DNA of 63,990 nt, the filler included, from Octopus bimaculoides (lineage: Eukaryota): assembly GCF_001194135.2 (NCBI RefSeq). It is 10 parts of 10 records of this genome, joined end to end, with 100 filler letters (N's around TTAATTAATTAA, not from the genome) between each part and the next. Parts side by side here need not be neighbours in the genome. Positions count along the whole stretch, not along the records: positions 43,554 to 54,117 come from NC_068988.1; 9 more parts are not named here. The stretch is one strand, 5' to 3'. The notes under the pieces are model-generated. The model made no database searches. It saw nothing but the letters and a program-made list of their open reading frames with translations, and was not told the DNA's origin. Made by a program: the position numbers and the translations under genes. Below are positions 1-63,990 of this stretch, piece by piece (position 1 is the stretch's first letter; each line of letters begins with the position of its first letter).

Positions 1-218
1 ATATATATATATATATATAAATTACGATAAATGTGAACAAGATGTATTTTGAGATACAGACAAGATAGTAATTTATTTTCAAACGCAGAAACGCAGATAG
101 AACAGCAGAGACAGGATAAAATATCCATAGAAAGCGGAAAAAATTGTCACGAACCAGTCATGAGACTCGAACTCACATCCCTTTGATTACCGATTATACA
201 TGCATATACACGCAGGTA

Positions 219-249
<31 letters not shown>

Positions 250-372
250 ACAAATAGCTATGTATATATACATATATATAGTATATTATTTCCTTTTTCT
301 TTGTTTCTTCCATAGTATATATTTATACATACATACATACATACATACATACATAGAGACATGAAACGCGAG

Positions 373-418
<46 letters not shown>

Positions 419-1525
419 GAAGAAAGAAATAAATAAAGAAAGAAAGAAAGAAAGAAAGGATCCGCATAGTTTACTGCCCATATCCAAATGATGTGTCGGA
501 TACGGGAGAAAGGCGATAAATTTTAACATTTGAAAAGACCTATAAAGAAAGATTGAAAATAAAAAAAAATTAAAATGTCAGATTGTAACAGTTTTAACAA
601 AATTAAATCCTGTTTGTAAATCTAAAATGTTTACAACAAACATCGTCCGTTTTAAGGGAATAATTTAAGTTGGGAAGCACTTTACGTGTATGAATCACGG
701 ACGCTAGATTCGATGCTGAAAGCAAGAAAAGAACATTTGTACTTGCAATAAAATGGTTTGGGATGTTATTTCGCATTTCGTATGTTCAATGTCAATCAAG
801 CGAGAGTGTTAGAACCGAAAGAAATAAAAAATAAAAAACAAGGAATTGTGGAGGAAGATTGCGGAAAACGAAAATGTTCTGCTTTTTAACATGAAGGGGG
901 GAAATTAAAACCACACTAATACTTTACTGGAAGCTTAATACGTTTAGCCTCTATAAAAAGAAAATAACAAGAATGGTAATATCACACGGAAAATAGTTGA
1001 GTAACTGGAATGAATGCACAGGGATTAATTTATGTGATTTTACTGTCAACGTAAATTGATCGAATTTTTCCAATTTCTCAAAGCTACCATATAATAGCAG
1101 GTAGATTTTTTTTTCCGCAAACAAGGAAAGTAAAAAGCAACAGCTGTCATTTTAGAAGTTATTGCTGAAGACTATAATGACGATAAAGCGATGGCCAATT
1201 GCCAGAGCGGTTGGAGAATTGGATAGAAACTTAGAGTCTCTTTTTGAGTTCAAATTCCACTGAAGTCAGTGTTGTGTTTGTTCCTTACAGGGTCGATAAA
1301 ACAATACCATCTATATAGGGAAGTCGATTCGTCGTTATTCTTTCTGCATCTCTCAAACCAGAAAATCAGGAATTACTCATTCTTTTCAATCGTATAAGGA
1401 ATGCAACAGGGATACATTCTGTCCCCATTCTTTTTCCTTGGTTATCTTGGACGATGTTCTGAACAGATCTTTAGATATCTGTAGACATAGCTGAAGGTGG
1501 GGAGTGCAGGCATTGGTGTGTGGCA

Positions 1526-1628
1526 GGCGTGGTACCTTAGGCAAGTGTCTTCTACTCTAGCCTCGGATAGACAACAAGCGCCTTGTGAATGGATTTGGTA
1601 GACGAAAACTGAAAGAAGCCCGTCGTGT
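1526..1628 (+). mobile_element. SINE family 1 head fragment
   Basis: GCGTGGTACCTTAGGCAAGTGTCTTCTACT...CTGAAAGAAGCCCGTCG. Confidence 0.75.
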
Positions 1629-1788
1629 ATATATATATATACATGCATATATGTTAGAAGGTTTGGAGGTGATGTACAGGCATTATATATTAGAAAAAAT
1701 AATAAGGCACTCGGAGATCTGGATGGTTGTACATAAACACACACACACCCTCTCTCTTCTCTCTCTCTCTCTCCCACATACACTCACA

Positions 1789-1819
<31 letters not shown>

Positions 1820-2157
1820 GATTCTGTAAAGGAAAGCAGTCATCGTATATTATTTTTTTTCTTAATACTCCAACATTGAATAGGATGTTTACGATTTGTA
1901 AAGAATATATGTTTACTTACAAATTAATTTATAGTTTCAATTCTACCGATTTAATTATAATTAATTGAATAATTTACTATACAATGTAGAAACGTAATTG
2001 TATTTTTCATAATTATTGATAAGAATTTTGTATAATTAAATATTTTAATAAAACTAAAGCACTACATTTTCAGTCAAAATACTCATCCGAGATTAATGGA
2101 AACGGAAAAGCATTTGTTGTTTTAATAACAACAACAACAACAACAACAGTAATAATA

Positions 2158-2270
2158 TCGCATACCTTGTTGTCAGCTGGCCATGCTATATCCATGATCC
2201 AGCATAGCTTGTTTTCTTTCTCAATTAACACTATGTCTGGCTTCCTATTCTCTATCTCATGGTCGCATTG
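2158..2270 (-). mobile_element. R4/Dong-like restriction-like endonuclease fragment
   Basis: CDHEIENRKPDIVLIEKENKLCWIMDIAWPADNKV, between triplet microsatellites. Confidence 0.7.
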
Positions 2271-2570
2271 AATCATCATTATTATTATTATCATCATCAT
2301 CATCATCATCATCATCACCACCAATATTAATATTATTACGCCTATTACCGTTATATCTCCTTTGATATTGTCCTCAGCGTCTTGTGCCCTTCTGGCAATT
2401 AAAAGAAATCAACATCCTCATCGTCGTCGTCCTCCTCCTCCTCCTCATCATCATCATCATCCTCATCATCATCATCGTCATCATCGTCATCGTCGTCGTC
2501 GTCGTCATCATCATCGTCATCATCATCATCATCCTCATCCCTCATCATCATCATCATCGTTGTTGTTTGT
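2270..2570. repeat. (CAT)n/(CGT)n/(CCT)n trinucleotide repeats
   Basis: Seen directly; source of the poly-His, poly-Ile and poly-Met ORFs. Confidence 0.95.
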
Positions 2571-3804
2571 TGGGGTTTTTTTTTTGCAGTTCAGTATTGT
2601 ATTTTTTGTTGCATAGTTTCTCTTTATTGAAAAATGTTCTCTAAATTTCTATTTTCAAAGCCATAAATTCTTTTGTGTACCATCTGGACAGTTACAGAAT
2701 AGAACGAGTCGAGGAAATAAATTACGAGCTACACAACCAATGCACAAACACACACACACATATATGCAATATATAAATATATATATATATACATACACAC
2801 ACACACATATATATATACATATGCATACATATACACATACACGCACACAGTCATATATATGCATATACATACCTATATATATATTCATATATATATATAT
2901 GCATATACATACATACGTATATAAATATCGATGTATATATAAATATATATATACACATATATAAATTTCAAAGAATAAAAGAATATATATATATATATAT
3001 ATATATATANNNNNNNNNNNNNNNNNNNNNNNNNNNNNNNNNNNNNNNNNNNNNNNNNNNNNNNNNNNNNNNNNNNNNNNNNNNNNNNNNNNNNNNNNNN
3101 NNNNNNNNNNNNNNNNNNNNNNNNNNNNNNNNNNNNNNNNNNNNNNNNNNNNNNNNNNNNNNNNNNNNNNNNNNNNNNNNNNNNNNNNNNNNNNNNNNNN
3201 NNNNNNNNNNNNNNNNNNNNNNNNNNNNNNNNNNNNNNNNNNNNNNNNNNNNNNNNNNNNNNNNNNNNNNNNNNNNNNNNNNNNNNNNNNNNNNNNNNNN
3301 NNNNNNNNNNNNNNNNNNNNNNNNNNNNNNNNNNNNNNNNNNNNNNNNNNNNNNNNNNNNNNNNNNNNNNNNNNNNNNNNNNNNNNNNNNNNNNNNNNNN
3401 NNNNNNNNNNNNNNNNNNNNNNNNNNNNNNNNNNNNNNNNNNNNNNNNNNNNNNNNNNNNNNNNNNNNNNNNNNNNNNNNNNNNNNNNNNNNNNNNNNNN
3501 NNNNNNNNNNNNNNNNNNNNNNNNNNNNNNNNNNNNNNNNNNNNNNNNNNNNNNNNNNNNNNNNNNNNNNNNNNNNNNNNNNNNNNNNNNNNNNNNNNNN
3601 NNNNNNNNNNNNNNNNNNNNNNNNNNNNNNNNNNNNNNNNNNNNNNNNNNNNNNNNNNNNNNNNNNNNNNNNNNNNNNNNNNNNNNNNNNNNNNNNNNNN
3701 NNNNNNNNNNNNNNNNNNNNNNNNNNNNNNNNNNNNNNNNNNNNNNNNNNNNNNNNNNNNNNNNNNNNAGAGAGAGAATGTGACAGACAGAGAGATAGAC
3801 AGAT

Positions 3805-3862
<58 letters not shown>

Positions 3863-3933
3863 GTAGAGGGAAAGAAAGGTGGACAGACAGACAGACAGAC
3901 GTACGGAGGGACGGACGGCTGGATGAATGGATG

Positions 3934-3970
<37 letters not shown>

Positions 3971-4715
3971 GTAGTTAGGTAGGTAGGTAGGTGGATAGAG
4001 AGATATAGATACATAGAGAGAGAGAGTGACAAAGAAAGGTAGAGATAGAGAGATATAGATAGATAGAGAAGGAGAGAGAGAGAAATATTATCCCTAATCT
4101 AGTGTTGACAGGGGTTAATTTTTTATGACTACATCCTTATAGTGTTTTGTGGTTTTCAATCTCCTATATTGTTGAAACAAGAATCTCCCATGGTTTGATA
4201 AATTCCGGTAGATGTTCGGGCGGAACTACACTTTCAGTCAACCATCCAATGGCCCAGCTTTTAGTCCACGGATGTGTGAAAATGTGGCACGTTTCTTTAT
4301 TACAAATATCAAACAGCTTGTTTATGCAAATACAGAAAGAGGAAGCGATACAATGAGATGAGAAGAGAACAGATCAGAGATTGCGATTGGACGTGGTGGA
4401 GGGTGTAATAGAAACGAGGGTGAAATGGAAGATTATAGTATAATGCAGTAAGTAGGTAGGGATGCACGTTGGTGCCAAAGTTCTGAAAATAATGGGCATA
4501 CATGCATATATACATATCATTCACATATGTAATACATATAGCTATCTATCTATCTATCTATCTACGTGTGTGTGTGTATATATATATATACATATATACA
4601 TCTCTATCTATCTATCTATCTGTATATATATAAACACACATATATATAATCTCACACGTATATACTCATATATTTAATACATTACAATATGTGTGTTTGT
4701 GTCAGTATGTGTGTT

Positions 4716-4756
<41 letters not shown>

Positions 4757-5168
4757 NNNNNNNNNNNNNNNNNNNNNNNNNNNNNNNNNNNNNNNNNNNN
4801 NNNNNNNNNNNNNNNNNNNNNNNNNNNNNNNNNNNNNNNNNNNNNNNNNNNNNNNNNNNNNNNNNNNNNNNNNNNNNNNNNNNNNNNNNNNNNNNNNNNN
4901 NNNNNNNNNNNNNNNNNNNNNNNNNNNNNNNNNNNNNNNNNNNNNNNNNNNNNNNNNNNNNNNNNNNNNNNNNNNNNNNNNNNNNNNNNNNNNNNNNNNN
5001 NNNNNNNNNNNNNNNNNNNNNNNNNNNNNNNNNNNNNNNNNNNNNNNNNNATATATATATATATATATATATACATATCAGCAGGCACGCACATACATTT
5101 ATTATTGATTTGAAAATATTCATGTGTTCTTATAAAATCATTCTGCATCTTAGTTTATGTTCTAGTAA

Positions 5169-5218
<50 letters not shown>

Positions 5219-5919
5219 ACACAATCACATGCACACACATATTCGTTTGCAAGCAAACATTTATTAAAAAGGAAACATCAGTACTCCTCTAGGAATACAC
5301 ACAGAAACATAAAACATATTTGTGGTTGGTTGAAATTAGGAGGGGAATAGCAGAGGAGAATTTAAGCCCGGAGGAGTGGAAGTTCAGAGAGCGAAGATAA
5401 TTCATTGTATCTTGTGTTTCCTTGAGCGTGGTGACCTGCTGAGTGTAAAAGTACTGGATGTAGTTAATGGAGTAGAAAATGGAGGAATATTATGAGCACG
5501 TTAACAGATGTAGGATGTTTTCTTATAATTAACTAAATGAATTTGATCACGTGATTATTACTTTCGAAAGTCATTAAATGTGTTTTTCGTTTCCATCTTA
5601 TTACATTAATTCCCTGAATTCTATAATTTTTGAGATTTGGTGAAATTCCTGTTGCAACAATTTTTTAAAATTAAGGTTTGATAATTACTTTAATTAATTA
5701 TTGGTGTGGTGGAGCTGACTGAGTGGAATAACAGAAACTGTAGAACGGTTCACAAAATGTTTTGTCGTGTTGCGTGTTCCTTATATTCTGATTTCAAATC
5801 CCGCTTGCGTCTTAAAATCGGAGATAGATTTAAGTGGTCGTTCGTTTAACACCATCATCTCTAAGTGTTAAGCGAAGTTCCTCCTTTTCCAATCATCCGG
5901 ACTGAGGATGACTTAGAAG

Positions 5920-6144
5920 AGGTGTCTTGTGCTTGTTTCAGTCATTAGATTGCGGCCCTGCTGCAGCACGACTTAGAAGAATTTTTAGTCGAACGTATCG
6001 ATCCCAGTACTCACTTTTTTTTTTATAAGCCTGGAACTTATTCTATCGGGCCCTTTTACCGAACCGCTAAGTTACGGAGACGTAAACACACCAGCACCGG
6101 TTATCAAGTGGTAGTGGGGTCAGAATTACAGACACAAAGTGAGA

Positions 6145-6187
<43 letters not shown>

Positions 6188-6511
6188 ANNNNNNNNNNNN
6201 NNNNNNNNNNNNNNNNNNNNNNNNNNNNNNNNNNNNNNNNNNNNNNNNNNNNNNNNNNNNNNNNNNNNNNNNNNNNNNNNNNNNNNNNNNNNNNNNNNNN
6301 NNNNNNNNNNNNNNNNNNNNNNNATATATACATATATATATATATATATGTATATGTATGTATGTACGACGAGCTTCTATTAAATCTACTCACAAGGCTT
6401 CGGCCAGTCGAGAGTAATATTAGAAGATGCTTGACCAAGTTGCCACGCAACGGACGCGAACTCGGAACTATGTGGTTGGGAACCAAACTTCTTGCCACAC
6501 AGCCAGGCCTG
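5920..6511 (-). mobile_element. Composite SINE family 1 copy spanning a gap
   Basis: Tail 5920-6135, microsatellite and N gap, head 6364-6511, all in reverse orientation. Confidence 0.75.
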
Positions 6512-6876
6512 CATCACACCTTCTGCTTTTATTTAATTTACCAATGCAGTGACGGCTACAATATTTGCGTACAGTCCATTGGTATGTAACTCATTCTAAC
6601 AATATTAAAAATTCTCCTGTCAGATTAATCTAATAAAATGACAAAGTTCCTGACAGTTGAGTCAGCTAAATTATTCAAAACTTTGCCTTGCGTCAAAGAG
6701 ACAATTTTGGAACAGAATTTTGTACATTGAATTATGTTACACAATAAAATGGTGTTAATTATGCTACACAATAAAATGGCGCAGTAGTAACCACCCTCCA
6801 GTCTACCGGAGGCAGATTAGATGAAGATAATCTACATGGAACCCTAACCTCATCAGTAACGGTCATACATCTAATT

Positions 6877-7208
6877 CAGGGGGTCCTCAACCATTTTTTT
6901 TACCCACGAACCCATTTGGTTACTATTTTATATGTGTGGACCCCATAGCTATTCAGCGTTTAAACAAATCCTATTGTATTTTTTAAAATAAATATTATCA
7001 GGAATTGGATCAAAACCGTTAAAATAGTTTGTATATAGTGGACGTATAACCAATGTAATACACGTAAACTTTACTGGTCTGGAGCACAGTTTTTTCTTGG
7101 CCCCTGAAAAATTACCGTGGCCCCTCAATTTACTATATTGTATCCATGGACTCCAAAAATGTCATATGGACACCAACGGTCCATACGGATCCGGTTGAGA
7201 GATACTAA
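6877..7208. mobile_element. hAT-like non-autonomous element (degenerate)
   Basis: Left end CAGGGGGTCCTCAACC; degenerate right ends GGTTGAGA... at 7193 and 7235; imperfect 8-bp flanks ATCTAATT/ATCTGTTT. Confidence 0.4.
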
Positions 7209-7902
7209 ATCTGTTTCTTTTTTATCCGAACCCCGGTTGAGAACACCTAATTATATACACAAGAGATACTATATCTGCTTCTTTTTTATCGTTCTATCTA
7301 GTTATCTCTTTCTGTGTGTATATATACTTCCCAGGCCGGGTGGAACGTTGTATTCTTCAGCAAAACACTTCATCTCACGTCGCTCTGCTATCACTTCGAC
7401 GCCTAACACGTGGTACACTGGGCACTTGTTAAGGCAGCATCGACTTGATGGAGAGAGCGAGCTAATGAGTGGCATGAGCATTCGAACACTAGAAACAAAT
7501 CATTTGTGCAGGTCGTCGGGAAAAAGCTGACCACTTATACGTCTTCATACATACATATGGACTGGTCAGTAGTGGGGTTGAACCTGGAACCATGTGGTTG
7601 GTAAACAAGCTACTTACCACACAGCCACTCCTGTGCCTATGCACATATATACATACAAATACCCCCATATATATAGCCTTGGCTATGTCAAGATAGATTT
7701 TTATGTATTCTTCTTCCCACTTGGATTTTAAATGTTGCCACAATTATTATATGTCTATTCTACTGTAATTTTCTACATTCTTGTGCAGCTGAAGATTGCT
7801 CTACATATTGCATTTAATGTAATGCTCGCATTACTTAGATAAATGGAGTAGCATGAAGCGTGCGTACTGCAGTCATCTTTAAAATCCGTGTTGCTTATTT
7901 TG

Positions 7903-7941
<39 letters not shown>

Positions 7942-7944
7942 TAT

Positions 7945-8075
7945 ACGACGGGTTTCTCTCAGTTTCCGTCTACCAAATCTACTCACAAGGCTTTGGTCGG
8001 CCCGAGGATATAGTAGAAGACATTTACCCAAGGTGCCACGCAGTGGGACTTAACTCAGAACCACGTGGTCGGGGA
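7945..8075 (-). mobile_element. SINE family 1 head fragment (a second fragment lies at 7560-7640)
   Basis: Reverse-complement head motif CAGTTTCCGTCTACCAAATCTACTCACAAGGC. Confidence 0.75.
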
Positions 8076-8523
8076 AGCATCTCCAACGCATTAATTCCTA
8101 AGGTTGTATCTATGATTTGAGAGAGATCTGGCTACACTTGACATAAACTAGCAGATCAAGCAATAACAGGGAAGCCTCCATTATTGAATTTGTCTTGTAA
8201 TTCTTTATTTGTTTCTTCGCTGAAATTAGACCGTCGTAATGGTAATGGCTTCCTGATAGTTATAATGAGAGTAAATATAAATTGGTCCAATATGGCAGCT
8301 GTATCGATTTTCAGGATTTTGGTCATAAAACATTAATAGAAATTCTATTTCCTAAACAAACTTATAAAGTTAGTATTTCCGAAATAAATTCCCATAAATT
8401 CTATATATTCTATATGTTTTTGCATAGAAATGTATATAAATTCTAAATTATAAATGAATTTATGAAGATACTATTTGCGAAATATATTTGTATAAATTTC
8501 AGACGCCAAATAAATTACCACAC

Positions 8524-8592
<69 letters not shown>

Positions 8593-8799
8593 TTTTTTTG
8601 TTATCAAAATAAATCTATATTGATGATATTCTTTGAAATCAGGAAATCCAAGAGATATAACAGAAATTACTAAAATTCCATTTTGGAAATATCAAACATT
8701 TTGCAGCTGTTCTGTTGCGAATTCGATATTTTCCTAAATTTCAGTTAATTAATTTTATCGGAGTTTTACTCCCTAAAATTTGTATTTTGATTACAAACA

Positions 8800-9225
8800 T
8801 CAACCTTGGCGGATTTTGAACTTAGAACGTAGCGACAGACGAAATTCCGTTAAGAATTTCGCCCGGCATGCTTAACGATTCTGCCATCTCCCTGCTTTGC
8901 CTTGGATCGAGATAATCTTTTCTACTCAAGGCACAATGCACAATTGGTACTTACTTTATTTCAATAAATTTCGCCATTAACGGTGTTACATAGAGGGGAC
9001 AGACACAGACAGACAGACATAAAGTAGCTGCGGGCTGGAAATGGACATTGATGAGATGAGGGTGATAAGGATGGTACTTACAACTGGGACTTACTTTATC
9101 GAACTTGAAAGGATGAAAGGCAATGTTGGCCTTGGCGGAATTTGAACTCAAGACGTAACGACGGCCAAAATGCTGCCAAGCACTATGGCCAGCCTGCTAA
9201 CGTTTCGGCTACCAAACCGCCTTAA
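8800..9225 (-). mobile_element. SINE family 2, two degenerate copies
   Basis: Reverse-complement family motifs at 8800-8890 and 8990-9225. Confidence 0.7.
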
Positions 9226-9630
9226 ATAAATTCATAATATTGATCTCAAATTTTCGTAATTTTAATTAATCATTTCGAAAACTAATTAAAATCTTTCGCT
9301 GTTTGTTTAATGGTCGTTATTGTTGTTCCTTTCACGATTTCAATCAAACAGATTTGGCCAAAAATATAAAAGTCGGATTTCTTTATCAATTTTTATGTTG
9401 GCCAGGTTAAAGGTTACCATAAAAAAGAACAAAATGGAATCAGAAGCGAAACGAAATTCTAGCAGAAGGCACTCAAAAAATGAAACCATAGCAACATACA
9501 CTCTTACAGAGAACGTTGGTTATATGAGATCTTTTTTTTTTATCTTTATTTATTTTTACTTGTTTCAGTTATTTCACTGCGGCCATNNNNNNNNNNNNNN
9601 NNNNNNNNNNNNNNNNNNNNNNNNNNNNNN

Positions 9631-9642
9631 TTAATTAATTAA
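9631..9642. other. Assembly spacer TTAATTAATTAA between N runs (artefact); also near 15674, 26198, 29572, 32720, 34409, 43498, 54162 and 62235
   Basis: Identical 12-mer with stops in all six frames, always centred between two N runs of about 44 nt. Confidence 0.95.
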
Positions 9643-9836
9643 NNNNNNNNNNNNNNNNNNNNNNNNNNNNNNNNNNNNNNNNNNNNTATATATATGTATA
9701 TACAACATACGAATGTGTATGTATATGTGTTAAACGTATGAGTGTGTGGAAATACATGTGTGTGTGTGCGTATATATATATACACATACATACACACTCG
9801 TATGTTGTGTTGTTAAATGTATGAGAGCGTGGAAAT

Positions 9837-9874
<38 letters not shown>

Positions 9875-11088
9875 ATCATAATGATGTGTATGTATGTATA
9901 GACTTGAAGCAGGGACTGCACTCCATTGACACATGCAGTCTCCCTTTTCCTTATTTCCATGACAACTGCAAACTCAGTAACAACAGAATGAAGCCAGAAT
10001 TTTAAAAAACGTCACAAGTATTGAGTACATTTCCCCGTCCCCCTTTATAACACCAAACACACAACCAACCATGTATGTGTGTTTGGAGTTGCAACCAAGT
10101 GGAGTAGGGGAGTACTCGTCTAGAAAGTGGAGTACTCACGATAAACAGGAGTACGTAAATTTACTTTAAGCAAGAGTTTCCCCTCCTGGGTACTTGGAGT
10201 TTCGCACCACCGCACTGTGTTTTTTTTTTAGGCGGAAATCCAAAATTCCGTAGCACCAGAAGGAAACTTGGTTGGTTCGAAATAAAAACGCGGGTTTCAC
10301 ATATACCGAGCACATGCTTCAACAACATCGAACAAGATTACAAGGCTTTCATGCTCATTAGACATTGAAAAAAAAAAAGGGCCTAGGGGCAAGCAAGAAA
10401 GAGCAAGACAGCTGACACGAAATTACTGGGGTTCAAAAAAGTTATTTGGAAAGAGAGAGCAGTGAAGATGATGATGATGATGATAAAATCAACAGCTGAC
10501 AAGGAAATAATGGAGAGGTGAAGGATGGGGGGGGGGCATGTTACGGTCATTTGGTACGGTAGTTCTGTCCTGCAGCAGTACCCTTGCCAGACCCTAGGTG
10601 AGAACCCTATTGATCTGGNNNNNNNNNNNNNNNNNNNNNNNNNNNNNNNNNNNNNNNNNNNNNNNNNNNNNNNNNNNNNNNNNNNNNNNNNNNNNNNNNN
10701 NNNNNNNNNNNNNNNNNNNNNNNNNNNNNNNNNNNNNNNNNNNNNNNNNNNNNNNNNNNNNNNNNNNNNNNNNNNNNNNNNNNNNNNNNNNNNNNNNNNN
10801 NNNNNNNNNNNNNNNNNNNNNNNNNNNNNNNNNNNNNNNNNNNNNNNNNNNNNNNNNNNNNNNNNNNNNNNNNNNNNNNNNNNNNNNNNNNNNNNNNNNN
10901 NNNNNNNNNNNNNNNNNNNNNNNNNNNNNNNNNNNNNNNNNNNNNNNNNNNNNNNNNNNNNNNNNNNNNNNNNNNNNNNNNNNNNNNNNNNNNNNNNNNN
11001 NNNNNNNNNNNNNNNNNNNNNNNNNNNNNNNNNNNNNNNNNNNNNNNNNNNNNNNNNNNNNNNNNNNNNNNNNNNNNNNNNNNNNNNN

Positions 11089-11128
<40 letters not shown>

Positions 11129-11336
11129 TGCACACATATATATAGTATTAAGACATAGTTGACCATGCAGACACAGAAACAGAATACATTTACACAGGAA
11201 GGTATATATATAGATAGACAGATAGATATTATGTGCATGTATAAATGTATGTATGTATATACGAGTGTATATATACCTGTTATACAGTTCAAGATCCACT
11301 GCAAGCAATAAGGTTGAGAGAAAGAGCGGAAGAGAG

Positions 11337-11410
<74 letters not shown>

Positions 11411-11944
11411 GGGGGAAGAGAAAGAGAGAAAGAAACAAGGGTCAGATAACAAATATACATGAACAACTTGGAAACCAACAAACGGTTGAATGCAAACCAA
11501 ACTAGGATGAAAGACAGAAACAAGGGATCCTTTTTTACGTTTTTTTTTTGTTTTTTTTTTTTGTCATACAACAGGATACATTTAAGGGATACATTAATAT
11601 CAAACTTTAGAGGGGGGCAGTGACATGAAAGTAAGGGGGGAAAATGATAAAATACAACAATACTATCACCCTCACAAAAACAACAATAGGGGTTTCAGGT
11701 AGGGAACAAACAAAAAAAAAACAAAGAATGCATGATACAGAGGGTTTTTTTTCTATACAGGCAGAATTGGCTAGATTGTTTCATGAAAGAAATGATAAAT
11801 TTGTAACTATGGAAACAATGTGAAGGGCACACACATACAAAGGGGAGAAAAGGGTGGAGGGTCACAACATATTACATCACATGACTTCATACAATTTGGG
11901 TAATGATATACTGTAGATGATAATGCAATGACTTCTATGGGTTA

Positions 11945-12475
11945 CACACGACCTCAGACAATGACCCTTCAAGAAGGTCACACACGATTTCATACACTGA
12001 CCTTTCAAAAGGTCACACTCACACGACCCCATACAGAGACACTTCGAAAGGTCACACGATCTTATACACTGACCCCTCGAAAGGTCACACTCACCAGATC
12101 CCATACACTGACCCCTCAAAAGGTCACACACGATCTCATACTCTGACCCCTCAAAAGGTCACACTCAGATGAACCCACACACAGACACTTCAAAAGGTCA
12201 CACAGGATCTCATACACTGTCCTCTCAAAAGGTTACACTCACGACCTTATACACTGACCCTTCAAAAGGTCACACACGATCTCATACTCTGACCCCTCAA
12301 AAGGTCACACTCAGATGAACCCACACACAGACACTTCAAAAGGTCACACAGGATCTCATACACTGTCCTCTCAAAAGGTCACACTCACGACCTTATACAC
12401 TGACCCTTCAAAAGGTCACACTCACGACCTCATACACAGACTCTTCAAAACGTCACACACATGACTTCAGACACT
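11945..12475. repeat. Minisatellite of about 35-38-bp units (core TCAAAAGGTCACAC) with a 146-bp higher-order duplication
   Basis: Four-monomer block starting at 12131 recurs at 12277. Confidence 0.9.
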
Positions 12476-12744
12476 GGCAAGTCTTAGAAGCAAAGTGGAT
12501 TCAATGACATCCTTATATAAGAAGCTCGACCGCTGTGCGTGCGCGTGCGTAAGCAAGATATATGCATACATTATCACTATGGGTGGTGGTGGCGGCGATA
12601 TGAATCACTAACTGTCGACTGTTGAACTAGAAAACTTCCTGAGTAAGCGAGGACAAGGACAAAGCCACACACACATACACTTGTACTGTTACGAGTATCT
12701 ATCTAGAGAGAGAGGGGGAGGGAGCGAGAGAGAGAGAGAGAGAG

Positions 12745-12855
12745 GCGGTGACCTCGGACAGAATCGTTACGTTAGCACGCCGGGCAAAATGCTTGGCGGC
12801 ATTTCGACCGTGTCTACGTTCTGAGGTCAAACTCCGCCGAGGTCGACTTCTGCTA
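12745..12855 (+). mobile_element. SINE family 2 5' fragment
   Basis: CAGAATCGTTACGTTAGCACGCCGGGCAAAATGC...CCGCCGAGGTCGAC. Similar fragments at 1190-1330, 24560-24625, 30780-30955 and 41440-41615. Confidence 0.7.
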
Positions 12856-13004
12856 TGAAGTAGAATGTTCTCTATGTGGCTTTTGTGTTTTCTCGTCTAC
12901 GTTTTGTTTGCAATGTCCTGTACCCAGATATGCACCTATACATACAGGTGGATGTCGGTATGCACATACCTGTACGTATATATGCATGTACTCATTTACT
13001 ATTT

Positions 13005-13050
<46 letters not shown>

Positions 13051-13344
13051 GCTTGTGTACACGTGTCGGTCAATGACTCATGTTTTATATAACAGGCTGT
13101 CAGTTCAGGGTAGGTAATTAGTCTGGTCTTTATAGAATTGCTAAGATTACTTCCCTTGATTTACAAATATTTGTGGCATTTCAAATTTACATTTCATGGA
13201 CACGGACGGACGGACACACACACACACACACACACACACATCTATATCTCGCAGCCCTTGTGTCACTTGGTAACTTTTACTGATTAAAATGTGCGTGTAT
13301 GAGTTCTTTTCCCCTGTTCGTATTAGGAAACGCGTGCGCGCGTG

Positions 13345-13399
13345 AGAGAGACAACAGACAGAGAGAGACAGAAAGAGAGACAGACAGAGAAAGAGAGAC

Positions 13400-13436
<37 letters not shown>

Positions 13437-13615
13437 AAGAGAGAGACAGACAGACAGAGAAAGAGAGACAGACAGAGAGAGAAAGAGAGACAGACAGAGA
13501 GAGAGAGAGAGACAGACAGACAGAGAGACAGAGAGACAGAGAGAGAGACAGATAGACAGACAGACAGAGACAGACAGACAGAGAGACAGACACAGACAGA
13601 CAGACAGAGACAGAC

Positions 13616-13650
<35 letters not shown>

Positions 13651-14008
13651 GACAGACAGACAGACAGAGACAGAGAGAGANNNNNNNNNNNNNNNNNNNN
13701 NNNNNNNNNNNNNNNNNNNNNNNNNNNNNNNNNNNNNNNNNNNNNNNNNNNNNNNNNNNNNNNNNNNNNNNNNNNNNNNNNNNNNNNNNNNNNNNNNNNN
13801 NNNNNNNNNNNNNNNNNNNNNNNNNNNNNNNNNNNNNNNNNNNNNNNNNNNNNNNNNNNNNNNNNNNNNNNNNNNNNNNNNNNNNNNNNNNNNNNNNNNN
13901 NNNNNNNNNNNNNNNNNNNNNNNNNNNNNNNNNNNNNNNNNNNNNNNNNNNAGAGAGAGTGAGAGAGAGAGAGAGACAGACAAAGAGAGAGAGAGAGAGA
14001 GAGAGAGA
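13345..14008. repeat. (GA)n/(GACA)n compound microsatellite spanning a gap
   Basis: Seen directly; source of the spurious RERQT ORFs. Confidence 0.95.
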
Positions 14009-14030
14009 AATCAAATTCACTTAACGTTTG

Positions 14031-14582
14031 GCGTGGCATTGCTGTGGTTAAGAAATTTTACATCCGAAACCACATGGTTCCGGGTTCAGTCCTACTGTGT
14101 GGTATTTTGAGCAAGTACCTTCTACTATAACCCCAGGGCTGATCGAAGCTTTCTTAGTGACTCTGGTAAATGGATACTGCAAGAAGCATATTATGTGTTT
14201 GTGTGTGCGTGCACCTGTTTTCCCCCTACCCTGACAGCAGGTGTTGCTTTACGTCCCAATAACATAGCGGTTCGATAATGAAGCCCGATAGAGTAAGTAC
14301 CAAACTTGGTAAATTTTCAGATTAACACCCGCACGATTTTCACTGGGGTGTTAGGGTTAGGGAATTCCGTCCCTAACCCTGACCCTAAAACCGTAACCCT
14401 GACCCTAAAGCCCTAACCCTAACACCCTAGTGAAAATCGTGCGGGTATTAATCTGAAAATTTACCCTAAACCTTTTTTTAAAAAAGGACTGTAGTAGATT
14501 TGTTTGACTAGAAACCCATTCGAGGAGGTGCCCCAGCATGGGCCGCAATCAAACGACTGACACAAGTCAAAGATAAAAGATA
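14031..14582 (+). mobile_element. Degenerate composite SINE family 1 copy carrying a nested foldback insertion
   Basis: Head at about 14031-14190 and tail at about 14210-14582, interrupted at 14308-14465. Confidence 0.7.
14308..14465. mobile_element. 158-bp foldback element (MITE-like) with 55-bp arms ending in telomeric TTAGGG/CCCTAA repeats
   Basis: Left arm GGTAAATTTTCAGATTAACACCCGCACGATTTTCACTGGGGTGTTAGGGTTAGGG matches the reverse complement of the right arm with 2 mismatches. Confidence 0.75.
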
Positions 14583-14789
14583 TGCATTAAAAACAAAAAA
14601 AATTCACGGTGTAACAACAGCGGACAAAAACTGAGCTGGAGACAGCGATCGATAAGAAAGAGAGACACTGACAAGGGACATAACTCAATACTTACAAAGT
14701 TTGTGTTAGTCGAGAGTTAACTACCTTGGGTGTGTTTATAGAACACGAAAGTTGGTGTTAAGAAAGGTTTTTATCTTGCAAAATACATA

Positions 14790-15050
14790 GTGACTGTCAC
14801 TGCTGATACCATATGAGAAGCACCCAGTACACACTGTAAAGTGGTTGGTGTTAGGTAGGGCATCCAGCTGCAGAAACCATGCCAGAGGAGACCTTGTTAC
14901 TGCTGGTGTCATATAAACAGCACCCAATCTACTCTGTAATGTGGTTGGCCTTAGGAAGGGCATCCAGCTGTAGAAACCTTAACAAAACAGACCATGGAAC
15001 CTAGTGCAAACTCCAGCCTTGCCAGCATGGAAAGCGAATATTAAATGATA
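14790..15050 (+). mobile_element. Dispersed repeat family 3 (GGCATCCAGCTGTAGAAAC...GCCAGCATGGAAAGCG...(GAT)n), probably a LINE/SINE 3' end, with an internal duplication
   Basis: Motif appears twice here and again at 15385-15629 and 29685-29920. Confidence 0.65.
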
Positions 15051-15384
15051 ATGGTGGGGCCACAGATATATATAACAGGCAAAAATCACAGCTATTGATT
15101 GGGGGGGGGGGATAACAAAGAAAGGGCTAGTTACAGGAGAGGGTAACAGATAGGATCACATATTAATTAGGGATTAGTGGGTAACAGATGGGATTAGATA
15201 TTGGGGTTGGGTAACAGACAGGCAGATAGACAGACACACCATCAATATTGGATTTGGTGGGGGAGGCAAAAAAAAAAATCAAATTAATCCACCTGGTATT
15301 TTGGTGATACATTATTTAATTGAGGTCTTCCAGCTGTGACCATCCTCATGCATACATGCATACATACACTGAGTGTATATATCA

Positions 15385-15629
15385 TATAGTGACACGTAAA
15401 TAACACCATCTGAGCGTGGTTGATGCCAGTGCCACCTGACTGGCTCCCATGCTGGTGGCACGTAAGAAGCACCCACTACACTCTAGGAGTGGCTGGCATT
15501 AGGAACGGCATCCAGCTGTAGAAACCTTGCCAGATCAGATTGGAGCCTGGCGCGGCCTTCTAGCTTGCCAGTCCCCAGTCAAACCATCCAACCCATGCCA
15601 GCATAGAAAATGGACATTAAACGATGATA
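15385..15629 (+). mobile_element. Dispersed repeat family 3 copy
   Basis: CCACCTGACTGGCTCCC...GGCATCCAGCTGTAGAAAC...GCCAGCATAGAAAATGGACATTAAACGATGAT. Confidence 0.65.
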
Positions 15630-15729
15630 NNNNNNNNNNNNNNNNNNNNNNNNNNNNNNNNNNNNNNNNNNNNTTAATTAATTAANNNNNNNNNNNNNNN
15701 NNNNNNNNNNNNNNNNNNNNNNNNNNNNN

Positions 15730-15765
<36 letters not shown>

Positions 15766-16011
15766 CGCTTCAATCCACCCACACATCATATTCATGAACT
15801 AAATTCTGAATTAAATTAGAATTAGCTTTTTATTATATAATGAAATATAGCGTGTCTATTCTACACTGTGTGTGTGTGTGTGTACATAAACCTTAACTAA
15901 TGTTTATTGAAATCCATTGTTCACTTATACTGGCACCAGATACACAGACGCACTTATTAACAATGTTTCAAATTGAATTACTTTTATAATTGCATTTATT
16001 ACACCCATAGA

Positions 16012-16172
16012 CGCAAGCGTGGCTGTGCTGTAAAAATTTTACTTTCCAGCCGCATGGTTGCCGGTGCACTCACAATGCGTGGCACCTTGAGCATGTGTCA
16101 TCTGCTATAGCCCTGAGCTGACCAAAGCATCGTGGGTAGATTTGGTAGACAGAAACTGAAAGAAGCACATCG
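16012..16172 (+). mobile_element. SINE family 1 head
   Basis: Shared head motif ending CTGAAAGAAGCACATCG, followed by a microsatellite. Confidence 0.7.
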
Positions 16173-16184
16173 TGTGTGTGTATG

Positions 16185-16227
<43 letters not shown>

Positions 16228-17667
16228 CATTACGCTTCGTGCAAATTTATAATTCATCGCTCTCTAAAGCTATTATAACTGCGTTCCACCCATGCCACTA
16301 CTGGTGATATCATCAAATTTTGAATTTATCCACATATGNNNNNNNNNNNNNNNNNNNNNNNNNNNNNNNNNNNNNNNNNNNNNNNNNNNNNNNNNNNNNN
16401 NNNNNNNNNNNNNNNNNNNNNNNNNNNNNNNNNNNNNNNNNNNNNNNNNNNNNNNNNNNNNNNNNNNNNNNNNNNNNNNNNNNNNNNNNNNNNNNNNNNN
16501 NNNNNNNNNNNNNNNNNNNNNNNNNNNNNNNNNNNNNNNNNNNNNNNNNNNNNNNNNNNNNNNNNNNNNNNNNNNNNNNNNNNNNNNNNNNNNNNNNNNN
16601 NNNNNNNNNNNNNNNNNNNNNNNNNNNNNNNNNNNNNNNNNNNNNNNNNNNNNNNNNNNNNNNNNNNNNNNNNNNNNNNNNNNNNNNNNNNNNNNNNNNN
16701 NNNNNNNNNNNNNNNNNNNNNNNNNNNNNNNNNNNNNNNNNNNNNNNNNNNNNNNNNNNNNNNNNNNNNNNNNNNNNNNNNNNNNNNNNNNNNNNNNNNN
16801 NNNNNNNNNNNNNNNNNNNNNNNNNNNNNNNNNNNNNNNNNNNNNNNNNNNNNNNNNNNNNNNNNNNNNNNNNNNNNNNNNNNNNNNNNNNNNNNNNNNN
16901 NNNNNNNNNNNNNNNNNNNNNNNNNNNNNNNNNNNNNNNNNNNNNNNNNNNNNNNNNNNNNNNNNNNNNNNNNNNNNNNNNNNNNNNNNNNNNNNNNNNN
17001 NNNNNNNNNNNNNNNNNNNNNNNNNNNNNNNNNNNNNNNNNNNNNNNNNNNNNNNNNNNNNNNNNNNNNNNNNNNNNNNNNNNNNNNNNNNNNNNNNNNN
17101 NNNNNNNNNNNNNNNNNNNNNNNNNNNNNNNNNNNNNNNNNNNNNNNNNNNNNNNNNNNNNNNNNNNNNNNCCCCCCCCCCCAGTATCTCCAGCTACCCG
17201 TATGGCTTCTTCCAAGTGATTTGTATGTTTGTCTATCTACCTAGATTCTCTATAAAACTAATCTGAAAATAAAACAAGTTTTTATTGATGAGTCCGTGGG
17301 CGAAACAAAATTATTAACTGTTGGACTCATAATAATGGATTAAACGAGTCAACACTTGTAATTTGAATTCTTTATTTTAAGTAGCCTGACCATATTCTAT
17401 AAAATCGTCATCACCAGAAATACTCTAACATTCACTCAAGCACGCACCCCAACACACGTGCGCATTCACAGACGTACGCATTCACACATACGCATATGTA
17501 ATGTATATGCGCATGCTCGGCAGTGTGGCGCTTCCCCGTCCCACCACCAAACATAGCGTCAATTATGCGAACTTACCATGAATGTCATGATAATGTTACA
17601 TAACCCTGTCTTCCCTCGCAGCTGAAACTTTGGTAAAAACAGTGCACTGGCACTCACACACACACAA

Positions 17668-17698
<31 letters not shown>

Positions 17699-18802
17699 CA
17701 CACTCACACAGACGCACACATGCACACACATACACACGCGCGCGTAGGAGAAAGGATGGTGTATAAAAATATTAACAGAAAAAATTAAAGCAGAATATGA
17801 TTCTAAGAAATAAAGAGACGAAGAAAAGTTCATCTAAAATTTTCATTGGTGTTTCGTACAAAAATCATTGGTTTTTAGTGAGTAATCCTTCCTTACCTGA
17901 TGGTGACCTTTCAGTTGTTAGAAAACAAGAACTTAACATTTGATTGACAGTTGAACTTTAATGTAATACCGGTCTCTCTGCCTATGACCTTAAACCTCAC
18001 TGCACTTAGCATGGAATGAAGTCAATGTTATGTAGTTCCAAGAGTAATTTACATCAATTGCTACCGGATTCAAAACGAGGCTGAAACAGGCAGACAGGCA
18101 GGCAAGCAGGAATCCGTTGCATCCTTGTTAAGTAAAAATAAACAGAAAAATAAGATAAATTGAGAACAGCATTAAATGTACAGAATAATAGTCTTATAAC
18201 TATACGCACACATCACATGTTAAGTATGTGTATGCATGCATCTGTATTGTAAAATAGATAAATGGATGGAATGCATTAAAATGAACGAGACAGGCTATAT
18301 TAAATGTATAACATAATACAGTCCACCCCTCAGACACCTTCCCCCCACACACGTGTGTGTGTGTGTGTGTATGTGATGCATGTTCTTATTATATAGTTGG
18401 TGGGAGAAGCAAACAACGCCCCCCGCCCCAATTGTTGCATTCTCCAAAACATTGTTCTCTTCTTTTTTTTTCTAAAACAAAACAAAATGGGGTATTAAAC
18501 CTCTTCAATAATAATTGACGTAACCGTCTTTACAAATTGAGGCGCTGAGCCTCTTACCAAGAAGTACAAACGATATAGACAATGAAAATTGAGGCACTAA
18601 GGCCTCTTATCCTTTCTCCTCAAAGAAGGGCCGCAAAAGGAAGAAGGTGCTCACCGAAGGATCCTAGGGCTGAGGGAGGGGGTGGATCCCCCGGTTACGG
18701 AGGAAACCCACCCTTCTTCAGTAGGAAAGAAAAAAAAGAGGGAGAAAAAGATAAACGGGACATTGTCAGCAGTCGGTAACACAATAGCGGCATGTCCCGG
18801 AA

Positions 18803-18916
18803 CATCGTCCGTGGGAATTGTGCCACCGACGGGTGAAGAGCCATCGTCGGTGGGAATTGTGCCACCGACGGTGGAAGAGCCTTCGTCGGTGGGAATTGTG
18901 CCACCAACGGTGGAAG
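18803..18916 (+). repeat. 39-bp tandem repeat x3 in a GC-rich island; reads PSSVGIVPPTxEE in frame
   Basis: Units start at 18803, 18842 and 18881. Confidence 0.9.
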
Positions 18917-19537
18917 GAACAATCCCGCCCCCTGAAGACGAGGAATTACTTGTCTTCTTCTACAGGGGCGAGGAGGGGGGATGGTGGAGGAACTCGAAGA
19001 GAGAGTAGGTCTGGCCTGCATACGGGATCCAGAATAGCCTCCGCAGATAGGTGTGGAAGTTATAAGGTTCTCCTTGTTGCAAAAGCTGGAAAAACCGAAA
19101 GAGGGGTTTCGCTTATGGCCGGGTGGCCCTAATACCTCATACGCCACATTTTTTAATGTGGTATGGGAAATGGCAGGGTATGGGGTCATAAGTGATTTTG
19201 AATATAATGGACATGTTAACGGGTAAGAGGTTAAAAAGCCTTGTTAGTGTTAAATGGTAAGAGGTTTTGAAACCTCATCCTATTTTAAAGAAAATTGTTT
19301 TCGGGAAACAGCGATCGGCGGGCGCCGTTNNNNNNNNNNNNNNNNNNNNNNNNNNNNNNNNNNNNNNNNNNNNNNNNNNNNNNNNNNNNNNNNNNNNNNN
19401 NNNNNNNNNNNNNNNNNNNNNNNNNNNNNNNNNNNNNNNNNNNNNNNCCCATATACTTTTCATTCATCTCATTAATGTAAATGTCCAGCCCTCAGCTACA
19501 TCTATGTAATGCCCTTCTGGAAAATTATATGAATAAA

Positions 19538-19683
19538 AGTAGCTTGCTTGCCAACCGCATGGTTCCGGGTTCAGTCCCACTGCGTGGCACCTTGGGCAAG
19601 TGTCTACAACTATAGCCTCGGGCCGACCAAAGCCTTGTGACTGGATTTGGTAGACGGAAACTGAAAGAAGCCCGTCGTATTTA

Positions 19684-19722
<39 letters not shown>

Positions 19723-19950
19723 GTGTGTGTGTGTGTGCGTGTGTGCATTTATTTGTCTGTGTTTGTCTCCTCACCATCGCTTGACAACGGATGTTGGTGT
19801 GTTTACATCCCCGTAACATGGCGGTTCGGCAAAAGAATAAGTACTAGGCTTACAAAGAATAAGTCCTGGGTTCGATTTTTTCGAATAAAAGCGGTGCTCC
19901 AGCATGGCCGCAGTCAAATGACTGAAACAAGTAAAAGAGAAAACAATAAA
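19538..19950 (+). mobile_element. Composite SINE family 1 (tRNA-like head, microsatellite, conserved tail)
   Basis: Head ...GGTTCCGGGTTCAGTCCCACTGCGTGGCACC...CTGAAAGAAGCCCGTCG, then (TG)n, then tail CCATCGCTTGACAAC...GCGGTGCTCCAGCATGGCCGCAGTC...GTAAAAGAG. Many copies in the window. Confidence 0.85.
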
Positions 19951-20319
19951 AAAGAGTATATGTATGCATGTATATATGTATTATGAATGTATGTATAAAT
20001 GTCTATGTATGTATTATGTATACATGTACGTATGTATGTATGTCTATGTATATATGTTTGTGTGTATGTATGAATGTTTATATATCTATATATCTATGTA
20101 TGTTTTTCTCTTTCTGTTTTTAATTTAGTGTAAATTTTGACCGGTCACCGACTTGGTAACAAGACTGTGAAGGAAAGTATCAAGATGTGACCATCATTCA
20201 TTAAATCTTAAGAAGGTCTTGCAGATGTTTACTCTCCCAGATATCATGATCATTTGTAGCATATGAATTAAAGACTTGCATTCTCTTCTCAAGATGCCAA
20301 GTTCAGCCATACTTTTCTC

Positions 20320-20364
20320 CGTATGTATGTATGTATGTATGTATGTATGTATGTATGTATGCAC

Positions 20365-20400
<36 letters not shown>

Positions 20401-20768
20401 TGTATGTATGTATGTGTGAATGTGTGTATGTATGTATGTATGTACGTACGTACGTACGTATGTATGTATGTATGAATGGATGGATGTACATAAGTATGTA
20501 TGTTTGTATGCACGTATGAATGGATGGATGTATATAAGTATGTATGTATGTATGTGTGAATGTGTGTATGTATGTATGTATGTGTGTATGTATGTACGTA
20601 CGTACGTATGTATGTATGTACGTACGTACGTATGTATGTATGTATGTATGTATGTATGTATGTATGTATAAATGGATGGATGTACATAAGTATGTATGTA
20701 TGTATGTATGTATGTATGTATGTATGTATGTATGAATGGATGGATGTATATAAGTATGTATGTATGTA
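20320..20768. repeat. (TATG)n compound microsatellite
   Basis: Seen directly. Confidence 0.95.
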
Positions 20769-21215
20769 AACTCTGACCAGAAAAATTTCCTACTTAAGTT
20801 AGTTATTCTGTACACTCAGTTGATATCGAATGAATGAACAGCGAAGTCATTGCCAGCTAGATTTTAAACTGGAAACTGTAATGGTAACGACTCAGAAAAT
20901 AAAATAAAAACAATGAAAAAGAAACGTCTATAACATACAATACGCAAGAAAACTGCAATTATAAAAGCTATCATAAACAGCTGACTGATTTAGTTTGAGT
21001 GCTTGGCAAGAACTTTTCAAATATATTAGGAGAAAAACTCTTTACCTATATTTGTATTTGTTGAAAAACATTGCAATGCTAGACACAATATGTACGCGAT
21101 TCTTGGCTGAAAATAAAATCCTCTATTCCCACACCATCAGCAATCTCGAGTGGAAGAGTCCAATTTTGCTACAAAACAGCCCAATCTTACTCCTTCACAA
21201 ATCCACGTTCAACCA

Positions 21216-21296
<81 letters not shown>

Positions 21297-21380
21297 GTCT
21301 GTCCATCTATCTATCCGTCTGTCTGTTTGTATTATGTATGTATGTCTGTATGTATATAACCATCTAGCAATCTATCTATA

Positions 21381-21436
<56 letters not shown>

Positions 21437-22969
21437 AGTCTATCTATCTATTTATCTATCTATCTATCTCTTTATATATATATATATATATATANNNNNN
21501 NNNNNNNNNNNNNNNNNNNNNNNNNNNNNNNNNNNNNNNNNNNNNNNNNNNNNNNNNNNNNNNNNNNNNNNNNNNNNNNNNNNNNNNNNNNNNNNNNNNN
21601 NNNNNNNNNNNNNNNNNNNNNNNNNNNNNNNNNNNNNNNNNNNNNNNNNNNNNNNNNNNNNNNNNNNNNNNNNNNNNNNNNNNNNNNNNNNNNNNNNNNN
21701 NNNNNNNNNNNNNNNNNNNNNNNNNNNNNNNNNNNNNNNNNNNNNNNNNNNNNNNNNNNNNNNNNNNNNNNNNNNNNNNNNNNNNNNNNNNNNNNNNNNN
21801 NNNNNNNNNNNNNNNNNNNNNNNNNNNNNNNATAACGTTCATATGGTTGTATGTGTGAATGTTCTTCCACATTTTTTTTATTTTTCAGTAACACACAACC
21901 TATACAATTTAATTATATAGGTTGAAAATAGGAAGCGTTATAAAGATATTCATTGTATTTCGGTTTTGCTCTTTTTTTTTTTTTTACCATTATTCTGCTT
22001 TCTATATTCCACAAAGTTCTCTCTATTTTCATCTACCACCCCAATTTTTTTTTTTTTCACACTTTAAATTTTTCGCCTCATCGCTTTCTTTCCCATAAAT
22101 AATTTTACTTCTCTTTCCTTTGCATCAAATAGCCAGTCTTTATTACACAGTTACTATTGTATTTTTATATACCCTTCACTGTATGTCTATATAAGACTTT
22201 CTCTATACTTGTGCACAGTGGTTTTATATCAATCTGTCATCTGGCAAGTTTCTGGCAAGTGAGAGTTGAACTCTAGCCTGACTCAGTACCGAAAGTCTTT
22301 TATCCGTCCATGTTTATTATCATTTCATTCACGTCACATGATTCTCTTCAGAATAACCTGGCTAATTTCTGCATTCCATTTCAGTCTCTTGACATTCGAT
22401 TTCCAATAGAAGTTTTGTAAAGTCTAATCCGCTTTTTTTCACTTCCAAACGTACATCCTACCTCCACTGTGTTAGATACTAAAATAAGTCAAATGTAATA
22501 GTAGTTGTGCGTAACAACATTGAGAGAAGGCTTGGTGTTGGACGGACAAGCATAATTCATGGGTTCAAATCCGTGAGCGGGTGGCACGATTTGTCTTTCA
22601 GCATGACGCTTAATAATATCGTTGTTCCAGTGTAGCCAACTAAAAGTGAGAACCATCCATAAACTGGTACAACCGTCTCTCCCACCAGGTAGAGAGGGCT
22701 CTACCAGTTCTTGGGTCAGTGGTTCATATGAACCTTGAGGTCCACATAAGATTTTGTTGCTAAAATTTATTTGCAATAAATTTGTTATACTCTAACAAGG
22801 CTGCAATCAAATAACAAACAAATAAAAGAATAACAAAATATTTTATCAGTTTTTTAATATAATTTTTTAATAATATTTAATTATAAAAATATAATAGGAT
22901 TTTTTAAACATTGAACAGCTATGTGGGTTCGCTGCATAAAATAGGGATCAAAGGGCAAAAAATGGTTGA

Positions 22970-23380
22970 GGCACAGGAGTGGCTGTCTGGTAAGTAGCTC
23001 ACTTACCAACCACATGGTTCTGGGTTCATTCCCACTGCGTGGCACCTTGGGCAAGTGTCTTCAACTATAGCCTCGGGCCGACCAAAGCCTTGTGAGTGGA
23101 TTTGGTAGACGGAAACTGAAAGAAGCCCGTCATATATATGTATATATATATATATATATGTGTGTTTGTGCATCTGTGTTTGTCCCCACCAACATCGCTT
23201 GACAACCGATGGTGGTGTGTTTACGTCCCTGTAACTTAGCGGTTCGGCAAAAAGAGACCGATAGAATAAGTACTAGGCTTCCAAAGAATAAGTCCTGGAG
23301 ATCGATTTGCTCGACTAAAGGCGGTGCTCCATCATGGCCGCAGTCAAATAACTGAAACAAGTAAAAGAGTAAAAGAGTAA
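22970..23380 (+). mobile_element. Composite SINE family 1 copy
   Basis: Same head-(TA/TG)n-tail structure as 19538-19950. Confidence 0.85.
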
Positions 23381-23840
23381 ACACTGTGTTGAGTGTTTTG
23401 CAAGGTCAAAGAGATAGGAGGCTGAGAGTTTGTCTGTCTGCTTCGCTAAAACAATTAGCGAAGGTATGGTACACGACACTTATTTATGGATGCTTGTGAG
23501 CGATGGCTGGAGTTGATTCGTATAACAACCTTAATGTGTGAATATATGGTATATTCAGGGCTCTGAGTTAGAAGTGTATGGCACAAGTCATCCATGACAA
23601 AATCAGAGATTTGTGTAGAAAAAAATTTAGAGTCGCGAGTTGAAGAACTGGTATAGTGTATGAGAAAATGGTTTCGTAAATGGAAGAATTTGTACAAAAT
23701 AAGTTTTGGGATAGCGGGTTTAGTACAATATCACAGAAAATTTATTGCAAGATTTGTATTCATTATTGATTTGTAGGCACGTGGTTTACATACCAGCTCC
23801 AGGAATGCGTCTAATATGTAAATTGGTATATCCAATGAGT

Positions 23841-24198
23841 GGAGGCGCAATGGCCCAGTGGTTAGGGCAGCGGACTCGCAGTCATAGGATCGGGGTTTCG
23901 CTTCCCAGACCGGGCGTTGTGAGTGCTTATTGAGCAAAAACACCTAAAGCTCCATGAGGCTCCGGCAAGGGATAGTGGCGAACCCTGCTGTACTCTTTCA
24001 CCACAACTTTCTCTCACTCTTACTTCCTGTTTCTGTTGTGCCTCTAATTCAAAGGGTCAGCCTTGTCACACTGTGTCACGCTGAATATCCCCGAGAACTA
24101 CGTTAAGGGTACACGTGGCTGTGGAGTGCTCAGCCACTTGCACGTTAATTTCACGAGCAGAACCCTCGACGTCGTAAGCGAGGGAGTGCCAACAACAT
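23841..24198 (+). mobile_element. Full-length tRNA-derived SINE
   Basis: A box TGGCCCAGTGG and B-box-like GGTTTCGCTTCC, body, and CAACAACA tail. The same head recurs inverted at 32776-32807. Confidence 0.75.
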
Positions 24199-24649
24199 AT
24201 CCAATAGCTTAAAACCGTTGTATAGGGTGGCTATATAAGCAATGTGTTCAGAAACGAGAATGGGTTAGGTGGGTCCTGATGAAGAGGTAACAACCCCCGA
24301 AATATGTATATACACGCATTACCCATTTTTGTCTTCGATCTCATTGTCTGTTTACATCTGACGTCTCGATACGAAACGTTGTAACAAAAATCAGTGCTGG
24401 CTATAATTTATATTGAATATTTGTGGAAATAACCTTAACAAAATAATTGATTGCATTCATTTACGTTCTAAATTAAAATATCAACAACTCTACCAGGAGA
24501 GGACGGGGGATGATATAATCGAATAAACTCAGTTCTAAATAATATAATCATTTAATCAAAGGCGGCAAGCTGGTAGAAACGTTAGCACGCCGGGCGAAAT
24601 GCTTAGCGGTATTTCGTCTGTGTGACACCGGTTGAAATGCTTAGCGGTG

Positions 24650-26152
24650 TAGCGACTCCGTGAGATTGGATTGTTACTAGTTATTTGAGTGCGTCTGTAC
24701 AGTAAGTGCAAGTTTCCATTGACTGTTTTTGTGTGTTCTTGTCATAACTATTGTGTGATAGTCTTCGTTTGAAAACTATCGTGTGTTTCCCCTATGGGGG
24801 AAACAGTAATTGCTGGCAAGATGCCGAATAATGTATCTTCGTCTGGTGAAGAGGNNNNNNNNNNNNNNNNNNNNNNNNNNNNNNNNNNNNNNNNNNNNNN
24901 NNNNNNNNNNNNNNNNNNNNNNNNNNNNNNNNNNNNNNNNNNNNNNNNNNNNNNNNNNNNNNNNNNNNNNNNNNNNNNNNNNNNNNNNNNNNNNNNNNNN
25001 NNNNNNNNNNNNNNNNNNNNNNNNNNNNNNNNNNNNNNNNNNNNNNNNNNNNNNNNNNNNNNNNNNNNNNNNNNNNNNNNNNNNNNNNNNNNNNNNNNNN
25101 NNNNNNNNNNNNNNNNNNNNNNNNNNNNNNNNNNNNNNNNNNNNNNNNNNNNNNNNNNNNNNNNNNNNNNNNNNNNNNNNNNNNNNNNNNNNNNNNNNNN
25201 NNNNNNNNNNNNNNNNNNNNNNNNNNNNNNNNNNNNNNNNNNNNNNNNNNNNNNNNNNNNNNNNNNNNNNNNNNNNNNNNNNNNNNNNNNNNNNNNNNNN
25301 NNNNNNNNNNNNNNNNNNNNNNNNNNNNNNNNNNNNNNNNNNNNNNNNNNNNNNNNNNNNNNNNNNNNNNNNNNNNNNNNNNNNNNNNNNNNNNNNNNNN
25401 NNNNNNNNNNNNNNNNNNNNNNNNNNNNNNNNNNNNNNNNNNNNNNNNAGAAAGAATTGAACAAGGTCTAAAGCCCATTTGGCAGGACATTACGTATCTA
25501 GCAAGAGGCAAAAAATTCGGTACCATTGAGATACATTTTAAAAACATTGAAACTGCACAAGTGCACTCTGTAAAATCCTTGGAAACCGAGGATATAATTT
25601 TGATACCGATTTACATGGGGATGAGGACATCCAATGTAAAAATAACAAAGGTCCCACCTCAAATTGACCCAATGTGGTTGATGGCAGCGGTCCTGGCAAA
25701 GAAGGTAGATGAGGTAAATATACTTCAAGCTATCGTCACTGAAAAACCATATTGGATAGGCCACACAGTCCACTTATTAATTCAAGGAGAACAGGCTGTA
25801 ATTGAACAACTTCCAGAAAAAATAGAAGTTGGGGAGGAGTTGTTCCTCAACGTTTTTGTCGAGGGTCGAAAGCCCTCGTGTTTTTTGTGCGGCAAATTAG
25901 GCCACATTCGAAGGAACTGCATGGAAAATAAGGAAGACGAGGAAGAGGAGAAAGAAGAGGAAGAAGAAGAAAAAGAAGAAAAAGACGAGAAGAAAACAAC
26001 AAACGTAAGAAAATACAATCAGCAGCTCAACCGAGAGTGGCGACTACTATAGAACAACGACCAACAAAAGCAGCAAAAAGAAACCGACCACAAATAACAA
26101 GGAAAGAAGTGGAGGACAGAGGGATAGTAGCACTTCACAGCAAAAATGTTGA
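24650..26152 (+). mobile_element. L1/Tx1-like LINE 5' end with ORF1 (gag-like, CCHC zinc knuckle), interrupted by an assembly gap
   Basis: ATG at 24794 (MGETVIAGK...), gap, then an open frame 25450-26052 (IEQGLKPIWQDITYLARGKKFGTIEIHF...GRKPSCFLCGKLGHIRRNC) with a CX2CX4HX4C knuckle and an acidic tail. Confidence 0.75.
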
Positions 26153-26252
26153 NNNNNNNNNNNNNNNNNNNNNNNNNNNNNNNNNNNNNNNNNNNNTTAA
26201 TTAATTAANNNNNNNNNNNNNNNNNNNNNNNNNNNNNNNNNNNNNNNNNNNN

Positions 26253-26289
<37 letters not shown>

Positions 26290-27097
26290 CTAGTTATAAA
26301 ATCTATGTGTGTATAATATATATACACACGTAGGAAAATATGTCTTGGAGACAGAGTAGTGTGCACGTACTGCAGATAGGACAGTGTGCATAGATATATG
26401 TACACACATAAAGACTCAGAGAAAATACGTGTGCATACATGGGTAAATAATTCGTACATAAGAAGGTACATGTATATTGATATATGATTATACATCATTC
26501 CTACACAAGGATATACATACTTTCATAATTATATTATGTACATAGTCATTCAAACAAGATTATGCATGTATACAACTCTTTAAATGTACATATCTTCCAC
26601 ATTATACATGTATTTTCAGTAGTTAAACTCACCTCGGGGTTCGATTCGAGAGGTATCCAAAACTGTTTGCTGTCTGACGCCATGCTGTCAACTAGAAGAA
26701 GAAAGTTAACTACTCACTCGCTGTCGTCTTCCTCCTACTTCTTTAATAAACCTACTCTTTCTGTTTTGTTTTCCTCCTACTTCTTCAATAAACCTACTCT
26801 TTCTTTTTTGTTTCCTCCCTTTCTCATACTTCCGCTTGCTTTTTTCACTTATAGCCGTCTACTCTGACTACTCTCTCCTTCTTTCACATCATTTTCTGTA
26901 TTTCTATTCCTGTCTTTGTTTCTCTCCCTCCTACTATTTCCGGTTTATCGCTCAGCTCTTGTATCTGTGCTCGCTGTTATTGTTTGAATAATATTCTTTT
27001 ATTATTGAGTCCCAGGTTTCATCATGCCGACTTAGATCAAACTTGTTATAACAGCGACCTAGTCGTTTTTTTTAAATTTATTATTATTATTATTTAA

Positions 27098-27480
27098 GGT
27101 GATGAGCTGGCAAAATCGTCAGCACACCGGGCAAATTACTTAGCGGCATTTCGTCTGTCCTTACGTTCTGAGTTCAAATTCTGCCGAGGTCGACTTCATC
27201 TTTCGTGGTCAATAAAATTCCCCCAAATTTCAGGCTTTATGCCTATAGCAGAAAGGATTATCATTATTATTAATATTATTATTATTATAAACTTACACCT
27301 AAGGCAGCGAGCTGGCAGAATAATAATCACACCGGACAAACTTATTAGCGGCATTTCGTCCGTCTTTATGTTCTGAATTTGACTTTTATCTTTTTGTGGT
27401 CGATAAAATAAGTACCAGTTGAGCACGAGGTTATCGACTTCACCCTTCCTCCAAAATTTCAGGTCTTCCGTTTATAGTAG
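27098..27480 (+). mobile_element. SINE family 2, two tandem copies
   Basis: GAGCTGGCAAAATCGTCAGCACACCGGGC...GTTCTGAGTTCAAATTCTGCCGAGGTCGAC, repeated after an (ATT)n tract. Confidence 0.8.
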
Positions 27481-27897
27481 AAGGTGATTATTATACCTAG
27501 ATCTGAATTGTCGTATGTGACCTCTCTTTAAACAGACTTGTGGTTCTAGGGATGAGTGACTACAGGCACGAACAGCAGGCTTTTTGATATCTTGCGCTTC
27601 ATTATCTAATGTTATATTTTTGTCTAAATTAAGCCGGTAAAGTGTGATTTGAGTTGGATGATATTTCGGCATTTATTCGTTATAACGTGTATTTTTTTTA
27701 TTTTTATGTCGCTTTAAATTTTTATAGTTTTCGGATGAATGCATACAAACAAAAATACCCTGTTGTTGATGTTGAAATTCCAATAAAGGAGCCTTGGATC
27801 TAGGTTAGAAACCGGCTCTTTCTGTACTGGCAAGAAATCACGAAAAACTGAACAATAACATACATACATACATGCATGCATGCACAGGCAGACAGAC

Positions 27898-27944
<47 letters not shown>

Positions 27945-28669
27945 GATAGATGCAGCGTAGACAGGTTCTAAATTTAGCAGGAGCGAGCACATAAACAAAA
28001 ATGCACCATGACACATAACAGACAATTTTTAACTCGTTTCTCTTATATGACGCGAAATATTTCATTAGTTAAAATATGTAATTGTGTTCTACGTTCCTTA
28101 ATTTCGTGGTTCAGTAAAAATGTCATTATGTTTGAAACTTACAACTACAGATATCGGTGTTACGTGAAAAAGATAAAACGCCATAGGATCGTCCAGTGTC
28201 GAAGGTTATGACACCAGGGTTTGTTTTGGTTCTTCAGATGTCAGCAACCAATACATCACAGGTGATTGAGCAGACAGTTCAAAAAACATGAGAGGGAGGT
28301 TGGGCAAATGACTCCACAAAGTTCTTCCAAGCCATGCGATTAACAGAAGAGAGAGAGACTCGACTTTTATTGCGTAAGTGAACTGAAGAATTTAAAAAAA
28401 TTGTTCAAAAGGTGCCAATTTTGAAAAATGTACTCGGCGTTGTAGCTGCTTAAAAGGGACAAAATTCAGTTTGTGGTCTGTAGAAGTTACTTCCCTTGGC
28501 ATCTCTTGAACATTAGTTTATGACCTAAAACTAAAAATTCTAACATGTTAGTCGATTACATTGACCTCAGTATTTAACTGGTACTTTTTTTTTTTTCCGA
28601 AGCCGAAAAGATTAAAAGATAATAGAAGATAACAATTATAGGATTTTATGGGACTTCGTCATAAAGACT

Positions 28670-28990
28670 GATCAACCAATGGTTCCGGTTTCAGTCCTGC
28701 TGCGCGGCATCTTGGGTAAATGTCTTTTACTATAGTCTCGGGCCAACCAAAGACTTGTGAGTGGATTTGGTAGACAGAAACTGAAAGATGCCCGTCGTAT
28801 ATATTTATGTAGGTTTGTGTCTTCCACCTCCCCACCCCCATTGCTTGACAACCGATGTTAGTGTGTTTACGTCCCCGTAACTCAACGGTCTGATAGAATT
28901 AGTACTGGGCTTACAAAGAATAAGTTCTGGGGTCGTCTTCTTCGACTATAAATCCTTTTAAGACCGAGCTCCAGCATGATCGCAATAAAA
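28670..28990 (+). mobile_element. Composite SINE family 1 copy (degenerate)
   Basis: Head and tail motifs shared with 19538-19950. Confidence 0.8.
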
Positions 28991-29627
28991 TAAAAAAATT
29001 TAAAAAAGAGTATTATGCCGCATCCATGTCTATCTTAAGATAGTTGCACACGAGCCTCACAGGCCAAGGGGTGGGCCCAATTCTGATTTATGCATTTAGT
29101 GACTTGCTGTCAATAAATGAATACTATATAAGTGGAAAAAGGTTGCGGAGCACTGGTGATTGCTATGTCTGCGTTGTGGTTTTAGTCAGTGGGTGTTGGG
29201 GGAAAAGAAGAGAAAGGTGGTTGGCCTTGTGAAGGGTGATAACTCTTGTCACATGGCAGCTCATGAATTTATAACAGAAAGTGAAATGAAAAAATAGGAA
29301 AATCATATTTTTAATGACAATTAACAGTATTATATAAAACAAAAAGATAATACAAAATTTGTGATAATATATATATATATATATATATATATAGAGTTAT
29401 TAATATTTCTAAGTCTCTCTAAAGGAGACTACGGCAGCGGTACTGGAAATTAATAGCTATCGCCAAGCCAACATGGCAGTCCCAAAATTAGGACGAAAGC
29501 TGCCGTGAATTAGCTCCAAGAAGCCATNNNNNNNNNNNNNNNNNNNNNNNNNNNNNNNNNNNNNNNNNNNNTTAATTAATTAANNNNNNNNNNNNNNNNN
29601 NNNNNNNNNNNNNNNNNNNNNNNNNNN

Positions 29628-29693
<66 letters not shown>

Positions 29694-30165
29694 CTCGTCT
29701 TGACATCATCTGATGATTGTGAACAAGCATCATTGTCATACAAGCAATGTTGTTCCTTTGTGGTCTTCCATGAAAAAACCCTTCTGGTGATGGTGAAATA
29801 TTACCTCTACTTGGAAACAAGCGAGGGCTAGCAACATGAAGGGCATCCAGCTGTAGAAAATCTGCCTCGAAAAAATTCCCGCCTGACCAATGCTAACATG
29901 GTAAAGGAGCCATTAAAATGATGACTATGATGATGAGGATGATGATGATGATCATGAGGATGATGTTGATAATGATGGTGATGATGATAATGCCACTTGC
30001 TCTAATCAAACACAAACGAATATGATGGCCAAATGAACTTCTTAAGCACATGTTGATGCCATTATAGTTAGGAAAAGGGCTAATACAAAACTTGATCCAA
30101 TTAATTGCCAGGCATTTGCAGCTGTGGTGTAGAGAGTAGAGAAAGCATTAATTGTAACGAACTGG

Positions 30166-30237
30166 GAATAGATATACTAAATAGATATACTAAATAGATA
30201 TACTAAATAGATATACTAAATAGATATACTAAATAGA
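30166..30237. repeat. 13-bp tandem repeat (AATAGATATACTA) x about 5
   Basis: Seen directly. Confidence 0.9.
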
Positions 30238-30984
30238 CCAGATAGAAATATTGAGATAAGATACAGCGGTTTTTATTCCTCATAACCATTCATGTCTTAG
30301 ATCTTTATATATTAGTAATATAAAATCTAGGGTAAGAGGATTAATTGAGAAATGTATAAGTCTTGAGAAATGCACAGCAAATATAAAAAGAAGAGAGAGA
30401 GAAGTTTAGATTAAACATGTTTGAAAGGGTGAAGAATTGTTATTTCATCAAATTTAATCTCAGGTCTTAGAATTAGATAAGAATAACACGAGAATAAGAG
30501 AGAATATTGAATGCAATTAGGAAAAAGAAAAATATATAACAAAAAGAAATATGTTGAGTAATTAGAGAGATAAAAATAAAGAATGTTAATTTATGAATCG
30601 GTTGCTAGAGATATAAATGAGCTTAATCTGCTGAAATATCCTGCCTTTGGAAATAATGAGGAATTTAGTTAAATAGTTAAATAATTTGTTGTATCTTGGG
30701 AGGGTCATTATGCCCATAATAAACACACACACTGGTTGTATTTCCCTTCTTTTATTACTATTAGTCAACTTCAGGTGTGTACGGGCAGAATTGTTACTGT
30801 GCCAGACAAAATGCTGAGTGGCATTTCTTCCGATTTTATGTTCTGAGTTTAAATGCTGCCAGGGTCGACTTTGCCTTTCATCTTTGCAGGAAGGGCAGGG
30901 GGGGGGGATATATAGGTTGAGCAATGGGGTCGATGTAATCGGCCCCAATGCTCAATTGGAGACCATTATTATTATTATTAAAGT

Positions 30985-31172
30985 CAAGGCACCCTCCATC
31001 GCTTGACAACTGATGTTGGTGTGTTTGTGTCCCCATAACTTAGTGGTTCAGCAAAAAAGACCGATAGAATAAGTACTAGGCTTACAGAGAATAAGACTTG
31101 GGGTCGATTTGTTCGACTAAAGGTGGTGCTCCAGCATGTCCACAGTCAGATGACTGAAACAAATAAAAGAAT
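30985..31172 (+). mobile_element. SINE family 1 tail
   Basis: CCATCGCTTGACAAC...GGTGCTCCAGCATG...ATAAAAGA. A shorter tail piece lies at 38970-39060. Confidence 0.75.
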
Positions 31173-32424
31173 AAGCCTATAATAAACCTTTCTACTATAA
31201 GCAAAGTAATCAACTAGGACCCTAAAATTTCAGGGGGGTGGTGGCTAGCTGATTACNNNNNNNNNNNNNNNNNNNNNNNNNNNNNNNNNNNNNNNNNNNN
31301 NNNNNNNNNNNNNNNNNNNNNNNNNNNNNNNNNNNNNNNNNNNNNNNNNNNNNNNNNNNNNNNNNNNNNNNNNNNNNNNNNNNNNNNNNNNNNNNNNNNN
31401 NNNNNNNNNNNNNNNNNNNNNNNNNNNNNNNNNNNNNNNNNNNNNNNNNNNNNNNNNNNNNNNNNNNNNNNNNNNNNNNNNNNNNNNNNNNNNNNNNNNN
31501 NNNNNNNNNNNNNNNNNNNNNNNNNNNNNNNNNNNNNNNNNNNNNNNNNNNNNNNNNNNNNNNNNNNNNNNNNNNNNNNNNNNNNNNNNNNNNNNNNNNN
31601 NNNNNNNNNNNNNNNNNNNNNNNNNNNNNNNNNNNNNNNNNNNNNNNNNNNNNNNNNNNNNNNNNNNNNNNNNNNNNNNNNNNNNNNNNNNNNNNNNNNN
31701 NNNNNNNNNNNNNNNNNNNNNNNNNNNNNNNNNNNNNNNNNNNNNNNNNNNNNNNNNNNNNNNNNNNNNNNCCCTTGTTTCGCTACAACATTAAGAAGAG
31801 AAAGAAAAAAAAAACAAAACCAACCAATAAAAAAGAAAACCAAATAATCAAACTACCAAACTATCCCTAATGAAATGAGAAAGAGGTAGGGTGTTTGTTG
31901 GTCCCTATAGATTTGGTTGACAGCCTAATCTGTTCTACATTTCATAGCAGCTGTGAAGTCTAACAGACATAACCATCTGTTTTAGTCATAAAAGAATCCT
32001 CTAGGACCATTGCTGTACTAAATCCATTCATTTCTTTAAACCCCTTTTAATGCCCGGGTTCAATTTTTATTTACAATATTCTAGTTGCTGCATAATAAAA
32101 ATATTTCAAAAAACAGTTCTTTTTTTTATGTGTGTGTGTGTATGCGTGTGTGCGTATATGTGATGTCATCAATCACAAAAGAAAGAAGAGAAAGGAATAA
32201 ACGCTTTGTGGGTTTGTGACCTTCGCAATCATCATTCTGTTTTGTTCTCATTGTCTGTTGCTAGGCTTTCTGCTCCACACCCCAAAATCAAACATCATAT
32301 GACTTCAGCTCTGTCGTCTGCCAACAGATGTTTTGTGTTGATCATTGTATTCTGTGATGGATGTAAAGAATTATGAATCAAACAAGGAATATTCCAGAAG
32401 TTTGTTCTGTCTGTAGGTGGTGTG

Positions 32425-32575
32425 CAGTTAAGAAGCTTGCTTTGCAACCCATGTGGTCTCTGGTTCAGTCCCACTGCATGGCATCTTCGGCAAATGTTTT
32501 CTTCTATAGTCCTGGACTGACCAGTGCCCTGTGAGTGAATTTGGTAGATGGAAACAGAAAGAAGCCCATCGTATA
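32425..32575 (+). mobile_element. SINE family 1 head
   Basis: Shared head motif followed by (TA)n and a gap. Confidence 0.75.
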
Positions 32576-32614
32576 TGTATATATATATATATATAAATAT
32601 ACACACACACACAC

Positions 32615-32675
<61 letters not shown>

Positions 32676-32859
32676 NNNNNNNNNNNNNNNNNNNNNNNNN
32701 NNNNNNNNNNNNNNNNNNNTTAATTAATTAANNNNNNNNNNNNNNNNNNNNNNNNNNNNNNNNNNNNNNNNNNNNCTGCCCTAACCACTGGGCCATTGCG
32801 CCTCCACGCCAAATGCTCAGTACTTAATATGAAAAGAAGGAAGAAAGCAGCCTGCAAAG

Positions 32860-33300
32860 GATTGCGGTTACCATCAGGAGAGACCATGGGTTAGGGTTAT
32901 AGATATTTAAGGATTTTGGAGCTGGATGACATTCTACACAGAGAAATAAAAGTCAAGGTGAGCGAGGCATATCAAGAAAGAGTGAAGATGGTGTTGAAAT
33001 CCAACCTGAAAGCCAGAAATTTGATCACGCAATGAATATCTGGGCAGTTGTGGTGGTCAGATATAGTGTGTCCGTCCTCCAATGGACTAAGGAGGAAATA
33101 TCAACACTGAATAGAAGGACGAAAAGGTTGATGATGCTGCATGGGGAGCTACACCCTAAAGCAAACATAAACAGACTGTATATAAAAAGAAAGAATGTAT
33201 AAGAAGTGAAAGGAGAACGCTTGCCGAGTATTTGATAAATAGTGATGAAGACCTGTTGCAGTATGCCGTAAAAGATATGGGTGTAAACGCAGATGAAATG
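32860..33300 (+). mobile_element. R4/Dong-like non-LTR retrotransposon RT C-terminal fragment
   Basis: YRYLRILE...VKMVLKSNL...NIWAVVVVRYS...WTKEEISTLNRRTKRLMMLHGELHPKANINRLYIKRK with frameshifts. Confidence 0.75.
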
Positions 33301-33395
33301 ATGGGCTTTTATGCACGACATCATTGTTGAGAGGAAAAATATTTGGATTTACTTCGAAAAACTCTCACGCAGATACTTATTCTCTTATTCTATTG

Positions 33396-33431
<36 letters not shown>

Positions 33432-33552
33432 GGGAGGCAGGGAGAGAGAGAGAGATAGAGAGAGAGAGCAAGGGACGAAGAGAGCAGGAGAGGGAGGGAG
33501 GGAGAAAGTGAAAGTGAGACAGAGGGAGAGAGAGAGAGAGGTTGAGAGCAAA

Positions 33553-33607
<55 letters not shown>

Positions 33608-33838
33608 AAGTTTTTGTGTATGTGAATGTGAGATGGACAGTATGTGTCTGAGACAGAGTGTGAGAGAGGGAGAGAAACAGGGAGAGAGGGAGAGAAACAG
33701 GGAGAGAGGGAGGGAGGGAGAGAAAGAGAGAGAGAGAGAAAGAGATAGTGTGTCTGTGTGCACATGCATGTGAGAAGTGATAGAGAGAGACAGAAAGAGA
33801 GTGAGTGTATGTGTGTGCACATGTATGTGAGAGATGAT

Positions 33839-33879
<41 letters not shown>

Positions 33880-34623
33880 AACTGACGGGGAGGGAGAGTT
33901 AGTCTTCTGAATTTAAAGTGAAGGAAAAGGAAAAATTCATGAAATAAGAGGTTGACATTTGAAAACTTAATTGTTGATTATTATATGCCGGAAGTGTGCT
34001 TAGAATATTAAGTGGTCCTTTATAAGAACTGTGAGGGTCTGTCAGACTCGTTGAAGGGTTTGTGAGGGCTGAGAAGGTGTGCTGGTGTGAGAAATATGTA
34101 AAGTTTGGGAAAGTCTGTGAGGTCTGCAATGGTTGCAAGAGTTCAAAAAATTGCAAGGGTATGTAAGGGCCAGTAAGGGTCTCTCTGTGTGCATCCAGTG
34201 GAGTGTTTGTCTGTTAAGGACATCAGGGTCTGTAAGTGTTGTCAACTTTGCCTTTCATCCATTCAGGGATCAATAAAATAGGGCACTGGGATTGACTAGT
34301 CCCTTCTACCAAATTCGGCCCTTGTGAATTTAGTAGAAAGGATTATAATAATAATAATAATAANNNNNNNNNNNNNNNNNNNNNNNNNNNNNNNNNNNNN
34401 NNNNNNNTTAATTAATTAANNNNNNNNNNNNNNNNNNNNNNNNNNNNNNNNNNNNNNNNNNNNAAGAGCATCACAGCAAACCACAGCACATACCCAAGGC
34501 ACACAGAGCTGCGCTCGGTAGTGAAGTGAAAGCACGTTATAAAAATAAAACTACTGAATACTAATAATAATAAGAATAACAATAATGATGATGATTATAA
34601 TAATAATAATAATAATAATAATA

Positions 34624-34688
<65 letters not shown>

Positions 34689-36457
34689 GTCCTTCTAGGA
34701 TGTTTAAATTATTAAATTGTCAGAGACTGCATATCACTCGTCAATAATTTTGTAATAGAGTCGGGATAGTTTTGCAGTGACATTAACCATTACGATTGTG
34801 GTTTATTTTTATTATGTCTATGAAATAGAAAGAGAGATATATTGGTATCTATGGAGTTCATACATTCATGTCACATTAAGAGAAATGGCATTTTATACAG
34901 TGATTAAAGGATCCTTATGAACTTTGTGCAGGTAACTCAGCTTGCATATTTGAGGAGCCATCTGCATCTGGAAATCATATGTGAATGCCTGTTTCCCAAA
35001 TCACAGGCTGAATCTTGAGTAAAACTATGCCTATAATCGTTGTTGCAGTAATTATTGGCGAGTTTATTTCCTTGTGTGGTTTTAGTATTAATGTTCATTT
35101 GTAGTTTGTTTTATTGCTCTTTAATCATTTATTGTTCGATCTGAAACTAGATATTTCAGGCAAAAGATACAATTGGCCTAGACATCTATGTGCTCACACC
35201 AAATCATAGAAACAGAAAAGTACAGTTTTCCTTTTTTACCATCTTACCAAGTTGTTAACATTGCGTTCTACTGCGCACTGCAAATATGAGTTGTTTAATC
35301 CCTGTATTGGTCACCTACCTTACAACCAAGTTTCACCCTTGTTGCATCCGTTATGATACGTCGCTTTTGTGTGCTTGTACATTGTCCACACGCAAAGGAA
35401 AGTCGTTTGGTTGAGTAACAGGCATTTGTATTTGATGGTATTCTGAATAACCATAGAAAATCTGAAGGAAGTAATTAGAGGCTACCACGGTTTTGTTCGC
35501 CCGATTATATGAAAAGAAAAAAACAAGTGTATGTATTGACTTTACTGTATACACGAGATAGCTAGAATATAATGTCAGAAAACCTGGACATGATACAACA
35601 ATTGTAACTACTGAATTGATAACAGAATAGCTAGGAATATCTTATTGTCTAGGGTTGTTCAAACTTGTTGAATTTATCTATTCATCTAAATTTAGTTGCT
35701 TACTGAAAGACCTTCAGAAAATTCGTCAAAAATTCATCTTTTCTGTTGTTATACGAGTAATACATATTTTCATCATTGTACATGCGAAAACACGATATCT
35801 TCATATATTTATAAATGTAGCCAACTCTTCATTATCAGGGGAAGAGAAAAAGAGAGAGAACTCTTTTTCGCTATTGTGAGAAAGTAATATTTCACGTATG
35901 CACATGCCACAGGGTGGTTACAGCTGAATGGCTGAAATTTGCTAACTTCTTTCTCTGCAGACTACATACGTATGAATATTTAAGAGATTGGATAATGTTA
36001 TTAAATGTACTAGACATAGCTTCAATTGTTTCTACCTTAGCAATACTTGTGTTCGATGAAATATGAAAATATTTACTTGAACATAAAAAAAAATTCTATT
36101 CTAAATTAATATATTATACAAGAATTTAAAATGGGATTGAAATAAAATCCAAAGGAAACGATAAATATCTTTTAAATGAATACTGAACCGAATATTTTTG
36201 AATGCTAAAAAATGCTAAAATGTTATCAGTTGAAACTATTCAATGTGTCATTTTGCATCATAAAACTTTATTATTATCTAACGTACGGCTTTCTTTCACT
36301 TTCTCTTCATCTTTCTTAATTATTTCCTTTTCAGCCTTCTTGCTACTATTTTTCCATTCTGCACTCTTCCTTATATATAGTAATGTCTCTTTTTCTCGTC
36401 CCCTGATTCCTTATCTTTATTCTTCAGCTACTAATATGTATGTCTATGTTTCAGCCA

Positions 36458-36529
<72 letters not shown>

Positions 36530-37925
36530 GTATCTCTGACTGTCTTTAAGATTCTTTCATCTGTCAATCAGATGAAATGTATACTGTGCAACTGTTTGTA
36601 TATCTATTTACTTTCATTTTATGCATTTACGAGATGGCTCTTTGCCCTAAGCTCCTACTATTCCAGTTTTAATGTTATAGATATATCTGAATCAAAATAC
36701 TTTCAAATAATATGCTTGAAGTTATAGATATTGTTTCTCTTACTTCTAAATCTACAATAAAAAAATTTGGTAGATGCATTATACTTCAAACTAACTACAA
36801 ATTCAGCTGATAAACATTTTCTGCTGATACCTTTATTCTTTATGGTCTTAATTCAAGATTTTACACATCTGGTGCTCTGTAACAGAATATTCTCTTTTAG
36901 CTCTAAAAGTATCAGGATTATCTCATAATTAAAAGAAATGAGCTTTCTTTTACATTACTAAAATATAGGATAAAATACGTTTTTCATCTCTAACCTAATT
37001 TTGTAATAAGTTTTGTCCCGTATTATGAGGAAACAATCGAGACTGCTGTATATCTGTTGTTTGTTTATCTAGTTCAATGAGCAACTTGAGTTCTAATCGG
37101 AAATCAAAGCATTTTATTTCCCAATTTGAATTCTAATCGGAAACCAAGGAATTTCATTCTGTAATATATTTAGTTAAAAGTGTTACTGCCTCAAGCAGTT
37201 TAACTACTCTAATTAAATAAAACTGCTTTGCTATTGACTGAGCACTAAGGAAATTCTAGATATCTAATAAATTAATTTAGGAACAATACTAACTCAGCGG
37301 AATATTCGAACTTAGAAACAAAAGCGGTGAATGTATTTTCGACTTAAACCAACAGATTTGAAGAATCATTAGGGAAATTTACGTTAAGGGTAAATTATTT
37401 ATGCCAAGGGTTAATTATTAGAAAATCTATAAAAGCATGTAAATAAATTCTAATGGTGAATCGAATCGAGTATCAAATGAGAACAAAACGCATTACAAGA
37501 AAAGGTGGGTGCTTTACGCCGTCAGTCCAGAAAGATAGTACTCAGTTAAAAAAAGATTGAATCCAACTAGTGTAAGTATTTCTTGGTATTGCTCGAGGAA
37601 ATTTATTCCCCACTATAGTGCTAGATGTTATCTCGAGTACGTGCTTTAAAATGCTGAAAATTACACTTGATTAATTTAACATAATTTTATAGTTCTCAAC
37701 TGAAGTGGATCTGCATGATTTCAGTTCGAAACTCAAAGAAAATATACTAATCCATAGACAGAACTGATAAGGTAAGAAAGTAAAAAAAAACAAAAATAAA
37801 ACAACTGAATGAGGATGACTGGAAATGCACTCAAGAAGAATGTCAGAACTGATATAAAGAAACGTGCTTGTAGTATTAAGTTACAAATATATTCTGTTCC
37901 AAAGAGTCTTCTCTAATCACAAAAC

Positions 37926-37977
<52 letters not shown>

Positions 37978-38501
37978 NNNNNNNNNNNNNNNNNNNNNNN
38001 NNNNNNNNNNNNNNNNNNNNNNNNNNNNNNNNNNNNNNNNNNNNNNNNNNNNNNNNNNNNNNNNNNNNNNNNNNNNNNNNNNNNNNNNNNNNNNNNNNNN
38101 NNNNNNNNNNNNNNNNNNNNNNNNNNNNNNNNNNNNNNNNNNNNNNNNNNNNNNNNNNNNNNNNNNNNNNNNNNNNNNNNNNNNNNNNNNNNNNNNNNNN
38201 NNNNNNNNNNNNNNNNNNNNNNNNNNNNNNNNNNNNNNNNNNNNNNNNNNNNNNNNNNNNNNNNNNNNNNNNNNNNNNNNNNNNNNNNNNNNNNNNNNNN
38301 NNNNNNNNNNNNNNNNNNNNNNNNNNNNNNNNNNNNNNNNNNNNNNNNTTCCTTTCTTTCTATTTCTTTCTTTCTTACTCTTTACGTAAATGTGCATGCG
38401 CGTGTGTGTGTGGTTGTGTACTTGTGTGGTTGTGTGTGTGTGTGGTTGTGTGTGTGTGGTTGTGTGTGTGTGGTTGTGTACTTGTGTGGTTGTGTGTGTG
38501 G

Positions 38502-38540
<39 letters not shown>

Positions 38541-41500
38541 CATCTGTGTAGTTAGGGGCGCTGCACTCATGATTGTAAGATTATAATTTCGGTTCCCCAT
38601 GCGTTCTATTCTTGAGCATAACACCTCATTTCACGTCTACTCTGCTCGCGAAAATGAGTGATTTTACGACGGACAGCATCCTGTCCAGGGTGGGTGGAAT
38701 ATGCATGTTACAGAATCCGGGAAACCAGCTTTCTAAGCCTTTGGAGTGGGACTTACCTTTGATCTATTTTGTGTGTTTGTGTGCACAGAGGATGAGAGAC
38801 GGAAAGACATACAGGAATGTTTCATACACTTCGTACATTTATTCCTAAGAAGTTTACAAATATATTCATTCAAAAGAACGCATTGTATCCAATAGAAATA
38901 TATGCCGCATATATCTGACACAGAAACAGTCCATGTCTCTGATTCACTCGTATGTACTAACGTATATGCAGGGTCGATTTAGTCGACTAAAAAGCATTTG
39001 TTCAGGGCGGTGACCCAGCACGGCCACAGTCTAATGACAAACAAGTAAAAGATAAAAGAAATTTTGTATGATATCTATAAGAGGATAAACTATTATTATA
39101 TAACACTGGAAATGTAATAAAGAAAAGTAATGATGGATGCCTCAATTGAAAGCTCTAAATGTTGGCTAAAGGAAATACATTTGTATGACTTAATGACTTT
39201 TGAAAGGCATAAATTGCATAGACCTGATGGTTTCACTTCAAACTAGAACCAAAATTTGTCTTCACGTTTCTCACAAATGTAGGACAAGAACGCAACACAT
39301 CTAGACAGTTAGGTGATACAAAAAAGGGACAACAAAACAACCAGATAGACGATACAAAGAAAACAAGGACAGGTCATTCGGAGTTTTCTTTCCTCAGTCA
39401 AACTCCAAATTATCTTTGTAATTTTGGCTGGTTATACTCGAGGTTGCTCCAAACTGGCCAGCCCCCAAGGAAAAACAGAGCTAAGAGCATTAGATTCCTT
39501 GGAAGGAAGCAGTGAATGTATACGAAAACAAGGACGGAAAAAAACGGAGAATGTTACACAAATACAAATAACAGGACATAACAACAGGTGTCTTTCGATA
39601 TATATATATATATATATATAAACAACAAGGATAATATATAGTTAGTATGTTCTTTTACCTCAGTACTCCTTTGTTAAATACCAGTATATACCAATTGATC
39701 AATATTCACAGATATCATCTGATAAGTTAGTATTTAGGTATATAATATGTATAAATAACGCTAAACTTTAACTTTATACAATATGGCAATATTGTTTAAA
39801 ATATTTAACTATACTACTACATGATAAGGTTTCCCCCGTTTCATTATCAATGGTCTGCTAGTAGCCGGCCCCCTTAATTGTCAATTAACATCTTGATTTA
39901 AGTTTTCCTGGACCAAATCTCATGATATTGCTTCTAATAAATCTTGATAAATTTTTTATGACTTTACCGACTATGATTTCTGTCGACTCCCTCAGCCCTA
40001 TTCCTAACAGACACTACTCCTTGTTCTCTCGGCCTTAGATATACAAAGATTTGATAAAACTAGTCTATAAATCAAAACTGACCCCATAAAACAATGACAC
40101 TCAAGATCTGTAACAAGTCTTTCTTCCTGATACTTTAGTAGCTTCTAAGCTGAAGTGAAGGTAGCATGTTCTTTGTCTATCTCCTTACCTTCTTGAAGAT
40201 TTTAGGTAAAATTATACTAATGTGCCCATCTGTTCTAATTGAATTAAATTCTATGTCTTTATGCAGCTGAGGATTGCTCTGCATTTAAATTGATGTAATG
40301 CTTGCAGTGCTCAATTAAATGGAGTTGCTTGAAACGATCATACTGCATTACCTCTGGATATCCTTGTTGCTTATTCTGATTTTAATCACCTTATTTTGAA
40401 ATTGTATGGATAGTACCGTACTAAATTCTGGTGCCTCAACTTAAGTACATTATTCATCTCAATATATATATGTAAATATATATACAGAGAGAGAGGGAAA
40501 GAGAAACTGGGCGAAAGTATAAGGAAATGAAGTGAGGGAATATTTATTATTTATTTCCATTAGATTACAGCTGTTTTATATATGATGTATATGATATGTA
40601 TCATATATATATATATATATATANNNNNNNNNNNNNNNNNNNNNNNNNNNNNNNNNNNNNNNNNNNNNNNNNNNNNNNNNNNNNNNNNNNNNNNNNNNNN
40701 NNNNNNNNNNNNNNNNNNNNNNNNNNNNNNNNNNNNNNNNNNNNNNNNNNNNNNNNNNNNNNNNNNNNNNNNNNNNNNNNNNNNNNNNNNNNNNNNNNNN
40801 NNNNNNNNNNNNNNNNNNNNNNNNNNNNNNNNNNNNNNNNNNNNNNNNNNNNNNNNNNNNNNNNNNNNNNNNNNNNNNNNNNNNNNNNNNNNNNNNNNNN
40901 NNNNNNNNNNNNTATATATAATTTTTACAAACGCATATATATCTGCAAGTGTATATGAGTACATATTTGTGTGCGTGCATTTATTCATATAAATATATAT
41001 GTGTGATGCGTGTGCATGTGTCAGCTCGTGAACGTAGAAACGTGAGTATTTAAACTAGCGAATCGGAATAGCAATGAATCTATATACATAGTTACATAGG
41101 AGAGTGTGAATATATGCATTTCCTTCAGTTTATGAAGCCGATTCATAAGCCGCTGAACAATATCATTGAACAGAACAATTTTATCAATGATTTGGTTACC
41201 AGTTTAGCGATTCTGCAGCAAATTGCTCATTATGCTTTTTCTCTTGGGGGAGTGATAATAAATTTGGCTTGTAAATATAAATATAATAGCCGGAGAGATA
41301 AGACTGTAGATTTTTCTAATAGATCGTAAGTTCATATCTTAAGTGTATATCTTTCTTCAAGAAAAAAATGAAAGAAAGAAAGAAAGAAAGATACAAAAAC
41401 AGTTTAACTATACTTCTCTTCTGAATCCATAGCCGTAAATAATGTCGGAGAGCTGACAGAACGGTTAGCATCCCAAATGCTTAGCGAGTTCGAATTCCGC

Positions 41501-41920
41501 AGAAGTTAGCTTTCTCTTTTTATACTAACGGAGTCGATAGAATAAAGTACCGGTTGAGCACTGGGTTAATCCACTAGCCACTAACATTTCGGGTCTTGTA
41601 TCAATAGTGGAAAGAATTATTATTATTTTTAATCGGCAGAAGTGACTCAAGTGACTCGAGGTTCGAACCTAGAGTTCCATGCATGCCATGTGTGTGTGTG
41701 TGAGTGTGTTTGCGTGTGTGTATGTGTGTATGTGTGTGTGTGTGCGTGCGCGTGTGTGTGTGTGTGTTCATTATATATAAATATATATGTATATAAACTT
41801 ATACATTTGAAAACACTGTTACAAATTCCGTATATGATTTATAAGGTAGTTTTGAAGTTTAAATCCATTTTCCTCGTTTTCCACGGTAAAAAAAGGCATA
41901 AAGATAAAGCACTAAACACC

Positions 41921-43202
41921 TCAGAAAATTTAGAAAGCCTCAGATTAACAAACACATCGATTGGACCACATTTATAACTTATTTTTTTAATACAAAGCAT
42001 GACATAACAAATAGGTGACGTAACATATCTTACAGCCGTTTCCGATCCGTTGCCAAAATGCTGTCTATAAACAAATGCGCGAATAAAGTTCTTCATCTTC
42101 ATAGGGCATTCGAGTTAAGGCACGGAGCTTCATTAACGTAAAAAACAAAACAAGAGCATACAATATAAACAAAGGGAAGAAGGAAAAGGAAAGAGAGCAT
42201 GGCTTCGAAAAAAGGTCTAGAAGCCCAATATGTTAAAATCATATAATCTACCATCTAGAGGCTATGAGGTCCGTAGGTAAAAGAGTGAGCTAGTAAAGGT
42301 CTAGGGAATACTACATTTTATTAACGGGCAGTTGCAATTTAAGTGGTGGGCAGAATGTTGAAAAATTTTAAGAAAAGTAGTTATCAAGAAAATATATATG
42401 AGGAAAATTACTAACATAAATAACAAAGGGCGGTACCTATGCTAACGTTGTAAACTCAAGTAAATGTATCCAAAACAATTACCGTGGGGTGCTTAAGAAA
42501 ATTTACTCACAGAAATTATTACTGAGTGTCCCCCTCATGGACCACGATAGGGCAAGTCTCATTCTAGCGGTCTCTACAATTGGTCAGTTACAATTTGAAC
42601 CGAGGTTACGAGTTAGAACCGCTACAACGAATATGTCTGTAAATAAACAAGAAAAGAAAAAAGTTCCGGGGGAGAAGTCAATGATTTAAGTGGTACGTGG
42701 GCTGCTTATGTCCTTCAGCATCTTAATGGTGTAACAGGCATGAGGGAACAGTGAAAAGAGTAAGAATCCACGGATTGTAGTTAAGGGGACGCAATTAGTA
42801 CAAGTAATTAAGCGATTCGATTAAGGCTACTAGGAAATGAAATTGGACATAACCTCATATATAGCTAAATGTGGTAATTATTAGATATATACAGGTACGC
42901 AAGAAAAATCCATCTTACAGGTACTCTACAACGTACAAATAAAAAAGTCACAATTAGGCGGTTAATATTTAAGACCAAATCACATTTTAATTATCATCAA
43001 ATAATGAAACTCACTAGTTGCCACAGTATACTAAATATGCTTAATAAGCATTACATAGTCATTAAAGTTATATTGTTCCTGTTATTGTCACATTTATTTA
43101 TAGGCAGCATTTTGGCGTTATGTCATGTTTTGTATTAAAAAAATAAGCTATAAATGGTCCAATCGTTGTGTTTGTTAATCTGAGGATCTCTCCATTTTCT
43201 GA
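41921..43202. repeat. Inverted repeat pair (41921-42075 and 43091-43202) about 1 kb apart
   Basis: Shared TTATAG.CAGCATTTTGGC...GTTATGTCATG.TTTGTATTAAAAAAATAAG.TATAAAT..GGTCCAATCG.TGTGTTTGTTAATCTGAGG in opposite orientation; the right copy has a deletion of about 45 bp. Confidence 0.8.
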
Positions 43203-43337
43203 TTATTTGTGTGTGTGTGTATGTGTGTGTGTAATTATATATATATATAGGAGGGAGAATATACAAATAATAACAACAGACGAGGACAGGTGGTGTAAAT
43301 AACAAAAGTATATATTAGTATGACGCTCGGGAATACG

Positions 43338-43380
43338 GAAAGTCTTTGACGTTTCGAGCTACGCTCTTCAACAGAAAGAA
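43338..43380 (-). ncRNA. Minimal type-I hammerhead ribozyme-like motif (A6U core variant) in a Penelope-type terminal repeat
   Basis: Minus strand TCTTT-CTGTTGA-A-GAGC-GTA-GCTC-GAA-AC|GT-C-AAAGA: 5-bp stem I, 4-bp stem II, palindromic ACGT stem III, GUC cleavage triplet. Confidence 0.55.
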
Positions 43381-43553
43381 TACGGAGACAAGGAGAAAAA
43401 CACGGAGAAAAAAAATTGAATAGTGTTCAGTCAACGGTCAATCATATATATATNNNNNNNNNNNNNNNNNNNNNNNNNNNNNNNNNNNNNNNNNNNNTTA
43501 ATTAATTAANNNNNNNNNNNNNNNNNNNNNNNNNNNNNNNNNNNNNNNNNNNN

Positions 43554-44445
43554 GTCGACGAGGAATACCTGACCCGCCTGTTCAGGACGACTTTCGGGCC
43601 GGGACCTATGGACAACTTCCAGAGATCCCTGGCCTGGCAGTGTTACCGAGAGGCGCTACCCGTTCGGGATAAGCTCTATAGACACGGCTCGCGAAATGCG
43701 GGGCCGACCTGCTCGAGATGCGTTCATAGCGATGAAACCGTTCTGCACGCATTCGTGCAGTGTCCAACCATTTCGGAGCTGTGGGCTTATGTCGAACGAC
43801 TGCTGTCACGTGTGGGACGAGTCGGTTTATCAACCGAGTCTATCGTCAATATCGTCACGTCACGCTCCTTCCTTTAAACGGGAAGGAAGAGCTGTATTTA
43901 TCGTACTTGTAGCTATGGCGAAAGAGTGCATCTGGTGGACGCGTCTGAAAGGATTAGAGACAAATACTTTCCTCTCTGGTCAATCTCTCATCAACTTTTT
44001 CAAGTATCACTTGAAAAGGAAGGTGAGAGTAGAGAGGCAAGTGTTGTCTAGCAAAAGTTTCGATAAAAGATGGATACATGTAGCAAGAATGGCACGTATA
44101 ATTGACGAAGCCACCTTGACCATGATTCTATAAAACGTTTTAAAATTTTGTAAAGAGATTTACTTATGTTTCTTGCATAAATAAAAGGAATTTTATTTAA
44201 TAAACTGTGACACTAAGGACCGAGGTTACCGTGGTCTTTTCGTAGGTTTTTCTTTCCACGGATAACCTCCCCATTTATTGGGAATTTTCTGTATTATTTC
44301 GTATTTTGTGTAAATACCCCAAACGTTTTGCGATGTATTTTTTTTCATCGTTGTCCCCACTTTTGTTTTTTTTTTCTGCTTTGTTTTCGCCCCCCTCGAA
44401 AAGAAAGACTCTATGTTGAGCCCTGTGTGACTAATAAAGAAACAT
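43554..44445 (+). mobile_element. L1/Tx1-like LINE 3' end (ORF2 C-terminal zinc-binding region, 3' UTR, AATAAA)
   Basis: SLAWQCYREALPVRDKLYRHG...CSRCVHSDETVLHAFVQCP (zf-RVT-like), continuing by frameshift into AMAKECIWWTR; AATAAA near 44433, then a (TATC)n tract. Confidence 0.85.
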
Positions 44446-44761
44446 ATCTATCTTTCTATCTATCAATTAATCTATCTATCTATCCATCCATCTATCTATC
44501 TATCTATCTCTATGCATGCGTGTTTAAGCACATGTGTGTGTGTGAGCGAGCATGTGTGTGTATGCATGTATATACAATCTAATTCAATAGGTGCATACAC
44601 ATAGATACGTATATACGTAACACGTAAATACACACATACATGTGCTTAAACACGCATACATACAGATCGGTAGATAGATAGATAGTCAGACAAACAGATA
44701 GCTAGACAGTCAGACTGGCAGATAGAGAGACAGACAGACAAACAGATACACACACACACAC

Positions 44762-44801
<40 letters not shown>

Positions 44802-45629
44802 NNNNNNNNNNNNNNNNNNNNNNNNNNNNNNNNNNNNNNNNNNNNNNNNNNNNNNNNNNNNNNNNNNNNNNNNNNNNNNNNNNNNNNNNNNNNNNNNNNN
44901 NNNNNNNNNNNNNNNNNNNNNNNNNNNNNNNNNNNNNNNNNNNNNNNNNNNNNNNNNNNNNNNNNNNNNNNNNNNNNNNNNNNNNNNNNNNNNNNNNNNN
45001 NNNNNNNNNNNNNNNNNNNNNNNNNNNNNNNNNNNNNNNNNNNNNNNNNNNNNNNNNNNNNNNNNNNNNNNNNNNNNNNNNNNNNNNNNNNNNNNNNNNN
45101 NNNNNNNNNNNNNNNNNNNNNNNNNNNNNNNNNNNNNNNNNNNNNNNNNNNNNNNNNNNNNNNNNNNNNNNNNNNNNNNNNNNNNNNNNNNNNNNNNNNN
45201 NNNNNNNNNNNNNNNNNNNNNNNNNNNNNNNNNNNNNNNNNNNNNNNNNNNNNNNNNNNNNNNNNNNNNNNNNNNNNNNNNNNNNNNNNNNNNNNNNNNN
45301 NNNNNNNNNNNNNNNNNNNNNNNNNNNNNNNNNNNNNNNNNNNNNNNNNNNNNNNNNNNNNNNNNNNNNNNNNNNNNNNNNNNNNNNNNNNNNNNNNNNN
45401 NNNNNNNNNNNNNNNNNNNNNNNNNNNNNNNNNNNNNNNNNNNNNNNNNNNNNNNNNNNNNNNNNNNNNNNNNNNNNNNNNNNNNNNNNNNNNNNNNNNN
45501 NNNNNNNNNNNNNNNNNNNNNNNNNNNNNNNNNNNNNNNNNNNNNNNNNNNNNNNNNNNNNNNNNNNNNNNNNNNNNNNNNNNNNNNNNNNNNNNNNNNN
45601 NNNNNNNNNNNNNNNNNNNNNNNNNNNNN

Positions 45630-45659
<30 letters not shown>

Positions 45660-45663
<4 letters not shown>

Positions 45664-45818
45664 GACGGACTTCTTTCAGTTTCCGTCTACCAAATTCACT
45701 CAAAAAGCTCTGCTTGGCTCGAGGCAATAGTAGAAGACACTTGTCCAACGTGTCATACAGTGGGACTGAACCATGTGGTTAGTAAGCAAGCTACTTACCA
45801 CACAGTCACTCCTGTGCC

Positions 45819-45820
<2 letters not shown>
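45660..45820 (-). mobile_element. SINE family 1 head
   Basis: Reverse-complement head motif next to (TA)n and a gap. Confidence 0.75.
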
Positions 45821-45849
<29 letters not shown>

Positions 45850-46465
45850 ATATGTACGTATGTATATAGTTTGTGGCTCCACTTTGTTACGATCAACAAA
45901 AACAGTATCCCATCCTGTGTGTGATAACTTTCGTTATTAAGATGACCTAGTAATAGTTTGCTGTTACGACAATACTTGATTTTGCAGGTTTTTATGAGGT
46001 GTTTTATAAGGTTTTTTTTATAAGACACAAGAAGCATTATAAAAATATGCGTTGCTGCGTGTCTTCGCAGCAAGAAACTACACGTTCAACAGGAAACTGC
46101 AAGAAACTAGATCTTTATACTGTGTGGCGAGATTTTTCATCTGTCTTCCTTTTCTATTGGGATTTCCTCTATCCCCTGTTCCTGAAGAAGAGCTTTGCTC
46201 GAAACGTAAAAACACTTTTCTTTCCTTCCCTGAGCGTCTGCTAATACTTTGCATGTACCACGTCCTCACGTAGTTTTTCTTTTTTTTTTTTTTGATTTAC
46301 TGTATATATGTGTATATGTGTGTGTGTCTGTGTTTGTGTGTGTGCCTGTGTATATGTGAGTGTGTGTGTTTTGTGCATGCGTGTATATATATATATATTT
46401 GTACGCACAAACATATGATATATATATACATACATACAGTTATTGCATAAAAATGGAATTTTCAC

Positions 46466-46558
46466 CTCGATAATGATATACTTAAGATTACCCAATCCAT
46501 ACGCACAGATGTCGAATAATGAACAAAAATGATAAAAATTGATTGGTGTTATGTACTC
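46466..46558 (-). CDS. Candidate penultimate exon of GRL copy A (loop 3 / TM7a)
   Basis: Acceptor tcctataacAG, 93 nt open in phase 0-0 (EYITPINFYHFCSLFDICAYGLGNLKYIIIE), weak donor GAG|GTGAAA. ICAYGLGNL resembles the GR-type hTAxGhFxh segment. Confidence 0.3.
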
Positions 46559-46974
46559 CTGTTATAGGACATATATTATGTATGAAAAANNNNNNNNNNN
46601 NNNNNNNNNNNNNNNNNNNNNNNNNNNNNNNNNNNNNNNNNNNNNNNNNNNNNNNNNNNNNNNNNNNNNNNNNNNNNNNNNNNNNNNNNTATATATATAT
46701 ATATAATCGTATGTGTGTGTGTGTATATATAGATACATGAATGTAAGAGCACATGTAACAACACCCAGACCGTATCGCATTAAGGAAACAGCCCGTGTAT
46801 TCACCTATCTTGATCTTCATTCTTGCCATTGTTAGAAATGGTTATTGACAATATTGTCATACTCTTGAATATACCGAGGGTTCAATGTTACCTCGGCTGA
46901 TATTGATGACAAATATCACAAAAAAAAAAGAGGACAATACTATTTGCTGGCATCTCGCTCGTAATAGTAGAATA

Positions 46975-47105
46975 CATTCAGCATATTAAAAGGGTTGTGG
47001 AATTGACGAAATATAATGATCTGAAACTGGAGATAACTACAATGTGGAAATAGAAAACAGATGAAATTGTCGTAATAAATGGTGCTTTTGGAATAAAAAT
47101 GAAAA
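46975..47105 (+). mobile_element. R4/Dong-like endonuclease C-terminal fragment, antisense within the presumed first intron of GRL copy A
   Basis: ELTKYNDLKLEITTMWK*KTDEIVVINGAFGIK resembles KxxKYxDLxxEhxxhW...IPhhhGALG. Confidence 0.6.
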
Positions 47106-47386
47106 CATGTAGGAATATACATGACCACAACCACATCACGTACATATGTGCATAACTCACAGACAATGAAATTTGTTGGTACCGTGCTCATAATTGTAGC
47201 ATTCATTCAGCATAGTAAAATTGATAATTCCAGGAAGTAATACTTCACATAAAAGATGAGAAGCTGAACTATATCTCTGAGCTAAAAATATTCTACAAAC
47301 CCACCGAAAACGCTGAAAATGTGTTTACTACATAAAAGACAATGGATATCAGTTTGAAAATAAGAAACGTATATTATGAAACTCAC

Positions 47387-48364
47387 CGATCTGTTTAAAC
47401 GAACTCCGAACCAAAGCAATGAAATCCAACAGAAGAAACTTTCCAACGTCATCATTAAAACGTAACCAGATATATACGGGCTTGTATTGAAAGCATTATT
47501 TATTATTCCATAAGTTGAAATACAAATGCTGATGAGACTACCAAGTACGACAAGTACTGAAGTAAGACTCAATGTTTCATTTACTGATTTCAGTATTGTA
47601 CTCAGGGTATCATGATTTTTAATTATATCTGTAATTAGTCCTCGATTTTTGATAACAAACGAAATGTCGGATTGCTGTTCCTTAACGTAAATTTGAGCTT
47701 CGTTCGCCACTTTGTTAAACTCATAAATAAGTGCAATTTCGGTTATAATGTTAATATACACATCAAGAAATAACGATATCAATGAAAGGGCATTAAAGAA
47801 AATACTTATTGTAAAATATGGTATGATATATGCACTGTTGTTTTGTAGAGGATATGTAAGAAAATGCAGTATATCGCCATTGAAAACAGTAAAAATGATT
47901 TCGAAAAGTATGTTTGAAACTATAGTTGTAAGTAAAAATATTGATAAGGAAATATAAGAATATATTAATTTAGAGTCATAGAATTTTCTGTCTTCTTCTT
48001 CAATATTAACTTTGGCAAATGATTCCAATAGTTCATTGTCGTTAGAATGCCCGAAGAGTTTAAGAAAACTAAGGACAGCAATGAAGCTCCGAAAAAATAA
48101 TATATATACATATGTTAATATTTGAATGGGGGTTAAATTTTTCAGTTGCATCAAACAAATAACATAGCGAATAGGATTTACAATTAAATGTATGGAGAGT
48201 AGAATATATAACACTTGTAAACAAATTCTTTGAACATCAAGTGTTTTCAGCAAGGAGATATTAATACGGGCTTTCGCGAAATTATTAAATTTTTGATGAA
48301 ATTCCAAGACTTTAAAGAACTGCATTTCTTTAATATTCACGCTTTTTCTAACTTTGAATTCCAT
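47387..48364 (-). CDS. Gustatory-receptor-like (GRL / 7tm_7-type) membrane protein, copy A, long coding exon (TM1-TM6); C-terminal exons lie downstream
   Basis: 326 open codons from ATG at 48364 to ...WFGVRLNRS, then a phase-0 donor TCG|GTGAGT (intron starts 47386). Six hydrophobic segments, a long polar loop after TM4 (EFNKVANEAQ...), and NHDTLSTILKSVNETLS before TM5, resembling the GR/GRL H-x-x-L...N motif. About 40% identical to the paralogue at 52542-53537. Family assignment is by pattern recognition only. Confidence 0.75.
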
Positions 48365-49424
48365 TTAAAAGATTTTTGTGTCCACTTTCAAAATCTAAGA
48401 GATTAATCAGGTAATGTACCGAAAACTTTCAGCGTGTTACTTGATTTAATTTTCTATCAGACTTCTGTTATATATATATATATATNNNNNNNNNNNNNNN
48501 NNNNNNNNNNNNNNNNNNNNNNNNNNNNNNNNNNNNNNNNNNNNNNNNNNNNNNNNNNNNNNNNNNNNNNNNNNNNNNNNNNNNNNNNNNNNNNNNNNNN
48601 NNNNNNNNNNNNNNNNNNNNNNNNNNNNNNNNNNNNNNNNNNNNNNNNNNNNNNNNNNNNNNNNNNNNNNNNNNNNNNNNNNNNNNNNNNNNNNNNNNNN
48701 NNNNNNNNNNNNNNNNNNNNNNNNNNNNNNNNNNNNNNNNNNNNNNNNNNNNNNNNNNNNNNNNNNNNNNNNNNNNNNNNNNNNNNNNNNNNNNNNNNNN
48801 NNNNNNNNNNNNNNNNNNNNNNNNNNNNNNNNNNNNNNNNNNNNNNNNNNNNNNNNNNNNNNNNNNNNNNNNNNNNNNNNNNNNNNNNNNNNNNNNNNNN
48901 NNNNNNNNNNNNNNNNNNNNNNNNNNNNNNNNNNNNNNNNNNNNNNNNNNNNNNNNNNNNNNNNNNNNNNNNNNNNNNNNNNNNNNNNNNNNNNNNNNNN
49001 NNNNNNNNNNNNNNNNNNNNNNNNNNNNNNNNNNNNNNNNNNNNNNNNNNNNNNNNNNNNNNNNNNNNNNNNNNNNNNNNNNNNNNNNNNNNNNNNNNNN
49101 NNNNNNNNNNNNNNNNNNNNNNNNNNNNNNNNNNNNNNNNNNNNNNNNNNNNNNNNNNNNNNNNNNNNNNNNNNNNNNNNNNNNNATATATATATATATA
49201 TATATACATTTAATGTAAATGGGGGTATTAATCAATATCATCCTACACAATTAATTATTAACAGGAGTGGTTTTTGTTTGCTTTGTATGAAGTATTAGTT
49301 CTTCATATATCTGAGGGTATTGTTTGAATAAAGGGACTCCGAAATATAACTCCAATTCTTCCTTTATATTCATTCGAAGACACACACATACATACAAACA
49401 TATATATAGTCATTTATTCTCTTA

Positions 49425-49790
49425 TTTATTTCAGTCAATTGACTGCGGCCATGGTGGAGCACCGCCTTTACTTGAGCAAATCATCGACCCCAGGACTTAT
49501 TCTTTGTAAGCCTACTCCTTATTCTATCGATCGTCCTCTTTTGCCGAACCGCAAAGTTACGGGGGCATAAACACGCCAGCATCGATTGTCAAACGATGTT
49601 GTGGGGACAAACACAGACACACAAACATATACTTCTTTCAGTTTCCGTCTACCAAATCCAATCACAAGGTTTTGGGCGGCCCGAGTCTATAGTAGAAGAC
49701 ACTTGCCGAAGGTGCCACGCACTGGGACTGAACCCGGAACCATGTGCTTGGTAAGCAAGCTATTTACACCACATCAACTCCTGCGCCTAT
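49425..49790 (-). mobile_element. Composite SINE family 1 copy
   Basis: Reverse complement of head and tail motifs. Confidence 0.8.
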
Positions 49791-49977
49791 GTATACATAT
49801 GACTGTGTGTGTGTGCGTGCGTGGCGTGTGTGTGTATGATCCCTTTATATGATATCTATACAAATATATACTTATACATATGCAAACGTATATATACACA
49901 TACACACATACATATATATACATATATATGTATGTATATATATATATATGTGTGTGTATATATATATATATATATAT

Positions 49978-50023
<46 letters not shown>

Positions 50024-50044
50024 GCGTGTATATACTATGTATAT

Positions 50045-50520
50045 ATATGGAAAATACCAAGTACTTCTCTGCAAGCATACGAAACTGAATGTAATGCAGA
50101 CGAGATACGCTGGGCCAGAATGGATTGCGACCGATGAATCAGAATTCCTTCGTTACCTCGGTACTGACTTGAGTAATGATAGATCCTTCCAGATGCATAC
50201 TGCTAGGTTGGCAATAACATGCAGACAGCTCGCTAGATTGATCCTTAGAATTTACAGAACGAGAGGCCAGGAACCCATGACGAATGTCTTGAGGAAACGT
50301 GTTCTGCGTCACTTAGACTACAGCTCTAAACTGCGGCCTCCAAACAGTGCAAAATTAAGTGCAGAACTCGAAACCATCGAGCGAAGCTATACAGTGAAGA
50401 TCGTCGCAATGCGAATGACCACTTTCTGGGAAACGCTGAAAGAGTTAAGACTCTGCTCCCTAGAACGAATTCGCTAAAGATATACAGAGATACAGATATG
50501 AAAAACGCTGCAAGTCTTAT
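50045..50520 (+). mobile_element. CR1/L2-type LINE RT C-terminal fragment
   Basis: LRYLGTDLSNDRSF...ILRIYRTR...LDYSSKLRPP...LETIERSYT...FWETLKELRLCSLERIR. Confidence 0.7.
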
Positions 50521-50706
50521 ACAAACTTTTAGCATTCAGCTAACGCTGAAATGTTTGGTTACAATACATTTTCAGGAAGCATATTTCATTGGAAGCAATT
50601 AGTCTAATTCGAAAACTTGAAAATAAACAGTCTAAGGGAAGTAAATATAATACCCCACTCTTTTTCTGTAAAATAAAAATGAAAAAAGTTAGGTTTCTTT
50701 AATAAT

Positions 50707-50790
50707 AAATCTCTTCATAAATCGCATAATTCTCTTCATAAATAGCATAAATCTCTTCATAAATAGCATAAATCTCTTCATAAATCGCAT
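50707..50790. repeat. 21-bp tandem repeat (AAATCTCTTCATAAATAGCAT) x4
   Basis: Seen directly, abutting the Penelope-like remnant. Confidence 0.85.
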
Positions 50791-50799
50791 AGTAAAAAT

Positions 50800-51430
50800 A
50801 TCTGGCTGATTATTTCATACGGAAAACAAGCTATCGAAAGGACCTTTTCCAAAACTTCCAGGTACCACCCCATTTTAAACACAATACCCACCGCATCAGA
50901 ATTGTCTTTTCTAACACCAATAATTCCCTACAGATTATATTATTGCGTAGCAACTATATTCTTAAAGGTAAAAGGTTTCACTTAATAACTGTAGTAACGT
51001 TAATAATAATAGCGGTAATCTCTCCTTAAATAATTGTATCAATAGTAATAGTCCTTCTAATTGTGGTCCGAATAAAACTTGTGTTCTCAACGGAAATTGC
51101 AGAATTACAAAGGCTGTTAACCAATGCAAAATTAACCCTGGATCTAAAGAACTCTTTTATATTGGACTTGCTTCTACGGAATTGAAACGGCGTATCGCGA
51201 ATATATGTTTTCACATTTAAATACAGTGATAAATGTAATTCTACAGGTCTTAGTAAACTAATTTGGCATCTCAAAGGTTCTAATAAACAATTTTCTTTAC
51301 ATTGGACACTTTTTTCGAAATCCTTTCCCTATGATAAAGGAAAATCCTTTTGTCCTCTTTGTACGGACGAACAACTCTTTATCATCTTTTCCAAACATAC
51401 ACTGATTAACACCTATAAAGAACGTGTTTA
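50800..51430 (+). mobile_element. Degenerate Penelope-like element GIY-YIG region
   Basis: Frameshifted CGPNKTCVLNGNC...FYIGLASTELKRRIAN/...NSTGLSKLIWHLK...LHW...CPLCTDEQLFI...LIN, matching the CPLxGxC...YIG...STxLSKxIW...CxLCxxEK pattern. Confidence 0.75.
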
Positions 51431-51878
51431 CGGGTGTTTACGTTGGAGAAAACACTCTTTCAGCTATTTCAAATAATATCTACCCCTTACCCAATAATAT
51501 CTGCCACTTAATCTTTATTCTTACTTCCCATACCTCCTATACTTTCCTTCACCTTTTCTTTCCATCTATCATTATTCCTTATTTGCTTATATCTCCATTT
51601 CTCCTTTAATTCTCTTTCTCTCTTCTTTTTCTTCCTCTCACGCCCTATGACGTCAAATTTCTTAACTGCAATTTTAAAATTTCTAGCGCTCCTTATACCA
51701 CTTTGCTTTCCATATATGTATATGCGTGTATATATGTATATGTGCATTCTTGTATATGCATGTATATATGTATATGTGTGCATGTATGCATGCGTGCATG
51801 CATGTATTTATATGTATACATATGCATGTATATAAAATTATAATTAAGGGTGTCTAAAAGATAGCTTCATGCTAGATA

Positions 51879-51963
51879 TATTCATACAGCACCAGGAGAG
51901 AAGACAAAGCGACAAAATAGTTTATTTTGTCTCTTTGTCTTCTCTCCTGGTGCTGTATGAATA
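51879..51963. repeat. Near-perfect 41-bp inverted repeat with a 3-nt loop, nested in a larger foldback repeat (51847-52025)
   Basis: 51879-51919 pairs with 51923-51963 with one mismatch (51910/51932). Outer arms AGGGT...CATGCTAGATATA and TATATCTAGCATGG...ACCCT. Confidence 0.9.
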
Positions 51964-52541
51964 CTTGATGTGGTTTTAGAGTCAAGTTTTGGCTGCTATA
52001 TCTAGCATGGTTGTATCTTTTACCCTACCGGTCACATATTGCTGTTGATGTGTTCGACTGTTGCGTCTCCTCAATAAGCTGCTGACTTTCTACTTAAATT
52101 ACAAGCAAGTGTTACAGACAATTAAAATGTTTTTTCTCTTTATTTCCATAGGTTTTTTTCTAGTTTACAGTGGATATCCTGGATGACTTTAGCTAACCCA
52201 CCAAAGTTTCTATAAGAACAGGACGTTATCTTGCTTACCAACCACATTAAAACTCACCTTCTTCAGAGAAATAGTCTCTATGTGTGTTTCTGCGAAGCAC
52301 ATTCTCATTGGAAAAAAAAAAGAAAAGCCGAGGCATGATTTCATTATTTCATTGGTAATTTATTTATCGATTCCTGGATAATGACATTCAATGTTGATTT
52401 CGTTGCGATTTTAAGATAAAGTGTCTGTGACTGAATCGATAATACTAAGCATACTATCCATCGCCTTCTGAGATGTTACTGCTTCTAGATTTCTTATAGG
52501 GATATGTAAGGATGGATATGTAAATATTTTATAACACTTAC

Positions 52542-53537
52542 CGATCTGTTTAGATAAAATCCACAGCAAAGCATGACAATCAAAGCAAATAGGCAGCCGG
52601 ACGCCAAGAATAATGCGTAGATGTGTATATGCGAATTAATTTGGAATGAATCCTCTATTATTCCATAAGCGGCAATAGAGCAGCTAATAAAACTGCCAAG
52701 GACAATAAATCCTGAAATAATTTTGAATGAATCATTTTCTAATTTCAGGATTATAATCAAGGTGTCATGAGTGTTATATATTCTTATAATTTGTCTGTGT
52801 TTGTTGAAAACTTTTGAATTAGCTGATTGAGTTTCCTTTACAAAACGGTCAGCCTTATTCGCTACTTTGTTAAACTCATGAGTAAGTGCAATCCCAGTTA
52901 TAAGATCTATGTACAAATCAAGTAATACGGACAGAAGTGACATGCAGTTTAACACAACCTGGATTGTGAAAAATAGGATTTTATAACTATTATTGTTAGA
53001 TACAGGAAATATGAAGAACAACAGCAACTCTTGACTTATAAGCGGTAATACCACCTCCAAAATTACGCAAATTATCATAGTCAAAGTTAAAAATATACAT
53101 AAAGTTATATATGAATATATAAAGTTTTTGTTATAGAATTTGCAATCTTCATCTTCAATTTTAATTTGGGCAAACGTTTAGATTAGTTCTTGGTGTTTAG
53201 AATTTCGTAAAAGCTTCAACAAAGACAGGAAAGGAAGCACTGGTAAAAAAATTATTTGAATATACACAAATATTTCATCAGTTTTTAAAGTGCGCCTGTC
53301 CATAAAATATGCAATGTGTCGAATAGGGTCCACAATGAAATATATACAGAGCAGTAAATAAAATATTTGCGAAGAAATTATTTTAAAATTTAATGATTTG
53401 AGTGATGATATGTTGAAATTTACTTTCTTAAAATTATTGCATCTTTGATAGAATTTCAGAATTTCAAAAAACTTCGTTTCTTTTAATGTCATGTTTTTTA
53501 AAGTTCCAGCTTCTTCACAAGTTATTTGTGTATCCAT
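52542..53537 (-). pseudogene. Gustatory-receptor-like paralogue, copy B, long exon with one in-frame premature stop
   Basis: Track ORFs 53178..53537 and 52494..53084 are in one frame, separated only by TAA at 53178-53180 (ELI*TFAQIKIEDEDCKFY versus ELLESFAKVNIEEEDRKFY in copy A). 332 codons end ...GFYLNRS with a phase-0 donor TCG|GTAAGT at the same position as in copy A. Confidence 0.75.
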
Positions 53538-53944
53538 CTTTAAAACAAAACGTATAAACCACGTTATCTCTAATTATTTGTCAATTTCTTAGTTATTCTA
53601 ATTATTTGTGGAACATATTTCTGTGAAAATCATTAAAAAATATGCGATAAACGATATGTAATCCAGGGGAAGGATTTCCTGTTCCCATGTATTTAAATAA
53701 GTCATATCAGTTTCACGCTCTGTCATAGAGCAGAATCAATCCAATTTTGACTAGAATTAATCCAGCAGAGAAAATGCGCAATATCTAATGTTTACAAAGT
53801 GGGCAGTAATATGAAAATAATAATGTCTGCAAATGTGTCTATGTAATTAGGGATAATGCATTAACAAATTACGTATGAAGAGTATCTCATGAATTACTAT
53901 GCGTTATGATTAAGTAATTGTCATTGTTCATATCTAAAGCAAAC

Positions 53945-54088
53945 AGCTATGATGTTTCGAGACCACATGATTCAGGGTTCAGTCCCATTGCGTGGCACCT
54001 TGGGTAACTGTCTTCTGCTATAGCTTCGGGTCGCCCAAGGGTTTGTGAATGAATTTGATAGACGGAATCTGAAAGATGACCGTCGTGT
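53945..54088 (+). mobile_element. SINE family 1 head
   Basis: GGGTTCAGTCCCATTGCGTGGCACCTTGGG...CTGAAAGATGACCGTCG. Confidence 0.75.
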
Positions 54089-54821
54089 ATACATAAGCAT
54101 ATATATATATATATATANNNNNNNNNNNNNNNNNNNNNNNNNNNNNNNNNNNNNNNNNNNNTTAATTAATTAANNNNNNNNNNNNNNNNNNNNNNNNNNN
54201 NNNNNNNNNNNNNNNNNTATATATATACGTATATATATATATATATGTATATATATGTGTGTGAGTGTATGATGTTTATCATACATGTATACACACACAC
54301 ACACACATATATCATATTATGTTATATTATAAAGTGTTGAAAAATGCTAGTTACTACTGAACATTTCTCGCATCCAATCAATCACGTCAAGTGAGTTTTC
54401 ACATGAGAGTACAATTCAGAATAGAAGGAATAACAGCAACATTTATTGGTAGAATTTTAATCGATTTGCAGAACCATGCACCATACATTATATTGGTGAA
54501 TAGAGCGTAAGGGTTTGAAAAGAAGGGGAGAATAAATCTTTTTGTCATGAACGAATCGTTAAGAACTGAATAAAATTGAAGTGTCTGGAGAATGTGCTGA
54601 AACCTAATTAGACGAAGCTCTGTAAAACAATGGCTACATGATATTTAGACAAAGAAGATCATATACCCTGATTCCTACTATTCGTGATGTTTAGTCTGCA
54701 GCAGTTGTCTTACGGGTGTGCATTGTTAACTTTTTTTTCATAATTTTTATGAACAAGAGATTGACACACGCAGCCGTTGTGGCGGTGGTATCACAATCAG
54801 TGGAAGTAAGATCTATCGGCT

Positions 54822-54962
54822 GATATTTGAAGACGACATAGTGCTATTCGACCCATCAAAAGATGATCTCCAGAATGCATTGAATAGGTTCACTGCCGAG
54901 TGCTGCAAGGCGGGGATGAGAATTAGTGTCAGGAAGACTGAGACATTGGTTCTCTCAAGATA
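54822..54962 (+). mobile_element. RTE-like reverse transcriptase fragment
   Basis: LIFEDDIVLFDPSKDDLQNALNRFTAECCKAGMRISVRKTETLV (degenerate YADD box and downstream). Confidence 0.65.
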
Positions 54963-56137
54963 GTCATCCTAGTGCACTCTGTATTATTATATGTATGTGT
55001 AAATTTGTGTGTGGAAGGAACAACATTTCTTTCAAACATATTACTTCGAAAATACTTTTGAGTTCGCAGCGCATACATTTCATTAATATTTTTAAATGTT
55101 TCTTGATTAGTCCTTCATGTCCAGTTTGGAACAATAGCGATTCTAACTATATTATCGCCCATAGGTCTTCGCAGTTTCATCTTCCGAATTAAGTATATAA
55201 TAGAGGAGTTTTTATTGCCGTATTTTGCTTGTAGACAGCAAGGACAACGCAAATGCTATTGTACATGTTAAATTTATCATAAGCAGTTGAAATATTTTTT
55301 TTTATCATAAGATCCAAGTAACTTTTAGTAACTACAAATCGTTCTTAGTTTATTTCTTGAATGACGTATTAATTTTCTAGGTATATTGCAGTGAATACAG
55401 TTTCCATGACAAATGTTTTAGTTTTACGTGGAATCCTACGAAAGATAGAAGTATTATCTACTAACGATTTCCAATCTACGTTTGCCTCGCTTTATGAATT
55501 GTATTGTGCGGCAATGCTTCGTGTTACAAATGCATAGACAGCCGAGGAAGAAGTGTTGTAATTATGAGTCCCATATAATAGTTTGGGTTATGATGTTTGC
55601 AACTGTCAGGCTTACATAAATATTTATACATATTCATTCTCTGAGGTACATTCCTTGGTTTGGAGATTTGTTGCTTCATGCTGAAGATGCTTTAAATTTC
55701 GTGTTTATGTAATATATTCTTAGCTACAATGTGTGCATATTTAAGCATTTTATAACTGGAATGATTTTCGTTCGTTTAGTACAATCGTGGGCAACTTATG
55801 ACGCGCAGGAGATTCTGAATGGTACACCTAAAGAAAAATTACGTTGAATCTTTTAGTAATGCGCTTCGCCAGATGACGAGCCTTGTCTCATGCGGTCCGA
55901 TTTTCGAGAAAGATTTCCCATTCCTGAATTAGTAGTATATTCTTTATGTGAATTGTGGGCTGGTTCGGTTATATTCGCGAGAGTAATATGCTTTTGTATT
56001 GCCCAAGAGCATTTATGTATTCGAATAGCTATCATTTTTGATAAGAGTTTGTTTAATAAACACACACACACACACACACACACATATGTGTGTGTGAATA
56101 TGCATGTGTATGTGTATGTGTATGTATATATTTATGT

Positions 56138-56225
<88 letters not shown>

Positions 56226-56318
56226 ATATATATTTATCCATACATATACACATGTATTTATATGGCATCTTCTTGAATTCTTGTATATGATATATCTGCG
56301 TGTATACGTATATATATG

Positions 56319-56992
56319 CAGGGTGCGATGGGTAATTGTCGCCGTTTTATATTTTTTATTTCGCGCATGCGCATTGTTTTTAATTTTGTCGACTACACAG
56401 TAGGGTAAGGTCAGTTGGACACCGTCTATGAGAAAAACAGAACCATGACGCAATTCACTCTGCTGGAAATTTGGAAACAACATGCTCTACTGCTTGGCAT
56501 TCGCGCCGCAAGCTCCAGTACGAACGTTTCAGAGTGGAGTGGTTGGGTATCAATCTGCGGACAGTGCAACCTGAGGATATGTACTAAGAGTGATAAAATT
56601 CAAACATCCAGTCAACATCAGGGTGTTTGGAGTGATCACTAGTGATGGCGACGTTATGCCGCCATTCATCTTCCCACACGATCTCACATTCAACACAGAG
56701 GCCTTCATCAAGTGCCTGGAGGAGGTAGTGCGGCCCTGGGTCTAGAAGGTGGTTGCTGGAAGACCGTATGTCTGACAACAGGACTCTGCAACATGCTACA
56801 GAAGAATCCAGTAATGGCGAACACATAACACCTAACATCTGGCCACCTAACTCCCAAGACTGCAACTCCCTTGATTATTATGTGTGGGGCGCAGTTGAGC
56901 GATAGACCAACAAAACTCCTTGTAACACCAAAGATGAACTGAAGGCAAGGAGTATGGCAGCATTCACCAACAAGGAGACCGTCCAGAAGAGT
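56319..56992 (+). mobile_element. Internally deleted, degenerate mariner/maT-type transposon
   Basis: Terminus CAGGGTGCGATG... followed by the peptide FKHPVNIRVFGVITSDGDVMPPFIF...QQDSA...IWPPNSQDCNSLDYYVWGAVE with stops; truncated by the gap at 56993. Confidence 0.8.
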
Positions 56993-57486
56993 NNNNNNNN
57001 NNNNNNNNNNNNNNNNNNNNNNNNNNNNNNNNNNNNNNNNNNNNNNNNNNNNNNNNNNNNNNNNNNNNNNNNNNNNNNNNNNNNNNNNNNNNNNNNNNNN
57101 NNNNNNNNNNNNNNNNNNNNNNNNNNNNNNNNNNNNNNNNNNNNNNNNNNNNNNNNNNNNNNNNNNNNNNNNNNNNNNNNNNNNNNNNNNNNNNNNNNNN
57201 NNNNNNNNNNNNNNNNNNNNNNNNNNNNNNNNNNNNNNNNNNNNNNNNNNNNNNNNNNNNNNNNNNNNNNNNNNNNNNNNNNNNNNNNNNNNNNNNNNNN
57301 NNNNNNNNNNNNNNNNNNNNNNNNNNNNNNNNNNNNNNNNNNNNNNNNNNNNNNNNNNNNNNNNNNNNNNNNNNNNNNNNNNNNNNNNNNNNNNNNNNNN
57401 ATATATATGCATATACATACATATATATGTATATACATATATACATATATATACATACATATACGTACATACATGCATACATACAT

Positions 57487-57551
<65 letters not shown>

Positions 57552-57931
57552 CATACAAGCATGCATACATATGTGTATGTGTGTAGGAATGTTTTTTAAG
57601 TATGTGCATATAAAAGTACACACATGTAGAAGATTTGTGAGTAATTGTTTATTATGGAAACATTAATGGATTTAAAAACAGTATTGCTCCCAACTGAACA
57701 TAAAAGAAATGTGAAAAAAACCATTAATAAAGAAGCTTAAACGCGAACAGAGACAAATCTTCAATGCAATTTTGAAACAAAAGCTATTCCCTTCATACAT
57801 AAATATATACGTATGTTTACTCACTCATACATACATTAAAGTGAATATATATTTTAAAGTAAATGGATCTCTGCTTCAATAATGAGTTTTCTCCTTCTTC
57901 GATCAACTGAACTACGTATACACTGCGTATA

Positions 57932-59203
57932 CAGGGGTTGGACAAAATGATGGAAACACCTAGCATCATAGCATCGTAATTTTGAAATATCTATAAAATC
58001 GTCAAAAGCTTCTTTATGTTTATATTTTTTGATTTATTTGTTGCTTAATATGTTTTGCTAATATTGGTGTTTATTTTCAGATATCATCATAAAAAGGTAA
58101 TTAAAATTCATTAAAATTACAGATCTATCAGACTTTCAAAGAGGTCAAATTGTTGGTCCTCCTATGGCAGGCTCTAGCGTAACGAAAACAGCCGAAATGT
58201 TTGGTGTATCAAGAAGTACTGTCTCGAAAGTAATGACAGCCTTTAAGAAAGAGGGAAAAACCTCCTCGTTGCAACAAACTACGGAAGAAAACCAAACCTT
58301 TCAGACAGGGACCGTCAGACTCGTACGCGAATTGTTAGAAAGGATCAAAAAAATGCAGCTCCCAAAATTACCGCACAGCTTAATGACCACCTTGAGAACC
58401 CAGTTTCCACAAAAACTGTTCGCCAGGAGCTGCACAAAGCCGGATTTCACGGGAGGGCTGCAATCAGAAAACAATTACTTTCAAAAACAAACTTTGCAAA
58501 GCGTTTAGAGTGGAGTAAAGATCTACAGAATTGGTCCCTAGAGCAGTGGAAGAATGTTATTCTCTCGGACGAGTCATCCTTTGCCTTATTTCCGACCACC
58601 GGCCGAGTATACACGTTGAGACAGCCAAAAGAAGCATTTGACCCAGACTGCCTTTTTCCAACTGTTAAACATGGAGGAAGATCTGTGATGATCTGGGGTA
58701 GGGGGCTATATCTTGGAAATCTGTCGGCCTAATGGTTTTCCTTCATGGCAGAATTAATAGTCCAGACTATTTAAGCATTTTATCTGATCAAATTCATCCT
58801 ACGGTTGCGGAAATGTTTCTAGAGGGAAACGCAATCTTTCAAGATGATAGTGCATCAATTCACACAGCTAAAGTTGTTACTGAATGGCACGAGGAACATT
58901 CTAATGAAGTTGAACATCTTATCTGGCCACCACAGTTCCCAGATCTCAATACTATTGAACATTTATGGTGCCTTCTAGAAAAACAAGTAAGGAGTCGATA
59001 TCCTCCACCATCATCACTACAAGAACTGGAGACTGTTTTAGCTGAAGAATGGACAAAAATTCCTTTGAAAAAAATTCAAACTTTGTACCAGTCCATAGCT
59101 CGTAGAATTTCAGCTGTAATTACTGCCAAAGGCGGTCCTACCCTATATTAAAATAAATTTGTTTTAAATTTTAAGGTGTTTCCATTATATTGTCCAAGCC
59201 CTG
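57932..59203 (+). mobile_element. Full-length (1272 bp) Tc1-like DNA transposon with decayed transposase, DD36E spacing
   Basis: TIRs CAGGGGTTGGACAAAATGATGGAAACACCT / AGGTGTTTCCATTATATTGTCCAAGCCCTG, with TA on both sides (57930-57931, 59204-59205). Frameshifted transposase at about 58116-59151: HTH region AEMFGVSRSTVSKV, catalytic SDES, FQDD and PDLNTIE, C-terminus AKGGPTLY. Confidence 0.93.
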
Positions 59204-59372
59204 TATGTGTGAGTGGTTCAGTATACCACAAGTATGTATATCCTTTACAGATAAATCTCAGCTAGAATCAGCATAACATAGTAAGGGACAAGACCGAGTG
59301 GACTTTTTAGATGCCAGTACATCATATACGACGGCAGGCTTCCAAACAGTTCATGCATGCCAAATTTCGCTG

Positions 59373-59374
<2 letters not shown>

Positions 59375-59421
<47 letters not shown>

Positions 59422-59830
59422 TCTATGTCTTCAACGCTCGGGAAAGAGAAACTCCTCTCTGGGCTCCTTCAAGTCTGTCTCAGGCAATCGTGGTCATGTA
59501 GGTCCCAGGTAGTGGGTGAGATCATCTCACCATCTTGTTTTCGGTAGGCCTCTTGATCTTGTCCATTGTTTTGGTGTCCATTCGTCAACCTGATTGTCTT
59601 TCTATTATCCTTCAGTCGTGTGATGTGACCAACCTATCTATACTTGTTTTCCTTCATGGTTTCTTATGATGCCGCTGATTCTCGTATGCTGTCGAATCCA
59701 GGCGCTGGTTTTCTTGTCCCGTAATGTGATGCCAATCATGATTTGTTCTATTTTCCGTGGGCGTTCGTGATGGTAGTGTTGAGAGCCCATGTTTCACTAC
59801 CGTAAAACATCACTGGCAGGATGTATTTTC
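59375..59830 (-). mobile_element. RTE-like LINE 3' end with (ATT)n tail
   Basis: Minus strand ILPVMFYGSETWAL...IGITLRDKKTSAWIRQ...W.P...R..G.PKTRW with frameshifts, ending in (TAA)n on the plus strand. Confidence 0.7.
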
Positions 59831-59861
59831 ACTGTATATTAATTAGGCTGTCAGATAAAAC

Positions 59862-60060
59862 GGCGAGCTGGCAGAGTAGTTAGCACAACGATAAAAATGC
59901 TTATCTAGATTTCACGTTTTTAATTTAAATACCCGCGAAGTCGAATTTTCCTTTTATCTATTCCGAGTCGATAAAATAAATACCTGTTGGGCACTGAGAT
60001 CGATGGTATCAACAACTAGCCTCTTCTACCAAAATTTCAGACCTTTTGCCTATTGTAGAA
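59862..60060 (+). mobile_element. SINE family 2 degenerate copy
   Basis: GGCGAGCTGGCAGAG...GAGTCGATAAAATAAATACC... Confidence 0.65.
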
Positions 60061-60735
60061 AAAAATATTAGTTATCAGATAAATTCATTCTTTTCTTTCA
60101 ATTTATTGTAATCCTTTCCCATGCTATTTGAATTAACACGAAAAAGACTTTTATCGTAATGTTTATTGGAGTTTTCTCATCTTTCTCCACAATTTTTGTT
60201 TATCGTTTTAGAAATTTGAATAAATTTTACTTTTTAGACATTTGACAATGGAGTGCTCAGAATAAAATTGAAAAAAATAATAAAAATAATAAACGAACAA
60301 ATGTGTCTTGCAATCCAATAAATTCAGTGTAGAGTTTTGTATGCGTGAGGTAGTGAGTGAGACGTCATGTTATCAACAGAGCATCGTAATTAAATGTGCG
60401 CGCGCGCGCGCGTGTGCGTGTGTGTGTGTGTGTATGTGTATGAGTGGAAGGGTTAGGGTTAGGGTCTGCTTGAATAGGGAATAACTTATTTTTTCAAACA
60501 TTTTATTTTATTTTAAAAATATGAATCTGTTTTTTAAGTTTTCTTTTTTGTTAGACTACTTTGTTAATCTTTATATATATTGGTTTGGTCTAACAATATT
60601 CCTAAATTTGTTAGTGTGACGTATCGAAATTTTCGTAATCTCATTTTCTAATGAATCTATTGTAATTGCATATGTGTGTGTATGTGTTTGTGTGTGTGTG
60701 TTTGTGTGAGTGTGTAAACTTCTTTTCCATGGTAG

Positions 60736-60774
<39 letters not shown>

Positions 60775-61276
60775 NNNNNNNNNNNNNNNNNNNNNNNNNN
60801 NNNNNNNNNNNNNNNNNNNNNNNNNNNNNNNNNNNNNNNNNNNNNNNNNNNNNNNNNNNNNNNNNNNNNNNNNNNNNNNNNNNNNNNNNNNNNNNNNNNN
60901 NNNNNNNNNNNNNNNNNNNNNNNNNNNNNNNNNNNNNNNNNNNNNNNNNNNNNNNNNNNNNNNNNNNNNNNNNNNNNNNNNNNNNNNNNNNNNNNNNNNN
61001 NNNNNNNNNNNNNNNNNNNNNNNNNNNNNNNNNNNNNNNNNNNNNNNNNNNNNNNNNNNNNNNNNNNNNNNNNNNNNNNNNNNNNNNNNNNNNNNNNNNN
61101 NNNNNNNNNNNNNNNNNNNNNNNNNNNNNNNNNNNNNNNNNNNNNNNNNNNNNNNNNNNNNNNNNNNNNNNNNNNNNNNNNNNNNNNNNNNNNNNNNNNN
61201 NNNNNNNNNNNNNNNNNNNNNNNNNNNNNNNNNNNNNNNNNNNNNNNNNNNNNNNNNNNNNNNNNNNNNNNNNNNA

Positions 61277-61610
61277 CACCGAAAGGATGAAAAGGAAAGT
61301 CGACCTTGGAGGAATTCGAACTCAGAACGTAAAGACATGAAATACCGCTAATCATTTCGCTCGGCGTGCTAACTTTTCTTATTTCTTTATTGCCAACAAG
61401 GGGCTAAACATAGAGGAGGCTAACAAGGACAGACAAAGGGATTAAGTCGATTAAATCGCCCCCAGTGCGTAACCGGTACTTAATTTATCGACCCCGAAAG
61501 GATAAAATGCAAAGTCGACCTCGGCGGAACTTGAACTCAGAACGTAACGGCAGACGAAATACCGCTAAACTTTTCGCCCGGCGTGCTAACTTTTCTGCCA
61601 ACTCGCCACC
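61277..61610 (-). mobile_element. SINE family 2 (GGCGAGTTGGCAGAA...GTTCAAATTCCGCCGAGGTCGAC), one near-complete and one partial copy
   Basis: Reverse complement of the family consensus also seen at 27098-27480, 8990-9225 and 59862-60060. Confidence 0.8.
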
Positions 61611-61975
61611 TTACTCTTGTAATATATTGACGAGCCTTTTGTTATCATTGCAAAAAAAACAAAAAAAAACTAACTTACCATTTTTTTTTTCCAGAATGTC
61701 TGTCTTGGGATAAAATCTTTTTTCTTTATTTTTCTTTTTCCTTCTGACAGATTTAGAATTCTTATGCTGCTGCTGCAGCTTATTTGATTAGTTGTTTTTC
61801 CTCGCCAATTTCGACATTCTTTCATTCTGGTGACATATCAGATCTCTGAGTCTTTGTCGAAATTGCTTAAACTTACATTCTTTTCTTTGAATCCTTTTTT
61901 CTGAATTAGTTATACACATACATACATACATACATACATACATACATACATACATACATACATGCAAACATGCAT

Positions 61976-62026
<51 letters not shown>

Positions 62027-62147
62027 CATATCTACGTATGTGTGTGTGTATGTGCATATATACATACATACATATATATATACATATACATATACATACA
62101 CATTTGTATATGTACATATATACACACACACAAACCCACACATACAC

Positions 62148-62190
<43 letters not shown>

Positions 62191-62292
62191 NNNNNNNNNN
62201 NNNNNNNNNNNNNNNNNNNNNNNNNNNNNNNNNNTTAATTAATTAANNNNNNNNNNNNNNNNNNNNNNNNNNNNNNNNNNNNNNNNNNNNGA

Positions 62293-62628
62293 ACAAAGTT
62301 TAAAATCAAAACCAATTTCTCTTGTTCCTCTGGGAACCTCCTTTATGACCTCACATGCGCAGGTTGCCAACACTACTATATCGGACAGACGAGCCTCCCG
62401 TTGCGCAGAAGAGTTGCAGTCCATAAAGAACAAATAAATCTCCCTCAACACCGCCAAACTCCACTCAGTGGCCACATAGACTCTTGTGCCAGAAACAAAA
62501 ACCCTAAATTCCTTATATTCCCTTTCTATCAATGTAAAGACAGAATTTCCATACAAGAAAGAATCAACAAGGAGAATCTTTTCATAGAGAAATTCCAACT
62601 ACTTCTTAACACACAAACCCCTCAGTGA
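62293..62628 (+). mobile_element. Penelope-like element GIY-YIG endonuclease C-terminus (open frame)
   Basis: KFKIKTNFSCSSGNLLYDLTCAGCQHYYIGQTSLPLRRRVAVHKEQI...ERINKENLFIEKFQLLLN has the NhhY-x-h-x-C-xx-C...YIGQT...R...H...E...N pattern. Upstream part is in the gap. Confidence 0.85.
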
Positions 62629-63427
62629 CCATATTTCTCTAAGAACTTCCTGTTGACAAAGAGTCCAGAACTCCAACTAAAGAGTATAAAACACACAGAA
62701 TTGTCTTCCCTTACACACACTTCCTGTTTTGACACCACACTTCCTGCTTAACGCATAAACCTCCAGCCCCTTTTCTTTTTTAAACCTAACACAACTCTCA
62801 ATTTCATGCATCCTAATTTTTCCAACTATTATCTACATGGATTACCATTGAACTTTAAAAGCTCAAAGACAATATAATGTATTGGTATATTTATTTTTTT
62901 ATATATTATTTTTTACTTTTTTGTAAAAAAAACATTTTCATTCTCCCTCTTCNNNNNNNNNNNNNNNNNNNNNNNNNNNNNNNNNNNNNNNNNNNNNNNN
63001 NNNNNNNNNNNNNNNNNNNNNNNNNNNNNNNNNNNNNNNNNNNNNNNNNNNNNNNNNNNNNNNNNNNNNNNNNNNNNNNNNNNNNNNNNNNNNNNNNNNN
63101 NNNNNNNNNNNNNNNNNNNNNNNNNNNNNNNNNNNNNNNNNNNNNNNNNNNNNNNNNNNNNNNNNNNNNNNNNNNNNNNNNNNNNNNNNNNNNNNNNNNN
63201 NNNNNNNNNNNNNNNNNNNNNNNNNNNNNNNNNNNNNNNNNNNNNNNNNNNNNNNNNNNNNNNNNNNNNNNNNNNNNNNNNNNNNNNNNNNNNNNNNNNN
63301 NNNNNNNNNNNNNNNNNNNNNNNNNNNNNNNNNNNNNNNNNNNNNNNNNNNNNNNNNNNNNNNNNNNNNNNNNNNNNNNNNNNNNNNNNNNNNNNNNNNN
63401 NNNNNNNNNNNNNNNNNNNNNNNNNNN

Positions 63428-63474
<47 letters not shown>

Positions 63475-63990
63475 GTATTGTATGGTCGAATACTTCTCAG
63501 TAAAAATGCAAATTATTTATAAGTATTTATTCATGTTTGCACTGTCGCTGCTCATTATTGACTCTCCTAGTTACAGGCCTTTGGCCATTATTTTCCCGTA
63601 TAAACATACATGATCATGTTTTTCACACTGCTGAATAACCGTTCTATTCTTAAGTTTTTTTTATTATATTTATGTGCATTAACTCTTCGTGATGTATGTA
63701 AACGTCCAGGCACAACCTATAAACCTTTCAAAATTAGCCGATGCTAAGGACATCATTATCCACTCGCAGAATCTAAGTTCCGGTGACGCTTTTACTTTCT
63801 CTCCGCTTTTGTTTGTATGGTATATATATATATATACTGTTTGTTATTGCTATCTTCATTATCACCAGTATCTCCACCGATATGAATACCACCACAATAA
63901 CCGCAATGTTTACAACTTCTTTAACCAATTACACCACCTTCAATAACCGGCATGACTATCATTCTATTCTGCGTTTATCTGCCCATGTAT

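What the first reader, a model, noticed from the sequence alone, without database searches (positions are those of the whole stretch)
47387..53537. Tandem pair of insect-gustatory-receptor-like (GRL/7TM ion channel) genes in a probable octopus genome
Seen: two minus-strand paralogues about 4.2 kb apart, each with one exon of about 330 codons. They align almost without gaps (one 1-aa indel, about 40% identity by my manual count), carry six hydrophobic helices, share EFNKVAN after TM4 and HDTL-x-x-ILK-x-x-N before TM5, and end identically LNRS|GT at a phase-0 donor. Established knowledge: insect Grs and animal GRLs (Pfam 7tm_7) have this helix layout, the H..L...N motif before TM5 and phase-0 introns clustered at the C-terminus, and they work as ligand-gated cation channels. 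The chemoreceptors characterised in octopus suckers are instead nicotinic-receptor-derived. Inference: this is a locally duplicated, fast-evolving GRL cluster, possibly a second, little-studied cephalopod chemosensory channel family. The TM7 TYhhhhhQF motif was not found, so the assignment is not closed.
Basis: partly seen in the sequence, partly recalled or inferred. Interest (0 to 1): 0.85.

Follow-up and report, generated by a model that had tools for sequence, protein, structure and literature searches.

The report
Octopus-type gustatory-receptor-like exon array
The two reading frames are real members of the animal gustatory-receptor-like (insect-taste-receptor-type) ion channel family. 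They are most likely two alternative first exons of one complex gene, one of them carrying a premature stop, rather than two complete genes.

Summary
Two minus-strand paralogous reading frames are present as described. Exon A (47387-48364) has 326 intact codons. Exon B (52542-53537) has 332 codons. They share 42% identity with one gap, and both end LNRS|GTRAGT in phase 0. The N gap (48486-49185) lies between the exons, 121 nt upstream of A's ATG, with (TA)n on both sides; it interrupts no reading frame.

The family assignment holds. The closest relatives are uncharacterised Octopus sinensis and O. bimaculoides proteins. Several of these pass Pfam 7tm_7, carry TYILVVIQ in TM7, and have three 3' phase-0 introns. 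Their models match only insect OR/Orco/Gr structures.

"Tandem genes" is probably wrong. No TM7 exon lies in the piece. In O. sinensis, at least six such long exons sit 4-15 kb apart, and annotated isoforms splice different ones onto the same three short 3' exons, as in insect Gr28b/Gr39a loci.

A and B are not sister copies, so a recent, fast-evolving duplication is not supported. The species was not identified. A chemosensory function is inferred, not shown.

The parts
47387..48364 (-). Exon A: an intact long first exon of 326 codons. It encodes an N-terminal helix plus TM1-TM6 of a GRL / seven-transmembrane ion channel protein. It has its own ATG at 48364-48362, with TAA directly upstream at 48367-48365.
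   Evidence: Best database identity is 44%. The AF2 model of this exon is low confidence (pLDDT 55); its top seven Foldseek hits are all insect OR/Orco.
47381..47386 (-). Phase-0 splice donor GTGAGT, directly after ...RLNRS of exon A.
   Evidence: The donor is at the same position and phase as in O. sinensis exon 1 of P0001.
52542..53537 (-). Exon B: a paralogous long first exon of 332 codons with its own ATG at 53537. It is interrupted by one in-frame stop, so it is a candidate pseudo-exon, null allele or base-call error.
53178..53180 (-). In-frame TAA at codon 120 of exon B. Most relatives, including exon A (GAA), have Glu here. Exon B has no frameshift and only a 1-aa indel relative to A.
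52536..52541 (-). Phase-0 splice donor GTAAGT after ...YLNRS of exon B. The first 13 intron bases (GTAAGTGTTATAA) are identical to those after O. sinensis exons V3 and V4.
48486..49185 (.). Assembly gap of 700 N (estimated length), with (TA)n on both flanks. It lies between the exons, 121 nt upstream of A's ATG, and is not inside any coding frame.
48365..52541 (-). Interval between B's donor and A's ATG. It contains no TM7 or constant-exon coding sequence, so a transcript starting at B must splice past A to obtain a TM7.
   Evidence: tblastn at E<=10 with all family C-termini; six-frame motif scan.
43554..47386 (-). The 3.8 kb downstream of exon A, including N gaps at 44802-45629 and 46590-46689. 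No constant exons were found here; they are presumed to lie beyond the piece edge or in the gaps.

Best explanation
The piece holds two members of a tandem array of alternative long first exons from a cephalopod gustatory-receptor-like (GRL, Pfam 7tm_7, seven-transmembrane ion channel) locus.

Each exon has its own ATG. Each encodes the N-terminal helix and TM1-TM6, which in solved insect OR/Gr structures is the part that forms the ligand pocket. Each ends at the same phase-0 donor, LNRS|GTRAGT.

Inferred: a transcript starts at one such exon, presumably from its own promoter, and splices over any downstream sister exons. It joins three short shared 3' exons that lie outside this piece. Those exons encode the cytoplasmic TM7a and the pore-lining TM7b, with the TYhhhhhQ motif.

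One locus would therefore produce several receptor subunits with different sensing halves and a common pore helix. By homology these would assemble as tetrameric ligand-gated cation channels.

Exon A looks functional. Exon B carries a premature TAA and is a pseudo-exon, a null allele or a sequencing error.

Shown: the exons, their donors, the stop codon, family membership by sequence and fold, and the shared-exon architecture in O. sinensis gene models.

Inferred: that the same architecture applies to this window, promoter choice, channel function, and any chemosensory role.
For: 1. Family membership.
- An A2 profile that includes both window exons finds only 32 proteins among 1.84 billion. 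Among them are O. sinensis LOC118764606 (E 4e-12) and gastropod proteins.
- These hits score 31.7-79.4 bits on 7tm_7, against a gathering score of 26.6. Cluster mates are named 'gustatory receptor for sugar taste 61a/64a-like'.
- Close relatives P0007 and P0009 also pass the 7tm_7 gathering score.
- A profile of the long exons alone still reaches LOC118764606 at E 1.7e-4 over its whole TM1-6 region.
- The only PDB sequence hit is DmGr43a, and it is weak (E 2.9).

2. Fold.
- The AF2 model of the 43%-identical P0001 has pLDDT 70 and pTM 0.69. Its top 20 Foldseek hits are all insect OR/Orco/Gr, with probability 1.00 and TM-score 0.41-0.58. ABC transporters and GPCRs follow at TM-score below 0.25.
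- The model of exon A alone gives the same result but is low confidence.

3. Topology.
- K+R counts are 9, 4 and 6 on the predicted inside loops and 1, 0 and 0 on the outside loops. Predicted inside loops are long (37 and 56 aa) and outside loops short (9-13 aa).

4. Architecture.
- In O. sinensis the P0001 gene spans 39.6 kb. Exon 1 (...LNRS|GTAAGT) skips three intact sister exons to join exons of 23, 30 and 18 codons. All introns are phase 0.
- P0016 joins a different long exon to the identical 3' exons.
- LOC118764607 isoforms X2, X3 and X4 likewise differ at the N-terminus and share the C-terminus.
- Exon spacing there is 4-15 kb, against 5.2 kb start to start in the window.

5. The window itself has no TM7 exon between B and A or downstream of A.

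6. The same arrangement is described for insect Gr/Or loci: long first exons, three shared short exons, three ancestral phase-0 introns, and some pseudogenic isoform exons (PMC6175461, PMC3011837).
Against: - The shared 3' exons were not found in this piece, so the splicing model for this locus rests on analogy with a paralogous or orthologous locus in another genome.
- 1628 nt of the piece are N and could hide short exons.
- The O. sinensis isoforms are computational RefSeq models, and I could not inspect their transcript support.
- The window exons alone give no Pfam hit, and the exon-A structure model is low confidence.
- No conserved promoter element was found upstream of the long exons.
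- The octopus TM7 motif ends in T, not F/L/M.
- Adjacency of A and B depends on a scaffold join across the gap.
- No expression or functional data exist for any member.
Confidence: 0.7

Rival explanations
1. One reading: two independent, complete tandem GRL genes, each with its own downstream TM7 exons that were simply not recognised.
For: Each exon has its own ATG and donor. 700 nt between them and 928 nt downstream of A are unread. O. sinensis also has separate neighbouring loci (LOC118764606, 607, 608), each with its own 3' exons.
Against: The constant exons are the best conserved part of the family. They are about 80-100% identical between loci and species, and short as they are they gave tblastn E 1e-4 to 7e-15 in L001. 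Nothing comparable turns up in the 3.5 kb of read sequence between B and A or in the read sequence downstream of A. In O. sinensis the three constant exons span 2.9 kb, which does not fit a 700-nt gap.
Confidence: 0.17
2. A decayed remnant: both exons are non-functional relics of a dead GRL cluster. They have no usable 3' exons and are no longer expressed.
For: Exon B has a premature stop. No database protein is more than 45% identical to either exon, so no annotated or sampled product includes them. The surroundings are rich in retroelement fragments and microsatellites.
Against: Exon A keeps 326 open codons in 33% G+C DNA (chance about 3e-11). It also keeps all the family-conserved residues and a consensus donor. 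Exon B has a single substitution-type defect and no frameshift.
Confidence: 0.08
3. A scaffolding artefact: A and B are not neighbours in the genome, and the (TA)n-flanked gap joins two unrelated contigs.
For: The gap has an estimated length and microsatellite flanks on both sides.
Against: Same-strand sister exons about 4-6 kb apart are exactly what the chromosome-level O. sinensis assembly shows.
Confidence: 0.05

Closest known systems
Octopus sinensis LOC118764608 (P0001 isoform X1; P0016) and LOC118764607; O. bimaculoides LOC106880719. All are annotated 'uncharacterized protein'.
   Same: Same subfamily: 42-45% identity over the whole long exon. The ATG context is the same, as are EFNKVA, HDTL and LNRS|GT, and the exon spacing is similar.
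   Different: No orthologue of A or B was found; both are separate old lineages. The window lacks the 3' exons seen in those loci.
Insect alternatively spliced Gr/Or loci (Drosophila Gr28b, Gr39a, Gr23a; Blattella Gr60a-m)
   Same: Tandem long first exons encode the N-terminus up to TM6. They are alternatively spliced to three short shared exons across three phase-0 introns, and some isoform exons are pseudogenic (PMC6175461, PMC3011837).
   Different: The host is a mollusc, and sequence identity to insect Grs is only about 10-14%. Introns are far larger, up to 36 kb in O. sinensis. The TM7 motif ends QT rather than QF. No transcript or functional evidence is available here.
Molluscan GRLs (Haliotis and Littorina proteins named 'gustatory receptor for sugar taste 61a/64a-like'; GRLs reported in Lottia, Crassostrea and Aplysia by Robertson 2015, as cited in PMC7746228)
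   Same: Same superfamily. They are reached by the octopus profile at E 1e-9 to 3e-6 and score strongly on 7tm_7 and Trehalose_recp. They share the C-terminal signature ...G(I/Y)xVxG...TYhhhhhQ.
   Different: About 15-20% identity. The octopus group forms its own tight clade of only about 15 representatives at 50% clustering.
Octopus chemotactile receptors (CRs, nicotinic-receptor-derived pentameric channels)
   Same: Only the proposed role, as a candidate sensory ligand-gated channel family in octopus.
   Different: An unrelated fold and family. No Cys-loop or neurotransmitter-gated channel match was seen in any search.

Membership tests
GRL / insect chemoreceptor superfamily (Pfam 7tm_7 PF08395; seven-transmembrane ion channels) | Significant sequence similarity to recognised members | tested here: met
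   The window exons alone give no Pfam hit at E<=10. A profile containing them reaches 7tm_7-positive proteins: P0021 at E 4e-12, P0024 at 1e-9, P0025 at 6e-9 and P0028 at 3e-6 in a 1.84-billion library. Their 7tm_7 scores are 31.7-79.4 bits against a gathering score of 26.6. A profile of the long exons alone reaches P0021 at E 1.7e-4. Close relatives P0007 and P0009 pass the gathering score.
GRL / insect chemoreceptor superfamily (Pfam 7tm_7 PF08395; seven-transmembrane ion channels) | Seven transmembrane helices, protein about 350-500 aa | tested here: inconclusive
   The window exons encode six hydrophobic segments in 326 and 332 aa. The seventh is on exons not present in the piece. The full-length relative P0001 has 389 aa and seven TM helices.
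GRL / insect chemoreceptor superfamily (Pfam 7tm_7 PF08395; seven-transmembrane ion channels) | Intracellular N-terminus (opposite to GPCRs) and intracellular loops longer than extracellular ones | tested here: met
   This is a positive-inside count only, not a dedicated predictor. K+R is 9 (N-terminus), 4 (TM2-3) and 6 (TM4-5), against 1, 0 and 0 in the other loops. Loop lengths are 37 and 56 aa against 9, 11 and 13 aa.
GRL / insect chemoreceptor superfamily (Pfam 7tm_7 PF08395; seven-transmembrane ion channels) | TM7 motif (T/S)Yhhhhh(Q/K/E)(F/L/M) (PMC7746228) | tested here: inconclusive
   The motif is absent from the piece on both strands. It is present in the shared last exon of relatives as TYILVVIQT, matching 3 of 4 motif positions. 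More distant mollusc relatives have TY...QF.
GRL / insect chemoreceptor superfamily (Pfam 7tm_7 PF08395; seven-transmembrane ion channels) | Three phase-0 introns clustered near the 3' end | tested here: met
   The first of the three is present in both window exons, as a phase-0 GTRAGT donor after LNRS. All three were mapped as phase 0 in O. sinensis P0001. The other two cannot be seen in the window.
GRL / insect chemoreceptor superfamily (Pfam 7tm_7 PF08395; seven-transmembrane ion channels) | Orco/OR/Gr-type fold (N-terminal helix S0; long S4-S6 reaching into the cytoplasm; split S7) | tested here: met
   For the P0001 model, the top 20 PDB hits are all insect OR/Orco/Gr, with probability 1.00 and TM-score 0.41-0.58; the next folds score below 0.25. 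For the exon A model (pLDDT 55, low), the top seven hits are all OR/Orco with query-normalised TM-score 0.48-0.62.
GRL / insect chemoreceptor superfamily (Pfam 7tm_7 PF08395; seven-transmembrane ion channels) | Tetrameric ligand-gated cation channel activity | not testable with these tools
   This needs multimer modelling, electrophysiology or cryo-EM.
Alternatively spliced Gr-type locus (Gr28b/Gr39a architecture) | Tandem same-strand long first exons, each with its own start codon and the same phase-0 donor | tested here: met
   The window has exons A and B. O. sinensis L001 has at least six, one of them truncated.
Alternatively spliced Gr-type locus (Gr28b/Gr39a architecture) | Short 3' exons shared by all first exons | tested here: inconclusive
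   They are not in the piece. Sharing is shown for O. sinensis gene models: P0001 and P0016 use different long exons and identical 3' exons.
Alternatively spliced Gr-type locus (Gr28b/Gr39a architecture) | Transcripts that join each first exon to the shared exons | not testable with these tools
   No transcript data are available here. The window's ORFs are not on record in the assembly index.
G-protein-coupled receptors | GPCR fold and extracellular N-terminus | tested here: not met
   GPCR structures score TM 0.11-0.14 and probability at most 0.14. The charge distribution predicts an intracellular N-terminus.

The most novel reading that the evidence does not exclude
Octopods may build a sizeable, so far undescribed repertoire of insect-type seven-transmembrane ion channel receptors. 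Several neighbouring loci would each carry an array of alternative first exons joined to a common pore-forming C-terminus. The repertoire would act as a second chemosensory or other sensory channel family alongside the nicotinic-derived chemotactile receptors. The variable-exon architecture shared with insect Gr/Or genes would then be either ancestral to protostome GR/GRL genes or a striking convergence.
Probability: 0.3. Interest if true: 0.7.

Novelty: new member of a known kind. Interest (0 to 1): 0.5.

Why it matters
GRLs are known in molluscs but essentially uncharacterised outside arthropods and nematodes. I found no paper in the searchable library describing them in cephalopods. Octopus chemosensation is currently explained by nicotinic-derived receptors.

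A cluster of GRL loci that multiplies receptor variants through alternative first exons gives a concrete, testable second candidate family. It also extends the insect Gr28b/Gr39a gene architecture to Lophotrochozoa.

For annotation, it warns that such long exons should not be called as separate or truncated genes. Many, including these two, are missing from current protein sets.

Tried and rejected
- Pfam on the two window exons alone found nothing, even at E<=10. The 7tm_7 signal sits mainly in the C-terminal exons, so ORFs of relatives that cover only the long exon also fail.
- Searches for TM7 or constant exons in the piece found nothing. I used tblastn with word size 2 at E<=100, a six-frame [STA][YF]x5Q scan and all family proteins at E<=10.
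- Exact look-ups of the window ORFs in the assembly index returned no record. P0004 and P0005 are also not on record.
The species remains unknown.
- A search for shared promoter k-mers upstream of the long exons (window plus O. sinensis) found none shared by four or more regions.
- Rfam on the piece found nothing.
- The AF2 model of exon A alone is low confidence (pLDDT 55), so it is used only as supporting evidence.
- The PDB sequence-profile search gave only DmGr43a at E 2.9, which is not significant on its own.
- Two literature searches were badly specified and uninformative.
- I rejected GPCR, ABC-transporter and Cys-loop channel readings.
- I did not attempt dN/dS between A and B, because synonymous sites are saturated at 42% protein identity.

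Full report
**What is in the sequence**

The usable piece is 43554-54117, with N runs at 44802-45629, 46590-46689 and 48486-49185.

On the minus strand there are two long reading frames.
- Exon A starts at ATG 48364, with a TAA codon immediately upstream. It stays open for 326 codons to ...GVRLNRS at 47387, followed by GTGAGT.
- Exon B starts at ATG 53537 and reaches ...GFYLNRS at 52542 after 332 codons, followed by GTAAGT.
- BLASTP of A against B gives 42% identity and 63% positives over 320 residues, with one gap, E 6e-78.
- Both contain EFNKVAN and HDTL-xx-ILK-xx-N, and each has six hydrophobic segments.
- At this base composition (33% G+C) the chance of 326 open codons is about 3e-11. 200 shuffles never gave more than 155.

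Exon B has an in-frame TAA at 53178-53180 (codon 120: ELI*TFAQ). Exon A has GAA (ELLESFAK) there, and most relatives also have Glu. There are no frameshifts. The defect is a single stop codon at a position that is Glu (GAA) in exon A. It could be a young pseudo-exon, a null allele or a base-call error.

**The gap**

The gap 48486-49185 lies 121 nt upstream of A's ATG, in the interval between the two exons. It has (TA)n on both flanks. No reading frame crosses it, so the frame-continuity question does not arise for the coding parts. What does depend on the gap is the adjacency, orientation and 4.2-kb spacing of the two exons. A's 5' flank is also lost.

**Family**

Neither exon alone hits any Pfam model.

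The word-indexed protein search found only three relatives. The best named one is Octopus sinensis LOC118764608 isoform X1 (P0001, 389 aa, 43% identity). After LNRS it continues VHSITQSIHYMQFQGVDQEVVAK / ILVFLNRLTTESHGIDVGGCFVITPSSTLT / MIGSFITYILVVIQTKPL.

A profile search added O. bimaculoides LOC106880719 and three isoforms of O. sinensis LOC118764607. On Pfam 7tm_7 (gathering score 26.6 bits):
- P0007 scores 30.3 bits.
- P0009 scores 27.4 bits, aligned to model positions 165-367 of 370.
- P0004 scores 25.1 bits.

An exhaustive HMMER search of 1.84 billion representatives, using a profile that includes both window exons, found only 32 proteins at E<=1e-3.
- 15 are close, at E<=1e-30.
- The distant ones include O. 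sinensis LOC118764606 (P0021, E 4e-12, 7tm_7 31.7 bits).
- They also include Haliotis and Littorina proteins scoring 40-79 bits on 7tm_7 and hitting Trehalose_recp. Their cluster mates are named 'gustatory receptor for sugar taste 61a/64a-like'.

A profile built only from the long exons (TM1-6) still matches P0021 over its whole N-terminal 315 residues, at E 1.7e-4 scaled to the full library. The window part itself, not just the C-terminus of its relatives, is therefore homologous to a 7tm_7 protein. The only PDB sequence hit is Drosophila Gr43a at a non-significant E of 2.9, with TY...IQ aligned to TYLVILIQF.

**Fold and topology**

The AlphaFold2 model of P0001 has pLDDT 69.8 and pTM 0.69, with a poorly modelled C-terminus. 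It shows an N-terminal helix, very long helices 4-6 and a split last helix.
- Foldseek against the PDB returned, as its first 20 hits, only insect OR, Orco and Gr structures (8z9a, 8jm9, 8v3c/d, 8v02, 6c70, 8vc2, 7lic and others). Probability was 0.99-1.00 and TM-score 0.41-0.58.
- ABC transporters and GPCRs follow at TM-score below 0.25 and probability below 0.3.
- The model of exon A alone is low confidence (pLDDT 55). It nevertheless has OR/Orco structures as its top seven hits, with query-normalised TM-score 0.48-0.62.

K+R counts are 9 (N-terminus), 4 (TM2-3 loop) and 6 (TM4-5 loop), against 1, 0 and 0 in the alternate loops. The corresponding loop lengths are 37 and 56 aa against 9-13 aa. 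This fits an intracellular N-terminus and long intracellular loops, the criteria listed for GRLs in PMC7746228.

**Genes or exons**

No sequence encoding the family's C-terminus occurs anywhere in the piece on either strand. These short exons are the best conserved part of the family and were readily detected across loci in O. sinensis.

The O. sinensis locus explains this.
- The P0001 gene spans 39.6 kb.
- Its first exon (L001 10001-10954...LNRS|GTAAGT) is joined to exons at 46673-46741, 47649-47738 and 49533-49589. All three introns are phase 0.
- The first intron contains three more intact sister exons, at 16398, 27576 and 42321. Two more lie upstream, at 1457 and at 6109; the latter is truncated in a (TA)n run.
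- Each intact sister exon has its own ATG just after an in-frame stop and ends LN(R/K/T)S|GTRAGT.
- Protein P0016 is exactly the 27576 exon spliced to the same three 3' exons.
- LOC118764607 isoforms X2, X3 and X4 likewise differ in the long exon and share the C-terminus.
- Sister-exon spacing there is 4-15 kb, against 5.2 kb start to start in the window.

This is the arrangement described for insect Gr and Or loci. [quoted passage not shown]

The most economical reading is that A and B are two variable first exons of one such locus, with the constant exons lying beyond the piece. B, which has no TM7 exon before A, must splice past A if it is used at all. This step is inference by analogy. I rate it about 0.7.

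**Evolution**

In a neighbour-joining tree of long exons, A and B are not sisters.
- All pairwise identities within the octopus group are 35-45%, except for a few closer pairs.
- O. bimaculoides and O. sinensis orthologues are 86% identical.
- The A/B split is therefore much older than the O. bimaculoides-O. sinensis split, and 'recent, fast-evolving local duplication' is not supported.
- No protein in either database is more than 45% identical to A or B. These exons are unannotated or from an unsampled species.

Every named close relative is an Octopus protein, which makes an octopod origin likely. I could not identify the species; the retroelement query found nothing.

**Mechanism**

In solved insect OR/Gr structures, TM1-6 build the ligand pocket and TM7b lines the pore of a tetrameric cation channel. 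This is established knowledge (Butterwick 2018; del Marmol 2021; the Gr43a and Gr9 structures listed).

Alternative first exons would then give subunits with different sensing domains and a common pore and anchor helix. The octopus motif ends QT, where Orco has the gate residue (PMC7746228). That could alter permeation.

Channel activity, ligand class and tissue are untested. GRLs elsewhere also serve light, heat and developmental roles, so 'chemoreceptor' is only the leading guess.

**Verdict**

The finding is real and correctly placed in its family, but its gene structure was mis-read.
- It is a new, unannotated member of a known family, with a known type of locus architecture, in a lineage where that family has not been studied.
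- Interest is moderate, at 0.5.

Noticed in passing
window 43608-44133 (+): A fragment of a non-LTR retrotransposon. The ORF at 43608-43877 hits Pfam zf-RVT (36.9 bits) and continues in another frame to 44133, so it is frameshifted. G+C is 51%, against about 30% elsewhere in the piece.
   Followed up: partly
window 50100-50477 (+): An ORF with a reverse-transcriptase-C-terminus-like look (LRYLGTDLSNDRSF...). It has no Pfam hit and no hit in the 5.8-billion protein search, so it is probably a degraded repeat.
   Followed up: partly
window 44762-44801, 45630-45662, 48470-48485, 49186-49205: The two larger assembly gaps are bounded by (TA)n/(AT)n microsatellites on both sides. This suggests the assembler broke at long TA repeats. 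Other microsatellites and a 21-bp tandem repeat (50705-50791, 4 copies, 93% matches) are scattered through the piece.
   Followed up: partly
window 52529-52541 (-); L001 10955-10967 and 17355-17367: The first 13 intron bases after exon B (GTAAGTGTTATAA) are identical to those after O. sinensis exons V3 and V4, although the proteins are only about 42% identical. Exon A has GTGAGTTTCATAA. This could be a conserved splicing element or could be chance beyond the donor consensus.
   Followed up: no
L001 6109-6571: One O. sinensis sister exon is truncated after about 128 codons, where it runs into a (TA)n repeat. It is a pseudo-exon or an assembly collapse, and parallels the defective exon B in the window.
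   Followed up: partly
O. sinensis chromosome CM016866.1 (L001 and neighbours): Three consecutively numbered loci (LOC118764606, 607 and 608) all encode GRLs. 607 and 608 have nearly identical but separate constant exons (about 80% identity by tblastn). Another long exon starts at L001 59371, after the 608 constant exons.
   Followed up: partly
P0019 (from the representatives library): A 360-aa predicted protein combines an unrelated N-terminal part with two long-exon fragments in swapped order. It is probably a mis-assembled or rearranged copy.
   Followed up: no
window 53538-53552 (-): Directly upstream of exon B's ATG is tttgttttaaAG, a possible weak 3' splice acceptor. Exon A has no AG there (...cttttaa|ATG). 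It may be chance.
   Followed up: no
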